Positions 1-64,000 of a stretch of 64,000 nucleotides of DNA are shown here, in pieces. The position numbers and the translations under genes were made by a program. Location of the stretch: positions 5,437 to 69,436 of the forward strand of contig SXRM01000036.1 of assembly GCA_005792545.1 (NCBI GenBank), in the 5' to 3' direction. Source of the stretch: Pseudomonadota bacterium. Lineage in GTDB: Bacteria > Myxococcota_A > UBA9042. Below the pieces are notes generated by a model. The model searched no databases, had not been told where the DNA came from, and saw only the letters and a program-made list of their open reading frames with translations. Position 1 is the stretch's first letter. Each line of letters starts with the position of its first letter.

Positions 1-39
1 CATTGAAGGCGGCAACCCGAAGCCGGCCGCTGCTGCGGC

Positions 40-336
40 ATGAAGCACCTGCAGAAGCTGACGGTCGACGAAGTCGCCACGCTGCTCGCGGCGCACCGGG
101 CCTGGTCCCTCGACGCCGAGGGTCACCTGACTCGCGCGTGGGCGCTGCCAGACTTTGCTGTAGCATTGGCGCTGGCCAACCGCATCGGCGCGGTCGCGGA
201 TGCGCAAGACCACCATCCCGACCTCGCTCTGGGCTGGGGCCGCTTGCGGGCCACTGTCTGGTCGCACGATGCGGGTGGCCTCACGGCGCGCGACGTGCGG
301 TTTGTCGTCGCGGTGGATGCCCTCTCTCCAAGCTGA
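40..336 (+). CDS. pterin-4a-carbinolamine dehydratase (PCD/DCoH family)
   Basis: 98-aa ORF of family-typical size. 'AVADAQDHHPDLALGW' contains the D/E-H-H-P core typical of PCD. ATG start. Confidence 0.85.
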   Translation: MKHLQKLTVDEVATLLAAHRAWSLDAEGHLTRAWALPDFAVALALANRIGAVADAQDHHPDLALGWGRLRATVWSHDAGGLTARDVRFVVAVDALSPS

Positions 337-515
337 CCACAACCCCGAGACCAACTGGCTCGCCCAGGTCGCGACCGCCAGCACCATCGTGCGATGGCTC
401 GCCCGTCAGGATGGAGCAGCGCAAGTCTTGTGGAGCACTGGCGCACCGCCAGCAATTCGAGCGCAACCGGAGTAACCTTGGGGCGCGGTCGACTTCTGAT
501 CGCACGGAGCGGCAC

Positions 516-1283
516 ATGCCCTGGCAAATCGCAGTCGGTCTCGTCGTCGGGTTCGTGCTGCTTGGCCTGCGGGTAGCGCAAGAGTATGAGCGCGCAGTGG
601 TTTTTCGGCTCGGGCGTTTCGCCGGCGTGCGCGGTCCGGGGCTGTACTGGAACATCCCGTTTTTCGAATGGCAGACCAAGGTCGACATCCGCACCGTGAC
701 CGTCGACGTCGAACCGCAGGAGACCATCACCAAAGACAGCGTTACCGTCCGCGTCAACGCCGTGCTGTGGTATCGCGTTGCCAACCCCGAGCGCGCCATT
801 ATCGCGGTCGAGCGCTACGACCGTGCGACCTACCAAGTCGCGCTGACGACCTTGCGCAACATCATTGGCCAGCACGACCTCGACGAGGTGCTGCGCAGCC
901 GCGATGCCATCAATACCACCATCAAGGGCATTGTCGACCAGTTGACTGATCCCTGGGGCATCGTGGTCGAGATGGTCGAAATGAAAGACGTCGAAATCCC
1001 CGAGGCGATGCAGCGCGCGATGGCCCGCGAAGCCGAAGCCGTCCGCGAAAAACGCGCGCGTATCATCAAGGCCGAAGCCGAACGCGATTCGTCGGTCAAG
1101 TTGGCCGAGGCCGCGGCGGCCATGGCGGCCAACCCCGCAGCGCTTGAACTGCGCCGCCTGCAGACCATTGCCGAGGTCGGCGCTGAGCACAATTCGACGA
1201 CGCTGCTAGTGATGCCCGCGGAGTTCATTCAGGCCGCCAAGGCTGTGGCAGATCGCGCAGGTGTCACGGGCAAGTCGACGTAG
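516..1283 (+). CDS. SPFH/band-7 (stomatin/prohibitin-like) membrane protein
   Basis: ORF 3..1283 trimmed to in-frame ATG 516. MPWQIAVGLVVGFVLLGL is an N-terminal TM helix, followed by an SPFH core (VVFRLGR..GPGLYWNIPF) and a coiled coil (EIPEAMQRAMAREAEAVREKRARIIKAEAE). The upstream part of the ORF overlaps the PCD gene out of frame. Confidence 0.85.
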   Translation: MPWQIAVGLVVGFVLLGLRVAQEYERAVVFRLGRFAGVRGPGLYWNIPFFEWQTKVDIRTVTVDVEPQETITKDSVTVRVNAVLWYRVANPERAIIAVERYDRATYQVALTTLRNIIGQHDLDEVLRSRDAINTTIKGIVDQLTDPWGIVVEMVEMKDVEIPEAMQRAMAREAEAVREKRARIIKAEAERDSSVKLAEAAAAMAANPAALELRRLQTIAEVGAEHNSTTLLVMPAEFIQAAKAVADRAGVTGKST

Positions 1284-1363
1284 CGTTGCATTTGTCGGGA
1301 CGCCGCGGCACAATGGGCGACGGCAAGTCGAAAGTGATCAACAACGCTTAAGTATCGATAGCA

Positions 1364-1393
1364 ATTTCATGCACCTGAACAATGGGGGGGATC
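1364..1393 (+). promoter_or_regulatory. conserved 5' element copy 1 (ATTTCATGCACC-TGAACAATGGGGGGGATC); function unknown
   Basis: The 18-nt core at 1376-1393 is identical to 3897-3914 and 17/18 to 35318-35335(-). Over 30 nt it is 27/30 identical to the minus-strand copy. It contains the ATG (1382) of the kinase ORF. Confidence 0.6.
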
Positions 1394-3769
1394 ATCCAAG
1401 TCCTTGGAAAAGTCTACGCCGACCGCTATCGGGTGGTCGGCCACATCGGCTCCGGTGGCATGGGCGACGTGTTCGCGGTCGAGCACACCGTGCTGGGCCG
1501 GCGATTTGCTTTGAAGCGCATGCAGGTCCACGGGGCAGAGCATCGCGTGGCCGTCGAGCGCTTCTTGCGCGAGGCTCGCGCAGCAGCGGCGACTGGCCAC
1601 CCGGGCGTGGTCGAAGTGTTCGACCTGGGCTTTGATGGCGACGGAAATCCGTTTCTGGTCATGGAGTTGCTTCAAGGCCAAAGTCTGCGTGAACGTCTGC
1701 GGGTCGGGCCGCTGCTGCCGCAGGCGCTGCTGCCGCTAGCCGAGGGCATTCTTGAGCCGCTTGGTGCCGTCCACGCAGCCGGTATCGTGCACCGCGACCT
1801 TAAGCCCGACAACGTGTTCCTGGTGCCGCAGGGCAGCCGCGGTTTTCGAGTCAAGCTGCTCGACTTTGGCCTGGCGCGCACCGACGACGGGGCCGATCAG
1901 CAGCTGACGCAAGCCGGTGCGGTGCTCGGCACGCCGCTCTACATGGCGCCGGAGCAGGCGCGCGGCGAGACCGTGGACTCACGCACCGACCTCTACGCCG
2001 TGGGCGCGATGCTGTACGAAGCGGCGTGCGGCAAGCCGCCGTTTCGCGGCGCCACCTACGCGGCGATCCTCGGCCAGATGTTGACCACCCCGGCCGACCC
2101 ACTGCCGCTGGGGCCGCTGTCGCAAGCGTGGCGTGCGACTATCCTGCGGGCCTTGGCCAAAAAGCCCGCCGACCGGTTTGCGACCGCCGAGGCCATGGCG
2201 GCGGCGTTGCGCGGCGACGGGTTCGCGGAAATAGAGCCCTACCTGGCTGCGCCGAGCGGTGCTCAAGTGGTGGTCATCCGCGGCGCGGACCCGACGACTG
2301 CGGTTGACGTCACGCTGGATGGCAACACGCCGGCGCCGCCGACTGCCGACTTCGCGCCGACGCTGGATTCGTCGGTCGGCGTTGCGGCGCAGCCGAGCAG
2401 CCTGCCCGGAGCGCTTCCCGACGTCGAATCACTGGTCCAGTCCGGTCAAATCGATGCGGCGCAAGAGCGAATGCGGCGAGCTGCGCTGCGCGCCAAGGGC
2501 GACTTCGACGTACAGGCACGGGCTTGTCTGCTCGAACTGCTGGGCAAACGCGATCGCGCCTACAAGTCGGCGGCCGCGCTGGACCAGGAGCAACTTGGTC
2601 CGTGCGCTCGTGCAGCCATCGACGGGCTGCTCGCGCTGCGCAACGGGGTGCCAGCCTTGGGAATTGCTCCGGTCGCCGCCGCCTGTGCGCGTTGGCCAGA
2701 CGATGCAATGCTCGGCTATTTGCACGGTCGACTCTGCCTCGAAAGCGACCAGTTCGAGCGGTCCCGCCAGGTCTACGAAGTGCTGCTGACACGCTGGCCG
2801 GCATTTGAGCCTGCCGTCAATCGCCTGCTTGAGCCCCTGCTGCTCCGCGACGAAGTTCAGGCGGCAGAGGATCTCGTCGACGCGTACATCGCAAACGCTC
2901 CCGATGGCGCCGAGCTCGACATGCTCGAAATCGAGCTCTGGGTCGGTCAGCACCGCTACACCGAGGCTCTAGACCGCATCCGGCGCGACATGACGGCCAA
3001 TCCGGCGCGCGAAAAGGAGTTTTTTCGCTTGCTGGGCGACGTCCTCGTCCTGGTCGGCGATCCGGCCGGGGCGATTGCGGCCTATGACCGCATCGAAAAG
3101 CGCGAACGGCGCGACAATTGCGTGCTGGGTGCGCTCTGGCAATTGGGGCGCCATGACGAGGCCCGGGCGCTGCTGGCGGACGCCATCGCCAGCTACGACG
3201 CCGACAACGACGCGCGTGTCTCGCGGCTGGGAACGCTTTGCCTGGATGCCGCGCTGTGGGCGCTTGAGACTGGCGACGCGGGCCTCGCGGCACTGGTCGC
3301 GGAGCGGTTGCGAGGCGTGACTTCGGCGGCGACTGAGATGCGCTTTTCGGGCGACCGGGCGTTTTGCCTCGCGGCGGCAGCGCAATTTGCGGGCCGTAAC
3401 CCGGATTTCGGGCTCTTGCGAGACGATAAAGGGCACCCCTTGGTGGCACTACTAGACGCGCGGCGGGATCCATCGCGTGCGGTCGCGCTGCTTGGGCCTG
3501 TCTGCGCTCCGGCAGCCATTCGCGACGGCACCGTCTCCAGCCATGTCCTACCGGTGTTGTGGGCCGACTACGGGTGTGCGCTGGTCGCATATGGGCGTCC
3601 CAGGGAAGCGCTTGCCTGGCTGGATCGGGCGCTGCGGCCACGCCACTTCGAGCCCACGCGCGGCATCGTCTGGCGGCGGGCGACTCAGGCCAAGGTCGCC
3701 GCGCTGCAAGCTTTGGGACGACCCGGTGAGGCCGCGGCAGTCGCACGAGCGCTTGCCGCCGGTGCATAA
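1382..3769 (+). CDS. Hanks-type Ser/Thr protein kinase with C-terminal TPR-like helical-repeat domain
   Basis: GSGGMGDVF glycine loop, ALK, HRDLKPDNVFL, DFGLAR and GTPLYMAPEQ motifs. About 480 aa of helical repeats follow, with no TM helix seen. ATG 1382 has no SD and lies inside the conserved element. The next in-frame start (GTG 1433) would cut into kinase subdomain I. Confidence 0.85.
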   Translation: MGGIIQVLGKVYADRYRVVGHIGSGGMGDVFAVEHTVLGRRFALKRMQVHGAEHRVAVERFLREARAAAATGHPGVVEVFDLGFDGDGNPFLVMELLQGQSLRERLRVGPLLPQALLPLAEGILEPLGAVHAAGIVHRDLKPDNVFLVPQGSRGFRVKLLDFGLARTDDGADQQLTQAGAVLGTPLYMAPEQARGETVDSRTDLYAVGAMLYEAACGKPPFRGATYAAILGQMLTTPADPLPLGPLSQAWRATILRALAKKPADRFATAEAMAAALRGDGFAEIEPYLAAPSGAQVVVIRGADPTTAVDVTLDGNTPAPPTADFAPTLDSSVGVAAQPSSLPGALPDVESLVQSGQIDAAQERMRRAALRAKGDFDVQARACLLELLGKRDRAYKSAAALDQEQLGPCARAAIDGLLALRNGVPALGIAPVAAACARWPDDAMLGYLHGRLCLESDQFERSRQVYEVLLTRWPAFEPAVNRLLEPLLLRDEVQAAEDLVDAYIANAPDGAELDMLEIELWVGQHRYTEALDRIRRDMTANPAREKEFFRLLGDVLVLVGDPAGAIAAYDRIEKRERRDNCVLGALWQLGRHDEARALLADAIASYDADNDARVSRLGTLCLDAALWALETGDAGLAALVAERLRGVTSAATEMRFSGDRAFCLAAAAQFAGRNPDFGLLRDDKGHPLVALLDARRDPSRAVALLGPVCAPAAIRDGTVSSHVLPVLWADYGCALVAYGRPREALAWLDRALRPRHFEPTRGIVWRRATQAKVAALQALGRPGEAAAVARALAAGA

Positions 3770-3804
3770 CGGCAGCGGCGAAATTGCCAGTAGTTTTAGA
3801 CTCC

Positions 3805-3825
3805 TGAACATTGCGGGGATAGATC
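3805..3825 (+). promoter_or_regulatory. degenerate copy of the conserved 5' element (TGAACATTGCGGGGATAGATC)
   Basis: Same order of boxes (TGAACA, TG, G-run, GATC) as the core element. Lies 92 nt upstream of copy 2, in the same intergenic region and on the same strand. Confidence 0.4.
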
Positions 3826-3896
3826 CGCCTCCCCCCGCGGCCGCCGCGCGGAATTCGGCAACACGCCAGGCGATTAACCGTGTGTTTAAGCAGGCT

Positions 3897-3914
3897 TGAA
3901 CAATGGGGGGGATC
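3897..3914 (+). promoter_or_regulatory. conserved 5' element copy 2 (TGAACAATGGGGGGGATC); function unknown
   Basis: Identical 18-mer to 1376-1393. Lies 71 nt upstream of ATG 3986 of the giant lipoprotein gene. A TGG-TATCTT extended -10-like box (3957-3965) starts 45 nt after the element. Confidence 0.6.
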
Positions 3915-3985
3915 GTGTAACTGCGCAAAAAGCGCCTTCCGCGCCACCGACTTGCGTGGTATCTTGCCCGCCCACCGAGGCCCCC

Positions 3986-6900
3986 ATGCATGACCGCGCT
4001 GCCCACCTTCGCCATCACGCTCCGACGCGCACCGTCCTTGCCCTACTACTGGCGGCGTGCGGCACGGACCCGGTCAGCAAGCCGGCGCCAGCCAGCGACG
4101 CTGCAACAGCCCAAGTCGATACGGACGTCGCAGCGGCAGACCTTGCCAGCCCCGAGGTCGCGTCGCCCGATGTCGCCGTCGACGTGCCCGACCAGACGGC
4201 CCGTGCGCCGGACGACAGCGTGTCGGCTACCGACGTAGCAGTAGACGGGCCGGCAATCCAGGACCTTGGGTCCGACGTCCCACCGCCGCCCGACATCGAC
4301 GCTGGACCGCCGTGCAAATCCAACGCCGACTGCCCGTCGGCCACCGAGCCCTGCACGGAGTCGCGCTGCGAGGCCAAGCTCGGCTACTGCAAGTTCGTCC
4401 AGGCGCTGGACGGCGTGCCATGCGATGACGGCGAGTCGTGCACGCTGGGCGACAAGTGCAAAGCCGGCCAGTGCCTCGCAGGCAAGCCCGGCTGCAACTG
4501 CGCCAAAGACGCCGACTGCGCGGCGTTTGACGACGGCGACCTGTGCAACGGCGCTTGGGTCTGCAACAAAGCCCAAACGCCCAGCGTGTGTGCCGCTGCT
4601 CTGGGCACCAAGGTTGTGTGCGCGGCGAGCGACTCGCCGTGTAGCGCCAACGTCTGCAACCCGGTGTCCGGCGCCTGCGAAGCCACACCCACCAACGACG
4701 GCGCGGCGTGCGAAGACGGCAAGATCTGCACCAGTGGCGACCTGTGCAAGGGCGGCAGCTGCGTGGCCGGCAAAGACGACTGCCCGTGCAAGAAGAACGC
4801 CGACTGCGACGACGACGGCGACGCCTGCAACGGCATCCCCTACTGCGACAAGAGCGAACTGCCTTGGTCGTGCAAGATTAACGCCGGCACCATCGTGTCG
4901 TGCAACAAGGGCAGCGACACCGCCTGCGTCGCCAACAAGTGCAACCCCAAGACCGGCACCTGCGCGCTCACGCCCATCAACGAAAGCGGCAAATGCGAAG
5001 ACGGCGACCCGTGCAGTGGCAGCGACTTCTGCAAGGCCGGCACCTGCGCAGCGGGCGTCAACCTGTGCGGCTGCAACACCGACGCCCAGTGCAAGCAGTA
5101 CGACGACGCCGACCTGTGCAACGGCACGCTGTTCTGCAACCTGACCACCAAGCCGCACCAGTGCCAGGTCAACCCCAAGACCGTAGTCGTGTGCCCCAGC
5201 GTCGACGACACCGCCTGCACCAAGAACCAGTGCGAGAAGTCGACGGGCAAGTGCGGATTCGTACTCGCCAAAGATAGCAGCCCCTGCAACGACGACAACC
5301 CGTGCACCACCGACGACTACTGCAAGGCTGGCGTGTGCACCGCGGCGACCAACATCTGTCCCTGCAACGCCAACGGCGACTGCTCGACCAAAGACGACGG
5401 CAACCTGTGCAACGGCACCCTGTATTGCGACAAAAGCAAGGTGCCATACACCTGCGCCGTCAACCCGGCCACCGTCAAGACCTGCCCAAATGTGGACAAC
5501 ACGGCGTGCCTCGCCAACCTGTGCCAGCCAAAGACCGGCGCCTGCACCATGACCTCAGTCAACCAGGGCGCAGTGTGCGAGGCCGACGGCAATCCCTGCA
5601 CGGTCGGCGATGTCTGCGAAGCCGGGGCGTGCAAGACCGGACCCAACAACTGCCCCTGCAACCAGGACAGCGACTGCAAGGCCCAGGAAGACGGCAACCC
5701 GTGCAACGGCACGCTCTATTGCCAGAAATCGACCAACACCTGCGTGCTGAACCCCAACACCATCGTGCAGTGCGGCACGCTCGGCGACACCTTCTGCGCC
5801 TCAAATCAGTGTGACCCCCAAAGTGGCAAGTGCGCCTTGGCGCCGCGCAACCAGGGCCTCGCTTGCGACGCGGACGGCAATGCCTGCACCCAAGGTGACG
5901 TCTGCGACAAGGGCAAGTGCCTGGTCGGCACCAACACCTGCGGCTGCCAGGCCAACGCCGACTGCAGCAAGTACGAAGACGGCAACCCCTGCAATGGCAC
6001 GCTCTATTGCGACAAGGCAACGCTGCCTTTCCAGTGCAAAGTCAACCCGGCCAGCATCAAGGACTGCGGAACCGGCGTGCCCAAGCCGTGTCAGGTCTGG
6101 CAGTGCAACCCCAAAACCAATGCCTGCGAGTATTTCCCGGGCACCGACGGCGTGCCCTGCGAAGACGGCGTGGCGTGTACCGTAGGCGACGTCTGCCTCG
6201 GCGGCAGCTGCAACAAGGGCAGCAACCTGTGCGGTTGCCAAAAAGACGCTGACTGCGCGAACGGCGAAGACGGCAACCTGTGCAACGGCCAGCTGTACTG
6301 CGACAAGAGCAAGGTGCCGTATCAGTGCAAGGTCAACCCGTATTCGGTGGTGGTGTGCCCAACTGTCGCCGACACAGACTGCTTGTTCAGCCAGTGCGAG
6401 CCCAAGACTGGCCTGTGCCTGCCGACCGCGGCCACCGAGACGGGCCCCTGCAACGACGGCGACGCGTGCACGGCCAACGACAATTGCAAGAAAGCCGAGT
6501 GTGTCGGCGCGCCGCTCAAGTGCGACGACGGCATCGTTTGCACGTTTGACGCATGCGATCCGGGCTTGGGGTGCGTAGCCATTGCCAATGCCGCGGCTGC
6601 CTGCAACGACGGCAACGTGTGCACCACCGACACCTGCGACATCAAGGCGGGCTGCGCCCACACTGCGGCCCAGGGAACGCTCACTTGCGACGACGGCGAC
6701 CCATGCAGCGGCCCCGACGTCTGCAATGCCGGCAAGTGCGGCGGCGCGAAGAGCGGCGGCTGCGACGACGGCAACCCCTGCACCGACGACGCGTGCGCGC
6801 CAGGTGGCGGCGCGTGCTTGTTCACGCCGAACACCAAGTCGTGCGAGGGCGACTTGCGCTGCTCCGGCGGTGTATGTGGCGGCTGTCGTGCGTTCGGCCG

Positions 6901-9900
6901 GCCGCTGCGCGTCGGTTGCGACCTGGTCGAGCCCTGGCCGTATTATCCAGAGAATGCGCTGCCGCCGCACCCGCCGCTGGCCAGTCAATGCGAGCTCCCG
7001 GGCAACAAGGGCCTCGAAGAGGGCGAAGACGCGACGGAACTGTCTGATGGGCGTTTGCTGGCCGTCGGGGCTGCAGCGCTCGATGGCGGCACGGCAACCT
7101 TGGGTTGGGTGCAGTGGTTTCTGCCGGGAGGCAAGTGGCTGCAAGACCAAACGTACGGCAAGGCTGGCGTTGCCCGCTTTCTGGGGGCTGTCGCTGCCCC
7201 GGCTGGCGGCGCCTGGCTGGCAGGCATCCATGCGGATACCGCGAAGGTGCCGCGGCCTTGGTTGGTCAAGGTCGATGCACAGGGCAAGGTCGCCGCCGAG
7301 GTCGTGCTGCCGGCCAGCGCGACCGATGCTGGGGCGGTGGCCCAATTCGAAGCGGTCACGTCCACCTTGGACGGTGGCTGCATCGCAGTCGGCTGGACGC
7401 AGGGCGCCAAGAACACGACCACCGATGCCTTGGCCGTGCGGTTCGATGCCACTGGGACCGTCGTTTGGACCACAGTCATCAACACGACGACCGCCAATCA
7501 GACACCGCAGAGCGAGAAGTGGCACGCCATTGCGGGCAGCGCCGACGGCCAGTCCTTCGCGCTTGCCGGCCAGCGCGGCAACGCCCTAAAACCCGCGAGC
7601 GGCACTGAGGGCTGGCTGGTGGCGCTCGACGTCAAAGGCCAGTGGTTGTGGCAACGCGATCACGGCGGTTCGGGGCACGACGTCCTGTACGCTGTGGCGC
7701 GCAGTCCGACGGGCGGCTGGATCGCAGCCGGCACCCGCGACAAGCCGACCATGAACCAGCCTGGCGATGGCTGGATCCTGCGGACTGACACCCACGGATT
7801 GTGGGTAGACGAACTGACCTTGACCGGCCCCGGCGACGACGTTTTGCGGGTTATCGGCTGGCACCCAAAGAACGGCTGGCTGGCGGCCGGGTCGCAAGCC
7901 ATGAACCTCGGACCGAACGACAAAACCTGGTCCCCGGGTTACGACCGCGGCAAGGCTTGGTTCGTGCGGCTCAAACCTGACCTCACGCTATTGGGCCAGA
8001 CCCACAGCGACTACTACGGCACGGAGACGATCCGCGGCGGCACTGTTCTCCGCGAGGGCGACCTGTGGGTTGCCGGCGACACGCGCACCCACGAGACTGC
8101 GGGTCCGACACCCATCGACAAGCCCGATGGGCTCGCCTTGCGGGTCGACGGCGACACCGGCATCGACAGCTGTCCGTGCAACACATTTGAGCGCATCGAC
8201 GCCACCGCCAGCGGTCCGTCGCGGCTCGAGGGCGTTGTCGTCAGCGCAGCTGGCCAGGCTGGCGTCGTTGGCTGGCAGACAGCAAGCAACGGACTTGCAG
8301 ACGCGTGGGTGCAAACCATGGACGCCGTGGGCAAGGTGCTGAGCAATCAGGTCTTCGGCAAGCTCGGCGACGACCGTCTGTACCACGTCGCGCCCAACGG
8401 CGCAGGCTTTGTCGCTGTTGGCTCGACGGATTCAACCGGTGCTGGCCTCAAAGACGGCTGGGTGGTGCGCCTGGACGCCAACGGCAAGGTGTTGAGCGAG
8501 CACACCTTCGGCGGCAACCTCGACGACGAGCTGTTGCGCGTACATGGCTTGCCCGACGGCAACTGGCTGGCGGTAGGCCGCAGCAAGTCGCAGGCAAAGG
8601 GCGGCTTTGACGGTTGGGCTGTCGCGCTCAAGCCCGACTTCACCATCGCCTGGGAAAAGCGCATCGGCGCCAAGTTTGACGACGGACTGCGCGGAATTGC
8701 GCTTTTGGGTGGCAGCAATGACTGGCGGATTCTCGTCGTCGGCCACTTTGGCTTCGAGCCCAACGCCAACGGCTATCTGGCAGTATGGAAGCCCGACAGC
8801 TCGCCCGCGCTCGACGCCACGGGCAAGAGCTTGGAAACTCAACTTGCTGCCAATGGCACCAAACTTAACACCCATCATCAGCTGCTGCATGATGTTGCTC
8901 GCCTTGGCGACGGCACCGCTGTCGCAACGGGCCACGTTGGTAACGGCGTCATCCTCGGCGGCGCGCCTTGGTACGTACGCATCGATGCCGCAGGAAAGGT
9001 GACCAAAGACTACGTGCTTCCAACCAGCAACGGCGGCGATGTCGGTCGACAGGTTCTGCCGGAAGGCGCCGACGGCTTCGCGGTCGTCGGAGAATGGGCT
9101 GGACCCGGCTACCTGGACGGCGGCGGAGCAGCGTTCGCGGTGCGCTTCAACGGCGCCGACATCTTGCAGGGTTACGTGAACCAGTACGCCACGCCAGCGG
9201 GCAAGTTCGCATATGCAATGGCATTTTCTTCGTTCGCCCGCTTGCCGAACGGCCATTATCTCGCCGTCGGCCACGCCGACAAGGTCAAGGGCGGTACCCG
9301 CTATGGCTGGGCGATGCGCATGGATGCCTACTTGCAGGGTCCAGGCATGCGCTTCAACACGCAGCTGCCCGCAGACGGGAACTGCAGCTCTGTGCGGTGC
9401 GGTCAGTGGTTCCCGGCGCGCTCGCGCAACCATGGCGACGACTGTACGGACGACAACGAATGCACGGTCGGCGACCAGTGCACCGCGGCCAAATGCCAGT
9501 CGCACCAACCCAACCCCTGCGACGACGGCAATCCGTGCACTGCAGACGCCTGTTACGCTGGCCCCGGTTGCACTTCAGAGCCAACCAACGACGGCAAGAC
9601 CTGTGGTACAGACTTGCTGTGTGGCACTGGCAATTGCGGCGGCAAGTGCCTGAACTTACTCAGCGCGACCGCGCCGCTACCCAAACACGAGCAATACGTC
9701 CGCGCCGTGCCAGCGCAAGGGGGCGGTTGGTGGGTAACCGGCCAGTCGCGCGCCATCAACATCGACGCCGTCCACCCTTTCGATGCCTGGGCCGGCAAAG
9801 TCGACGCCACTGGCAAGCTGGCGCCGTTGTTCGAGTCTGGCCTTGGCAGCTACAACGACTCGCTCGATGCCGTTGTGCCAATGCCCGACGGCAGCGTTTG

Positions 9901-10762
9901 GCTGGGCGGCTGGGTCGAGCCGACGCCCGGCGACCGCGACGTGTGGCTGGTCAAGCTCGGCGCCGATGGCAAAGTCGTCTCTGACACCAAGACCGCGGCG
10001 CCCAAAAGCCAGGCGATCCACCGCGGCTACCCAAGTCCGGCCGGTTGGATTTTCTGCGGCAGCAAGGACGGCCAGGCCTGGTTCGGCGAGCGCGACGCCA
10101 CCGGCAAGGTGCTGTGGGACTTGACCTTCACATGCAAGAACGGCATTGGGGCAGACACAGGCTACTGTGCGGTCAGCGACGTCGCTACCGGACCGGGCGG
10201 AATTTACTGGCTGCAAGCACATGGCGGCGAAGGCGAGCATCTGACGGCGGTGGCGCAGCCCGGCAAGCTGGTGGCCCAGGCACTGCACTATCAGGGTACC
10301 CCGAATTTCGGCGGCCGACTGGTCGTCCTTGCCGACAACACCGCGCTATCGGTCCGTAGCTACTGGGACGGCAGCCGCTGGGTGCTGCGCTGGGACAAAG
10401 TCGACGCCGGCGGCAAGTCGGTAGCGACCGTCACGGTGCCCAACGCCACCAGCCAGTACGCCCGCGACGCCGTGTTGCAGGCCAATGGCGACTTGCTGAT
10501 TGCCGGCGCCGCGAACCGCAACGTCTTCATTGGCGTCGGCGCTGTGATCTGGCGCGTCACCCAAGCCGGCAAGGTGGTCTGGGACGAGTCGCCGCAGGTA
10601 ACCACCCAAGGCCAAAGCTGGTTCGACGCCCTGCTGCCCGGCCCCAAGCCCGGCGAAGTCACGGCCTTTGGCTGGTCCTACGTCAACGCGACGACCAAGC
10701 ATGACCCGTGGCTGCGCGTCGTCCAAACCGGCGGCAAGGCCTTTTGCAACGGCACCGAATAG
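3986..10762 (+). CDS. giant (2,258 aa) Cys-rich repeat / beta-propeller-repeat lipoprotein
   Basis: ORF 3896..10762 trimmed to ATG 3986 (GAGG at 3977-3980). TVLALLLAAC-G is a lipobox. The body has seven ~97-aa 12-Cys repeats, then 'CDDGNxCTxDxC' modules, then two blocks of ~50-aa repeats with D-G-W-[LV]-x-[RK]-[LV]-D-x-x-G-K-x-[LV]-W (propeller-blade-like). GC3-rich codons throughout. Confidence 0.85.
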   Translation: MHDRAAHLRHHAPTRTVLALLLAACGTDPVSKPAPASDAATAQVDTDVAAADLASPEVASPDVAVDVPDQTARAPDDSVSATDVAVDGPAIQDLGSDVPPPPDIDAGPPCKSNADCPSATEPCTESRCEAKLGYCKFVQALDGVPCDDGESCTLGDKCKAGQCLAGKPGCNCAKDADCAAFDDGDLCNGAWVCNKAQTPSVCAAALGTKVVCAASDSPCSANVCNPVSGACEATPTNDGAACEDGKICTSGDLCKGGSCVAGKDDCPCKKNADCDDDGDACNGIPYCDKSELPWSCKINAGTIVSCNKGSDTACVANKCNPKTGTCALTPINESGKCEDGDPCSGSDFCKAGTCAAGVNLCGCNTDAQCKQYDDADLCNGTLFCNLTTKPHQCQVNPKTVVVCPSVDDTACTKNQCEKSTGKCGFVLAKDSSPCNDDNPCTTDDYCKAGVCTAATNICPCNANGDCSTKDDGNLCNGTLYCDKSKVPYTCAVNPATVKTCPNVDNTACLANLCQPKTGACTMTSVNQGAVCEADGNPCTVGDVCEAGACKTGPNNCPCNQDSDCKAQEDGNPCNGTLYCQKSTNTCVLNPNTIVQCGTLGDTFCASNQCDPQSGKCALAPRNQGLACDADGNACTQGDVCDKGKCLVGTNTCGCQANADCSKYEDGNPCNGTLYCDKATLPFQCKVNPASIKDCGTGVPKPCQVWQCNPKTNACEYFPGTDGVPCEDGVACTVGDVCLGGSCNKGSNLCGCQKDADCANGEDGNLCNGQLYCDKSKVPYQCKVNPYSVVVCPTVADTDCLFSQCEPKTGLCLPTAATETGPCNDGDACTANDNCKKAECVGAPLKCDDGIVCTFDACDPGLGCVAIANAAAACNDGNVCTTDTCDIKAGCAHTAAQGTLTCDDGDPCSGPDVCNAGKCGGAKSGGCDDGNPCTDDACAPGGGACLFTPNTKSCEGDLRCSGGVCGGCRAFGRPLRVGCDLVEPWPYYPENALPPHPPLASQCELPGNKGLEEGEDATELSDGRLLAVGAAALDGGTATLGWVQWFLPGGKWLQDQTYGKAGVARFLGAVAAPAGGAWLAGIHADTAKVPRPWLVKVDAQGKVAAEVVLPASATDAGAVAQFEAVTSTLDGGCIAVGWTQGAKNTTTDALAVRFDATGTVVWTTVINTTTANQTPQSEKWHAIAGSADGQSFALAGQRGNALKPASGTEGWLVALDVKGQWLWQRDHGGSGHDVLYAVARSPTGGWIAAGTRDKPTMNQPGDGWILRTDTHGLWVDELTLTGPGDDVLRVIGWHPKNGWLAAGSQAMNLGPNDKTWSPGYDRGKAWFVRLKPDLTLLGQTHSDYYGTETIRGGTVLREGDLWVAGDTRTHETAGPTPIDKPDGLALRVDGDTGIDSCPCNTFERIDATASGPSRLEGVVVSAAGQAGVVGWQTASNGLADAWVQTMDAVGKVLSNQVFGKLGDDRLYHVAPNGAGFVAVGSTDSTGAGLKDGWVVRLDANGKVLSEHTFGGNLDDELLRVHGLPDGNWLAVGRSKSQAKGGFDGWAVALKPDFTIAWEKRIGAKFDDGLRGIALLGGSNDWRILVVGHFGFEPNANGYLAVWKPDSSPALDATGKSLETQLAANGTKLNTHHQLLHDVARLGDGTAVATGHVGNGVILGGAPWYVRIDAAGKVTKDYVLPTSNGGDVGRQVLPEGADGFAVVGEWAGPGYLDGGGAAFAVRFNGADILQGYVNQYATPAGKFAYAMAFSSFARLPNGHYLAVGHADKVKGGTRYGWAMRMDAYLQGPGMRFNTQLPADGNCSSVRCGQWFPARSRNHGDDCTDDNECTVGDQCTAAKCQSHQPNPCDDGNPCTADACYAGPGCTSEPTNDGKTCGTDLLCGTGNCGGKCLNLLSATAPLPKHEQYVRAVPAQGGGWWVTGQSRAINIDAVHPFDAWAGKVDATGKLAPLFESGLGSYNDSLDAVVPMPDGSVWLGGWVEPTPGDRDVWLVKLGADGKVVSDTKTAAPKSQAIHRGYPSPAGWIFCGSKDGQAWFGERDATGKVLWDLTFTCKNGIGADTGYCAVSDVATGPGGIYWLQAHGGEGEHLTAVAQPGKLVAQALHYQGTPNFGGRLVVLADNTALSVRSYWDGSRWVLRWDKVDAGGKSVATVTVPNATSQYARDAVLQANGDLLIAGAANRNVFIGVGAVIWRVTQAGKVVWDESPQVTTQGQSWFDALLPGPKPGEVTAFGWSYVNATTKHDPWLRVVQTGGKAFCNGTE
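4493..6523 (+). repeat. seven tandem ~290-nt coding repeats (~97 aa, 12 Cys each) inside the giant gene
   Basis: Each unit reads x-D-C-x3-5-DG[ND]xCNG(T/Q)LYC(D/Q/N)K...C.VNP.T...C......C....C.PKTG.C......N.G..C.DGN.CT.GD.C..G.C..G.N.C(P/G)C. The DNA copies are diverged. Confidence 0.75.
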
Positions 10763-10772
10763 GAGGACTGCC

Positions 10773-11438
10773 ATGAAACCCTGGCTCATTGCGGCGATCG
10801 TCCTCGCCAGCGCGTGTACCTACAAGATCAACTTTTCAGCGTCCGGCCTCGCCGGTGACGGCAACCTCAAGGCCGAAAGCCGCCCGCCGGAGGCCTTCTC
10901 GGCGGTCGAGTCGTCGGGGGCGTTCGAAATTGCGCTGTCCGCTGGCGAAGGCCCGCCCAAGCTCGAGTTGCGCGGCGACGCCAATCTGCTACCGCACGTG
11001 CGGACCCGCTTTGAGGGCGGCGTGCTCAAGGTCGACAGCGACCAGGACCTGTCGCCCAACCATCCCCTGGTCGTCACCGCCCACACCACCAAGCTGGAGA
11101 AGGTGACGCTCTCCGGCGCGGGCAAGGTGCAGGTCTTGGGGCTGCACGGTCAGAGCTTTGCGCTCAACCTGTCGGGCGCGGCGCATGCACGGCTCGCGGG
11201 CGACGTGTCGTCGACCACTTTCGACATCTCGGGTGCGGGCAAGATCGACGCGGCCGAGCTCGTCGCCACCGACGTGCAAGTACAGGTCTCCGGTGCGGGC
11301 AAGGCGAGCGTTTACTGTACCGGCAAGCTCAAAGTGGGCATCAGCGGCGCCGGCAAGGTCACCTACGCCGGCAAACCCAAAGCCATCGAGAAGTCGATTT
11401 CGGGCGTTGGCGTATTGCGGGCCGAAGAGGAAAAGTAG
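10773..11438 (+). CDS. DUF2807 (GIN-domain, adhesin-head-like) lipoprotein
   Basis: AGGAGG lies 6 nt before ATG 10773, which is 10 nt after the giant gene stop (operon-like). The lipobox is IVLASAC. Repeated '(L/I/V)SG(A)GK' strands (LSGAGKVQV, ISGAGKIDA, VSGAGKASV, ISGAGKVTY) are typical of DUF2807. Confidence 0.75.
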   Translation: MKPWLIAAIVLASACTYKINFSASGLAGDGNLKAESRPPEAFSAVESSGAFEIALSAGEGPPKLELRGDANLLPHVRTRFEGGVLKVDSDQDLSPNHPLVVTAHTTKLEKVTLSGAGKVQVLGLHGQSFALNLSGAAHARLAGDVSSTTFDISGAGKIDAAELVATDVQVQVSGAGKASVYCTGKLKVGISGAGKVTYAGKPKAIEKSISGVGVLRAEEEK

Positions 11439-11461
11439 CCTGCGCCAGCCCAAGCGGCCGG

Positions 11462-12553
11462 TCAGGCACGGCCTGTACCCAGCGCTGCTCGTGCGACATC
11501 GGCGTTGGCATGGCCCCGCAACTCGGCCAAGAGCGCGGCATCGTCGGCACGCTCAGCTAGCGAGGCCGTCGCCGCAGCCAGGTCAGCCGCGGCTGATTCG
11601 CCGCGCAAGTCGCTACACGCAGCGGCATCGAGGGGATGCGTCCAGCCTGTCGTCAGGTACTCGGCCCGGCTCGCCAGCTCCGCCAATTGCCGGCGCTGGG
11701 TGACCAGGTTGGCGCCGGCCTCGACTGCGCGGCACAGACCCTTGATGGCCGCGTAGCGCACTGCGCCGGCACCATCTTCTGCGGCGACCAGCAGAATCGG
11801 CACGGCCTGCCGCTGGCTGCGCCCTGCGGTCAGCGCTTCGGCCCAGGCGCCGGCAGCAGCTTCGCGCACCGACGGGTGATCGTGGGTCGCCAGGCCTTGT
11901 GCCAACGCTTCATCGCCGGTTTGTAGCGCCGCCCGGCACAGCAGCCCCGCGGCCTGAAAGCGCACGTCGTCATAGCGCCAGTCGGGTTCTTCGGCCTGCA
12001 TCCACGCGCGCAGACGGCCAGCCCGGACCAGCACCTGTTTGGCGTCGGTACGCTGTAGCGCCGCAAGCCACAGCCCGCCGAGCGCCGTCTGCGGCTGCGG
12101 ATCATGGCGCTCGATGGTCGGCAATGCCGCCGAAAGGTCTGCGCCTTGACCACCCAGTCGCTGCAGTGCCTCAGCCGTCCGCGGCAGTCCGTGTGCCAGC
12201 AGTGGCACCAACACCGCGCCCGCCTTGCGCACATCGGCCCGCAAAGCTGCCGCGGTCGTTAGCGCCGCCCGCGCCGCGCCCGCACCGCCGCCGTCGGTCA
12301 GGTGCCGCAGCTCGTCGACCACCGGCAACAGACCGGCAAAGCGCCAACTGTCGACAAGCAGGGCAAGCGCGGCGTCGATTTGCACCTGCGGCGCCGGATC
12401 TTCCAGGGCGGCAAGCAGCACATCTTGGACAGGCAGCAGGCTCGCCCGTTCGCGCGCCATCTGGTGCAAGTCTGCCGCTGCTTGCAGGCGCACCGCCGGG
12501 ACCGGGTCGAGCAGCAACTGGCCGGCCGCCAGGACTTGTTCGCGCGTCGCCAT
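11462..12553 (-). CDS. HEAT/armadillo-like repeat protein (function unknown)
   Basis: 363-aa ORF with ATG start. Recurrent 'D..(P)xVR..AA.AL' helical-repeat motifs (DPVPAVRLQAAADL, DPAPQVQIDAALAL, HPSVREAAAGAW). Confidence 0.6.
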   Translation of the reverse strand: MATREQVLAAGQLLLDPVPAVRLQAAADLHQMARERASLLPVQDVLLAALEDPAPQVQIDAALALLVDSWRFAGLLPVVDELRHLTDGGGAGAARAALTTAAALRADVRKAGAVLVPLLAHGLPRTAEALQRLGGQGADLSAALPTIERHDPQPQTALGGLWLAALQRTDAKQVLVRAGRLRAWMQAEEPDWRYDDVRFQAAGLLCRAALQTGDEALAQGLATHDHPSVREAAAGAWAEALTAGRSQRQAVPILLVAAEDGAGAVRYAAIKGLCRAVEAGANLVTQRRQLAELASRAEYLTTGWTHPLDAAACSDLRGESAAADLAAATASLAERADDAALLAELRGHANADVARAALGTGRA

Positions 12554-12704
12554 CGGGACCTCCAGTCAGGGGGGCCAGGGTAGTCCAGCGTTGACCAGGC
12601 GGCAAATCACTGCTGGCCGCAATGCAGCGCCAGCAGTTCCCGCCTGCCGCCAACCCGACTACACTGCGCGGCCCCGCGGCCGTCCTCTGCCGCAGCTGTG
12701 CGCC

Positions 12705-14069
12705 ATGCTCGACCTTCGCTATGTCGTCGCCCATGCAGATCAAATCGCCGAAAACGTCGCCCGCCGCAACGTGCAGGCCGACGTGTCGGGGCTTGTCGCC
12801 GCCGTGCAAGAGCGCAGCGGTGCCTTGGTGCGTCTGGAAGAGGTGCGGCGGGTGGCCAACGTCGTCGCGCGCCAGACCGGCAAGCCGACGCTGGATGCCG
12901 CCGGTCTGTTTGCGGCGCTGCCAGAGTTCTTGCGCGTGGCGTTCGGACTTGCGACCGACGCCGAGGTGCGCGCGACCGACCGGCCGTGGCTGGTGCAGAT
13001 CGGCAAGGCGCTCAAAACCATGGAGCCGGCGCTGGCCGCCGACGTTGACCGGCTGGAAAAGGACATCGACGCCAAGGCCCGCTTGCTCCCCAATCTGACC
13101 CACCCCGACGTGCCCGGTGGTGCCACGGATGACGATCACCGCGTGCTGCGCGAGGTCGGCAGCCGGCGCGACTTCGCCGCCGAGGGCTTAGCGCCACTCG
13201 ATCACGTGCAGCTATCCGAAAAACTGGGGCTCATCGACTTCGAAGCCGGGGCCAAGGTCGCCGGTCAGAAGTTCTACTTCCTGCAGCGTGAGCTGGTGCT
13301 GCTCGACCTGGCGCTGCAGCGCTTTGCTATCGACTTGCTGGTCCGCCGCGGCTTCACGCCGATGGTCACGCCGGACCTCGCCCGTCCGGACATCTTGGAG
13401 GGCATCGGCTTTAACCCGCGCGGCAGCGAGTCGCAGGTATACAGCGTCGCCGGCCACGACCTGTGCCTGGTCGGCACGGCCGAGATCACCATCGGCGGCA
13501 TGCTGGCCGACACCATCTTGGAAGCCGAGCAGTTGCCGATCCGCATCGCCGGTATCTCGCATTGCTTTCGGACCGAAGCCGGCGCTGGCGGTCGCGAGTC
13601 GCGCGGGCTGTACCGCGTGCACCAGTTCACCAAGGTCGAGATGTTCGTGTTTTGCGAAGGCGATCTCGCCAGCTCCGAGGCGCACCACCAGGAGCTACTA
13701 GCGATTGAAGAGGAGCTGTTCACGGCGCTTGAGGTGCCGTACCGCGTGCTCGACATTTGTGCGGGAGACTTGGGCGCCCCGGCCTACCGCAAGTTCGACC
13801 TCGAAGCCTGGATGCCCGGTCGCGGCGCGTGGGGCGAAATCACCAGCACCTCCAACTGCACCGACTTCCAGGCCCGCCGCCTGCAGATTCGCGCTCGTCC
13901 CGAGGCCGGAGCCAAGCCCAAGCTGGTGCACACGCTCAACGGCACCGCGATTGCCTTGTCGCGCGGGCTGATTGCGGTCCTGGAGAATCACCAGCAGGCC
14001 GATGGGTCGATCGCGATGCCGAAAGCGCTTTTGCCGTACCTGCCGTTCGAGCGGATTGGGCCGCGTTAA
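12705..14069 (+). CDS. serS: seryl-tRNA synthetase
   Basis: ORF 12225..14069 trimmed to ATG 12705 (MLDLRYV...). Class-II aaRS motifs are present: FYFLQRE..., CFRTEAGAGGRESRGLYRVHQFTKVEMF, TSTSNCTDFQARRL, HTLNGTAIALSRGLIAVLEN. Confidence 0.95.
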   Translation: MLDLRYVVAHADQIAENVARRNVQADVSGLVAAVQERSGALVRLEEVRRVANVVARQTGKPTLDAAGLFAALPEFLRVAFGLATDAEVRATDRPWLVQIGKALKTMEPALAADVDRLEKDIDAKARLLPNLTHPDVPGGATDDDHRVLREVGSRRDFAAEGLAPLDHVQLSEKLGLIDFEAGAKVAGQKFYFLQRELVLLDLALQRFAIDLLVRRGFTPMVTPDLARPDILEGIGFNPRGSESQVYSVAGHDLCLVGTAEITIGGMLADTILEAEQLPIRIAGISHCFRTEAGAGGRESRGLYRVHQFTKVEMFVFCEGDLASSEAHHQELLAIEEELFTALEVPYRVLDICAGDLGAPAYRKFDLEAWMPGRGAWGEITSTSNCTDFQARRLQIRARPEAGAKPKLVHTLNGTAIALSRGLIAVLENHQQADGSIAMPKALLPYLPFERIGPR

Positions 14070-14089
14070 ATCCGAGCTGTACGCCACAA

Positions 14090-15943
14090 CTACTTGGTAA
14101 CCTTTCTTGGCCCATCCACCCGCAATTGCAACAGAAAATACGGCGGCATGCAGGTGCTCTGGCCATCCGGCCCCGGCGTGCATACGTAGTCGTCGCGGCA
14201 TGGCGCACCGGGTGAGCACACCGGCATCGCTTTCTTGTTGTGGTTTTCGGCCGCGCAGCGCGAAAAAGGCAGACCGCGCGCGAGGCACGCATTGAAGCTG
14301 GAGAAGATCGGGATTGCCGCACAGGCCGCCGCGGGGTTGCTGGCGTCACAAGACCCAGCGCAAATCCCGCCTGGAAAGCCGGCGAATGCCGACTCGCAAA
14401 AGCCGCCAGCCTGGCACACCGTTTTGCCTTTGGTGGTGCGGCCGTCGCGGTGGGCGTCGGGGTCGGCGCTCAGCGGACCCGCATCGCAAGGGCTGCCCAG
14501 GCGCGGCTTTTCCGGCGCACAGGTGCCGACTTCCGGGTCGCCGACGCTGACGCAACGCAGGCCCGGCCCGCAGCCCCAACCCGCAAACGCAGGGTCGCCG
14601 AGACCGCAGTGGTCGCCCATCCGACCGATTGTTGTGGGCAACTCGGCGTGCGGAACTGCGGGCGACGGGGTCGTCATCGCACCCGTCAGCCACTGCGACG
14701 CCTGCGCGCGAAACGGCAACAGTCCGTGCAAGTGCGGCGACACGGCAATGTCCAGCCCATCCGGCGTGCCCGACGGTTGGCGTCCAGTGATGTGAAAGCC
14801 CGCGACACTGCGGCTTTGGTGGCAGCCCTGGCAGGTCAGGCTGTCCAGGCGGCGCAGCAAGCCGGCTGGCGTCCGCAGGTTCTCCAGCTTTTGCAGGGGC
14901 ACGCCAGCAAAGTCTCCGACACCGAACACTTGCCGCCATGGCCGATTGGTCAGGCGGCCAAAGCCGTGCGGCGTCACCGAAGTCGCCTGCGTCGCCAAGA
15001 ATTTGTCGGGTACGCGAACTACACCTCGGTCGATGGCCGCGAGGTTGGCCGGGTCGCGCAGCCACTGCAACAGCACACCCTTGCCAGACGGGAGGTGGCG
15101 CATCGCCTCGACGTCCGGGGTGTTTTCCAGCAGAGCCTTTCGCAGCGGCCCCGCCGCGTCCGAGTGAAACGCCCGCAGGCTGTACTCGGCATGGCCACCT
15201 AGATCGCCGCGTACGCTCGACGGCCAGCGCACGGTTTGCACGTTGGTTTCCAGCGACTTGAGCCTTACCCGGATTGCCCGACCCAACACGGCGGTGGTCA
15301 CCGCGGCCTTGGCGCGTTCGGCGGTCGCAAGGTTCCCAGACGCGAGCCACCGCCTGGCCACGTCGGCGCAGGTCTGGCCCGCGTCAGGGTCTTGCCAGAA
15401 CACGGCGTTCCAGGTCATCGGCAGCAAGAACGTGCCGTACTGCAAACGGTACACCAGGCGCGTTTCGCCACAGTGACTGCTGGCGAACGGCTGACGGTCT
15501 GGGCGATTGACGATAGCCACCAGCACCAGGGTCGACTCGGCGCTGGTCAGCCAGGCGGGGTCGAAGCGACGGTGGCTGTACCGCAGGCCGATGCCGGATT
15601 TCGGGTCCTTCTTCGCAGCGGCCTCCAGGTCGGCGCGCACCGCGTCCAGCACCAGTTTCATATCGGGTCGCACTGCCAGCGCGGCCAGGTTGCGGTCTGC
15701 GGCGGCCTCGGGGCCGAGCGCAACTTTGGCGAAGGCGAGGTCGCTGGCATTCCACGCGGCAAGGAGCGCCGGGTCATCGACGACGAGCACGGGCGCAAGC
15801 GCCGTTGGCAGCGCTGGGGCTGGCGCGGCTGCCGTCGGCGCCACCACCGGCGGCGCTGCAGCGGGCGAGGTTGGTCTTGCACAAGCCCATTGCAGGGCTA
15901 GTGCCACCGCAAGCAGGCTCGCGGGTTGGAGAAAGCGGTGCAC
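14090..15943 (-). CDS. secreted/lipoprotein-like protein with one CxxCH motif and a Cys-rich C-terminus (function unknown)
   Basis: GTG 15943 gives MHRFLQPASLLAVALALQWAC (signal/lipobox-like); the alternative start is ATG 16075. 'SLTCQGCHQSRSVAGFH' is a c-type haem-binding motif. The last ~170 aa contain many Cys. Confidence 0.6.
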   Translation of the reverse strand: MHRFLQPASLLAVALALQWACARPTSPAAAPPVVAPTAAAPAPALPTALAPVLVVDDPALLAAWNASDLAFAKVALGPEAAADRNLAALAVRPDMKLVLDAVRADLEAAAKKDPKSGIGLRYSHRRFDPAWLTSAESTLVLVAIVNRPDRQPFASSHCGETRLVYRLQYGTFLLPMTWNAVFWQDPDAGQTCADVARRWLASGNLATAERAKAAVTTAVLGRAIRVRLKSLETNVQTVRWPSSVRGDLGGHAEYSLRAFHSDAAGPLRKALLENTPDVEAMRHLPSGKGVLLQWLRDPANLAAIDRGVVRVPDKFLATQATSVTPHGFGRLTNRPWRQVFGVGDFAGVPLQKLENLRTPAGLLRRLDSLTCQGCHQSRSVAGFHITGRQPSGTPDGLDIAVSPHLHGLLPFRAQASQWLTGAMTTPSPAVPHAELPTTIGRMGDHCGLGDPAFAGWGCGPGLRCVSVGDPEVGTCAPEKPRLGSPCDAGPLSADPDAHRDGRTTKGKTVCQAGGFCESAFAGFPGGICAGSCDASNPAAACAAIPIFSSFNACLARGLPFSRCAAENHNKKAMPVCSPGAPCRDDYVCTPGPDGQSTCMPPYFLLQLRVDGPRKVTK

Positions 15944-16197
15944 GTGCGAGCCTTGGCGGCACTGGCCGAGCCTTGCGGCAGTGTCGGTGTGGCGGGCGCA
16001 GCGGTCAACCTGGAACGGTGTCGGTGCGCACGCGTGCGGTTGTCTGTATCCGTGTGCTTGATGTCCAATCGCCATCCTGGGATCTTTTGGTGCGGACGCC
16101 CGCCCTGCCGATGCAGTCGCCGCAGTCGCCCAATTCCGCAGCCGTCTGCTCGCGCGACCGTTGTTGCCGCATCGGATGCCGGCCGGTAGGATATTGC

Positions 16198-18030
16198 ATG
16201 ACCCACCGCTGTGTTCAATGTCACCGCGTCTACGCTCAAGGCTTCTCAAAGTGCCTGGACGACGGCGCACCCGTTTTGCCTGACGTCAAGCAGGGCGATG
16301 CGCTGGTTGGCACTGTTTTGGACAACCGCTTTCGCATCGACGCCATGCTTGGTCAGGGCGGCATGGGTACCGTGTATCGCGGCACCCAGAAATCGATCGG
16401 CCGCACCTTTGCGATCAAGACGTTGCGCGCGGAACTGACCCAAAGCGAAGACGCCGTCAGGCGTTTCTATCGCGAAGCGCGCCTGGTGTCGCAACTCAAC
16501 CACCCGAACATCGTGACCGTCTTCGATTTCGGCGCGACCGCGGACGGATTGCTGTATTTGGTCATGGAGTTTGTGGCCGGACCCACGTTGTACCGCGCGC
16601 TTCGCCGCGGTCGCATGGCGTTGCCGCGCGTCGTGCACATTGTCGGCCAGGTATGCGATGCGCTGAGCGAGGCGCATACGATCGGCATCATTCACCGCGA
16701 TCTGAAACCGGAGAACATTGTCCTCACCGAGAACGCAGCCCAGCGCGACATCGTCAAAGTGCTGGATTTCGGCGTTGCCACGGTGGTGCGGGACGGCGGC
16801 CCGTCGGGCACGCGGATTACTCGCCTTGGCGCGGCTGTCGGGACGCCAAGGTACATGAGTCCCGAGCAGGTCAACGGCGTCGCTGCCCTGACGCCAGCTT
16901 CAGACTTGTACGCGCTCACGCTTATCCTGCTGGAGATGTTCAGCGGCAGACAGGCCTTTGCCGACAGCAACGCTGCGCAAGTCTTGGTTTCGCAAGTGTC
17001 GGCTCCGCCACCGACGCTGGGCGAGTTGGCCCCAGACCTGGCGTGGCCTGAGCAAATGGACGCCTTTGTCGCCAGGGGCCTGGCCAAGACCGAGTCGCAT
17101 CGCGCGCAAGATGCCCAAACTTACAAGCGGATGCTGCAAGCCGCGGCCAGCGGTCAACCGTTTGAGCCGGCTGTCGCCGCATCTTTTGACCGACCTCTGG
17201 CGATGGCAGCCGCCGATGACGCCGGCAGGGTTGGGACCGGCAATACCGACCTCATCAGCGCAGCGACCCAAGACCACACCGGTGGCCATTCGTCAGAAAT
17301 GGCCACAGAAATTCGGCGGCAGCCACCGCGATGGGTTGCCCCCCTCTCCAACCTGACCGCGGCAGCTGATCTCGGCAGCCAGGCGCAGACCGCGAGGGCG
17401 TTGCCCGACGTGGCGGCAGAAGTTCGTCCGGATGCCTCAGAACTGCCGGCTGCGTACACCGAGATGTACAGCGTGTCGTCACCAGAACCGCACGCCGCCA
17501 GCCCAGCCGCGGTCCAGGCCAGCGCATCGCCTGACCACCCACCGGACGGCCCGACGCCGCAGACAAACGCGGTGGCACCCATCGCCCAACCACAGCCAGC
17601 AATGACCGGGACGGCCTCTGACGGCACCACAGCAGCGGTGCCAGCGCGGGTCGCAACTGCGCCACCGCGAGACACGGCTACCGCGCATTCGCCTGACCCA
17701 GCGCAGCCGTCGAGCCGTCGAACTGCCGGCATTGTTCTGATCGGGCTGCTCGCCATTGCCGCCGGAGTGGCCTGGCAGGTCGCACATGTGCGCCAACAGC
17801 CGGTCGCTAGGGCCAGCGCTGCCCCGACTGTTCCGGTGCAGCCGCCGCTTGGTTTGCCTGCGACGGAACGGCCGGACACCAACGCGACCGCTGTCAGCGG
17901 GGCAACCGCTTCGCCGACATCGGGCGGAGGGCTGCCACAAGCGGCCACACCTGCTGCAGCCGCACCGCCGACCAAACCCGACGCTACGGTACGCAAGAAG
18001 GCCAGGGTGAACCGATTCGGCCTGGAGTAG
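16198..18030 (+). CDS. Hanks-type Ser/Thr protein kinase, single-pass membrane, Pro/Ala-rich tail
   Basis: ORF 15805..18030 trimmed to ATG 16198. The N-terminal Cys segment is CVQCH..x..KCLDDG. Kinase motifs are GQGGMGTVYRG, AIK, HRDLKPENIVL, DFGVAT and GTPRYMSPEQ. The TM helix is GIVLIGLLAIAAGVAWQVA. Confidence 0.85.
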   Translation: MTHRCVQCHRVYAQGFSKCLDDGAPVLPDVKQGDALVGTVLDNRFRIDAMLGQGGMGTVYRGTQKSIGRTFAIKTLRAELTQSEDAVRRFYREARLVSQLNHPNIVTVFDFGATADGLLYLVMEFVAGPTLYRALRRGRMALPRVVHIVGQVCDALSEAHTIGIIHRDLKPENIVLTENAAQRDIVKVLDFGVATVVRDGGPSGTRITRLGAAVGTPRYMSPEQVNGVAALTPASDLYALTLILLEMFSGRQAFADSNAAQVLVSQVSAPPPTLGELAPDLAWPEQMDAFVARGLAKTESHRAQDAQTYKRMLQAAASGQPFEPAVAASFDRPLAMAAADDAGRVGTGNTDLISAATQDHTGGHSSEMATEIRRQPPRWVAPLSNLTAAADLGSQAQTARALPDVAAEVRPDASELPAAYTEMYSVSSPEPHAASPAAVQASASPDHPPDGPTPQTNAVAPIAQPQPAMTGTASDGTTAAVPARVATAPPRDTATAHSPDPAQPSSRRTAGIVLIGLLAIAAGVAWQVAHVRQQPVARASAAPTVPVQPPLGLPATERPDTNATAVSGATASPTSGGGLPQAATPAAAAPPTKPDATVRKKARVNRFGLE

Positions 18031-18086
18031 CGCGCAGCCGTGCGCCCGTCTTGCTCGCACTCAACCAACCTGACTGTCTGCTGCTG

Positions 18087-18356
18087 CTAGAGATCGATTT
18101 TCGGCGTCTGAAGCACGTCGATCTCGCCAATCACGGCGTCACTGGGCGTCGTGCCGGCCCCGTCGCCCTTGGCGGCGGCGGTGTCGCTGGTATCGGAGCG
18201 CGCGAAAGCGTCGGCTCCCGAGGCGTCCGGTTGCGCGAGTGCGTCGCTCACGTCTGGCGCAAGGCACGAAGGCAGCCCGGCGACAGCACATGTGGCCAGG
18301 ACAAGGGCGAAATTGCAGCGAAAACGAGAAGTTATGCACACTCTCAGAACGTCCAT
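18087..18356 (-). CDS. possible small acidic secreted protein (89 aa), speculative
   Basis: ATG 18356 overlaps the end of the upstream TPR/2-TM gene (stop at 18344) by 13 nt. The N-terminus is hydrophobic (FALVLATCAVAGLPSC) and the rest is D/A/S-rich. I recognise no homology, and the first third has poor GC3. Confidence 0.25.
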   Translation of the reverse strand: MDVLRVCITSRFRCNFALVLATCAVAGLPSCLAPDVSDALAQPDASGADAFARSDTSDTAAAKGDGAGTTPSDAVIGEIDVLQTPKIDL

Positions 18357-19396
18357 TGCACCACCACCGCGCCGCCATCGGTCGGGATCACCACAACTGC
18401 GGGTCCCGCCGTTGATGCTGGCCGAAGCCAAAGCCACGTCGCCAACGCGGTCCCGAGTCCGCCGAGCGCAACGCCGGCTGCGCCGATCTGGTAGCGCGTT
18501 TTCAAGTCTCGCCGCTGACTTTGGTAGGCGGTCAGGCTGAGGTTGCCGGCCAGATACGCGCTGTTGTCGGCCGCAGAGTCGCTTGCGGCGGAACTCATGG
18601 CGCCTGCGCCGGCAAGCAGTGCAACCACGCCGGCGGCACCGACCGTCGCGGCGACCCAGTTGCTGCCCCCTGTCGACGGGTCGGGGCGCGCACCTGCGGG
18701 ACCGCCTGAAGGTGCTACTGGCGTCGTCGGGACGGTTCGGCCGGTCGTTTCCGCTGGCACATGGGCATCGCTGACTGGCTTTGCGGCGGGCGCGGGTGCT
18801 GGCAACACCCCTTCCTTTACCTTGGGCGCTGGCGGGTCTGGCGTACCGCTGGCGCACGGGTTGCAGGCCAACTCGCGGTCGTCTTGCGGTGCCAGCACGA
18901 CATCAAGACCGACACCGGAACAACCGGCAACATCGACGCGCAACTTGCGCCGCCCAGCCCTGGTCCACAGCACCCACGCAGTGTCGCGCGCCTGCATCGG
19001 TTCGCTGTCCACAGTCACAACCGCGGTGGCCACCGCAGGGGCGACGCGAACCGTGAGCCGTGCAAACCCTCGCGCCACCAGTTGTTTTTCAGTCACAAGT
19101 CGCTCGGACTGCGTCTTGGCCACTTCGCTGGCAACTGTTGCATGTTGCGCTGCGCGCCATAGCCAGAGTTCGGACGCAACCAGGTCGTTGTCCAGCGCGG
19201 CGGTCTTGCCGGCATTGAATGCGTAGCGCCACTGTGGCGCGATAGCGTACGCGCGCTCAAACATGGCTCTGGCGGCGCGCAAATCACCTGCGTTTGCCAA
19301 CTCCATTGCGGTCTTGTACGCCTGATCTGCCGGTTCGGCCGCCTCGGCGGCTTGGGGCGCGACCAGCGCAACCGCCAAATACCCCATCGCGCTCAT
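18344..19396 (-). CDS. TPR-like / Pro-rich / two-TM protein ending in a beta-strand + Phe (paralog of 55671..56486)
   Basis: ORF trimmed to ATG 19396 (MSAMGYLAVALVAPQAAEA signal). A TPR-like N-domain and a Pro-rich linker are followed by two Gly/Ala-rich TM helices. The C-terminus is ...IPTDGGAVVVQWTF. The gene is convergent with kinase 16198..18030. Confidence 0.65.
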   Translation of the reverse strand: MSAMGYLAVALVAPQAAEAAEPADQAYKTAMELANAGDLRAARAMFERAYAIAPQWRYAFNAGKTAALDNDLVASELWLWRAAQHATVASEVAKTQSERLVTEKQLVARGFARLTVRVAPAVATAVVTVDSEPMQARDTAWVLWTRAGRRKLRVDVAGCSGVGLDVVLAPQDDRELACNPCASGTPDPPAPKVKEGVLPAPAPAAKPVSDAHVPAETTGRTVPTTPVAPSGGPAGARPDPSTGGSNWVAATVGAAGVVALLAGAGAMSSAASDSAADNSAYLAGNLSLTAYQSQRRDLKTRYQIGAAGVALGGLGTALATWLWLRPASTAGPAVVVIPTDGGAVVVQWTF

Positions 19397-19883
19397 CGCG
19401 CACGCAAGGCTGAACCGAAGCCATGGACTCCTGCAGTTCCGCGTCTTGCACGGAGACGGCTGCCGCCCATGTCGGCAGGCGGCTTTGTGAATTGTCGAGC
19501 TAACCCACTGTGGTTCCACGAATTCTCGTTGGCCGGAGGCGGCGATTGCCCGCATCGTGGCGGGCGGCCGAACTGCGGGCAGACAGGTTAGTCGACACCG
19601 ATCGCCCAAACAAGGCCGCTCCGGCTCAGTCATGGCAAGGCTACCATAGGCTGCTGCAGTTTTCTGCCGCTGGCGATGATGCCCTGGCGCGAGGTCCGGG
19701 CATCGAGAATAACCGTGCAATCATATTTGCGCAGACATTGCGCACATTTACGGCCCCCAGCCTGGGTATTCGCCGACGCCAGCCGCATAATCCTTTACAG
19801 GACCAAATTGGTCCGATTTCAACGCATGCCCCTCACCAGGGTGGCGCAAACGGACAACTTTTGCCTGCGGGCGGAGGCACTTC

Positions 19884-22241
19884 ATGATCCAATCATTTGA
19901 ATTTCATCTGGTTTATCGTCGGTCCGCCGTGGCGCCGCTGCTGCTAGCAGCCGCCTTGGTCTGCGCGGTCGGCTGCGTCGAAGCCAAGCCAAAAGCAACG
20001 GCTGATGCCGCTGCCACAGTCGACGGTAAGGACGGCGCCGCAACCGACGCGGTGGCTTGCGAGGCGGCAAAAACGGCTTGCAACGGTACGTGTGCAGACC
20101 TGCAAGCCGACCCGGCGAACTGCGGCGCGTGCGGCAAGAGCTGTTCCGCAAAGGAAGTCTGCAATGCCGGCAAGTGCGCCGCAGGGTGCCCGAGCGGAAC
20201 CACCAATTGCAGCGGGGCATGCGTCGACCTTAAGACCAGCGCCGACCACTGCTCGGCATGCGGCAAAGCCTGCAGCTCAGCGGCCAATGGCAGTCCCCTC
20301 TGCGCCGACGGCCAATGCGGCATCGAGTGCAAGTCGGGATTCGCCAAATGCAACGGCGTCTGCGTGGACACCACGGGCGATGCCAAGAACTGCGGGGGAT
20401 GCGACAAGGCCTGCGCGGCGGTCGCCAATGGTGACGTCACCTGCGCGCAATCCAAGTGCAACACGGTGTGTAAGGCCAGTTTTGATTTGTGCGGCAACAA
20501 GTGTGTCTCAACCCAAAGTGAACCCCTGCATTGCGGCGGCTGCGACAAGCCCTGCGGCAAAGACACCGTCTGCGCGGGCGGCAAGTGCACCACGAGTTGC
20601 CCAGACGGTACGACCAACTGCGGCGGAGCGTGCGTAAACATGCAATCTGACACCGCCAATTGTGGAGCGTGCGCGCAGACGTGCACCTTTCCAACTAACG
20701 CGTCGCCCATCTGCAAAGGCGCGGCTTGTGCGTTCCAGTGCAAGGACGGCTTCGCTCAGTGCGGCATCGAATGCCTCGATACCAAAGGCGATCTGGAAAA
20801 CTGCGGCGGATGTGGCAACAAGTGCGCGAACCCGGCCAACGGTTCGGCTACGTGCAAAGAAGGCAAATGCGGCGTCGTCTGTCTGCCCTCCCATACCGAA
20901 TGCAACGGCAAATGCATCGACAAAGGCTCTGACTTCAACAATTGCGGCGAGTGCGGCAAGGTCTGTAGCCCAAATCAAGTGTGTTCAGGCGGCAAGTGCA
21001 CGACAAGTTGCCCGAGCGGAACCACCAACTGCAGCGGGTCCTGCGTCGATCTCAAAGCTGATCCGAGCAACTGCGACGTGTGCGGCGCCAAATGCAGTGC
21101 GCCCAGCTACGGCAAACCGGTTTGCTTGTCGGGCAAATGCGGCTTCGACTGTGACGCCAGCTTCGCCAAGTGCGGCGACTTGTGCATCGATACCGCCACG
21201 GACCTCGACAACTGTGGGAAATGTGGGACGAAGTGTGCAGTGCCCAACTTTGGCCAGCCGACCTGCGCTGCGGGCAAGTGTGGCGTCCAGTGCAACACCG
21301 GGTACACCGCCTGCGGTACGCAGTGCATCGACACCAAAAGCGACAAGGTCAACTGCGGCGGCTGCGGCAAGGCCTGCGGGTCGGATCAGGTCTGCTCGGG
21401 CGGCCAGTGCATCACGTCCTGCCCGGCGGCAACCACCAATTGCGGTGGCTCTTGCGTGGATCTCAAGACTGATGTGAAAAACTGCAACGGATGCGAAAAC
21501 TTGTGCACTGCGCCCGCCGACGGCGTGGCGAGCTGCGCCGCAGGAGCCTGTGGCTTCGATTGCTTGCCAGGAACCGCGAAATGTGGCGACAAGTGCCTGT
21601 CCCTAGCTGCCGACGTCAAGAACTGCGGCAAATGCGGGCAGGTCTGTGCGGCGCCAGGCGGGGGCGCGGCCACGTGCGCGGCCGGCGCTTGTGGCGTGAC
21701 GTGCAACACGGGCCTGACTTTGTGCAATGGCGCCTGCGTGAACCTGCAGTCCGACGCCGCCAATTGTGGCGGTTGCGCAAAAGCCTGCGGTTCTAATCAG
21801 GTGTGCTCGGGCGGTGCCTGTGTGACAAGTTGCCCGAACGGCACCACGCAGTGCTCCGGCGCTTGCATCAACACGCAGGGCGACGTCAAGAACTGCGGCG
21901 CTTGCGGCAAAGCGTGCTCGGCACCCGCAAATGGCGAACCCATTTGCAACACCAGCGCCTGCGACTTTTCGTGCGGCGCCGGGTTCACCAAGTGCAGCGA
22001 CAAGTGCCTGGATACCAAGGCTGACGCCAGCAATTGCGGCGGCTGCGGCAAGACCTGCGTTGCACCTGCTAATGCCGACGCAGCCTGCGCCAAGGGTGTG
22101 TGCGATTTTACCTGCAAGTCTGGATTCTCGCTGTGCAACGGCAAGTGCGTGGACACCAAGACCGACGGCGCCAACTGCGGATCCTGCGGCAAGGCCTGTC
22201 TGACGCCCACCGTCTGCAAAGCAGGCAGTTGCGGCTTGTAG
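19884..22241 (+). CDS. Cys-rich tandem-repeat lipoprotein (16 units ending D..NCG.CG..C)
   Basis: ATG start. LLLAAALVCAVGC is a lipobox. There are sixteen ~45-aa units, each with C.G.C(V/I)(D/N)....D..NCG(A/G/K)CG(K)xC. About 17% of residues are Cys. Confidence 0.8.
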   Translation: MIQSFEFHLVYRRSAVAPLLLAAALVCAVGCVEAKPKATADAAATVDGKDGAATDAVACEAAKTACNGTCADLQADPANCGACGKSCSAKEVCNAGKCAAGCPSGTTNCSGACVDLKTSADHCSACGKACSSAANGSPLCADGQCGIECKSGFAKCNGVCVDTTGDAKNCGGCDKACAAVANGDVTCAQSKCNTVCKASFDLCGNKCVSTQSEPLHCGGCDKPCGKDTVCAGGKCTTSCPDGTTNCGGACVNMQSDTANCGACAQTCTFPTNASPICKGAACAFQCKDGFAQCGIECLDTKGDLENCGGCGNKCANPANGSATCKEGKCGVVCLPSHTECNGKCIDKGSDFNNCGECGKVCSPNQVCSGGKCTTSCPSGTTNCSGSCVDLKADPSNCDVCGAKCSAPSYGKPVCLSGKCGFDCDASFAKCGDLCIDTATDLDNCGKCGTKCAVPNFGQPTCAAGKCGVQCNTGYTACGTQCIDTKSDKVNCGGCGKACGSDQVCSGGQCITSCPAATTNCGGSCVDLKTDVKNCNGCENLCTAPADGVASCAAGACGFDCLPGTAKCGDKCLSLAADVKNCGKCGQVCAAPGGGAATCAAGACGVTCNTGLTLCNGACVNLQSDAANCGGCAKACGSNQVCSGGACVTSCPNGTTQCSGACINTQGDVKNCGACGKACSAPANGEPICNTSACDFSCGAGFTKCSDKCLDTKADASNCGGCGKTCVAPANADAACAKGVCDFTCKSGFSLCNGKCVDTKTDGANCGSCGKACLTPTVCKAGSCGL
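20058..22238 (+). repeat. 16 tandem ~135-nt coding repeats, organised as a ~4-unit super-repeat
   Basis: Recurring NCGACGKSC / HCSACGKAC / NCGGCDKAC / ... / NCGSCGKAC. Every fourth unit carries 'QVCSGG.C.TSCP.GTT.C.G.C'. Confidence 0.7.
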
Positions 22242-22316
22242 CCGCGGAGAACGCAGTGCGCTCCCGGCGTGAGCAGTCCGCGACGATATCGCTGCGGCTG
22301 GTCGCGCCGGGGCGCC

Positions 22317-22892
22317 CTATTTGCCCGAGATTGTCCCCGTGACGTTGACGTCGACGCGCAGCGTCACGGTCGCCTCGACGGTGGTGTCCTGGGGCGGCGA
22401 GTGGCCGTCGACCTTGGTGGTCAGGCTCATATTCGGCGCCGTGACGTACGGCTTGAGGTCCACTTCGAGCAACTGCAAGTCTACCTGGCTTTGGTTGGCT
22501 GCAAAGGGCCCGCCTTTGGCGACCAGCTTCTTTTCGAGGCCACTGGATTCGGCAAAGAACTCAATGCTCTTGAAAAACGACAGATCCTGGCCACTCGGCG
22601 GTTTGACGACCCGCATGCGCAGCATTTTGAGCTTGATGGTGTCGATTTGGTTGGGCTTGACCCCCTGGTTCTGCATTTCCGTGGAATTGCTGAGTTGCAT
22701 GTCGCTGAGCGCCGCAAACCCAAGCGGCGTCAAGACCTGCGTAAGCAGCGACCCCGGCACGACTGTCTGGGCACTGCGCGTGATGTCAAAATCGTCCAGG
22801 CTGGTTCCGCTGGTGCACGCGGCCGCGAACGCGAACACCAACCACCGCGCGCTAAGGACCGGGAAAGCGTGATGGCGGAATTTTGTGGGCAT
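22317..22892 (-). CDS. lipoprotein, function unknown
   Basis: ORF trimmed to ATG 22892. The signal and lipobox are MPTKFRHHAFPVLSARWLVFAFAAAC. I recognise no family. Confidence 0.6.
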   Translation of the reverse strand: MPTKFRHHAFPVLSARWLVFAFAAACTSGTSLDDFDITRSAQTVVPGSLLTQVLTPLGFAALSDMQLSNSTEMQNQGVKPNQIDTIKLKMLRMRVVKPPSGQDLSFFKSIEFFAESSGLEKKLVAKGGPFAANQSQVDLQLLEVDLKPYVTAPNMSLTTKVDGHSPPQDTTVEATVTLRVDVNVTGTISGK

Positions 22893-23134
22893 GATGTTCC
22901 TTGGTGCGATTTTGGCACCCCTGGCGTGCGGCAAAGACTGGCACGCAGCGCAAGCAAGTACAACCGCCTTTGCGTGCCAACGGCGGCCTGCACCGCTTCG
23001 GCACTACACCGCATCCTGCCCGGCGTGACGCCAACGGCTTCTCAAGGTGCCCGCGCCCGACTCGGGCCGCTGCCTGCCAACGATTTGGTTGGGGTGTTCC
23101 GAATCGACCCTGCTCCCATTGCAGACGGTGAACA

Positions 23135-24922
23135 ATGCGCTACCACAGACTGACTGGCGAGATGCCGCGCGTGGTTGATCTGGCCCTCAGCGAAGATCAC
23201 TACGCCCAGATGCTCAGCATGTCATCGGAATTACATTGTATTATTGACGAGGACGGGTGCTTTTTGTTTCTCAACGCCGCTTGGAGCAAGGCGCTGGGTT
23301 ACTCTCTGGAAGAAGTGCGGCAGCAACCCCTGCTCTATTGGGTGCATCCCGAGGATCGCGATGCCACGGCCAAAGCGCTGACGCGCGCGCACGGCGGCGA
23401 GGTGCAAAATGGGGTCGAACAGCGTCTTGTTGCGCTAGACGGCCGCCCGGTGTTGGTGCGCTGGACATGGCAACGCACCGCAACACCACAGCAGGTTCTC
23501 GGCGTCGGACTGGACATTACCGCGGCGATGGCCGAAGCAAAGCTCTACCAAAGCGCGGTGGATGCGATAGAAACTGGCGTCATGATGATCAACGCAGCAG
23601 GGCAAATTGTGTTGGTTAATCGAAAGTTTGAGTCGATGTTCGGCCACTCCCGTGAACACATCATCGGCAAATCCATGCAAACTGTTGTGCCCGCTGCCGT
23701 AAGTCTGGCCCGCACCAGCCAATCGGTCAGGCTGCCGAATTCACCGGCCGCGCAGCCGGCCGCTGGGCAAGGAGATCAGTTTGGCGTTCGCAAAGACGGC
23801 AGTCAGGTACAGGTCGAGCTTCACATCAACTCAGTCGACACGAGCACCGAAAAATATTTGCTCGCGTCGATCGTGGACATTACCGATCGGATGCGCCAAG
23901 AGGAGCAACTGCGCGCCAACTTGGCGGAATTGCGCCGGCACCGCCACGAAATGCTGCTGTTGACCGAAATGTCTTCGCTGCTGCAGCACGCCGTTGCTGC
24001 GCCAGAGGCCTACGCCATTGTCTCGGCGTTTGCACCGCGACTGTTTCCTGATTTGCCGGTTTCCGTCTACGCCCTGGATCCCGACCAGCTTTTGCTGCAG
24101 CGCGTCGTCGTCGTCGGTGAGCACGGCGACGATGCCGGTCTGGATCCCAATGATTGCTGGGCGCTGCGCCGTGGCCAGGTGCATCGGTCGGCACTTGGTT
24201 TGCCGCCACAATGCAGCCATCGGCGTATGACGGCAAACGAGATCACGGTGTGCGTGCCAATGGCGGCCCACGGACGCAACCAGGGTCTGCTGGCCATTAC
24301 CGCAGATCGCGGACAGCTCGACCCGCAAGCCTCAGGTCCGCTCGAGTCGCTGGGCAAATCGGTTGCCGACCAACTGGCATTGGCACTGAGCAGCCTTGAC
24401 CTCCGGGCGAAGCTGCATCGGCTGTCGGTGCGTGATCCGCTCACGGACTTGTACAATCGCCGGTTTCTCGACGAAGCCGGCGAGCGGGAGTTGTCGCGCG
24501 CGCGCCGCCATGGCCAAAACGTCAGCGTGCTCTTGCTCGACTGCGACAACTTCAAGACCTACAACGACACGCATGGGCACATGGCCGGCGACGCCGCATT
24601 GCGCGAATTGGCGGAATTGTTACGGGCTAACGCGCGAAAAGAAGATGTTGTTTGCCGCTTTGGCGGCGAAGAATTCATGATCATCCTTTCTGCGACGGAT
24701 TGCGCCAGGGCCGCCCAGCAAGCAGAGCGGTTGCGGGTGGCCTGCCAAACTGCAACCCAAGGTCGGTTGACCGTGTCGATCGGCGTCGCCGTGTTTCCAG
24801 ACGATGCCACAGGTTGGACCGGGTTGGTGGCACATGCCGATGCAGCGTTGTATCAGGCCAAAGCGGCAGGCCGTAACTGCGTAAGGATATTTGCGATAGC
24901 CAACGCTCAGCCTGGCGAATAG
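23135..24922 (+). CDS. PAS/GAF-sensor diguanylate cyclase (GGDEF)
   Basis: Two PAS-like segments and a GAF-like region are followed by a GGDEF domain: RDPLTDLYNRRFL, LLLDCDNFKTYNDTHGHMAGD, and RKED (an RxxD I-site) 5 aa before GGEEF. An alternative start is ATG 23162. Confidence 0.9.
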   Translation: MRYHRLTGEMPRVVDLALSEDHYAQMLSMSSELHCIIDEDGCFLFLNAAWSKALGYSLEEVRQQPLLYWVHPEDRDATAKALTRAHGGEVQNGVEQRLVALDGRPVLVRWTWQRTATPQQVLGVGLDITAAMAEAKLYQSAVDAIETGVMMINAAGQIVLVNRKFESMFGHSREHIIGKSMQTVVPAAVSLARTSQSVRLPNSPAAQPAAGQGDQFGVRKDGSQVQVELHINSVDTSTEKYLLASIVDITDRMRQEEQLRANLAELRRHRHEMLLLTEMSSLLQHAVAAPEAYAIVSAFAPRLFPDLPVSVYALDPDQLLLQRVVVVGEHGDDAGLDPNDCWALRRGQVHRSALGLPPQCSHRRMTANEITVCVPMAAHGRNQGLLAITADRGQLDPQASGPLESLGKSVADQLALALSSLDLRAKLHRLSVRDPLTDLYNRRFLDEAGERELSRARRHGQNVSVLLLDCDNFKTYNDTHGHMAGDAALRELAELLRANARKEDVVCRFGGEEFMIILSATDCARAAQQAERLRVACQTATQGRLTVSIGVAVFPDDATGWTGLVAHADAALYQAKAAGRNCVRIFAIANAQPGE

Positions 24923-24953
24923 GGTTGCGCCAAACACCGGACGCGCCGTCGCT

Positions 24954-25835
24954 TCACGGCCCGGCGTCTGCCGCCATTGCCGCCCCTTCGACCAGCGACC
25001 AGCGCTTGCCCGCCACAACCCCCGAAAACACCTCGGTCTTGCCGCCCAGCCAGCGAGCCTCGACCTTGTCTATCGCCGGGTCCGGGCCGAGCCCGGAATG
25101 CACGCGCTTGGGCCCCTGCACGTTCCAGTGGCCGCCGCCCAGCCGTACGTCGCGCATCTGCACTTTGCCGCCCGCATGGACGTACAAGCGTACGCCAACC
25201 GCATCGCGGCTGCTTTGGGTTCCACGCAGGTCAAATTGCACCCAGTGGCCCTCGCCGCCCAGGCGGTTGTCCAACTGGGGCACGTGCGGCTTCTCCGGCG
25301 CGCTCGCAAACATCAGGTCCAGGTCGCCATCGCGATCGGCGTCGAGCCACACCACCCTGCCGGCCCGGTGCAAGGCCGCGCCGGCCTCGTAGGTCACGTC
25401 GACGAAGCCATTTGGGTGGTCGTTGCGGTAGAGGCGCGTGTTGTGGCCGGGATAGACGCCGGCGATGACCAGATCCAGGTCGCCGTCGTTGTCGTAGTCG
25501 CCCCAGGCGGCGTCGATGTCGCCTTCGTCGTAGAGGATGCCCGAGGCCTGCCGCACGTCTTGAAACTGCCAGCCCGGTGGGCCCAGGTTGTTGCCGAGCA
25601 CGCTGGTGTCGCTCCACGGCTGCGTGCGTGGGTGGGCGAGGTTGCACACGAACACGTCCATGTCGCCGTCGTTGTCGTAATCGGCGAACTCGGCGCCGTA
25701 GGTGTGGCCACCTGTCAGGCCCAACGCCTTGACGTCGGCTGGCGGCATGATTTCGACCTGGTGCAGCCCGACCAGTGGCGCCACATCGGTGAACGCGCCC
25801 TTGCCGTCGCCCGGTAGATTGAAGGTCTGCCAGGT
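24954..25835 (-). pseudogene. N-terminally truncated CRTAC1 / FG-GAP(VCBS) + ASPIC-UnbV family fragment
   Basis: The frame is open only from 25835 (stop at 25836-25838). It contains DYDNDGDMDVFV and DYDNDGDLDLVI (FG-GAP/VCBS Ca-binding loops) and a UnbV_ASPIC-like tail (GHWVQFDLRGTQSSRDAVGVRLYV...VEARWLGG). There is no signal peptide or plausible start, and family members are normally much longer. Confidence 0.6.
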
Positions 25836-25996
25836 CTACGCCGACGGCGCCGTGACCTCTGCCTCGATCGGCGGCATCACGTCGCGCGACAAGTCGGCCA
25901 TTTTTGCCACGGCCCCGGGTAGCTGCGGCCACAGGTGTCCATCACGCGCAACCGCACCTTGCCGGCACCCCTTAGCGCACATGCCCCCGCGTTGCT

Positions 25997-28584
25997 TCAC
26001 GTCCCGTTGCCCCACGGATCGAGCGCCAGCACCCAGGCGTTGGGCACAGTAAACCCGGTCGCCGTGTTGCCACCGATTAGAATCGAACCATTGGGCGACA
26101 CCGCGATGGCAGCGAATGCGTCATTGGCCGCACCGCCGAAGCTTTTGTCCCATTGAATGTTGCCCAACTTGTCGACCACGAAAAGCCAGGCGTCGTCGCT
26201 GGTTTTGCCCTCGGTGCCGGACCAACCGGCAATCGCGACATCGCAGCCCTCCAGTACCGCGAGCGCACGAGCGTAGTCTGCTCCGACGCCGCTATAGGTC
26301 AATTCGTAGAGCTGCCCGCCGTCTTTGTTGAGCACTATGATCCAGGCATCAAGCGCCCCAGCGCCCTTGCTCGCCCTCGCGCCGACGACGACAAAACCGC
26401 CCGCCGGCAAGGGCTCAATCGCATACAGATAGTCATTGGCGTCCCCACCGTAGTCCCAGTTGTACGAGGCCTGACCGGCTGAGGTCCAAAGCACATCTTG
26501 TCCTGCAGCCCATGCGAGGTCGGGTGCGTGTAGAACCCGGCGGTGAAGTAGTCATTTTGTTGGCCGACGACGACGCCCTTGCCAAAGGTATTGTTGCCAC
26601 CTCCGCCGCCCCAGGCCGTTTGCGACAGCGGCGAAAGGTCGCCTGACAGCCGAAAAAGGCCCATGTTGCTCAATCCCTGGCTGACGTAGCCGGTGGCCAC
26701 AAAGCCTGCTGTGCCTGCGTCGGCGCGCAGGTCATAGACGCCGGAGTAGTCGCCAAAGTTGTTGGTCTTGGTCGCAATCGCATTGCCTGTGCCGTCAAAG
26801 CGCACGTAGAGTTGACTCGGCACGCCGCCCACTGGCGTACGTACCCCCGCAACCACCAACGTCTGGTCCGGCGCCACCACCGCGGCGTTTAGCCCGTCGC
26901 TGGTATTGCCGGTGATGAAGGTCTTCCACAGTTCCTTGCCGGTCGCGTCGTACTTGGCGGCAAAGCCATCGTAGTCCGCGACTTTGGCGTAGCCGACCAC
27001 GCCGACGCTGCCGTCTTGAAACGCTACGACGTCGGTCACCCACTGGTTGCTGGCACCCATCGCGGCGAATTTGCTCTCGAACAGCTTGCCTTTCTGACCC
27101 GACGTACAAACCCCGTTCTGGCACTTGTCGCCGATGGTGCATGCGCCGGCGTCGCAAACGGCCCCTGTTGCGGGCGCGGTGGCGCAGCCCTTGGCCTTGT
27201 CGCAGCTGTCGGTGGTGCAGTCGTTGCCGTCGTCGCACAGGGTCGGCTTGCCGCCGATGCACTTGCCCTTGTCGCAGCTGTCGCCGCTCGTGCAGGGGTT
27301 GTTGTCGCTGCACGCGGCCTTGTTTTGGGTCGCGGTGCAGGTACCGCCGGGCTTGATGCAGCTGTCGTCGGTGCAGGCGTCGCCGTCGTCGCACTTGGCG
27401 GTGTTGGGCAGGTGGGCGCAGCCTTTCTTGGGGTTGCAACTGTCGGCGGTGCACTCGTTGTTGTCGTCGCATGCCAGCGTGGTGCCGGGCTTGCACACGC
27501 CGCCCTCGCAGCCGTCGCCGTCGGTACAGACGTCGGCGTCGCTGCAGGTGGCCTTGTTGTTGGCGGTCGTGCAGCCCTTGACGCCGTTGCAGCCGTCGGT
27601 CGTGCACGGGTTGCCGTCGTTGCAGTCCTGCAGGCTGCCGCCCGAGCAGAAGCCGCCGGTGCACAAGTCGTCTTTGGTGCGCGCGTTGCCGTCGTCGCAT
27701 GCCTGGCCGAGCACGGCGTTGTGCTCGCAACCGATCTTGATGTCGCACGGGTCGGCGGTGCACGGGTTGCCGTCGTCGCAGTCTTGCGTGGCGGTTCCTG
27801 GCAGGCATGTGCCCTTGCTGCACACATCGCCGACCGTGCAGACGTTGTCGTCGCTGCACGGCGCCGTGTTCAGGGCATGGACGCACACACCGTTTTGGGT
27901 GCAGCCTTCGGTGGTGCACAGGATGCCGTCGTCGCAGGCGCCGGGTGCGTTGGGCAGGCACTCGGCGGCTTTGCAGTCCACGCCGCAACTGGCTGCATTT
28001 TCAGAGTTCTGCGCGCAGGTGCTGCAGATGCCGTCGCCGCAGTAGCCGCAGTCGGTCGGGCAGTTGCTCCAGTCTTCGTCCTTGTCGCAGGTGCAGTTGC
28101 CGCAGCCGGGCTTACAGTCCTCCGGGCAGCCCTTGGGGCCGCCGTCGTCAGGCTCGCAAAAGCTGTTGCCGCAGGTCTTGAACTTGCAGTCTTCCTTGCA
28201 GGTGACCGGCGACTCGCCGGGCTCGCACTTGCCGTTGCCGCACGCGGTCGAGCAGTCCTTGGCGCACGACGTGGCCGATTCGCCGCACGCAAAGCCCTTG
28301 CACTGCCCGTCGCCGCAGGTGCCGCAGCACTCGGTCGGGCACACCGTCGGGCCCTCGCCGGCCGAGCAGGTGCCGTCGCCGCACGCCGCGCAGTCCAGTG
28401 GGCAGGTCGTCACGTTCTCGGCGCATGCGGCGTTGCAGTTCTTGTCGCCGCAGGCGCATTGCGCGGGTAGTTGTGCTACGTCGATCTTGGCTGCGTCCGT
28501 GGCCGGTGTGGTTAGGTTTTCGTCGCCGCCGCAACCGGCGACGGCGAGAGAAGTGGCCACAGGTGGCAGGGCGGTCAGGCGCAT
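25997..28584 (-). pseudogene. Cys-rich module + 7-blade propeller-repeat lipoprotein, apparent frameshift near 26495-26530
   Basis: ATG 28584 has GGAGG 7 nt upstream. The lipobox is LAVAGC. CGDG.C and CDDGNPCT.D.C modules are present. The reading frame of ORF 26335..28869 decays after ...GFYTHP, and the propeller repeats continue in ORF 25997..26494 (DLAWAAGQDVLWTSAGQ...). A 1-nt indel at the CCC/GGG run near 26522 would restore the frame. Confidence 0.75.
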
Positions 28585-28644
28585 AGAAGCCTCCGGTCGA
28601 GGCAGCCAGCGTACCGCGCACGTGCGGCCACCTGCAGGCCGGCA

Positions 28645-28662
28645 CTTGCACGTAGGGGGGGG
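28645..28662 (-). promoter_or_regulatory. 'TTGAACA-TA-C8' box upstream of lipoprotein gene 28584 (possible relative of the conserved element)
   Basis: The minus strand reads TTGAACATACCCCCCCC, 60 nt upstream of ATG 28584. It has the same TGAACA box as the conserved element, but with a poly-C tract instead of poly-G. Confidence 0.35.
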
Positions 28663-28789
28663 TATGTTCAACGTGTTGATCCTGCTGTGTAATTGGCCGT
28701 AGGTTTGATCGCGGCAGGCTCTGACCCATTGCACGCCGCCTGCAACGTCGCCAGAATCGCCGTGCGCCGCACCAGCGGCCGCGGATCGC

Positions 28790-30670
28790 ATGGCCAAGCC
28801 AGCCCCAAAGCCCAGTCTGCCGGCGGCAACCAAGCCAACTGACACGCCCCCAAGCTGGCTTGCGCGCAACCGCGACCTGGCGCTTGCTGCGGCATTGGTC
28901 GTGTGCGCGCACCAGTTCTACGCGCAGTGGCGCAACCACGAAATCACCGACTCGAGCTATACGCTGCTTGCCGCCGAGTTGCTGTGGCGCGATGGCTCGC
29001 TGGCCCTGGACCGCGCACTGCCCGCGGTTCTCGCCGCGGCCGACCGGCGCGCACCCACCGCTGCAGAACGCGAAGCCGGTGCCGCCGGCGCCGTTCCCTA
29101 CCAGCTGCAGCCGCTGGCGCGCAGCGTTGCCCCCGACCCGAGTCGCCGGCTTTGGCTGTGGTATCCGCGCTCGCCGGTAGTTCTGGCCGCCCCGTTCGTG
29201 CCTGTGCTGCACGCACTGGGTCATTCGGCGCTGACCGCCGACGGACACTACGACCCAGCGGGCGAAGCGGCGATGCAGGTGCGCTTGGCGGCGTGGCTGT
29301 GTGCGCTGTCCGTTGGATTGGCCTACCTGCTTGCGCGGCTGTGGTTGGGGCCCTGGTCGGCGGTGCTGCTGGCCGTCGGGTTCGCGGTGGCATCGCCTTT
29401 GTGGTCGGTCGCCGGTCGGGCGCTCTGGACCCACGACTGGGGGGTGGTATTCGGCCTGGGCGTGTGCCTGCACTTGGGCCGCACGCTCATCGCCGGTTCG
29501 CGCGTCAACCCGTGGTTGACCGGGTCGCTGCTGGCGCTGCTGTACTTGTGCCGGCCGGCGTTTGCCGTCGAAATCCTGACCACCATGGCGTATCTGGTGT
29601 GGCGCGAGCGCAAGGCTGCTTTGCAAGTCGCGGCCGTTGGCGCCAGTTGGGCCGTCGCGTTTGCGTTGTGGTCGCACGCGCAAGAGGGCGCCTGGCTGCC
29701 CGACTACTACCGCCACGCGCGCCTTGCGCCCGGCCACTTTTGGGTCGGCCTCTACGGGGTGCTGTTGTCGCCGAGTCGCGGGCTGCTGGTCTACACGCCC
29801 ATGTTGCTGCCGTGCCTCGCGCCGCTGGTCATCTGGCGGGCGCGAATCGGCCATCGACCGCTAGTGCTGTCCGCCACGGCGACGGTGGCGGGTCACGCGG
29901 TTCTGCTCGCGCTCTACCCCAACTGGTGGGGCGGCCACTCGTTTGGCGCGCGCCTGATGCTCGACACGCTGCCGTGGACAGTGGTGCTCGCCGCCGCTGG
30001 GTGGGCGACGGCGCAGGCCGCGCTGGTTGGCCGCTCGATGCTACAAGCCGCGTTTGTCGGGGCTCTCGCGGCGGCAGTTGGCCTCGGCGCGTTTGCGCAC
30101 CACCGCGGCGTCACCGACCCCGAGCCGTTTCGCTGGAACGCCTGGCCCAGGCCTATCAACGACGACCCGTTGCGCGCCCTGGATTGGCGACTGCCGCAAT
30201 TCATGGCGGGGCTGTGGCCGCAGCCGCTGCCGGATCCGGTGCCGCCGTTGGGGGTTGGCCAGACCCTGCAGGCTGGTAATCCCATCAACGACTTGCACTT
30301 TCTCGAGGGCTGGGGCAACGGCGAGGGCAACCACCGCTGGACCATCGCCCAGCGCGCCCGGGTCGTCTGGCAAGGCAGCGGCACCGGCAGCAAACTCTCC
30401 ATTGGCGTTCGGCCGTACCTGGACTTGCGGGTCGGCAGCAAAGGGCCCAAGTCGCAGCGACTGCGCTACGGTTTGCACGGTCAGCCGCTACGCGAAGTTG
30501 TGCTGGCGTCTCCTGCCGGCGAGGTCCTGCACTTGAAGCTACCGCACGCAGCGCAGCCCACGGTGCTGGTGCTGGAGACACCCGACGCCGCAGTGCCGCG
30601 GCAGCACGGCGATGGCGACGACACGCGGCGCTTGGGCGTGTCCCTGCACGGGCTACGCTTGGAGCCGTGA
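28790..30670 (+). CDS. polytopic membrane protein, possibly a GT-C type glycosyltransferase (ArnT/PMT-like)
   Basis: 626 aa with at least 10 hydrophobic helices over ~430 aa, followed by a soluble ~150-aa C-terminal domain (FLEGWGNGEGNHRW...RRLGVSLHGLRLEP). The family assignment is tentative. Confidence 0.7.
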   Translation: MAKPAPKPSLPAATKPTDTPPSWLARNRDLALAAALVVCAHQFYAQWRNHEITDSSYTLLAAELLWRDGSLALDRALPAVLAAADRRAPTAAEREAGAAGAVPYQLQPLARSVAPDPSRRLWLWYPRSPVVLAAPFVPVLHALGHSALTADGHYDPAGEAAMQVRLAAWLCALSVGLAYLLARLWLGPWSAVLLAVGFAVASPLWSVAGRALWTHDWGVVFGLGVCLHLGRTLIAGSRVNPWLTGSLLALLYLCRPAFAVEILTTMAYLVWRERKAALQVAAVGASWAVAFALWSHAQEGAWLPDYYRHARLAPGHFWVGLYGVLLSPSRGLLVYTPMLLPCLAPLVIWRARIGHRPLVLSATATVAGHAVLLALYPNWWGGHSFGARLMLDTLPWTVVLAAAGWATAQAALVGRSMLQAAFVGALAAAVGLGAFAHHRGVTDPEPFRWNAWPRPINDDPLRALDWRLPQFMAGLWPQPLPDPVPPLGVGQTLQAGNPINDLHFLEGWGNGEGNHRWTIAQRARVVWQGSGTGSKLSIGVRPYLDLRVGSKGPKSQRLRYGLHGQPLREVVLASPAGEVLHLKLPHAAQPTVLVLETPDAAVPRQHGDGDDTRRLGVSLHGLRLEP

Positions 30671-30733
30671 TGGCGGCACGCCGCGCCCCTGGCCGACCGG
30701 CGCCACAACCAGCGCTGGCAGCGCGCGCGGCGG

Positions 30734-31924
30734 CTACAGCGGCACGAACGAAAAATCCGCCTGCGCCGAGCCGACTTTCAACTGCCCGCTGACAGCTGTG
30801 CCCGCGACCGGGATCGGCTTGACGACGACGCGCACACGGTTGTGGCCGTCTTTGACCGCCACGCCAAGTCCGTTGAACACCCCTTGCAGCGCCTGGGCAT
30901 TGGTCGCCGCCGCGTAGGTGCAGTTGCCCGTCGTCGCCAGGGCGCGCAGGTCCGCGACTGCCTGTGGGTTGGGGTTTGCCGACAGCTCGGACCCTTCGCC
31001 CAGGCCGACGGTGCAGACGCGCAGCGCGTTGGCCTTGATGCACGCTTCGGCGGCCTGGCGCTCAGTCTTGAGGTTGGTGAAATTGATGCCATCTGACATC
31101 ACCACCATCGCCAGCGACGGTCCGGCCAGCACTCCGCCTGTCGCACGATTGGCCGCCATCTGCTGGCAAGTCTCCAGAACTGACTGAAAAAGTGGCGTGT
31201 CCCCAACGGGTTGAACGTACTTGGCCAGCGCCTGATCGGCGACCTGCAAGTTGGCCTGCGCGCAGGGCACCCACGGCGGCGGTCCGGTGAGCTTGCTCGC
31301 GTCGGCCGCCAGCAGGTCGCGCGTGGCCGTCGCACCGGGTTGACAGGCGACCTGACCGCCGGTCGACTGGCCGCAGGCCCCAAAATCGAAGACCCCAAAC
31401 AGGTTGGTGGGCGCAGCGCACACCACTTTGAGCAGGGCCCGCGTGGCTTCGGCGCGCAACGCGCTCGGGTCGTTGTCTTTCATGCTGCCGCTTTCGTCGA
31501 GCAAGGTCGTGACTGCCAACTTGCCTGCCGCTGCCTGCGGCCGTTGCAAGTCCAGACCCGCTTGCGTGCAGGCGTGGCCCTTTGCAGTCACTACAATAGC
31601 AGCGTCGGGCTTCGCCTCCTGTGCCAGCCAGCCCTGCTCGGCTTTGGTCGGCGCGGAGTCCATCGGGGTGGCAAACAACGGTTGGTTGCTGGCGTCCAAC
31701 GCAGTAAACGCGATGGTCAACTCTCCGGTTGTGGCAAAGCCCGGGCTGATGGTCACGCCGACCAGAGTCACCGTCTTGGCTGTCCCCAGCTTGGATGGCG
31801 ACGCGCCGCCGCTCGCCGTCCCGGAGCTGATGAGATCAGTTTGCTGTCCGTCGCAGCTTGCGCAGACCCAAATCGTCACCAAGCCCAGCAAATGCAAACT
31901 GCAAGCCGATCCTGTCCTCTGCAT
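30734..31924 (-). CDS. von Willebrand factor A (VWA) domain lipoprotein
   Basis: LHLLGLVTIWVCASC is a lipobox. The MIDAS-type motif is 'TTLLDESGSM'. A VWA-like beta-alpha pattern follows (VFDFG..., MVVMSDG). Confidence 0.8.
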   Translation of the reverse strand: MQRTGSACSLHLLGLVTIWVCASCDGQQTDLISSGTASGGASPSKLGTAKTVTLVGVTISPGFATTGELTIAFTALDASNQPLFATPMDSAPTKAEQGWLAQEAKPDAAIVVTAKGHACTQAGLDLQRPQAAAGKLAVTTLLDESGSMKDNDPSALRAEATRALLKVVCAAPTNLFGVFDFGACGQSTGGQVACQPGATATRDLLAADASKLTGPPPWVPCAQANLQVADQALAKYVQPVGDTPLFQSVLETCQQMAANRATGGVLAGPSLAMVVMSDGINFTNLKTERQAAEACIKANALRVCTVGLGEGSELSANPNPQAVADLRALATTGNCTYAAATNAQALQGVFNGLGVAVKDGHNRVRVVVKPIPVAGTAVSGQLKVGSAQADFSFVPL

Positions 31925-32161
31925 ACAGTCCTCCGGTCAACCTGACGCCCATCTCGCATCGTACACCGCTGGCGCGACTACGCAATCGGCAAAAATAGCG
32001 GCGCGCGCCGCCCCGGTGTTCCGAGACAGCGCGCACCAGCTGTTTGTTGCCTGCTCTATACAGAATCGCCTTGAGGTGAGATCAAACCTGCCGCAAGGAA
32101 GGAGCGACGAGTCGGCTTGCACAGCCGCGAGTTTGCGACACACTGAGCAAGCAAGAACAGC

Positions 32162-32191
32162 GATCGCAGATGACCTCGGGTCATCGCGATC
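32162..32191 (-). terminator. hairpin 8 nt after the stop of 32200..35103 (intrinsic-terminator-like)
   Basis: GATCGC(A)GATGACC-TCG-GGTCATCGCGATC forms a 13-bp stem with one bulge and a 3-nt loop. On the minus strand it is followed by the T-rich CTGTTCTTGCTTG. Confidence 0.45.
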
Positions 32192-32199
32192 CTGTATAG

Positions 32200-35103
32200 C
32201 TACGGAGTTGCGCAGAAATCGCCGCCGGTACCACCGGCAGTCGCGGGAGCGTCGATGACGGCCGCGCCCTCGTCGATCGACAGCAGGAAGTGCACCAGCT
32301 TTTGCACGATGGCCGCCTTCTTGGCCGGATCGGACTCTTGCAAGAAGTTGGCAGCAAGCGCTGTGTGGTGCTTGTCGAAGGTCGCGCTGAACAACGACTC
32401 CAGCGTCCGCGCGTTGCCCGCGTGCAGGTACGGGCCACCGGTCGCCACGCCCAGCAGACTCGGCGGGTTGTAGCCGTTGCCGTCCACTTCGGCGCCCTGA
32501 CCCGGCGTCTTCATGTCTGCGCGCAGCTCCGCAATGCCTACGCCCGGCTCCGCAACCTTAAAAGTGCCAACCGGGCGCAGAATGCACTGGACCTGGTCCA
32601 GCGCCGCCGGGTTGCCCCCGCCAAAGCGCATGAAGCGATTGGCCACGGTAGCTGCGGGCAGTAGCGACGCCGGAAAGTACTGCGGCGCCGTCCAGGCCTT
32701 GGCCAGCAGCTTCTTGTTGGTGTCGACCGACGGCGCGTAGAACATCTTGCTGATGGTCCACTTGGGCCCGCCGTGGCAGCCAGCGCAATTGGCGTCCTTG
32801 TAGATAGCTTTGCCTTCCGCGACCTTGGTGGCGTCGACGCTGCTGACGCCGCGCGGAGAGCGCAGACCCTGGACGTACTTGGTGATCTCGGCCCAGTCGT
32901 TGAGCACGCTTGGCGGCGTGACCACGCCGGACTTGGGGTCCGCTGCGGCGGCGGCTGAGCCATTGAGGCCCGCGTGGCCCAGCGCGGCGATGTCGATGCG
33001 GTCGGCGGCGCCAATCGGCGGCGTGTTCTTGTGCACAATGGCGCCGACGCCGCCGGAGGTGCCGCGGGTGTTCAGCTCGAAGTCGGCGATTTCGTCGAAG
33101 ACGGCGGTCCAGTTGAAGATGCGCTGGTCCTTGGGGTCCTTGCTGTTGAACGAGCCGTCCAGGCTGGTCGACTGGCGCGGGCCGCGGCCGAAGTACCAGG
33201 TGATGTTGTCGGTCAAGCCGTCGACGTGACAGGTCTGGCACGCATTCCAGGCCTGGCCCTTGAGCGACCAGCGAGCCAGACCGGTGTTGAAGAAGCGCTT
33301 GCCCAGGAGGACGTTGGCCTCTTCGGACCCCGCGGCGGGCAGGTCGGCGGTCTTGGCGACGCTCGGCGCCTGTGGGCCGCCTGCGATTTCCTGGGTGGCG
33401 AAGTCAGCGACTGTGATGTTGCGGGTGATGTCGTTGTTGACGAATGCCGCCTTCTTGTTGACGTAGGGGATGGCGATGCCGGTGGGGCCGCGGCCGCCGA
33501 CCTTGGCGTCATAGGCGGGGTTGGCGAGATCGATGAAGGGCTGCACGCCCGAGCCGACCTCGGCCAGCGTGCCATCGGCGTTCATCTTGAAGCGGAACAC
33601 TGCGTCGGCGCCATTGGCCGTCACGTAGCCGATGTCGGTGTCGGGCACGAAGTCGATGTCGGTCATGACCAGTGGCAGGCGCCGGGTGTTGTCGTCGGCC
33701 AGCTTCTTGTCGTCAAAGAAGGCCACGAACTTGGCGTTGAGGTTGAAGGCGTGCGCCTGTTTGTCAGTCTTGAGGTCCACGATCGACAGCACGTTGCCCA
33801 TGGCGGTCTTGGTGCTGGCCTGGTTGGGGTCGCACTTATTGGCGTTGCACTTGCCGCCAAACGCGCCGCAGTCGGTGTCGGCCGCGCAGTTGGTGGTGCA
33901 CTTGCTGCTCGCGCACGACCCGGCGACCTTGCCGGGGCAGTCGTCGTCTTTGGTGCAGGCTGCCGCGGCAGGGCCAGTGAAGGGGCCAATCGGACCCTTG
34001 GGCGAGGCGCAGATGCTCGATACCAGCGCCCAGGTGCCGTGCACCGTCACCGCTTGCAGCTGGTTCGGGTAGCAGCCGGCGACGTTGCCGAGCTGATCCT
34101 TGAAGCCCATGTCGGCCAATGCCGGCAGGTCGATGACCTTGACCGACATATCCTTGCCGCTGATGCGGTAGAGCATGCCCTTGCGCGACACGTCGGCATT
34201 GCTGCCGTCAGCCTTCTCTTCTTGCGCCTGCTGGCTGAAGAACTCGGTGACCAGCAGCGATTCGTCCTCGTCTACGGCGTCGCCGTTGTTGGTGATCGCA
34301 ATGCTGCGCGGGTGCGCCAGGCCAGGGCGAGCCTGGACGTCGCCAAGGGTTTTGGTGGCAACCAGCGCGGCGTTGAGGTCCACGGTTGCGACGACCGTTG
34401 CGGCCGCGGTGACGACCATCGACACGGTGCCGTCGACCCAGTTGGCGACTGCCAGGTATTTGCCAGTCGGGCTGAGCGCGAGGCCGGTCGGCTCTGAACC
34501 CACGGCGACCGTCGCCCCCACTTTTGGCATCGACTTCAACCCGTCGATGCGGACGGCCTTCTGGTCGGCGCGCAGGATGACCCACGCCGACTCGCTGTCG
34601 GGCATGATGGCGACCTGCCACGGTTCTTTGCCGACCGCGACGTCGTAGGTCTTGGTCAGCACGGTCGGCGCGCCGGCAACATAGGTCGCCTTGAACACGC
34701 TGACGGAGCCGGAGTCGCGGTTGCACGCAACGACGATGCTGTCGTCCGCAGACACGGCAATCGACGACCCGCGGCTGGGTCCGGGTAGGATCTTGGGCGC
34801 AACGGCAGTGTCTGCCGGCGGTGTGTCGGTGGGTGCGACGTCGGTCGCGACCACGTCAGCAACCGCCGTGTCAGGCACCGCGGTGTCGGCTGCCGTGGTG
34901 TCTGCCACGGTATCCGCTGCGGTCTCAGCACCTGTCGCGGTGTCGCCCGCCGCACCGGTGTCACCGCCGCCTGCGGTCTCTGCTGCGGCGGTTTCTGCAG
35001 CCGCATCGGTTGCCGTCGCGCCCGCATCGGTCGCCGCGTTTTCCGTTCCACATGCCGCGAGCGAAGCAAACGCCGCTGCGGCCCACCAGCCGTAACCCTT
35101 CAT
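32200..35103 (-). CDS. YVTN-type beta-propeller + di-haem cytochrome c (CCP/MauG-like) lipoprotein
   Basis: ORF trimmed to ATG 35103 (a G-rich SD-like run lies 3 nt upstream). The lipobox is FASLAAC. YVTN-like repeats are present (VAVGKEPWQVAIMPD, VAVGSEPTGLALSPTGKYLAVANWVDGTVSMV). There are two CxxCH motifs (ACQTCHVDG; NCAGCHGGPKW). Confidence 0.8.
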   Translation of the reverse strand: MKGYGWWAAAAFASLAACGTENAATDAGATATDAAAETAAAETAGGGDTGAAGDTATGAETAADTVADTTAADTAVPDTAVADVVATDVAPTDTPPADTAVAPKILPGPSRGSSIAVSADDSIVVACNRDSGSVSVFKATYVAGAPTVLTKTYDVAVGKEPWQVAIMPDSESAWVILRADQKAVRIDGLKSMPKVGATVAVGSEPTGLALSPTGKYLAVANWVDGTVSMVVTAAATVVATVDLNAALVATKTLGDVQARPGLAHPRSIAITNNGDAVDEDESLLVTEFFSQQAQEEKADGSNADVSRKGMLYRISGKDMSVKVIDLPALADMGFKDQLGNVAGCYPNQLQAVTVHGTWALVSSICASPKGPIGPFTGPAAAACTKDDDCPGKVAGSCASSKCTTNCAADTDCGAFGGKCNANKCDPNQASTKTAMGNVLSIVDLKTDKQAHAFNLNAKFVAFFDDKKLADDNTRRLPLVMTDIDFVPDTDIGYVTANGADAVFRFKMNADGTLAEVGSGVQPFIDLANPAYDAKVGGRGPTGIAIPYVNKKAAFVNNDITRNITVADFATQEIAGGPQAPSVAKTADLPAAGSEEANVLLGKRFFNTGLARWSLKGQAWNACQTCHVDGLTDNITWYFGRGPRQSTSLDGSFNSKDPKDQRIFNWTAVFDEIADFELNTRGTSGGVGAIVHKNTPPIGAADRIDIAALGHAGLNGSAAAAADPKSGVVTPPSVLNDWAEITKYVQGLRSPRGVSSVDATKVAEGKAIYKDANCAGCHGGPKWTISKMFYAPSVDTNKKLLAKAWTAPQYFPASLLPAATVANRFMRFGGGNPAALDQVQCILRPVGTFKVAEPGVGIAELRADMKTPGQGAEVDGNGYNPPSLLGVATGGPYLHAGNARTLESLFSATFDKHHTALAANFLQESDPAKKAAIVQKLVHFLLSIDEGAAVIDAPATAGGTGGDFCATP

Positions 35104-35313
35104 AGTCCCCCCTGCGCGCCACATGAAGTGGCCCAAGCAAGCCGCGCGCGCCCCAGCACTGCGCCCGAAATCGCATCGCACCAAGCGGTGCACCAGCTGG
35201 CGCCGACGGTAACAGGGCCGGGGTGCGTTCGCAAACCTTTACAGTCGCCGTCTAGATAATATGCTGATTATATTCGCTGTTTCAGTGGACGCCGCAGGGG
35301 CACGCCGCGGGTT

Positions 35314-35347
35314 GATCGATGCCCCCCATTGTTCAGGCTCATGAAAT
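35314..35347 (-). promoter_or_regulatory. conserved 5' element copy 3 (ATTTCATGAGCC-TGAACAATGGGGGGCATCGATC); function unknown
   Basis: The minus-strand core at 35335-35318 is 17/18 identical to copies 1 and 2. A perfect TATAAT (minus, 35272-35267) starts exactly 45 nt after the core. The element is co-oriented with gene 32200..35103. Confidence 0.6.
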
Positions 35348-35351
35348 AACG

Positions 35352-37175
35352 ATGGATCCTAGAAAACGCGCTGCTCGCCGGTCGCCGGTCCTCAAGCACC
35401 GCTTTATCCTTGACGCCCTGGCCGCCAAGGCGCACGCTGGCCGCACTGGCCTGTGCTTTCCGAGCCTTTTTTGGGTCGCGCGCGCGCCGTCGCCACCCAA
35501 GGTCGCCGTGCAGCCCGAGACGGTGCATTTCAACGGGTTTGGGTCCAAGTCACAGGCTCAAGCCATTGTCGTGCGCAACCTCGGCGGGTCGCCTCTGCGC
35601 ATCGAGCGCGTCGAACTGATGCTGCCCAGCCACTACAAGCTGGCAGACAACTGGTCATTTCAGCTGACCGGCGGCAATGTCGATTACGCGCCATTGGTCG
35701 TCATTCCTCCCGGTGGCGTTTGGAACCTCAAGTTGTCTCGGACCGGCGGCGACTGGACCGATGCGGGTGGCACGATCCGACTGTTCACCGACGATCCGCT
35801 TGCCCCAGGCCCGGTCAAAATCGACGTTGTGGCGACGCCCTTTGCCAACGCCACGCAGTGCCTGACTTCGCAAGCCGGGTCGATCATCGACTTCGGCCCG
35901 GCGGTTCCCGGGGCGGCGCAAAAGAACTACGTCGTTCACCTCAAGAATTGCGGCGCGGCGCCACTAGTCGTTACCGGCGTCGCCCTTGTCCAAGATCCCA
36001 GCGGATCCGGGCTGTTCGCCATCGATTGGGAACACAGCACCAAAGCCGACGGATCGTCACCGCTCGGTCCCACGCCAACGACCCCGATTGTGGTGCCAGG
36101 CGGTGGTTACGTTGCGCTGACCGTGACTTACGCAGCCCTGAACTTGACACCCGAGACCAATGGCAAGCTGCTCGTCGAGGTCGGCGGTGAGACCTACACG
36201 TTCACTTTGACCGCTCAAAACGTCAAAGTCACCTGCCCGATCCCCATGGTCACGGTCACGGAAGGCGAACAAGTCGTTCCGCAGACGACCATCCACCTCA
36301 AGGGCGACCAGTCCAAGTCGGCCGGCGGTGCGATTACCAAGTACAAGTGGTACGTCAAACAGCCGGCAGGATCGAACCAGGCACTCACGCCCAACGCGAG
36401 CTTTATCAGCCCGTCCCTGCTTGCCAATGCCTCCGGCGAGTACGAGTTTTGCCTCGATGTCTGGGACGCCAGCGGCGTCAAAAGCTGCGCCCCCGCCTGC
36501 GCCTTAGTCCTGGTCATCCCCAACAACGCCATTCACATCGAACTGCTGTGGAACACGCCGGCCGACGCCGACCAGACCGACAGCGGCCCCGCTGCCGGCG
36601 CCGACTTGGACCTGCACTTTGCCCACCCGATTGCCGGGACCGCGGACCTGGACTGCGATGGCAAGCCTGACCCATGGTTCAGCAACCCGTGGGACACCTT
36701 CTGGTTCAACGCAGCGCCCGAGTGGGGCGGCAGCGGCAACACCAAGGACAATCCGACCATGGACTTGGACGATACCGACGGCGCCGGCCCGGAGAACTTG
36801 AACCTCGTGGACCCAGAGGGCACGGACGACGACCCGGTGGCCTACCGTGTCGGCGTCCACTACTGGAATGACCACGGCTTTAGTACGTCGTTTGCCACGG
36901 TGAACATCTACGTCCAGGGCGGCCTGGCCGTGCAGTTTTCCGGCGCCGAACTGCAGGCCCTGGACATGTGGTACGTCGGCGATCTCAACTGGCCCAACGT
37001 GACCAACGGCGGCACCAAGCCGGTCTTTCAGACGTGCTATCAGTCGGGGCAGTCGTGCGCGGCGGGCAAGAACTTGATGTGGGAACCCAAGGGCGAGCGG
37101 TGCATCACCAAGTGCTACAAGAACAAGGTGTTCAACGGCTCGGTGGGCGGGGCGGCGAAGCCGCCGGGGTGTTGA
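35352..37175 (+). CDS. secreted multi-domain protein (two ASH/'choice-of-anchor D'-like beta-sandwiches, PKD-like domain, Asp-rich C-terminal domain)
   Basis: ATG 35352. The signal-like segment is GLCFPSLFWVARA|PS. 'VHFNGFG..AQAIVVRNLGGSPLRIERVEL' and 'IDFGPAVPG..VVHLKNCGAAPLVVTGV' resemble ASH/choice-of-anchor D domains. 'YKWYVKQPAGS...GEYEFCLDVWDASG' is PKD-like. The start site is uncertain. Confidence 0.7.
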   Translation: MDPRKRAARRSPVLKHRFILDALAAKAHAGRTGLCFPSLFWVARAPSPPKVAVQPETVHFNGFGSKSQAQAIVVRNLGGSPLRIERVELMLPSHYKLADNWSFQLTGGNVDYAPLVVIPPGGVWNLKLSRTGGDWTDAGGTIRLFTDDPLAPGPVKIDVVATPFANATQCLTSQAGSIIDFGPAVPGAAQKNYVVHLKNCGAAPLVVTGVALVQDPSGSGLFAIDWEHSTKADGSSPLGPTPTTPIVVPGGGYVALTVTYAALNLTPETNGKLLVEVGGETYTFTLTAQNVKVTCPIPMVTVTEGEQVVPQTTIHLKGDQSKSAGGAITKYKWYVKQPAGSNQALTPNASFISPSLLANASGEYEFCLDVWDASGVKSCAPACALVLVIPNNAIHIELLWNTPADADQTDSGPAAGADLDLHFAHPIAGTADLDCDGKPDPWFSNPWDTFWFNAAPEWGGSGNTKDNPTMDLDDTDGAGPENLNLVDPEGTDDDPVAYRVGVHYWNDHGFSTSFATVNIYVQGGLAVQFSGAELQALDMWYVGDLNWPNVTNGGTKPVFQTCYQSGQSCAAGKNLMWEPKGERCITKCYKNKVFNGSVGGAAKPPGC

Positions 37176-37314
37176 GCGCTGGGCAGCACGCGTGGTCCCG
37201 GGCAGGATTTGGGCTCGCTAAGCCGTAAGTTCGCGCTCCCCTATGCAAGCAAGCACAGCAAGCGCGGTCCACGACCAGTCACTGCCATCCCGGCATGGGC
37301 TACAGCGCTGCGGG

Positions 37315-38757
37315 TCAACGGGCGGAACAATCGCCCCAACACCACTCTTGCTCGTCAGCCCGGCACTGACCATCGCCGCAGGTGCCCGCGCACGGCCCCG
37401 TCGCCGCAAACCGAAACAGCACCAATTGCCCTGAAATGACTTCCGGCAGGCCAGGCACCTGCTCCTCAGTTGACGTCCTCGCAAGCAGGGCCATGCCGCC
37501 CCCTGGCAAATCGACCGCTTGCAGGTGGGGCAAGTAGAACGCATCGGGCCAACCACAGGGGGCGCGATCGCGCTTGATTTTGTCGATGAAGTAGTAGAAG
37601 CCGCGAATCTCTGCCGGTGGCCACGGCCAATTGCCGAGCCGATGCGACGCGCTACCTTCGGGCACCAGCACCCTGTCGACCCCGCGAGACTCGGAGGACG
37701 GCCCCCCACTTGAGGCGGTTCGCAGCAAACCCAAGCGATCCAGCAGCGGCTGGCGAACGGCTGACAGTCGCTCACGACTCGAAATAAGCGCACCGCCAGG
37801 GCTGCCCTGGCTCCACTGCCAGAAGGGGCCACGCTGATGGATTGCGTCAGCGTCCCGCACCAGAAACTCGGCCACACCTTGCTCTGTCTCGGTGGATCCT
37901 TGGGCGACGACGACCAGCCACACACCGCGCGGGTTGGCCTCGAGGTCCAGGTGCAGGACCCCGAAGCCTCCCTTGGGCTCGCGCGGCAGCATTGTGGTTG
38001 CGCCCTGCGCGGAGACGTGGCCGATGACCGCGCGCCAGCCGTACTCTACGAACTTGCCCATGTGCCCGGCTACCCACCAGCCGCCGTGCAGGTCCGCGGC
38101 GGCGCTCAGCCATTGGATCTTGCCGCTCGTTCCGGTCGTCGGATCCCAGGCGATGGTTGGCAATGCGAGGTCCTTGTGACCGTCGCGACCCAGGACCCGC
38201 AGGTTCGGTTGGTGTCGATCGACCAGACCGCAGTTGCCTTGGCCGTCGGGCGCGGCTGTCGCCGCAGTCCAGTCCGCTGCCAGGTCATGGCCCCACATCA
38301 GGGTACCGTCATCAGTCCGCAATTCCACGAACGGCGCAGGCGGTACCCGGCGGCAGTTTTCGCCAGCAAGCGCTCGCACCTGCACCTCGCAACTATACCA
38401 AGAGCAAGGTGGACCTGGCCTGAGAGGCACTTCACGCACGTCGCCGCCGGCCATGGGAATCGTCAGCACCCGGTCGCGCGTCCACACGGCCAGGTCGCCT
38501 GCCGCGGTGCGCGTCAACGTTGCCGCTTCGGTCGGCGGCAGGGCGGCAAAACCAGCGGGCTGCAACCCCATGCAGGTCGGCACCAGTGCCTCCTGGGTCG
38601 CACAGGTGGTCTGGCGCCATGGCGACACGACCGGCTCGTCGGGCGAGCATGCGCTGACACAGGCAAGCAGCGCGGGAGCCCCGGCAGCCGCCAACAACAC
38701 AGGCCAAGCGCGGCGCCGCCGTGCGCAGCATTGCCGTGTTTCGTTGCATAGCGCCAA
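37315..38757 (-). CDS. lipoprotein, function unknown
   Basis: TTG 38757 gives ...RRRRAWPVLLAAAGAPALLAC (lipobox); an alternative start is the GTG 19 codons downstream. The C-terminus is Cys-rich (CAGTCGDGQCRADEQEWCWGDC). Confidence 0.6.
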   Translation of the reverse strand: MALCNETRQCCARRRRAWPVLLAAAGAPALLACVSACSPDEPVVSPWRQTTCATQEALVPTCMGLQPAGFAALPPTEAATLTRTAAGDLAVWTRDRVLTIPMAGGDVREVPLRPGPPCSWYSCEVQVRALAGENCRRVPPAPFVELRTDDGTLMWGHDLAADWTAATAAPDGQGNCGLVDRHQPNLRVLGRDGHKDLALPTIAWDPTTGTSGKIQWLSAAADLHGGWWVAGHMGKFVEYGWRAVIGHVSAQGATTMLPREPKGGFGVLHLDLEANPRGVWLVVVAQGSTETEQGVAEFLVRDADAIHQRGPFWQWSQGSPGGALISSRERLSAVRQPLLDRLGLLRTASSGGPSSESRGVDRVLVPEGSASHRLGNWPWPPAEIRGFYYFIDKIKRDRAPCGWPDAFYLPHLQAVDLPGGGMALLARTSTEEQVPGLPEVISGQLVLFRFAATGPCAGTCGDGQCRADEQEWCWGDCSAR

Positions 38758-38859
38758 GGGTATCCTGGTCGACCGCCCTACCAGCAGCTACCCGGCAGAC
38801 ACTACGCCTTGCCGTGCAACCTCGCAATCGCAATGGACGGTCCAAGTTTCAGATGCCAC

Positions 38860-39306
38860 CTACCCCGGCACCTCGGCCTCGACCAGCGCCGCCAGCATCG
38901 CCAGTGACTCTTGCCAGCCCAGGTAGCACATCTGCACCGGGATGACCTCAGGGATGCCTTCTTGCAGCACCCGCAGCTCCGTTCCGCAAATTGCCTTGTG
39001 GAACTCGATGGTCACCATTAGCTCGCCCGGCAGGTTGGGGTCGTCAAACTGGTCGGTGTAGCGCAGGCGCTCGCCCGGTACCATCTCGACGTAGGTGCCG
39101 CCAAACGAGTGGCTATTGCCCGACGCGAAGTTGGTGAAGCTCATCTTATAGCTGCCGCCAACGCGCGCATCGAGTTCGTGCACGGTCCCGGTAAAGCCGT
39201 GTGGAGGCAGCCACTTGCACATCGCGGCCGGGTCAATGAAGGCCTTGTACACCCGTTCGGGCGGGGCGCGCAGCACGCGGTGCAGGGTCACAGTTCCGGT
39301 CGGCAT
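38860..39306 (-). CDS. SRPBCC superfamily protein (AHSA1 / Aha1-like domain)
   Basis: 148 aa. AAGGAG precedes the ATG. 'RVLRAPPERVYKAFIDPAAMCKWLPP.G' and 'VGGSYKMSF.......SFGGTYVEMVPGERLRYT' are typical of AHSA1-type START-like proteins. Confidence 0.85.
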   Translation of the reverse strand: MPTGTVTLHRVLRAPPERVYKAFIDPAAMCKWLPPHGFTGTVHELDARVGGSYKMSFTNFASGNSHSFGGTYVEMVPGERLRYTDQFDDPNLPGELMVTIEFHKAICGTELRVLQEGIPEVIPVQMCYLGWQESLAMLAALVEAEVPG

Positions 39307-39503
39307 TGGAAACTCCTTGTTCTGTTAGTGGATTGCCGCCAAGTGCGATCGGCGGGGTTGGCAAGTCTGCCCAAGCCGATCGCAGCAGGCAACACCACAG
39401 CGCGCAATTCACACAGCTGCAAACGGTTGCCCGAACCTGCGCAAAACCGCTAGACTTCGCCCCCGTTTGCCACGCCGCCCATGGTCGGCGCTCTGGAGGC
39501 CTC

Positions 39504-41477
39504 ATGTTCCCGGTGTTCCGTTCCCCCGCAGCCCGCGTCCTTTGCTGCGCCGCGCTGACCTGCATGGCCCTGCCCACGCTGGCTGCTGTGTCGACCACGA
39601 CCAACGTCAGCGGCCTCGTGCTCGCCCAAAGTGGCGGCCCAGTGGCCGATGGCGACTATGCGCTGACCTTCCGTATCTACGGCGGCGAAAAAGAGGCCAA
39701 GCCCGCCTGGAAAGAGGGGCCGCTGGTGGTCACAGTCAAGGGTGGCCAGTTCTCGCTGGCACTTGGCGCCGAAGTGGCGTTGACGGCGGCCGTGCTGGGC
39801 GCTCTGCCGGAGGCGTGGCTGGGCGTGACGGTCGGCAACGACCCGGAGCTGCCGCGCAAGCCCATGCTTGCCGCGCCGAGCGCGATTCGCGCCGCCGTCG
39901 CCGAAGGCCTGGAGTGCTCCGGTTGCATCGGCGCCGGGCACCTGGATCCCAAGGCGCTGGCGGGCTACGTCAAGGCGGGCGACTTGCAGGCGTTCGCCAA
40001 GACGGCGGACCTGAGCGACTACGTCAAGGCCGCCTCGCTCTCGCCCGTCGCGGCTTCGGGCAACTACAGCGACCTCACGGGCACGCCAGCATTGAGCGAT
40101 GTCGCCAAGACTGGCGCGTTCGCCGACCTCACCGCGATTCCGGCGATGGCCAAGGTCGGCGTCGCTTGCGGCACCGGGCTGGTGGTCAAGGGCATCAAGG
40201 CCGATGGGTCGCTCGATTGCGTGGCCGGCGGCGTCACCGCGGCCAGCCTGCCGGCCGATGGGCTGAACGAGGTGTCCAACGGCTTGCTCACCACGCAGTT
40301 CACCGACAGTGCGGCTTCGGCAAGCGCGCCGATAGCCATCGCGGACTTCAACGGCGCAGGCACGCTCGACAAAATCGACGTACCCGATTTTGGCCTTGCC
40401 ACGGGCCTCACCGTCAACATCGCCATCAGCAATAGCGACGTCGCCAAGGTTCGTGTCGACCTCTACGACCCGACTGGCGCCAAGACCACCGTCTACGACG
40501 GCGAAAAGACCGGCAAGCAGTTGACGCTCAAGCTCGACGGCCCCGGCCAAAAGGCGCTCGACCCCTGGGTCGGCAAGAACCCCAAGGGTACCTGGCAGAT
40601 CGTCGTCGCCGATCTCAGCAACAACGGTGGTGGCAAAGATGGCGCCGTCGACAGTTGGTCGGTACAAGTGCAGACGCTTTCGAGCAAAAAGGTCGCGGCC
40701 AGCGGAGCGCTGCAGTTGATGGTGACAGATGCAGCGCCTATCGCGTGCAATCCTGGCCACTTCGGCGCCATGTACGCCAGCCCCAAAGAGGCGGCGATCC
40801 TGGTGTGCAATGGCAAAGAGTGGGTGCCGATCGTGCTCGCGCAAGTCGGGTCACAAGACAACCCAGCCGCGTCGTGCAAAGACGTGCTGACCAAAGCGCC
40901 GCTCAGCAAAGACGGCGACTACTGGCTCAAATCGAGCGGCGGCCCGGCCAAGTACTTCTGCGACATGACCACCGACGGCGGCGGCTGGACGCGCATCGCG
41001 CTCGAAAACACCGCCGACGCCACCGGCTGGAGCGACGGGACGCTGACCGACGCCAACGTCGGCGGCGCCGCGACCAAGGTCCACGGCGTGTGGGGTACAG
41101 GCGGCGGCAGCGCCAAGACCTTTGATTTCAAGGCAATTCCGCACACCCAGGCGCGGGTCAAGGGCCGCTACTATGCCATCGACAGCTGGGACAACGAGGG
41201 CAATGGGGCCCAAGTGCACGTGGATGGTGCGCTCAAGTTTGCGGCCACCAAGGCGTACAGCAGTGCGGGCAGTGGCGCCGGCTGGGTCACCGCCAGCTTC
41301 AGCCCGGCGCCCTGGGGCAACAACAGCGGACCCAACGGCTACTGGAACATCGAGGCGGCGATGGGCCTGCTCGACCACCAGGCCGGGTCACTCACGCTCG
41401 ACTTCAAGACCGGCATCGACCAGGACAAAAGCGACGAGTCGTTTGCGTTCAGCCATGTGCAGGTGTGGATTCGGTAG
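39504..41477 (+). CDS. secreted protein with proprotein-convertase P-domain-like module and C-terminal fibrinogen-like (CDxxxxGGGW) domain
   Basis: ORF trimmed to ATG 39504 (GGAGG 4 nt upstream), with a signal peptide. 'GLTVNIAISNSDVAKVRVDLYDPTGAKTTVYDG...GTWQIVVADLSNNGGGKDGAVDSWSVQVQT' is P-domain-like. 'SCKDVL...DGDYWL.....AKYFCDMTTDGGGWTRI' matches the fibrinogen C-domain core. Confidence 0.8.
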   Translation: MFPVFRSPAARVLCCAALTCMALPTLAAVSTTTNVSGLVLAQSGGPVADGDYALTFRIYGGEKEAKPAWKEGPLVVTVKGGQFSLALGAEVALTAAVLGALPEAWLGVTVGNDPELPRKPMLAAPSAIRAAVAEGLECSGCIGAGHLDPKALAGYVKAGDLQAFAKTADLSDYVKAASLSPVAASGNYSDLTGTPALSDVAKTGAFADLTAIPAMAKVGVACGTGLVVKGIKADGSLDCVAGGVTAASLPADGLNEVSNGLLTTQFTDSAASASAPIAIADFNGAGTLDKIDVPDFGLATGLTVNIAISNSDVAKVRVDLYDPTGAKTTVYDGEKTGKQLTLKLDGPGQKALDPWVGKNPKGTWQIVVADLSNNGGGKDGAVDSWSVQVQTLSSKKVAASGALQLMVTDAAPIACNPGHFGAMYASPKEAAILVCNGKEWVPIVLAQVGSQDNPAASCKDVLTKAPLSKDGDYWLKSSGGPAKYFCDMTTDGGGWTRIALENTADATGWSDGTLTDANVGGAATKVHGVWGTGGGSAKTFDFKAIPHTQARVKGRYYAIDSWDNEGNGAQVHVDGALKFAATKAYSSAGSGAGWVTASFSPAPWGNNSGPNGYWNIEAAMGLLDHQAGSLTLDFKTGIDQDKSDESFAFSHVQVWIR

Positions 41478-41503
41478 GCGAATTGGCATCATTCGGGCGC
41501 AGT

Positions 41504-42724
41504 CTACTCTCTCAACCAGCCGCTCACTGCCGTGGCCAGAAACCGTTCGATCGGTACGCCCCCTGTCCCCACCACCAGCGGACGCGCCCGCGGATACGCC
41601 GTGCAGAACGCGGACAGACCCGGCAATGCCCGCGGCCGGGCCCCCGACTTAACCTCGATGGCCACCAACTGGCGACCGCGCTGCAACACGTAATCCACCT
41701 CCTGGTCGCGTTCGCGCCACCACGACAACGCAATGTCGGTGCCCGCGGTCCCATTGAGAAGGTGCGTTGCGACCGCCACTTCGACCTGGTGGCCCCACGC
41801 CTCGGGGTCTGCCCGCAAGGTTGACAGGCGCTCACCGAGCACGGCGGTGCGCAGACCGGGCGCAAACACCGCCAGCTTGGGACTGCTCGCACGTTGCCGC
41901 ACCGGTTCGCCCGCGAATTTCTGCAAGCCGGTCGCCATGCCTGCGTGGCTGAGCAGCTCCAGATACCAGGCCAACGTCGTGGCGTTGCCGCGGTCCTGTA
42001 ATTGGCCGAGCATCTTGGTGTAGGACAGTTCCTGGCCCGCGTAGGCGCACGCGAGGTCAAACAGGCGGCGAAGCAGTGCCGGGTTGTCCACCCGCTCCAG
42101 TTGCAGCACGTCACGGCTCACCGTCGCTTCAATCAGCGCGTCGCGCACGTATTGAATCCACCGCGGCGGATCGCCAATCAAGTGCGCCGACCCTGGATAG
42201 CCGCCATAGGCAATGAACTCCTCGCAGCTGTGGCCAAACGCGGCCTGGGTCTCTGTCAGCGACCAGTGGGGCAGCACGATCCGCTCGAAGCGCCCGGCGA
42301 GGCTCTCTCCCAGACCGCGACCGACCAGCAACGGCGACGAGCCTGAGAACACGACCTTGAGCGGGATGCCGCGCCGGGTGTCCTCATCCCACAGCGACTT
42401 GACGGCCTCGGCCCACCCGGACAGACGCTGGATCTCGTCCAGGGCGAACACCGCGCCCGTTTGCCCGCACAGATCGCGCGCGAGGTGCCATTGCTGGCGC
42501 AGCCAGGTCGCATCGGCCAGCACCGCGTCGTCGGCGCTGGCGTAGTGGGCGCGCGGCGCCAACTCTGCGAGCACCTGGCGGATGAGTGTGGTCTTGCCCA
42601 CTTGGCGCGGCCCGGCAACGACCTGAATCAAGCGGCGAGGTTCGGCCAGCCGCGCGCGAAAGTGCTCGGCCTGTGGTCGGATGATTTGGGTGTGTTGCGG
42701 CGGAGTTGGCAATTCGTTCTGCAT
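41504..42724 (-). CDS. AAA+ ATPase (AAA_14 + DUF4143 architecture)
   Basis: 406 aa. The Walker A is 'VVAGPRQVGKTTLI'. A Walker B-like 'VFALDEIQ' follows. The C-terminal half is typical of DUF4143 proteins (COG1373-like). Confidence 0.85.
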   Translation of the reverse strand: MQNELPTPPQHTQIIRPQAEHFRARLAEPRRLIQVVAGPRQVGKTTLIRQVLAELAPRAHYASADDAVLADATWLRQQWHLARDLCGQTGAVFALDEIQRLSGWAEAVKSLWDEDTRRGIPLKVVFSGSSPLLVGRGLGESLAGRFERIVLPHWSLTETQAAFGHSCEEFIAYGGYPGSAHLIGDPPRWIQYVRDALIEATVSRDVLQLERVDNPALLRRLFDLACAYAGQELSYTKMLGQLQDRGNATTLAWYLELLSHAGMATGLQKFAGEPVRQRASSPKLAVFAPGLRTAVLGERLSTLRADPEAWGHQVEVAVATHLLNGTAGTDIALSWWRERDQEVDYVLQRGRQLVAIEVKSGARPRALPGLSAFCTAYPRARPLVVGTGGVPIERFLATAVSGWLRE

Positions 42725-42732
42725 AGCGCGCT

Positions 42733-42763
42733 ATTTTACTAGCTATCGCTCGCAAAATGTCAA
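42733..42763 (-). promoter_or_regulatory. sigma70-like promoter for the AAA+ ATPase gene, possibly giving a leaderless mRNA
   Basis: The minus strand reads TTGACA-N19-TAAAAT-N8-ATG (alternatively TTGACA-N16-TAGTAA). The -35 is a perfect match, no SD is present, and the pocket is AT-rich in a GC-rich genome. Confidence 0.35.
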
Positions 42764-42802
42764 GCCGGCAGTTCTACTAGACTTTCGCACGCCCGCACCG
42801 TG

Positions 42803-45109
42803 CTACAACGGCACCCGAAAGCTATCGGTCCACGCCGGCGGCAGCGGCGCCTTGCCGTCTTTGAGCATCGTCTCCCACTCCTTGTCGTCCAGGCGCTTGA
42901 TCTCCTTGACGTCCACCTCGTGGTAGCGGAACACCGGGCCGACGAACGCCTCGCCGCCGCCCGCGCAGTTGTCAATCGTGATGACCATCAGGCTGACGTT
43001 GCCCGTCGCCACGTGCAGCACATTCGGCCCCGGCAGCGGCCCCGTGTTGGGGTTGGTGTGCACGTCGGCGATGGTCGGCTTCCACTTGTCGACGTTGTCG
43101 GGCTGGAAGAACAGCTTGGGATACCAACCGGTATACACCGGCTCGCCGCAGCCGGGCGTGGACGAGATGATTTGCTTCAAGAACGCCTGGTCGTCGGCCG
43201 TGCCCTTGCCGTCGAGCTCCCGCTGCGCGATGGCTTGCAGCTTCTCCATGGTCGACTGCCACTCGCCAAAGAAATTGGTCAGTTGCTGCTTGACGTACGG
43301 CTGCTTGGGCGTCGCGTTGACGAGCGTCTGCTTGGCGACCGCCGAAATCTTGGCCATTTTGGCGAAAAACGCCGGATAGGGCTCGACCCACGCGCTTGGG
43401 TGCTCGCAAGCCACCGAGCCCGTGTAGCTCTGCTTGGCGTAGAGCAGCGTGTCGTGCCGCAGCTGCGCCCACGAACCGAGTTGCGTGTTTAGCACCTTGT
43501 CGCGCCAGGCCGGCGTGCGCAGCGCAAACGGGTAGGTGTTGTCGGTGGTCGGCGGATTCATCGCGCGCAGGCCGTCGAGCCACAGGTTGTACAGATTGCC
43601 CTGCCAGAACGTCGCGTCGTGCTGGTCCACCAACCACCGCACCGTATGCAGCGCGCCCTGGTAGGGGTATTGGCCAAAGCCCTTCTCCAAGTGCACCGCC
43701 GCCTGCGAATTGCCAAGCGCAAACGCCACATCGAGCGGGTCCGGCAGCACGCGCTGCACCTTTTGGCCCTTGTGCATCACCCGGTCGTACACCACGTTGC
43801 TGAACACCTGGCTGTCGATGATGAAGCGCTGGCCCAGCAACGCAAACGACGGCGGCAGCGGCGTCGGCACTTCACTGTGCGGATTGGTCTCCAGATAGTG
43901 GCTGGCGATTTTCTGAGTTCCGTAGGCACCGCCTGCGAGTTTGTTGACCAGCGCATCGGCTTGCGCGGGGGTCAGCTTGCCGACGTCGCTCGCCGTCTCC
44001 CACTTCTGGTCCTTGATGAGCGCCGCTACGCCTTGCAGCGTGATGTAGTCGATGGGGCCCACCATCAGGCTGAGCAGGTCGTCAGCGGTCTGGACGTGCT
44101 GCGCCGCCGCGCCGGCATCCACTGCTTGCTGCAAGACCACTGCCGCCATCACCTGACGTGGCCGATAGACCCACACGCCTTTGTTGGCATCGGGCTCAGC
44201 GAAGCGCAGGTCCACCCGGCCCAGCCACATCACCGCACGGAAGTAGCGCTTCAGCGCCTCAGTGTCGTTGTAGTGCCCGCGCGGCTTGAACTGGCTGAAG
44301 TCCATCACGCGTTCCGACCCGAAAATCGTGGTGCCGGCCATCTGCTCTTTGGCCACCAGGGCCAGCAGTTTGCTCGCCGCCTCGTCGATCGCCGCGCCGC
44401 CCTGAGCCTTGACCGCGTTGCCGGCCAAAAGCGACCGCGCGACGGTCAGGTACAGGTCCGCATCGCCCCTGGCCTGCGCCGCCATCGGGTCGGTTCCCAC
44501 TGCGACTTTGGCTGTGGCCGCATGGGCTTTGGCGAGTGCGTTGTCGATTTCGTCCAAGAGCACGTGCTCTTCCAGGGTCTTGAGGATATCGTCGTACGAA
44601 GCGTGCAGCGCCTGCAGGATCGCGTCGGTCGTCACTGCTACCGGCAGGTCTTTCTTGAAGATCTCGTGGAGCGCCTTGCCCATGGTGTCGCGTTGCAGGC
44701 GGTCGCTGACCATGAAACCAGTGCTGTCCAGCCGGGCTTTCTCGGCCGGGGTCAACGCCAGTTCTTTGTCGATGAGGTCCATGTACTTGGATCCCGTCGG
44801 CTTGTAGGTCGGCACGATCGGCTTGGCGGCGTCCTTGGGCAGCCACTTGGCCATGAACTCGGCCACCGAGAGGTCGGCCGCGGCCTGCACCACCGGCGCG
44901 AACGCGGCGATGAACTGCGGGTCGCCGCTGGGTTTGGGGCCGGCGATGTCGGCAGTGGTCGAGCTGCTGTCCTTCGACACGGCGCCGGAATCACTGGTGG
45001 CATCGGCTGTTGCGGCGGGGGGAGCACCGTCGGCGCAGGCGGCAAGCGCGAGCAGGAGAGCGGTGGCGGTCAATCGGGACACAGGCAATCGAGACAGGGT
45101 CGGGCGCAT
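42803..45109 (-). CDS. DUF3160-family lipoprotein
   Basis: ALLLALAAC is a lipobox. 'FKPRGHYNDTEALKRYFRAVMWLGR' and the overall length (~770 aa) match my memory of DUF3160. This needs an HMM check. Confidence 0.7.
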   Translation of the reverse strand: MRPTLSRLPVSRLTATALLLALAACADGAPPAATADATSDSGAVSKDSSSTTADIAGPKPSGDPQFIAAFAPVVQAAADLSVAEFMAKWLPKDAAKPIVPTYKPTGSKYMDLIDKELALTPAEKARLDSTGFMVSDRLQRDTMGKALHEIFKKDLPVAVTTDAILQALHASYDDILKTLEEHVLLDEIDNALAKAHAATAKVAVGTDPMAAQARGDADLYLTVARSLLAGNAVKAQGGAAIDEAASKLLALVAKEQMAGTTIFGSERVMDFSQFKPRGHYNDTEALKRYFRAVMWLGRVDLRFAEPDANKGVWVYRPRQVMAAVVLQQAVDAGAAAQHVQTADDLLSLMVGPIDYITLQGVAALIKDQKWETASDVGKLTPAQADALVNKLAGGAYGTQKIASHYLETNPHSEVPTPLPPSFALLGQRFIIDSQVFSNVVYDRVMHKGQKVQRVLPDPLDVAFALGNSQAAVHLEKGFGQYPYQGALHTVRWLVDQHDATFWQGNLYNLWLDGLRAMNPPTTDNTYPFALRTPAWRDKVLNTQLGSWAQLRHDTLLYAKQSYTGSVACEHPSAWVEPYPAFFAKMAKISAVAKQTLVNATPKQPYVKQQLTNFFGEWQSTMEKLQAIAQRELDGKGTADDQAFLKQIISSTPGCGEPVYTGWYPKLFFQPDNVDKWKPTIADVHTNPNTGPLPGPNVLHVATGNVSLMVITIDNCAGGGEAFVGPVFRYHEVDVKEIKRLDDKEWETMLKDGKAPLPPAWTDSFRVPL

Positions 45110-45200
45110 GGGATCCTCCGGGCTGCGGCGAGGGCGTGAGTCGCCCGACTGACCGTGGCGCGCAGACTGGGTGCAAGGACCGTGCCAAGGGCATGGCGCT

Positions 45201-45222
45201 GGGGGGATGTTTATGATTTCAG
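45201..45222 (-). promoter_or_regulatory. weak 'TAAACAT-C6' box upstream of the DUF3160 gene
   Basis: The minus strand reads CTGAAATCATAAACATCCCCCC, about 90 nt upstream of ATG 45109. It has a one-mismatch TGAACA-like box plus a poly-C tract. Confidence 0.2.
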
Positions 45223-45329
45223 TGTGTTGATGAAGCGCCGCGCGTGCTTGAGCGCCGTCGCCGTGTTGCTTTTCTCAACATGCCGCAATCTAGGACACGG
45301 CGCGGTGGCCGGTCCTTGCGCGCGACGAC

Positions 45330-47411
45330 TTAGGCCACCGCCGCCGGAGCCGGAGCGCCAGCCGGATTGGGCGCAGGCGCGGGCGGCGGCGTCACAGCCG
45401 CCACCTTGCTGCCGGCCGGCGCCTCGCTGGTCTTGCCGCGCAGCTTGCTCGGATCGCCAATGCCAGGAATCTCCGCGTACTTCGGGTCGTCGAAAAGCCC
45501 TTTGACCTCGGCAATCCCTTCCACCCCATACTTCAAGATGCTGCGGTAGTTGCCGGGCTCGTAGCTCACGCCCGTGTTGAGCGCCGCCGCCGCCATGATT
45601 TCGTGAAAGCTGTGCGCGCCCGCCGAGCCCAAGTGCGCCAGACACGCCAGTTGGTACTTGAACTGCTCTTCGGGGCTCTGCACGCCGAACATCTTGGCGA
45701 CTTCGTGCAAATCGGTGGTCGTGCCGCTGATGCCCGCCGCCATCGGCATGTTGAAAGTGGTGCGCGCCTGCTGCACGAACGTCTGCGATTCGTCGAGCGT
45801 GTAAGTCTCGACGCCGCGGCTATGCACCTGGTTCAGGCCCAAGCGCTCGCCGTCGGCCGGCATCTGCTGCGGCGAATTGTCGTCAGCGATGCCCTGCGAG
45901 TGCTGGACCTTGCTGCCGTCTTTCATGCGGTCGTCGTAGCGGACGCCATCGGGCATCGGCCCTTTGGGATCCAAGCCGCCCTTTGCGGCGTTGAATCCCT
46001 TGCGCATGTCGAGCCGCCCGCGGGTATCGCGGCCGCTGACGCCTTTGCCGCGCTCGCCAAACGGGTCGGCTTCGCCGGCGTCGGTCTTGCGCAGGTGCTT
46101 CAGATCCGGCGCCTGGCTGTCCGCTAACTGCGCGTCCTTCTGGGCCTTGCGCTCGGCCGCCGTTTTTTTCATCTGGTCCAGATACGCCGCTGCCGGCGCC
46201 GTGCCGCCCACGCCCTTGGCCGCGTCTTTGGCCGCGTCGAGCACTTTGTCCAAGAAGCACTGGTGCGCCAGCATGTGGTTCTGCACGGTGCCACTGCCGT
46301 TGAGCAGCAGATCCGTCATCGCCTGGAAGTAGTCGCCCTTGTCGGCCATGTTGTCGCGGATGCGGCCGTAGAACACGCCGCCCGCCTGCTTGCCGGGCTC
46401 AAAGGCGTCGTACATGAAGCTGAACGACTCAAACGCCGATTCCATCAGCTTTTTTTCGTCTTCCTTGAGCACCTCGGCCTTGGCTTGCAGATACCGATAG
46501 ACGCCGTAGGAGACGTTGTCGACCACCGGCCGGTAGAACTGCTGCGCCCGCAACAGTGCGATGCCGAGCTTGCCCTCGAACTCGACCTTGATCGCCGGGT
46601 TGAAGTTGTCGTCGCGCTCGCCGGCCGGACCGCCGCCAAAGTTCTTGTCGACCTGCTCGCGTACGGTACCGGGCCCGCTGGTGGTCGCGGTATCGACGTT
46701 GCCGGCGTAGGCCTGAACGGCGTCCGACTTTTCGCCGCCTTCTTTCTTGGACCCGAGCAGATCGACCGCCGACTGGCCCGCTACCACGCGGTCGGCCACG
46801 GCATCGGCTTCGCGTTCCAGCGGATCGCCGGGTGCGCTTTTGCCGCCCGGTGGCAAGCGACCCTGACGCTGCTGGATGAGGTGCGCCGCCTCGTGCGCCG
46901 CCATGTGCAGGTCGGGCTTCTTCTGGAACACCACCTTGTCGCCTTGGGTGAACGCCGGAGCGCCCATCTCCTCGGCCGTCTTGCCCGCCGCACCGCCTAC
47001 ATACGAGCGCACGCCCGACAAACTATGGGATCCAAAGGCCTTCTCGATCTGCGCGCGGTAGGGCAGGTCGCCGCCCGGGCCCTCGTCCTTGCCGGCGTCG
47101 GCGGCCTGTTTCTTGGCGTCGGCGCCGCTCATCGTCAGTTCGCCGCCCGGTTTGACGTACTCGGCGCCCTGCTCGTAGTCCTTGCCCTTGAGGTCCTCGC
47201 GCACGGCGGCATCGCTGCCTGGCTTGGCTTTTTGCGGCCCCGCTTGCGGACCACCGCGGCCGGCTGCGGCTGGGCCTTTCTTGGCTCCCGCGGCTCCAGC
47301 CCCCGGGGCGGCACCGGGGATAGGCGCCGCGTTGGGGGCGGGCGCCGAGCTGCCGGGCTTGCCTTCTGCCGGGTTGCGGCCGGCGGGGGTCGGGGTCTGC
47401 GCTGCGTTCAT
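45330..47411 (-). CDS. DUF4157 (zincin-like HExxH) domain protein with large uncharacterised C-terminal region
   Basis: ORF trimmed to ATG 47411 (GGAGG 8 nt upstream). 'IEKAFGSHSLSGVRSYVGGAAGKTAEEMGAPAFTQGDKVVFQKKPDLHMAAHEAAHLIQQ' fits the DUF4157 pattern, including HExxH. The remaining ~480 aa are unrecognised, Lys/Asp-rich, and end in a Pro/Ala tail. Confidence 0.75.
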   Translation of the reverse strand: MNAAQTPTPAGRNPAEGKPGSSAPAPNAAPIPGAAPGAGAAGAKKGPAAAGRGGPQAGPQKAKPGSDAAVREDLKGKDYEQGAEYVKPGGELTMSGADAKKQAADAGKDEGPGGDLPYRAQIEKAFGSHSLSGVRSYVGGAAGKTAEEMGAPAFTQGDKVVFQKKPDLHMAAHEAAHLIQQRQGRLPPGGKSAPGDPLEREADAVADRVVAGQSAVDLLGSKKEGGEKSDAVQAYAGNVDTATTSGPGTVREQVDKNFGGGPAGERDDNFNPAIKVEFEGKLGIALLRAQQFYRPVVDNVSYGVYRYLQAKAEVLKEDEKKLMESAFESFSFMYDAFEPGKQAGGVFYGRIRDNMADKGDYFQAMTDLLLNGSGTVQNHMLAHQCFLDKVLDAAKDAAKGVGGTAPAAAYLDQMKKTAAERKAQKDAQLADSQAPDLKHLRKTDAGEADPFGERGKGVSGRDTRGRLDMRKGFNAAKGGLDPKGPMPDGVRYDDRMKDGSKVQHSQGIADDNSPQQMPADGERLGLNQVHSRGVETYTLDESQTFVQQARTTFNMPMAAGISGTTTDLHEVAKMFGVQSPEEQFKYQLACLAHLGSAGAHSFHEIMAAAALNTGVSYEPGNYRSILKYGVEGIAEVKGLFDDPKYAEIPGIGDPSKLRGKTSEAPAGSKVAAVTPPPAPAPNPAGAPAPAAVA

Positions 47412-47562
47412 CGGGTGGCCTCCGGGGCGTCCAGGGTCCACATCCTACGCCGCAATGGCCGCGGATCGCCACACGGTTGTGCGGCCTTGTCCGCCGCTTG
47501 GGGCTTGGGCTCCCCGCTTTGGCGCGACGCAAACGGCGAAAACCGGGGTCCCGCGACACAGA

Positions 47563-47579
47563 GGGGGGCTTTGTTCAAG
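47563..47579 (-). promoter_or_regulatory. 'TTGAACA-AAG-C6' box upstream of the DUF4157 gene
   Basis: The minus strand reads CTTGAACAAAGCCCCCC, about 150 nt upstream of ATG 47411, in the divergent intergenic region. Confidence 0.3.
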
Positions 47580-47653
47580 TGTCTAATTTGCTTTGCCTTG
47601 GCGACGGCCCGCTCACATGTTCTACACTGGCGACCCGCCTTGGAGCGTCGCCC

Positions 47654-48241
47654 ATGCCCGCCTTGCACCCCGCCCTGGAACTGCTGCCGCGCCTCGACCC
47701 AGCGCTCGCGCTCGACGACCTCGATTGGGCAGTTGGCGGCGCGGTCGCCATGGCCTTTCACGGCTACAGCCGCCACACCGACGACCTGGACGTGTTTTTT
47801 CACGGCGACGACGTCAACCGCGTGCTGTTCGCGTTGCGCAAGGCCGGCGTGGTGTTCGCCACCATCGCCGACCCCTATCACTACGCGATTTTTCCCGACC
47901 TGACCCAACCAGACCGCCGCATCGACTTGCTGTTCGCCTGGGACGACGCCGAATCCGACGCGATTGCCTTTCCCGACGAGCGCACCGTCGAGGTCGCGGG
48001 CGCGCAACGAACGGTCAAGTACTTTCCGTTGCTGTTGCTGGTGGCGTGTAAGCTCCAGTCCAACCGGCCGCGCGACAACGACGATGTCGCCCGCATGTAC
48101 GAACGCGGCCTGTTCGACCCCGGCCAGGCCCGCGTAATCCTGGACCGCCTGGGCGGCGACCCAGAGGCTATCGCGCGGCTGTCGCGCATACAGTCCGGTT
48201 CCACGCTACCGCCACCCAATCGGCGGCCGCGCGGCCGGTAG
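47654..48241 (+). CDS. small nucleotidyltransferase-fold protein (Pol-beta/MNT-like)
   Basis: ORF trimmed to ATG 47654. 'GGAVAMAFHGYSRHTDDLDVFF' matches the G-[SY]-x9-12-D-x-D NTase signature. 'KLQSNRPRDNDDV' resembles the R.KD..D motif of this class. Confidence 0.6.
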   Translation: MPALHPALELLPRLDPALALDDLDWAVGGAVAMAFHGYSRHTDDLDVFFHGDDVNRVLFALRKAGVVFATIADPYHYAIFPDLTQPDRRIDLLFAWDDAESDAIAFPDERTVEVAGAQRTVKYFPLLLLVACKLQSNRPRDNDDVARMYERGLFDPGQARVILDRLGGDPEAIARLSRIQSGSTLPPPNRRPRGR

Positions 48242-48270
48242 GCCCTCGTTTGGCCTTGGCAGCGGAACAA

Positions 48271-48318
48271 GACCCAGACCCTGACCCTGTGCCTGTGCCT
48301 GTGCCTGTCCCTGTCCCC
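48271..48318. repeat. imperfect hexanucleotide microsatellite, 8 units (GACCCA GACCCT GACCCT GTGCCT GTGCCT GTGCCT GTCCCT GTCCCC)
   Basis: Read directly from the sequence. It is intergenic, between the NTase stop (48241) and the HDAC start (48369). Confidence 0.9.
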
Positions 48319-48368
48319 GCCGCCCGCCGCCCTTGCCACCCGACCCGCCACCGGCGCACGCTACGCCC

Positions 48369-50174
48369 ATGGCCGTCTCCGCCCTCGCTGAATTGTGGAC
48401 CGCGCTCACCGCCGGGCCCCGACCGCCCGTCGTCCATCACCCGGACTATCGCCTGCCGCTGACCTCGCTGCTTGCGCGCACCGGCCTCGATCCGCGCCGA
48501 CCTGACCTCGCCCTGTGGTGGTTGCTGGAGCACGGTGGCCTGCGCAAAGCCGACGTGGCGCTGCCCGATCCGGCGACGTGGGCCGATTTGCTGCGGGTTC
48601 ACACCGCCGCTTGGCTGCAGGCTCTGCACGAACCGGACACCGTCGCCCAGGTGCTCGCGGTCGAAGCCTGGGACGTCGACGTGGACGCGCTGTGGCGCTC
48701 GCTGCGGCGGATCGTCGGCGGCACGGTCCACGCTGCGCGGCTGGCGGTCGAGCGCCGTGGGCCGGTGGTCCAGCTTGCCGGCGGCATGCACCACGCCCAT
48801 CCGGGCAAAGGTGCTGGCTTTTGCCCGGTCAACGACCTGGCCGTGGCGGTCGCTGCGTTGCGGCACGATGGCTTCGCGGGCCGGATCGGCATCCTGGATC
48901 TGGACGCGCACCCACCCGACGGCACGCTGGCCTGCATGCGCCACTTGGGCGAACGCATCGGCGCGGCGCAATCCGACACCGCATGGCTAGGTTCGCTGTC
49001 CGGCTGCGACTGGGGACCGCTGCCTGGCGCCGACGAGACCGTGTTGCCGGTCGGTTGCGGCGACCAGGCCTATCTGGCTGCCCTGGATGGCCTACTGGAC
49101 CGCATGCCGGCCTGCGAATTTGCGCTGGTGGTGGCCGGCGGCGACGTGGTGCGCGGTGACCCGCTGGGGCGCCTGGGACTGTCGCTCGCGGGATGTCGTC
49201 AACGAGACGCGCGGGTTGCGAGCCGGCTGCGTGAGATCGGCAGCGTGTGGCTGCCGGCCGGCGGCTACGGCCAGCAAGCCTGGCAGGTGCTGGCGCAGTC
49301 GTGGCTGGCGGTGGCGCGGCGCGACCGCCTGCAGGTTGACCCCAACGCCGATCCGCTTGCCGAGCACGCCCGGCTGATTTCCGAGTCGCTCGACCCCGAA
49401 CGCCTGGGCCAATGGTCGCTGGATCTGGCGGACGTCGAGGCGGAGCTGACCGGTCGCGCGCCGCAGTCGCCGCGGCTGCTGGGCTACTACACCGCCGCGG
49501 GTCTGGAGTTCGGGCTGTCCGAGCAAGGCCTTTTCGGTCTGCTAGAACGGCTGGGCTACCGCGACCTGCGCGCCGACATCGCGCCGGCGCAACCCGGCGA
49601 CCGGCTGCGCATCAGTGGCCGAGTGGGGGACGACGCCATCCGGCATGTGCTGGTCGAGCTGGTGGTCGAACGCGCGCGCCGACCCGAGGGCGATTTGCTG
49701 TTCGTGCACTGGCTCGAACTGCGCCACCCCAAAGGCGCTTTCCACCACGGTCGGCCGCCGCTGCCCGGTCAGTCGGTGCCCGGCTTGGGCATGGCCCGCG
49801 AGGCCAGTGAGCTGCTGGTCCGCATGGCGGCGCGGCTGGGCCTGCACGGGGTGGCGCTGCGGCCGGCCTGGTTTCACGTCGCGTATACCGGGCGGCAGCG
49901 GATGCGGTTCGCGGACCCGGCCCGCCAGGGGCGCTTTGTGGCGCTGGTGCGCGACTTGACGGCCATGCCGCAGTTCGCGGATCCCATGCGCGGCTTCGCG
50001 CTTGCGGCAGCGTCGCGGGCGGTGGCCGAGGGTCAGATTGGGTTGTCGCGAGACCGCGCGGCGGCCGAGGTGTACCGTTGGGAGCCAGACGAATTCGTCC
50101 AGTCGGTCGCCGAGGTGCCCGAGCCGCCGGAGGTGGCGCTTGAGGCGGCAAGTGTGCGGTTCGTGCCGTTGTAG
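48369..50174 (+). CDS. histone-deacetylase-family (Zn-dependent, HDAC11/class IV-like) enzyme fused to an uncharacterised ~280-aa C-terminal domain
   Basis: ORF trimmed to ATG 48369. 'LAGGMHHAHPGKGAGFCPVNDLAVAV', 'ILDLDAHPPDGT', 'VVAGGDV' and 'LPAGGYG' cover the catalytic His pair, the Zn ligands and the Tyr. Residues ~320-600 are not recognised. Confidence 0.8.
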   Translation: MAVSALAELWTALTAGPRPPVVHHPDYRLPLTSLLARTGLDPRRPDLALWWLLEHGGLRKADVALPDPATWADLLRVHTAAWLQALHEPDTVAQVLAVEAWDVDVDALWRSLRRIVGGTVHAARLAVERRGPVVQLAGGMHHAHPGKGAGFCPVNDLAVAVAALRHDGFAGRIGILDLDAHPPDGTLACMRHLGERIGAAQSDTAWLGSLSGCDWGPLPGADETVLPVGCGDQAYLAALDGLLDRMPACEFALVVAGGDVVRGDPLGRLGLSLAGCRQRDARVASRLREIGSVWLPAGGYGQQAWQVLAQSWLAVARRDRLQVDPNADPLAEHARLISESLDPERLGQWSLDLADVEAELTGRAPQSPRLLGYYTAAGLEFGLSEQGLFGLLERLGYRDLRADIAPAQPGDRLRISGRVGDDAIRHVLVELVVERARRPEGDLLFVHWLELRHPKGAFHHGRPPLPGQSVPGLGMAREASELLVRMAARLGLHGVALRPAWFHVAYTGRQRMRFADPARQGRFVALVRDLTAMPQFADPMRGFALAAASRAVAEGQIGLSRDRAAAEVYRWEPDEFVQSVAEVPEPPEVALEAASVRFVPL

Positions 50175-50183
50175 GCCCCGGCC

Positions 50184-51862
50184 CTACTGCACCTGCAAAA
50201 TGACCTTGGCATCCTTGGTGGTGCCGTCGCCGAGCTGCCCCAGGTTGTTGGCCCCCCAGGCCAAGAGCTTACCGGTCGGTGTCCGCGCCAGCGTGTGCTG
50301 ACCGCCCAGCGCCAGTTGGACCAGATCCGCGTCCCCAGACACTTCGGCTGGCGCGGTGATGTACAAAGACTTGCTCGTCGGCACCGCCTGCAGCTTGCCG
50401 TTGTCGCCCCAGCACAGCAGCTTGCCGCCCGCCAGCGCGCAGGTGTGCGCTCCGCCCGCGGCCAGATGGGTAACGCTGGTCAGGGTTGTGATCTTGCCAG
50501 GGGTTGCCATCGTAGACGGCCCCTGTAGCCCCGTCTGACCGTAGTTGTTGGCGCCCCAGCACATCACGTTGCCGCCTTCCAGCAAAGCGCAAGCGTGCTC
50601 CGCACCTGCAGCGATGCCCTTGGCGGCGGTAACGCCCTTTGCGGGCTTGGGAACAAGCGACTCCGCGGCCGACCCGCCGGTCATGCCCAGGCCAAGCTGA
50701 CCCGAGCCGTTGTAACCCCAACACGCCACGGTCGCATCGGCCAGCACGGCGCAGCAGTAGGTATTGCCGCAGTCGACCTCTTTGGCCTTCTGGGTCAACT
50801 GCACCGGCTTCGCCGCCTGGCCTACCGGATTGCCGCCCGAACCGAGCTGCCCAGTGCTACCCAAGCCCCAACATTGCACGGCGCCGCCCGTGTCGCGTGC
50901 GCAGCTGTGGTATTGCCCGATGGCCAGTTGCACCGCCGGCACCAGTACCTGAACTGGCGACGGCTTGGCCTTGCCGGCCTGCCCGTCGGCGGTGACTTGG
51001 GCGTACTGGTTGTACCCCCAACAGAAAAGGCCCTTGGCCGTCGCGGCGCAGCAGTGGTACTCGCCGCAATCGACCTGCGTCGCGCCCGACAGCGTGCCGA
51101 CCACCTGGGGCGTGGTGAACCACTTGCCGTCGCTGGACCCGGCGCCAACCTGGCCCTCTTTGTCGTCGCCCCAACACAGGACCTGACCGCTGGTGCTGGC
51201 GATGGCGCAGCTCAAGTACGTGGCCGCCGCGATGTGCGAGACGCCGGCGCCGATGCCGCCCGAGCACACCCCGTTGGCGCAGGCTTTGGCGGGTCCGCAG
51301 GCTGCTCCGTCGGCTTGGGTCTTGTGGTCGCAGCCCTTGCCGGGGACACAGCTGTCTTGAGTGCACGTGTTGCCGTCGTCGCAGACCTTGGGCTTGCCGG
51401 CCTGGCAGGTGCCGGCAAGGCAGACGTCGCCCTCGGTGCAGGCGTTGCCGTCGTCGCAAGTGATGGCAGTCTGCGGCAATGGGTAGCAGAAGGTGATGCA
51501 CTGCCAGCCCTGGCAGATGCTCGGTGCCGGGCCGCAGTCGGCGGCGGTGGTGCAGGGGGCGGGCCGCCGTCTTTGGCGGCGACGTCAGGCTTGGTGTCGG
51601 CAGCAGCGGCGGCGTCGGCGCCATCGAGCGGCGGCGCGCTGTCGGCGTTCACCGGCGCATCGGCGTCGCCCTGGCCGTCGGACGGATTGGCGTCCTGTGG
51701 CGTGATCAGGGTGTCTGCGGCTTGCACATCGGCGACCGTCGTATCGGTAGCGGTAGCGGCGCTCGCAAAGCTGTCAGCCGCCGGCACCGCCTGCGGGCAG
51801 CCGGGTAGAGTGCTTGCTACAAGCGCGGCGAGGAGCAAAAGCGCCGAAGTACGGGCGAACAT
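50184..51862 (-). pseudogene. Cys-module + 7x RCC1-repeat lipoprotein, apparent frameshift at the G5/C5 run 51555-51559
   Basis: ATG 51862 has GGAGA upstream. The lipobox is LVASTLPGC. The frame of ORF 51212..51967 decays after ...KDGGPPP. The frame of ORF 50184..51479 reads CTTAADCGPAPSICQGWQC...CDDGNACTEGDVC, then seven 'CWG.n..GQ(L/V)G' RCC1 blades. A 1-nt indel would join the two frames. Confidence 0.75.
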
Positions 51863-52074
51863 GCGCGGGTCTCCACGTTTGGCACAGGTTGGCCCCTGGC
51901 CGCCGCGCGCAGCTTGCTTCGGGGCGGCGGCGGGGTCAATCCAGGCGGGCGCTTTGCCATTTTGCACTTGTGCCCGTTTGCTTTGTGCGTCTGCTTCTGC
52001 GTCTACATATGCGCTCCGGGCTCTGTCCGTGTGCCTGTGCGGCCGCGCGTGCTACGCTTGCGCCAGGAGCGCCG

Positions 52075-52380
52075 ATGTCCCGATCTGTCCCCCGCGTTTC
52101 TCCCGCCCAGCTCTCACTTTTCGCGGCGGAACCCCCTGCGGCACTGCCCAACCCTGCTCAGGAACTGCCCGACGTCCGCGACGGCCTGACCCGCACCGAG
52201 CGGGTGGTCCTGTGGCAACTGCACGAGCTGCAAAAACGCTGGGGCGACCGCCGCGTGCCGACCGCGACGCTCTACGGCTACGTCGTCGACGCCGGCGTCA
52301 ACATCAGCCCGCGCGAACTCGAGAACCTGCTGGTGCGCTTGGGCGGCACCAACGAAGACCGCCGCGGCCAGCGCGATTGA
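52075..52380 (+). CDS. small protein (101 aa) with a GyrA/ParC N-terminal-like segment
   Basis: ORF trimmed to ATG 52075. '[27 protein letters not shown]' resembles the conserved GyrA N-terminus '[27 protein letters not shown]'. There is no catalytic Tyr region and no obvious SD. Confidence 0.45.
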   Translation: [101 protein letters not shown]

Positions 52381-52460
52381 CGGCCCTGCAACGCTTGCGC
52401 CGCCAAGCGGTTGCGACTATCTAGCACCCGGCGGTCACGCCGGCCGCCGCCGGAAGACCC

Positions 52461-54041
52461 GTGCGTTCCCTGTGTCGCTCATCCCATGCCCTGCTCGCTG
52501 CCGTGCTCGCTGCGCCCGTTGTCTGCGCGTGCCCGGCCCAAACTCCACCGGCAAGCCAATTCGCAGGCGCGACGGCTGCAGCCGATGCGATCAGTCCCGA
52601 CTTGGGCGCGGCAACCACGGCGGACGCCGCAACCGTCGACACCTCTGCCCCTGACGCGCCGCCAAGTTCAGACGCCATCAGCGCCAAGGACGTGGCCCTT
52701 GCCGACGCTGCACCAGCCGACGGTGCGCCCGTAGGCCCGATCCACGTTTGCGCCGCGACCGCCGGCCTCGGCCTGTACGCCAAACAGCTCGACAACGGCG
52801 CCCATGACCAGATCGCTGCGATGGCCGGGACCGGCGACGGTGGTGCAGTCGTCGTCGGCAAGACCGGCAACGGCGCCAGCCAGACCGATCTGTGGGTGGC
52901 ACGAGCCAGTTCGCTCGGCGCCAAGGTCTGGTCCAAGGCTTTTGGCGGCACGGCTGAAGACGACGGCCGCGCCGTGCTCGCGACTGGTGGCGGCTTTGCG
53001 TTGGCCGGCATGACCAAAAGCAAGGGCGCCGGCAGCGCCGACGGCTGGCTTCTGCGCTTGGACGCAGACGGAAAGCTGTTGTGGGACAAGACCTACGGCG
53101 CCGCCGGCTTGGACGAGTTCTTCGCGCTTACGCCCGCCAAAGACGGCGGTCTGGTAGCGGCCGGCCTGACCCGTTCGTTTGGCAGCGGACTTCCCGATGG
53201 TTGGATTGTGCGCGTCGACGCGGACGGCGGCATCTTGTTCGATCAGCACTACGGCGGCTCGCAGATCGACGAACTTTATGCCATCGCGGCGCTGCCCGAC
53301 GGGCGCTTTGCCGCAACCGGGAGCCTGTCGTCCAATTCCAACGGCGGATCGGACCTGTGGCTGCTGATTATCGACGCCAAAGGCAAGCAAGAGCTGTCCA
53401 AGCCGTTTGGCAAGGTCGACACCGACGACGGCCGCGCCATCGCCGCGCTGCAGGACGGAACGCTGCTGCTGACCGGCACCGCTGGCATCAAAGGCAACCC
53501 TGAACTGTGGACGCTGCGCATGGACACCAGCGGCGCCGTGCTCTGGCAACACATCGCCCCTGGCAACCAGGGCGAGGTCGGTCGCGCGGTGGCCGCGCTG
53601 CCCGATGGCGGCGCTGTCGTTGTCGGCGAGACCAACTCATCGATTGCGGCCGGCGGGTCGCAGGGTTACGACGGCTGGCTGTTGCGGTACGACAGCTGGG
53701 GCAACTTGCTGTGGGAGCAACGCCTCGGCGGTCCCGGCAACGAGTGGCTGACTGGCGTCCTACCCCTGGCAGATGGTGGCTTTTTTGCCGCCGGCCGACT
53801 GTTTGACAGTGCCAGCGCGGCCTTCAACGGCTGGCTAGTTCGCCTGGATCCTTGGGGCTATGCGGACTGCGCGAAGCTCGGCGCTTGCAAGAACAAGGTC
53901 GCGACCGACTGTGACGACGGCAAGCCTTGCACGACCGACCGCTGTGAAACGGTAGACGGCTGCGCGCACACTGCTCTGCCCGACCAAAGCGTCTGTGGCA
54001 AGACCGGGCTGTGCGCCAACGGCACCTGCGTGGGCAACTGA
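52461..54041 (+). CDS. 7-blade propeller-repeat lipoprotein with C-terminal 'CDDGKPCTTDRC' Cys module
   Basis: GTG start. The lipobox is AAPVVCAC. There are seven blades (DLWVARAS.., DGWLLRLDADGKLLW, DGWIVRVDADGGILF, DLWLLIIDAKGKQ, ELWTLRMDTSGAVLW, DGWLLRYDSWGNLLW, NGWLVRLDPWG). The stop TGA overlaps the kinase ATG (TGATG). Confidence 0.8.
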   Translation: MRSLCRSSHALLAAVLAAPVVCACPAQTPPASQFAGATAAADAISPDLGAATTADAATVDTSAPDAPPSSDAISAKDVALADAAPADGAPVGPIHVCAATAGLGLYAKQLDNGAHDQIAAMAGTGDGGAVVVGKTGNGASQTDLWVARASSLGAKVWSKAFGGTAEDDGRAVLATGGGFALAGMTKSKGAGSADGWLLRLDADGKLLWDKTYGAAGLDEFFALTPAKDGGLVAAGLTRSFGSGLPDGWIVRVDADGGILFDQHYGGSQIDELYAIAALPDGRFAATGSLSSNSNGGSDLWLLIIDAKGKQELSKPFGKVDTDDGRAIAALQDGTLLLTGTAGIKGNPELWTLRMDTSGAVLWQHIAPGNQGEVGRAVAALPDGGAVVVGETNSSIAAGGSQGYDGWLLRYDSWGNLLWEQRLGGPGNEWLTGVLPLADGGFFAAGRLFDSASAAFNGWLVRLDPWGYADCAKLGACKNKVATDCDDGKPCTTDRCETVDGCAHTALPDQSVCGKTGLCANGTCVGN

Positions 54042-55657
54042 TGGCCGCCTCCGACCCGCAAGACGCCACCGTGCCCGACGCGACCGCGGTCGACGGCCTG
54101 CCGATGCGCTATTGCCCGGTCTGCGGCACAGCCGTTGGCGCGCGCTTTTGCCCCACCGACGGTACGGCGACCGTGGTCCGACGCGCACTTGCGCCAGGCG
54201 ACCTCGAGTACCAGCCCGGCCGGGTTGTGGACGGCCGCTACCGCATCGGCCGTCGCTTGGGTCACGGCGGTTTTGGCGCGGTGTACTCCGCGACGCACAC
54301 GGGCACCGGTCAACCGGTTGCGCTCAAGGTGCTCAATGTCGCCCTTAGCGCCGACAACGCGCCGATCGTCCGGCGCTTCTGGCAAGAGGCCCAGGTTACC
54401 GCGCGGCTGCGCCACGCCAACACGGTGCGGGTGTTCGACGTCGGCCAGACCGAAGAAGGCGCCTTCTACCTGACCATGGAGTTGCTCGAGGGCCGGACCT
54501 TGCAGCAATACCTGGACGACCTGGGGCCACTGGACGAAGAGGCGGCGGTGCGGCTGGGCGTCGAGGTGCTCAAGAGCCTGCAAGAAGCGCACGCGGCAGG
54601 CCTCGTCCACCGCGATCTCAAGCCGGCGAACATCATGCTGTGCGCGGGCGACACGCCGGGGCAGCCGCAGGTCAAGGTCGTTGACTTCGGCATCGCGCGC
54701 ACGGTTGACTCGTCGCTGACCAAGACAGGCGCGGCGCTCGGCACGCCGGCGTACATGAGTCCCGAGCAGTGCCGCGGCTTGCCCGTCGACGGCCGCAGCG
54801 ACTTGTACGCGCTCGGCGCGCTGCTGTATCGCTGTGTCGCCGACCGGCCGCCGTTCGTGGACGAAAACCCTCTGACTGTGCTGTTTCAGCACGCAGACAC
54901 GCCTCCGCCCGACCTGATGACCGTTGCCCCGCAATGCCTGTCGCCCGAGTTTTGCGCGGTGGTGACGCGGGCGCTCGCCAAGGATCCCGGTGGCCGCTAC
55001 GCCGACGCCAAGGCCATGCGCGACGCGCTGGAGGCCCCGCGCAGTGCACTGTTGCCTTCGGTTGCGCCGACCCGCGCGGGTTCCAGCAGCAAGATCGCCG
55101 CGCCGACCGTGCTGCAGGCCCTGCCGGCAGTTGCGGGTCCTGCACCTGGCCCAGTGGCCAGCCTGCCAAGAGCCGCCGCCTTGCACGCGGAACCTGTGCG
55201 CAAGTTGCCTGCGTGGCTGGTGCCGGCGGCGACGCTGGGCGCAGTGGCGGTCGCATTAGCGGCCTGGCTGGCGACGCGCGGCGGACCCGAGCCGTCGGCT
55301 ACGACTACCGCAGCGCACACTCCGCAGCTCCAAGCTGCGCCTGCGCCAGAAGCGACGCCTGCGCCTGCTGCCGTCGCTCTGGTCGCGGCCCGGCCCGTCG
55401 TGGAACCTGCGCCCGCGGCTGCTGCTGCCCCTGTTGAGGCGACGCCTGCAGTGGCGAAACCCAAACCACTGCCATCGCCAGCCGCGGAAAAACCTGCAGC
55501 TGCGCCGCCAAAGGCTGCCATAACCATCAGGCCAACGCCCAAGGCCAAGCCCGTCGTCGAAGCCGCTGCCCCGGCGCCGCCACCGGCAAAGCCTGCAGTA
55601 TCTGAACCCGAAAAGCCCAAGCCCAAAGCGCACGACAAGCCGGTGGCCTTGGATTGA
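54041..55657 (+). CDS. Hanks-type Ser/Thr protein kinase, single-pass membrane, Pro/Ala/Lys-rich tail
   Basis: ATG 54041 overlaps the upstream stop. The N-terminal Cys segment is YCPVCG..x..FCPTDG. Kinase motifs are GHGGFGAVYSA, ALK, HRDLKPANIML, DFGIAR and GTPAYMSPEQ. The TM helix is WLVPAATLGAVAVALAAWLA. Confidence 0.9.
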   Translation: MAASDPQDATVPDATAVDGLPMRYCPVCGTAVGARFCPTDGTATVVRRALAPGDLEYQPGRVVDGRYRIGRRLGHGGFGAVYSATHTGTGQPVALKVLNVALSADNAPIVRRFWQEAQVTARLRHANTVRVFDVGQTEEGAFYLTMELLEGRTLQQYLDDLGPLDEEAAVRLGVEVLKSLQEAHAAGLVHRDLKPANIMLCAGDTPGQPQVKVVDFGIARTVDSSLTKTGAALGTPAYMSPEQCRGLPVDGRSDLYALGALLYRCVADRPPFVDENPLTVLFQHADTPPPDLMTVAPQCLSPEFCAVVTRALAKDPGGRYADAKAMRDALEAPRSALLPSVAPTRAGSSSKIAAPTVLQALPAVAGPAPGPVASLPRAAALHAEPVRKLPAWLVPAATLGAVAVALAAWLATRGGPEPSATTTAAHTPQLQAAPAPEATPAPAAVALVAARPVVEPAPAAAAAPVEATPAVAKPKPLPSPAAEKPAAAPPKAAITIRPTPKAKPVVEAAAPAPPPAKPAVSEPEKPKPKAHDKPVALD

Positions 55658-55670
55658 CAGATAGCGGCGT

Positions 55671-56486
55671 TCAGAACCGAGCGGCCAAGGTCAGCCCATT
55701 GCCGCCCGGCCACGGTGCCACAGCCACCTGCGCCTTGGGCGTAGTCGCCAGCAACACGCCCCCGATGACCCCTGCGACCGCGCCGCCAGCCACCAACGCC
55801 CAGCCCGTGTAGATGCGCCCGTTGATGGCGGCCTGTTCGCTGGCGGCCGTCGCGTGATCGATGCCGACGATGCCGCCGTCCTTGACCTGGGCCAGCTTGC
55901 CATCCAGCACCGACTGGTCGCCGGCCGCGCCGGCTAGCAGCACACCGCCGCCAATGGCGAGCCCGACCCCGCCAACCAGCAACACCACTGCGCCGGTGCT
56001 GCGGGCAGAGCTTGCGCCGGCAGCCGGTGGTTGGGGTTTGGGCACCGCGGGGTCAACGCGCGGCGCAGGCGGTGGCTTGGTGGTTGTCGGGGCCGTCGCT
56101 CTTGGCGTCGTCATTGCAGCCTTGCGGGCAGCGCGCACCTCCGCCAGGTGCGCACGCGCCTTCTCGAGTTCGACGTGGTCGGGCGGCGCCTCGTCGACGA
56201 ATTGCTGGTAGTCGCGCTCCGCCGCCTCCAGTTGGCCGGCCCGCTGTTCGGCTCGCGCGGCGTTGTACAGGTACAACAGCTCGCCGGGCCAGGTGCGAAA
56301 GGCCTGGGCGTAGAGCAGGGCGGCGCGGGCAAAATCGCCAGCCAGGTAGGCGTCCAGCGCGCGTTGCGACAGGCCCAGCGCCTCTTGTTGGCGCGCCGGC
56401 GGTTCGGCGCGGGCAGGCCGCGCAGGCAGCGACCAGGCCGTCAGCGCCAGCACCGTCAACCAAGCAGAAATCGGAGCAATTCGCAT
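55671..56486 (-). CDS. TPR-like / Pro-rich / two-TM protein ending in a beta-strand + Phe (paralog of 18344..19396)
   Basis: MRIAPISAWLTVLALTAWSLPARPARA is a signal peptide. A TPR-like segment and a Pro-rich linker are followed by two Gly-rich TM helices. The C-terminus is ...VAPWPGGNGLTLAARF. The gene is convergent with kinase 54041..55657 (13-nt gap). Confidence 0.7.
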   Translation of the reverse strand: MRIAPISAWLTVLALTAWSLPARPARAEPPARQQEALGLSQRALDAYLAGDFARAALLYAQAFRTWPGELLYLYNAARAEQRAGQLEAAERDYQQFVDEAPPDHVELEKARAHLAEVRAARKAAMTTPRATAPTTTKPPPAPRVDPAVPKPQPPAAGASSARSTGAVVLLVGGVGLAIGGGVLLAGAAGDQSVLDGKLAQVKDGGIVGIDHATAASEQAAINGRIYTGWALVAGGAVAGVIGGVLLATTPKAQVAVAPWPGGNGLTLAARF

Positions 56487-56625
56487 AGAAATCGCGTATT
56501 TTTAAGGGGTTTGGTCTTGGTGTCAAGCCTTCGCGACCTCATGAGCCCTCGCCCACCTTGACGCGCCCGACCCGCGAGGCGGACCATCCGCCGCCCCAGC
56601 GGCACTGCCCGCGCTTGAGTCACCG

Positions 56626-57846
56626 ATGCCCACTCGCGAATTCGACCTTGTCCTTTGCGGTGCCACCGGCTTTACCGGTGCCCTGGTCGCCCAATACCTC
56701 ACCCGCCACGAGAGCGTTGGTCGCGACCTGCGCTGGGCGTTGCACGGCCGCAATCGCGCCAAGCTTGAGGCGGTCCGCGCCGAACTGGCCGGCATCGACC
56801 CGGCCGCAGCGCAGCTGCCGTTGCTGGTCGGCGACGCCTTGGACCCGGCTGCGATGGCCGAACTCGCGCCGCGCGCCACCGCCATTGCGACCACTGTCGG
56901 CCCCTATGCGCGCTATGGGCGGCCACTGGCTGCCGCTTGCGCAAAGGCCGGCACCCATTACTGCGACCTGACCGGCGAAGCGCACTTCGTCCGCGACCTC
57001 ATCGACCAGCATCACGACACCTGCCGGGCGAGCGGCGCCAAATTGGTGCCCGCCTGTGGCTTTGACTCGATCCCGTCCGACATCGGGGCGTTGGTTGCCA
57101 TCGATCGCTTCGCGCAGGCCCACGGCCGGGCGCCGACCCGCGTCGACACCTACGTGCGCGTGGTCAAAGGCGGCTTCTCAGGCGGCACCATGGCGAGCCA
57201 GCTGTCGATCTCCGAGCTGTCTGCCGATCCCGCGGTGCGCAAGGTCTGGGCCGACCCGCGCAGCCTGTGCGCCGACCGCGGTGCGCCGCGCACCGACGAG
57301 GCGGACATCTTTCCGGTCGCAATCGACAAGCGCATCGACAAGTGGACTGGGACCTTTTTGATGGCCCCCTTCAACGGCAAGGTCGTGCGCCGCGGGCTGT
57401 CGCTGCGCTATCCGGATGCCGCAGGTCGGCCGCGCTACCGCGAGCAGATGGTGTTCGGCAGCTGGGCGCAAGGGCAGGCGTACACCACTGGCCTATGGAG
57501 CATGAACGCCTCGCTGTCGGTCGGCTGGTTCCGCCGCCTGGTGACGCCAATGCTGCCGCAGCCCGGCGAGGGCCCGGTCGAGGCGGCCCGCAAGGCCGGT
57601 CGGTTCGTGTTCCAGGTGGTGGCGTCGGACGGCGACGCGCAGGCCGAGGTGTGGGTGCGCGGCGACCAGGATCCGGGTTATGGCTCGACCAGCGGTATGT
57701 TGAGCGAGGCGGCGCTGTGCCTCGCCCGCAACGAGCACCCGTGCGAGGGTGGCGTACTGACACCAGCGACCGCGATGGGGCAGGCGCTGGTCAAGCGGCT
57801 GCCGCGCGCTGGGGTGACATTTGGCGAGCGTGGCGGGGGGCGTTGA
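56626..57846 (+). CDS. saccharopine dehydrogenase-family NAD(P)-binding oxidoreductase (trans-acting enoyl reductase-like)
   Basis: The N-terminal Rossmann motif is 'FDLVLCGATGFTGALVAQYL'. Length (~406 aa) and later motifs (ATTVGPYARYG, YCDLTGE, VPACGFDSIPSD) are typical. Confidence 0.85.
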   Translation: MPTREFDLVLCGATGFTGALVAQYLTRHESVGRDLRWALHGRNRAKLEAVRAELAGIDPAAAQLPLLVGDALDPAAMAELAPRATAIATTVGPYARYGRPLAAACAKAGTHYCDLTGEAHFVRDLIDQHHDTCRASGAKLVPACGFDSIPSDIGALVAIDRFAQAHGRAPTRVDTYVRVVKGGFSGGTMASQLSISELSADPAVRKVWADPRSLCADRGAPRTDEADIFPVAIDKRIDKWTGTFLMAPFNGKVVRRGLSLRYPDAAGRPRYREQMVFGSWAQGQAYTTGLWSMNASLSVGWFRRLVTPMLPQPGEGPVEAARKAGRFVFQVVASDGDAQAEVWVRGDQDPGYGSTSGMLSEAALCLARNEHPCEGGVLTPATAMGQALVKRLPRAGVTFGERGGGR

Positions 57847-57912
57847 CCGCGACGCCGTCCGCCCAATAGGCTGCCGTGCGGGCAGCGCTAAGCTGCCGTC
57901 CTGGATCTCGCC

Positions 57913-58605
57913 ATGCGCATCGTCGCCGCTGCCTTTGCCGCGTTTTCCTTCGCGCTCCTGACCCTGCCTGCCCACGCAGGCGAAACCGAAGTCCCCATCG
58001 ACCTCGGCTTCGGCCCCGCCGGCCACTGGTTCACCGGGCCGTTGGGCGACAACCAGCCGCTCCACTCCGGGCTCAAACTGTCGCTCGCCGCCGTGCTCGA
58101 CCGCCAGTTCATCCGCGACCACGCCGACCGCGTGCCGCCCAAGTACCGCGCGATGGCCGAGCGCATGGAAGAGGTGCGCTACCGACCCAGCATCTTCATC
58201 CCCGACAGCCTGTGGCTTGCGCCGCGGATCAAAGACGTTGGCGCGTATGGCGTGACCTGGCGGCCGATAGGGCTCGCCATCCCGTTGGCAAGGGGCGATT
58301 CACGGTTGGATCTCGGCGCCGGATTGCTGCTGACCGCTGCCTACCTGCACGGCAACGCGTCGGTGCTGCCCACCGGGTCGATGGTGTTCCTGCGGCCGGG
58401 GCTGGACCTCATGCTGCGCTGGGAAATCCCGGTGTTGCCTGATGCGTTCCTCGTCGCGGTCGGCTGGGCGTCGCAGTTGTATCTGCCGCAGAAGCTGGGT
58501 GGCGGCGTGTTGGAACCCGGCGCATTCGACCGCGGGTCCATCTGGCACGTAGGGCAGGTGTTTGTGAGCTTGCACTGGCGGATTCTGTATTCGGTGCAGC
58601 TGTAG
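57913..58605 (+). CDS. secreted protein, function unknown (possibly a small beta-barrel)
   Basis: MRIVAAAFAAFSFALLTLPAHA is a signal peptide. The body has alternating hydrophobic beta-like segments. I recognise no family. Confidence 0.6.
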   Translation: MRIVAAAFAAFSFALLTLPAHAGETEVPIDLGFGPAGHWFTGPLGDNQPLHSGLKLSLAAVLDRQFIRDHADRVPPKYRAMAERMEEVRYRPSIFIPDSLWLAPRIKDVGAYGVTWRPIGLAIPLARGDSRLDLGAGLLLTAAYLHGNASVLPTGSMVFLRPGLDLMLRWEIPVLPDAFLVAVGWASQLYLPQKLGGGVLEPGAFDRGSIWHVGQVFVSLHWRILYSVQL

Positions 58606-58619
58606 CCCTGGCGCACCGC

Positions 58620-60152
58620 TCAGGCTTTCCACCCCGCCAACCACCGCGACGCCAGCGCGTGCCCCACGCTCAAGATTGGCGTCATGGTGTGCGTCGAGCT
58701 CGTGCTCGGAAACACGCCGCCATCGCACACGTAGACACCGGGCGCGCCCCAGACCTGTCCGTCTGGCGCACAAACGCCCTGGTCCGCGCTGACTGCCACC
58801 CGCGTTCCCCCTTGCTGGTGCGCCGAAATCAAGCCGATGGTCGCCGGCGCAAACGACAAGTTCTCCACAAGCCCCAGGTCGCGCTCGCTTTTGACCACGA
58901 TGGGCGGCGCACTGGCCACCAGCACCTGCGTCGCCCCGGCTGCGAGGTAGCAGCGCATCGCCGTCCGCACGCCTTCGCGGGCTCGCGTCTTCCACTCGTC
59001 GGTCAGCGTGTACTCGATCTTCCGGCCGCCCGACCACGGGTGCACGATCTCACCCACCGGGTCGTCCGGCACCAGCACCAGACAGGCCGCCACCTGCGGC
59101 AGCGCCGCCATCGCTTCCTTGCCTGCTACGCCCGCCTGCGTCACCAGCGACCCAAGAATGCCCGGTGTGCCAAAGATGCCTTCGATGCGGTAGCCGTGCA
59201 GACCCTTGGCGTCGTCGTTACGCTCAAACGCCGTGACCGCGTAGCTCTGCGGAATGCCGTCGAACGCGTTGACGCGCTCTTTGAACTGCGCCACCACCGC
59301 GACTTGCGGCTGCAGCGACAGCCCGCGGCCCAGCCAGCCGTTGCCCAAGCTCGACGCGCGCAGGATCGACACCGTGCCGACCGGCCCCGCTGCCAGCACC
59401 ACGCGCTTGCAGTGGACCTGGAAGTTGCCGTTCTCTCGGTAGCCTTTGGGGTCGAGCGTTCGCACCAGCAGGGTCTTTTCGGCGCCTTTGCCGTTGACGA
59501 TTTGCAGCACCCGCGCCCGCACCAGCACCCGCGCCCCGGCCGTCATCGCCTTGGGAATCGCCACCATCCGCGGGTTGCGCTTGGCGCCTGCCGGACAGCC
59601 AATGAGACACGTGCCCAAGCCCAGGCACTGTACGCGGTTGTGGTGCATGACCTCGCCGGCAAAGCCCAAGGCCTTGGCACCCTCGCGCAGCAGCTGATTG
59701 TTGCGGTTGACCATGTTCTCGGGGATGGGCGACGCCTCCAGGTCTTGCAGCGCTTTGGCCACGAACGGCGCCATCGTCTCGGGTGACCAGTCCGCGAGCC
59801 CGTGGACCTTTTGCCAATAGCGCCAGGTCGCCTCGTGGACTGGCACCACGTCGCAGGCGTTGATGACCCCGCCGCCGCCGAGCACCCGCCCGGAGAGCAC
59901 GGCAATCGTGCGGTCGGCGTTGGTGCGCGAGCCGCGGTCCGCATACAGCTGGTCGTACATGGGCAGGTCGCGCTGCGTCAGGCGCTCAGGGCCGACGTAG
60001 TCGCCGCCTTCTTCCAGCACCAACACATCGCGCCCCGCTTCGGCGAGCACCCGGGCCACGGTAGCGCCGCCGCAGCCAGAGCCAACGACGGCGACCTCAC
60101 AGCGTAGGTCCTGGAGGGCCTGGCCTGGCATGCTGCAGTCGACAATTGCCAT
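58620..60152 (-). CDS. GMC-family FAD-dependent oxidoreductase
   Basis: 'VAVVGSGCGGATVARVLAEAGRDVLVLEEGG' is an FAD dinucleotide-binding motif. Length (510 aa) and the C-terminal 'GVYVCDGGVFPSTSSTHTMTPI' are typical of GMC enzymes. Confidence 0.9.
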   Translation of the reverse strand: MAIVDCSMPGQALQDLRCEVAVVGSGCGGATVARVLAEAGRDVLVLEEGGDYVGPERLTQRDLPMYDQLYADRGSRTNADRTIAVLSGRVLGGGGVINACDVVPVHEATWRYWQKVHGLADWSPETMAPFVAKALQDLEASPIPENMVNRNNQLLREGAKALGFAGEVMHHNRVQCLGLGTCLIGCPAGAKRNPRMVAIPKAMTAGARVLVRARVLQIVNGKGAEKTLLVRTLDPKGYRENGNFQVHCKRVVLAAGPVGTVSILRASSLGNGWLGRGLSLQPQVAVVAQFKERVNAFDGIPQSYAVTAFERNDDAKGLHGYRIEGIFGTPGILGSLVTQAGVAGKEAMAALPQVAACLVLVPDDPVGEIVHPWSGGRKIEYTLTDEWKTRAREGVRTAMRCYLAAGATQVLVASAPPIVVKSERDLGLVENLSFAPATIGLISAHQQGGTRVAVSADQGVCAPDGQVWGAPGVYVCDGGVFPSTSSTHTMTPILSVGHALASRWLAGWKA

Positions 60153-60155
60153 GGC

Positions 60156-60680
60156 TCAGCCTTTGCGCCGGGCCAACGACGGCCCGAGATAGCCAATGCT
60201 TGGCCACGCACCCGCCTGGTCGTAGACCGCCATGCCGACAAACCGCGCCAGCGACCACCAGATCTCGCGCCGCGTCGCCTGCGGGGCAACCGCCCATTGA
60301 TTCCAGTGGGCCAGCCGGCCGGCCTCATCCAGCGCGGAAAACGTGGTCCAGCGCCGCTCGAACAGCAGCGGCCCCAGGTCCACCAGATCCAAGGCCAGCC
60401 CTGCGTCGCGTTGGTCGGCCTCGGGCTGGTCAGCCAGGAACCCGTCGAACAGCCCGGCCACGTCGACGTCGGCAGCGCTCCAGGCAAACGGCCCACCCGG
60501 CGGAACGTGCGTCTGCGCCACCAGTTGCATGGTGCGGTGCTGGGCAGGCGACAACACTCGCAGGCCAGCCACCGCTGGTGCCGGCTCGCGCACTGCGACC
60601 AGACCCAATGCCGCCGCGCCGACCGCGCCACCGGTCAAGAGTCCCGCGCCCAGCAGCCGCCGACGGGTGAACAAGGCCAT
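60156..60680 (-). CDS. Tat-signal small subunit (gluconate 2-dehydrogenase subunit 3-like) partnering the GMC oxidoreductase
   Basis: ORF trimmed to ATG 60680. 'MALFTRRRLLGAGLLTGGAVGAAA' is a twin-arginine signal. The stop lies 3 nt before the GMC ATG, and the start lies 2 nt after the upstream stop. Confidence 0.7.
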   Translation of the reverse strand: MALFTRRRLLGAGLLTGGAVGAAALGLVAVREPAPAVAGLRVLSPAQHRTMQLVAQTHVPPGGPFAWSAADVDVAGLFDGFLADQPEADQRDAGLALDLVDLGPLLFERRWTTFSALDEAGRLAHWNQWAVAPQATRREIWWSLARFVGMAVYDQAGAWPSIGYLGPSLARRKG

Positions 60681-60682
60681 GC

Positions 60683-62026
60683 CTAGGCCTGCAGCTTCCA
60701 GCCGGTGTTGCTGGCGATCGCAGGCGTGGCAAAGGCACGCAGCAGGTCCTCGCCCGCGGCCGTGCGCTTTTCGAGCTCGACTTTGCGCGCAAGGAGCCGT
60801 TCGTCGCGTACCTTGCCGATTTCTTTGGCGGTCGCGATGCCCTTGTCCCACACCGCGGCCAGCGACACCCGCAGCTTGGTGCCGCGGTAGAACTGGCTGC
60901 CGTGCCGCCACAGCTGCCCGCCGTCGATTTCGAAGCCCAGTCCGGGCGCGGTCGGCAGGTCCAGCCAGCCCTTGTCGTGGTGCCAGGGCCTTTGCAGCAG
61001 ACCATCGCGGAACTCCGGGATCCAACCCGGCTCGCTCAGCGGGTATTCAAGCACGGTGTCGTCACGCCACGGCGAGGCCGCAAACAGCGCCAGGTTGATG
61101 GCAAAGCCGATGCCGTTGGTCCAGGTGTGCGGCGTGTAGCGCGCGCCGTGACGGGCGACGGCCTGCACGATGCGCCAGGTCTCGCTAATGCCACCGGCAA
61201 ACACTGCGTCCGGCTGGTACACGTCCAGGCAGCGCTTTTGCAGCATGACCTCGATCTCGGGCAAGCCGTGGTGGTTGAGTTCGGCGCCAGCGATCGGGAT
61301 GTCGACCTGCTGGCGCAGCTCGGCCATGCCGTCGTAGTCGTCGTTGGCCAGCGGCTCTTCCAGCCACTTGTAGCCCAACTCGCCCGCCCGCCGCGCGAAC
61401 GCCACCGCCCGCGGCACATCCCAGGTCGGCGCGTCGCCAACGACCGCCACCCGCCAGCCCTGGTTGGCGTCGATCCCCATCTTGAAGTCGCTGCCCATGG
61501 CCTGGGCGCACACCTCGATCTGTTCCAGGTCTTCGGCCAATGTAGGTTTGTGAACCCGCAGCTTGGCCGAGGTGAACCCCTCTGCGCGGCGCTTTTCCAG
61601 TTCAGCGACGCGGGACTTGCCGTCTTTGACGTCGCCCGTCGAGGCATAAAGCTGCACGCGGCCTGGCTTTCCGCCGAGCAGCTGCCACACCGGAACGCCG
61701 CGCGCGCGGCCGACCGCGTCCCAGCACGCGGCCTCCAGCCAGCCCAGGTGCCAGCCGAGGTAGCTCATTTCGCGCAGCCGCTGGCGAATCGACTCCAGGT
61801 CGTCGGCGCGCTCACCGAGCAGGTAGGGCCCAAGCAGCGACCCCATGCCCTGGCGCTCTTTGGCCATCGCCGGCCCTGCCGACCAGCCAGCGGCGCCGCA
61901 CGCAAGGCCAATCCGCACCAGCGTAAAGCGGTTCTCAGATTGCGGAAGGCCGGGGATCCAGCTCGGGTAGAACGGCGCCGGCAACGGCACCGAAACGTGC
62001 CACAGGGTCACGTCGTCGATTCGCAT
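60683..62026 (-). CDS. enolase-superfamily enzyme (mandelate racemase / muconate lactonizing family) with C-terminal extension
   Basis: ORF trimmed to ATG 62026 (GGAGG 5 nt upstream). 'MGIDANQGW', 'YKWLEEPL' and 'PIAGAE' match the metal-ligand motifs of the MR/MLE family. About 80 extra C-terminal residues are present. Confidence 0.85.
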   Translation of the reverse strand: MRIDDVTLWHVSVPLPAPFYPSWIPGLPQSENRFTLVRIGLACGAAGWSAGPAMAKERQGMGSLLGPYLLGERADDLESIRQRLREMSYLGWHLGWLEAACWDAVGRARGVPVWQLLGGKPGRVQLYASTGDVKDGKSRVAELEKRRAEGFTSAKLRVHKPTLAEDLEQIEVCAQAMGSDFKMGIDANQGWRVAVVGDAPTWDVPRAVAFARRAGELGYKWLEEPLANDDYDGMAELRQQVDIPIAGAELNHHGLPEIEVMLQKRCLDVYQPDAVFAGGISETWRIVQAVARHGARYTPHTWTNGIGFAINLALFAASPWRDDTVLEYPLSEPGWIPEFRDGLLQRPWHHDKGWLDLPTAPGLGFEIDGGQLWRHGSQFYRGTKLRVSLAAVWDKGIATAKEIGKVRDERLLARKVELEKRTAAGEDLLRAFATPAIASNTGWKLQA

Positions 62027-62270
62027 GGATCCTCCGCGTCGGGCCGCCCGCGGCAACGGTAGTCCCGGGTGCGGCGGGGGGTCAAGCGCGTTGTCGGCGC
62101 TGGGTGGCTTTGGCATTCTCGGGGGGCCGCGGGCTGGGCTACCGCGGGCCGACATGGCCCTGACCGGGTAGGGGCGGACCTCCGTGTCCGCCCGTTGGCA
62201 GCACCGAGGGGTTGTTCCGGCCGCCCAGCGGAGATCTCCCGGCGGCTAAAGCCGCGGGCTTACTCAACAA

Positions 62271-62290
62271 AGCCCCGCAAGCGCGGGGCT
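62271..62290 (-). terminator. GC-rich hairpin with minus-strand U-tail (AGCCCCGC-GCTT-GCGGGGCT-TTGTTG)
   Basis: An 8-bp perfect stem with a 4-nt loop. A T-rich tail is present only on the minus strand. The hairpin lies about 245 nt upstream of the enolase-family ATG, with no minus-strand gene upstream of it. Confidence 0.3.
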
Positions 62291-62363
62291 GGGTCCTGAG
62301 CTTGGGGCGGGGGCCTGGGACCGCGGACGTCCTCGTCCGCCTGCCGGGGACTGGAGAGGACCA

Positions 62364-63524
62364 TTGAAATCAAAAGCAATTGCCGCCTTCTGCATCGCTC
62401 TTGGCCTGTCGCCGGCGCCCGCCGGCGCCGACGAACCAAGCGCCGACCCCTGCGCCGCCCTGGCCAAGGCCGAGGCCTGGTCGCGCGCGGCAGTTTGCGT
62501 CGCCCAGCGCACTGCCCAAGCACCCAAACTCTGCGGCGACAACGACCACGAGCTGCGCGCCCGCATTTTCGAGCAGGACGGTCGCATTGAGGCCGCCGCC
62601 GCCAGCTGGCACAAGGCGGCGATGGTCTGCAAAGATGAGGCGCAGCTGCTGCGGACGCGCAGGAGCAACGCGCTGGCCCAGGTCGAAGCCGCCATTGACC
62701 TGTTGCTCACCGGCAAGCGCCAGCCTGCCGCCACGGCGCTGCAGTCCGCGCGGCGCGACTTCGAACTGCAGCAAGACGCGCTGGGCGCATCGGTGCCACG
62801 GTCGTTGCAATTCGTCCAGAACCTGGCGATTACCGGCAAGGGCGCCATCGTGCGGCGTTTCGGCGGCGACGTACCCGAGAGCATCGTGGCGGTCCAGCGC
62901 ACCCCAGACGGCGGCGCTTGGTTGCTAACGCGCGCCGATTTTGGCCCGGTCGGGGGCAAGGTGCGGCTGCGCAAGCTCGACAGCGGCATGCGCGAGCGGC
63001 GGTCGCTGACCGTCGGCCAGACCGGTGACGACCGGCCGCTGGCCTTTGACGTCGACCCGACTGGACAGGTCAACGCTGTCGGCACCACCACCGCCAAAGA
63101 CGGCACGACAACGACCTGGCTGTGCCGGCCGCCGATGTACGCGGGGACGACGACCGTGGTTGCCCTGCCAAGTCTCGACAAACCAGTGGCGGTGGCGCAG
63201 GCCGGCAACGACATTTGGGTGGCCGCGGCCGACGGCGCGGGCAAGCCGGTGCTGGCGCTGGTGACGCCAAGTGGCCAGGAGCTTGCCCGCCACGGCCTCG
63301 ACGTGCGCGGGTTTGCGCGGACCAAGAAGGGCTTGTTGGCCGTGGATGGCGCGGGTCGGCAGATTCCGTTGACGGTCAAGGGGCCAGGTAAGCCGGGCAA
63401 GCCGCCCAAAGTGGCGCCGGTGGTGGCCGACGCGAGCCAGTTTGCCGGGCCGGGCGGGCTGTGGCGGGCTAGCGTCGAGCCGGTCGATGAGGCGACGGTG
63501 GTGGTTTTGGCGCTCTTGCGGTGA
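62364..63524 (+). CDS. secreted protein, function unknown
   Basis: TTG start with GGAGAGGA upstream. MKSKAIAAFCIALGLSPAPAGA is a signal peptide. I recognise no family. Confidence 0.6.
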   Translation: MKSKAIAAFCIALGLSPAPAGADEPSADPCAALAKAEAWSRAAVCVAQRTAQAPKLCGDNDHELRARIFEQDGRIEAAAASWHKAAMVCKDEAQLLRTRRSNALAQVEAAIDLLLTGKRQPAATALQSARRDFELQQDALGASVPRSLQFVQNLAITGKGAIVRRFGGDVPESIVAVQRTPDGGAWLLTRADFGPVGGKVRLRKLDSGMRERRSLTVGQTGDDRPLAFDVDPTGQVNAVGTTTAKDGTTTTWLCRPPMYAGTTTVVALPSLDKPVAVAQAGNDIWVAAADGAGKPVLALVTPSGQELARHGLDVRGFARTKKGLLAVDGAGRQIPLTVKGPGKPGKPPKVAPVVADASQFAGPGGLWRASVEPVDEATVVVLALLR

Positions 63525-63734
63525 GGTAGGGCGCGTTGGAGCTGTTTGTGGGTGAGCGCCCGGCGCCACCGACCGAGAAGACCTGCTTTGATCATCGAGG
63601 CTCTGCTCGCTCGTTCATGGGCGCCAGTGCTTGGCGAAAGCCCGCAATAGATGCGCACTAAATAAACCATTTGACAATCCCGGCTGGCGCGGCTGTTGTC
63701 GCCGCTATTCCCTTCGCCGGCCCGCGAGTCCGCG

Positions 63735-64000
63735 ATGGCGTTCGGCTTTTCGGTTCAACCGCTACGTTTTGTCCCCGGCGAGGTGCTGACAGTGCAGGCT
63801 GGCCAGGCATTTGAACTCGTCCTCACCGATTTCATAGGGTTGCCGCCGCGCATCGCCTCGCTTGATGCCATGTGGGATCTCGGCGATGGGACATTGGAAT
63901 CGGGTGCCACCGGCACGGCGCCAACTACCGTCAGCCACGTTTGGTCACCCGGACGCTACACTTTGGGACTTCAGGCCTCACTCAATGGCGAAGTGATCAC
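63735..64000 (+). CDS. PKD-domain-like protein, 5' partial (runs off the window)
   Basis: ATG 63735, open to the window end. 'WDLGDGT...TVSHVWSPGRYTLGLQA' matches the PKD WDFGDG...H.Y...G.Y signature. It is not in the ORF track because no stop lies within the window. Confidence 0.4.
   Translation, partial: MAFGFSVQPLRFVPGEVLTVQAGQAFELVLTDFIGLPPRIASLDAMWDLGDGTLESGATGTAPTTVSHVWSPGRYTLGLQASLNGEVI

Follow-up and report, generated by a model that had tools for sequence, protein, structure and literature searches.

A short interspersed intergenic repeat with a conserved asymmetric core in uncultured Myxococcota related to Labilithrix

Results

An 18-mer recurs beside a kinase gene and two lipoprotein genes

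The window, meaning the whole 64-kb stretch of DNA analysed here, holds a Ser/Thr kinase gene, the gene of a 2,258-aa lipoprotein, and a divergent pair of genes encoding a YVTN/lactonase-like lipoprotein (32200-35103, minus strand) and a PKD-domain protein (35352-37175, plus strand). Within it, the 18-mer TGAACAATGGGGGGGATC occurs exactly at 1376-1393(+) and 3897-3914(+), and with 17 of 18 bases at 35318-35335(-). When up to three mismatches were allowed, these 3 matches compared with an expectation of 0.03, and 0 of 100 shuffles reached 3, which confirms that the recurrence noticed in a preliminary description of this DNA is real. A looser pattern added the degenerate copy TGAACATTGCGGGG at 3805(+) and no others in the 64 kb. 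This fourth copy had been listed before, as had the 5' extension ATTTCATGnnCC common to copies 1 and 3 (27/30 identical), and both are present. All four copies lie between called genes, on the non-coding side, and each points at the start of the next gene, as previously described. The copies and the kinase gene are located as follows.

1351..1403, plus strand: copy 1, long form, with A/T patch, ATTTCA box, core CTGAACAATGGGGGGG and 3' extension ATCATCCAAGTCC
1382..3769, plus strand: Ser/Thr kinase gene, its first seven codons from the repeat; a neighbour of the repeat, not part of it
3780..3818, plus strand: copy 4, decayed, GAAATTGCCAGTAGTTTTAGACTC and CTGAACATTGCGGGG
3872..3921, plus strand: copy 2, with core TTGAACAATGGGGGGG and extension ATCGTGTAAC
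35311..35360, minus strand: copy 3, ATTTCATGAGCC, TGAACAATGGGGGG and CATCGATCAAC

The first base of TGAACA in copy 2 (3897) is 89 nt from the ATG of the 2,258-aa lipoprotein gene (3986), and copy 3 occupies the divergent region between the YVTN/lactonase-like and PKD-domain genes. GGCACAATGGGCGACG (1311-1326), which precedes copy 1 by 63 nt, agrees with the core at 10 of 16 positions. On this similarity it is a possible fifth copy, decayed and in tandem with copy 1. Compared with a public metagenome contig (ENA ERZ27257032, k141_811694, 79 kb), the window shows 2 differing bases in 13,769; both (1287 T/G and 1306 C/T) fall in the short intergenic DNA just upstream of copy 1.

Distribution within a narrow clade of uncultured Myxococcota

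A scan of GTDB with the pattern TGAACAATGGGGGGNATC, using one genome per species, returned 33 loci. One MAG from Lake Tanganyika (VGRO01, labelled 'Deltaproteobacteria bacterium M_DeepCast_65m_m1_011') accounts for sixteen of these loci, on which at least 22 exact copies lie. The Myxococcota MAG CJ01B_8.15 accounts for 2 loci, and the remaining ones are unrelated singletons at about the chance level. A metagenome scan added one more related organism with the repeat (SXGU/SXGT), and contigs with kinase orthologues added a fifth (L035/L036), whose kinase is 83% identical and which carries four copies in 5.6 kb. Searching relatives for the 18-mer has thus placed the repeat in VGRO01 and in three further relatives besides the window organism. 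Among the contigs examined, no copies were found in more distant relatives at 67%, 47% and 41% kinase identity, nor in four contigs (61 kb) at 65-79% identity in the YVTN protein. The names on homologues suggest a lineage near Labilithrix and Polyangia, and the range of the repeat is limited to a narrow, uncultured clade of Myxococcota related to Labilithrix.

Plasmid collections, phage collections and viral contigs yielded no match to the repeat, which is not the end of a known mobile element (IS, Tn or phage). Within the library of papers that was searched, the core sequence appeared in no paper and a description of REP-like repeats in Myxococcota in none. Together with the lack of an Rfam match, this upholds the statement that no described repeat or RNA family corresponds to it.

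Two smaller points concern individual contigs of these relatives. One repeat copy has a tRNA-Arg(TCT) gene (L023 4839-4915) at a distance of about 140 nt, a layout that is kept in the SXGT organism (L153). On VGRO contig 1, an apparent strand bias of the copies (19 plus versus 8 minus) loses significance once clustering is considered.

The 18-mer is the best-conserved part of a longer element

Alignment of the copies shows that the repeat proper, which is short, interspersed and intergenic, measures about 40-50 bp and that the 18-mer is its best-conserved part. Numbering positions from the T of TGAACA, conservation sets in sharply at -25 with an A/T patch, ARAWW (-25..-21), and after a dip resumes with a wwTCA box (-11..-7); a second dip at -5/-4 is followed by A-y-y (-3..-1). 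The invariant core, yTGAACAATG / TGAACAATG, then leads into a G-tract of variable length, with 7 G in 54 copies, 8 in 11 and 6 in 9, and with single copies that have 5, 9, 10 and 13. After the G-tract, roughly half of the copies carry ATCGTyCAA; the conserved part ends at the G-tract plus about 9 nt, and nothing is conserved further out. Because only this half carries ATCGTyCAA, the terminal GATC, which had been described as a fixed part of the motif, is a subfamily feature absent from the invariant core of the wider family. Copies often occur in clusters of 2-5 at a spacing of 80-150 nt. A 60-nt profile derived from exact copies roughly doubled the copy count within the fetched pieces, which again shows the clustering.

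Copies are intergenic and randomly oriented

For gene calling, a codon-usage model was trained on the long ORFs that these loci contain, and the critical gene strands were checked against Pfam domains (GST, lipid A acyltransferase, MlaD, ThrRS, IMPDH, AcrB and DnaB). Across five related organisms, sampled with a bias in that the loci were fetched using the core itself as search pattern, 81 of 83 copies (97%) lie between genes, although coding sequence makes up 88.7% of this DNA. By a simple binomial the probability of such an excess is near 1e-73, and it is still extreme when regions replace copies as the unit. In these sampled loci, then, the repeat is far rarer inside genes than outside them; equal frequency inside genes was one of the outcomes that the preliminary description had named as refuting it.

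The same description also stated that the element is always 5' of, and co-oriented with, a gene. Over the larger sample this does not hold: of the copies in tandem gene pairs, 18 follow the gene direction and 16 oppose it, a further 18 lie between convergent genes and 14 between divergent genes, and 34 of the 66 classifiable copies aim at the 3' end of an opposing gene. Seven of the copies in convergent regions sit in regions of at most 210 nt, which leave no room for a gene. Element-to-gene distances are alike on either side, and the G-tract lies between -9 and 466 nt from the start codon, with several copies at 1-16 nt. Orientation relative to genes is random, which is what the preliminary description had itself named as refuting the rule; since 83 copies are randomly oriented, the agreement of the first four is a small-sample coincidence. 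These observations show that the repeat is an element at the DNA level, indifferent to the direction of the neighbouring gene, and the sites in the window are no promoter, leader or RNA element of the genes that they adjoin.

The core is held constant at orthologous sites where copy number changes

In 12 pairwise comparisons of orthologous copies, the 15-nt core was identical at 172 of 180 positions (96%), against 142 of 288 (49%) in the -25..-2 part of the same element. The large lipoprotein gene provides the clearest case, as the window, L036 and the VGRO MAG (L029) all have two tandem copies ahead of it, and in a three-way alignment the cores are the sole invariant blocks of this intergenic region. 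The core of copy 2 is identical at 15 of 15 positions at the orthologous site in the three species, while its -25..-2 part retains 5-8 of 24. Copies oriented against their neighbouring gene are retained as well (for example, L002 versus L144) and are as conserved as those that face a gene. Based on these comparisons, only the core of the repeat is under strong constraint.

The number of copies is less stable. Counts at orthologous sites included 3 versus 0, 3 versus 1, and 2 versus 1 plus one decayed copy. Some copies decay, such as copy 4 of the window, the orthologue of which is still intact in L036 and L029, and one copy of SXGU. In the variable part of the element, tandem copies of one species are more similar to one another than to their orthologues, which indicates local duplication or gene conversion. 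The repeat is therefore shown to be both inherited at many orthologous sites and variable in copy number between sister species. Core conservation could also stem from molecular drive or gene conversion instead of host selection.

Copy 1 supplies the start of the kinase gene

The preliminary description regarded the ATG within copy 1 as the only sensible start of the kinase gene, and this proved correct: a TGA at 1376 closes the kinase frame, so that the ATG at 1382 is the earliest possible start. This ATG and the next six codons encode the kinase N-terminus, MGGIIQV (1382-1403). We then compared the window kinase, MGGIIQV-LGKVYADRYRVVG, with its orthologues, which start as MNAPAVHE-LGKVYADRYRVVG (83% identity) and MTATDKPSEMIGRVFAERYRVVG (67%). 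The orthologous kinases begin MNAPAVHE-LGKVY or MTATDKPSEMIGRVF with no repeat there, and the N-termini are unrelated up to the conserved LGKVYADRYRVVG. In a DNA alignment, copy 1 occupies the place of the ancestral kinase 5' end. Furthermore, ATCATCCAAGTCC, which follows the G-tract of copy 1, matches the long-form extension found elsewhere (e.g., GATCGTCCAAGTCC in L060), indicating that the repeat supplied the ATG and seven kinase codons. No Shine-Dalgarno-like sequence lies ahead of the ATG at 1382. The upstream neighbour of the kinase gene differs between the two species, which places copy 1 at a rearrangement junction. As read from these alignments, copy 1 is a lineage-specific arrival, and its role as a start codon a secondary capture of the repeat by the kinase gene.

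Structure, coding and mobility

The downstream arm of the element matches its own left arm at 7.8 of 17 positions, which is no better than the 7.65/17 for the left arms of other copies; shuffled downstream sequence gave 6.9/17. The mean folding z was -0.11 for 79 copies and -0.34 for control intergenic DNA, and RNAalifold on 56 copies predicted 0 pairs. A REP-type hairpin or pseudoknot was rejected, as the TGAAC/GTTCA and GATC/GATC complementarity occurs in a subfamily only and lacks covariation. Inverted arms are seen in only a few copies (L010, L025, L029 and L033). One such site, L010 6810-6960 on VGRO contig 19, has two copies between convergent genes with full 17-bp inverted arms, 15/17 complementary, surrounding a G-tract loop. 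At another site, L028 1219-1265 on VGRO contig 1, in a head-to-head pair of copies the G-tract and C-tract, together with an internal palindrome, give a strong, long predicted hairpin (folding z about -4) downstream of dnaB, and by its sequence this pair looks like a terminator. Rfam gave 0 window matches at the gathering threshold, and three consensus copies produced only chance-level matches (E>1). The RNA element that had been offered as one explanation of the 18-mer thus finds no support from structure or from the covariance-model search.

A leader peptide, also offered, fared no better. ORFs that begin at the motif ATG are mostly 5-80 codons long (range 5-795), are unrelated to one another after MGGI, and lie in random frame relative to the downstream gene. 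Several known signals were likewise compared with the element and rejected. Sigma-54 sites were set aside as the GG/GC positions are not conserved, and a sigma-32-like reading of the reverse strand (CTTGAA..CCCCAT) has a 7-nt spacer instead of 13-15. The Myxococcus LexA box is CTGAAC-N4-GTTCAG, and the repeat contains a half-site only. A tRNA-like or T-loop origin was dismissed, with no tRNA or tmRNA signal in the window.

Mobility was assessed at six back-to-back pairs of copies. The DNA that they enclose (113-223 bp) is unrelated from pair to pair, and direct repeats are lacking at the outer ends of the pairs. These pairs show no terminal inverted repeats, target-site duplication or conserved interior, which rejects a MITE, and a Tn3-like terminal repeat with a GGGG tip was rejected because they lack target duplication and share no interior. 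No transposase was found next to the checked copies or associated with them in the roughly 340 kb sampled. Comparisons of filled and empty sites gave no clean site with defined ends, the neighbouring DNA being rearranged or too diverged.

Discussion

A proposed protein-read core within an intergenic repeat

Our preferred reading, to which we give an even chance when its parts are taken jointly, is that of a REP/BIME-like intergenic repeat whose core is read by a conserved protein and which spreads by duplication, recombination and insertion. Because the core is constant (96%) and the rest of the element drifts (49%), we infer that the non-palindromic core of 15-17 bp is a candidate recognition site of a conserved trans-acting protein. 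The regulator-binding site suggested in the preliminary description is in this respect partly retained, since a protein-binding DNA core seems most plausible from sequence comparison, but the site is not a promoter-side site of the adjoining genes. Three routes would give rise to new copies, namely local duplication, unequal recombination of one copy with another and, now and then, insertion between genes at a new site. What the repeat does to the genes beside it would then be incidental, as where copy 1 replaced the kinase 5' end and gave the gene its start codon.

The 5' half of the element resembles a site for IHF. At offset -11..+1, the consensus WATCAR-N4-TTR (WATCARNNNNTTR) is matched perfectly by 3 copies, with 1 mismatch by 11 and with 2 by 30, so that 56% of copies lie within two mismatches versus 0.3% at control positions; this is a match to a consensus only, and the two commonest mismatches hit specified positions. 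Some 15 nt upstream of the ATCA in this IHF-like half there is an A/T patch, and strong IHF sites often carry an upstream A-tract. The IHF-like 5' half is probably a putative bend or accessory site beside the core.

A further, rather unlikely extension is that the core serves as a genome-wide 'self' tag, either an uptake signal or the site of a chromosome-organising or recombination factor. A dedicated protein would read this tag, and selection or uptake drive would preserve the core between genes at hundreds of sites, even as the remaining element decayed.

Alternative explanations

The alternative that the repeat is selfish, a mobile sequence with no host function such as a REP/REPIN moved by a RAYT-type transposase or a MITE, we regard as unlikely, although several features are shared with such elements: it is lineage-restricted, high in copy number, intergenic-only and clustered, its copy number turns over, and copy 1 is inserted in the 5' end of a gene. 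The repeat is nevertheless not palindromic and does not fold, with arm pairing (7.8/17 own versus 7.65/17 other arms), folding z (-0.11) and RNAalifold (0 pairs) as given above, and the back-to-back pairs are without terminal inverted repeats, target duplications or a conserved interior. Neither a transposase beside the checked copies nor a plasmid, phage or viral-contig match was found. Moreover, in old orthologous copies the core has stayed perfect as the rest decayed, which is unexpected for neutral relics. A promoter or upstream regulatory site of the downstream gene is more doubtful. Under such a model, TGAACAAT would be a -10-like element with an adjacent TG and the G-tract a discriminator, with transcription starting near the G-tract end. 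All four window copies do face a gene start, the two tandem copies ahead of the large lipoprotein gene persist in three species where the surrounding intergenic DNA has diverged, and conservation would span about -39 to +10 if the start is placed at the G-tract end. Against this stand the 34 of 66 classifiable copies that aim at the 3' end of an opposing gene and the 18 in convergent regions, the Pfam matches that upheld the gene strands in the checked convergent and anti-oriented cases, the equal conservation of anti-oriented and gene-facing copies, and the range of G-tract-to-start-codon distances (-9 to 466 nt). Sigma-70 geometry does not fit either, with no -35 element at 17 bp upstream of AACAAT. 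ECF-type promoters have a textbook consensus spacing of 16-18 nt, and the ECF-like arrangements in the repeat, TGAAC-N12-CGT and TGAAC-N15-TCAA, are 3-5 bp too short.

We consider it quite improbable that the repeat is a DNA uptake signal of the DUS/USS type, in which a receptor would recognise the core, uptake-biased recombination would preserve it and A/T tracts at helical spacing would accompany it. This explanation would suit the invariant core and the weaker A/T tracts on one side of it, the occurrence in both orientations and the lack of a transposase, as well as a core kept at orthologous sites while its flanks drift and the occasional inverted pairs downstream of genes (e.g., L028 1219-1265). 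Known uptake sequences, however, are common inside genes, whereas 97% of the copies here are intergenic, and they are denser than the 1 per 2.5-16 kb or so estimated for the repeat. In addition, 25 nt of homologous upstream sequence and the tandem clusters indicate copying and not origin by point mutation. Scarcely credible, finally, is a transcribed RNA element or short leader peptide (MGGI...). The core does hold an ATG, which in copy 1 starts a real protein, but most of the ORFs are 5 to about 80 codons long in random frame relative to the downstream gene, no structure and no Rfam family (at the gathering threshold or E<1) were found, and orientation is random with respect to transcription units.

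Relation to known repeats

The closest match in genomic behaviour to the intergenic repeat with its candidate protein-read core is REP/BIME of enterobacteria and pseudomonads, especially the IHF-binding BIME-1 (RIP/RIB). Both are short, high-copy and extragenic, occur singly or in clusters and in both orientations, lie at gene 3' ends and between operons, and are partly conserved at orthologous sites; as in BIME-1, a candidate IHF site, here predicted from sequence, would adjoin the conserved unit. Unlike REP/BIME, the repeat has neither a palindrome nor a conserved hairpin, and it lacks the GTAG-type hairpin foot. The genes checked near copies include no RAYT gene, and the invariant part of the repeat is an asymmetric 15-17 nt that ends in a G-tract. 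We did not file it as REP because it fails the defining palindrome test.

With Neisseria DUS and Pasteurellaceae USS the repeat shares an invariant asymmetric core, weaker and one-sided A/T-rich flanks, occurrence in both orientations, lineage specificity and preservation of the core as the flanks drift. It differs from them in being near-absent from coding DNA, in its lower density and in that its copies share descent, as seen from homologous flanks and tandem duplications. MITEs, Correia elements (CREE) and ERIC are, like it, small non-coding intergenic repeats that at times alter the starts or promoters of neighbouring genes, and Correia elements also carry IHF sites; the repeat is much shorter and lacks terminal inverted repeats, target-site duplication and a conserved interior.

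The family of interspersed repeats documented here, from a clade of uncultured Myxococcota, is new and non-palindromic. Its description removes a wrong regulatory annotation, as the sites are not a regulon motif that joins the kinase and two lipoproteins. The unusually strong constraint on the short core (96% versus 49% within one element) points to a sequence-specific factor, and the kinase gene is a clear example of a repeat that gives a gene a start codon and seven N-terminal codons. In practice, the repeat can serve as a marker to guide binning in this lineage and to locate assembly break points. Should the 'self' tag reading be true in the form of an uptake signal, it would be the first in Myxococcota.

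Other features near the repeat copies

The adjacency of the kinase and lipoprotein genes is kept in the window and in L036, whereas the lipoprotein orthologue of the VGRO MAG has a different, divergent neighbour. Repeat copies are present at this synteny break (window 3770-3985 versus L029 4583-5031) and at the break upstream of the kinase gene.

Between copy 2 and the lipoprotein ATG, CTTGCGTGGTATCTT (3950-3965) forms an extended -10-like block (TGgTATCTT) that is kept in L036 and not in the VGRO orthologue. Judging by this resemblance, it is a better promoter candidate for the large lipoprotein gene in the window species and L036. Ahead of the YVTN/lactonase-like lipoprotein start (35103), AGGGGGGACT at 35104-35115(-) places a G-run in the Shine-Dalgarno position; this G-run is unrelated to the repeat.

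The gene of the 2,258-aa lipoprotein also gives many staggered, self-like matches to VGRO genes (4292-6939), and a second region of the window (27144-27967) matches those same VGRO repeats. On the evidence of Dicty_CTDC hits, the large lipoprotein and the 27144-27967 region are predicted to be internally repetitive, paralogous surface proteins.
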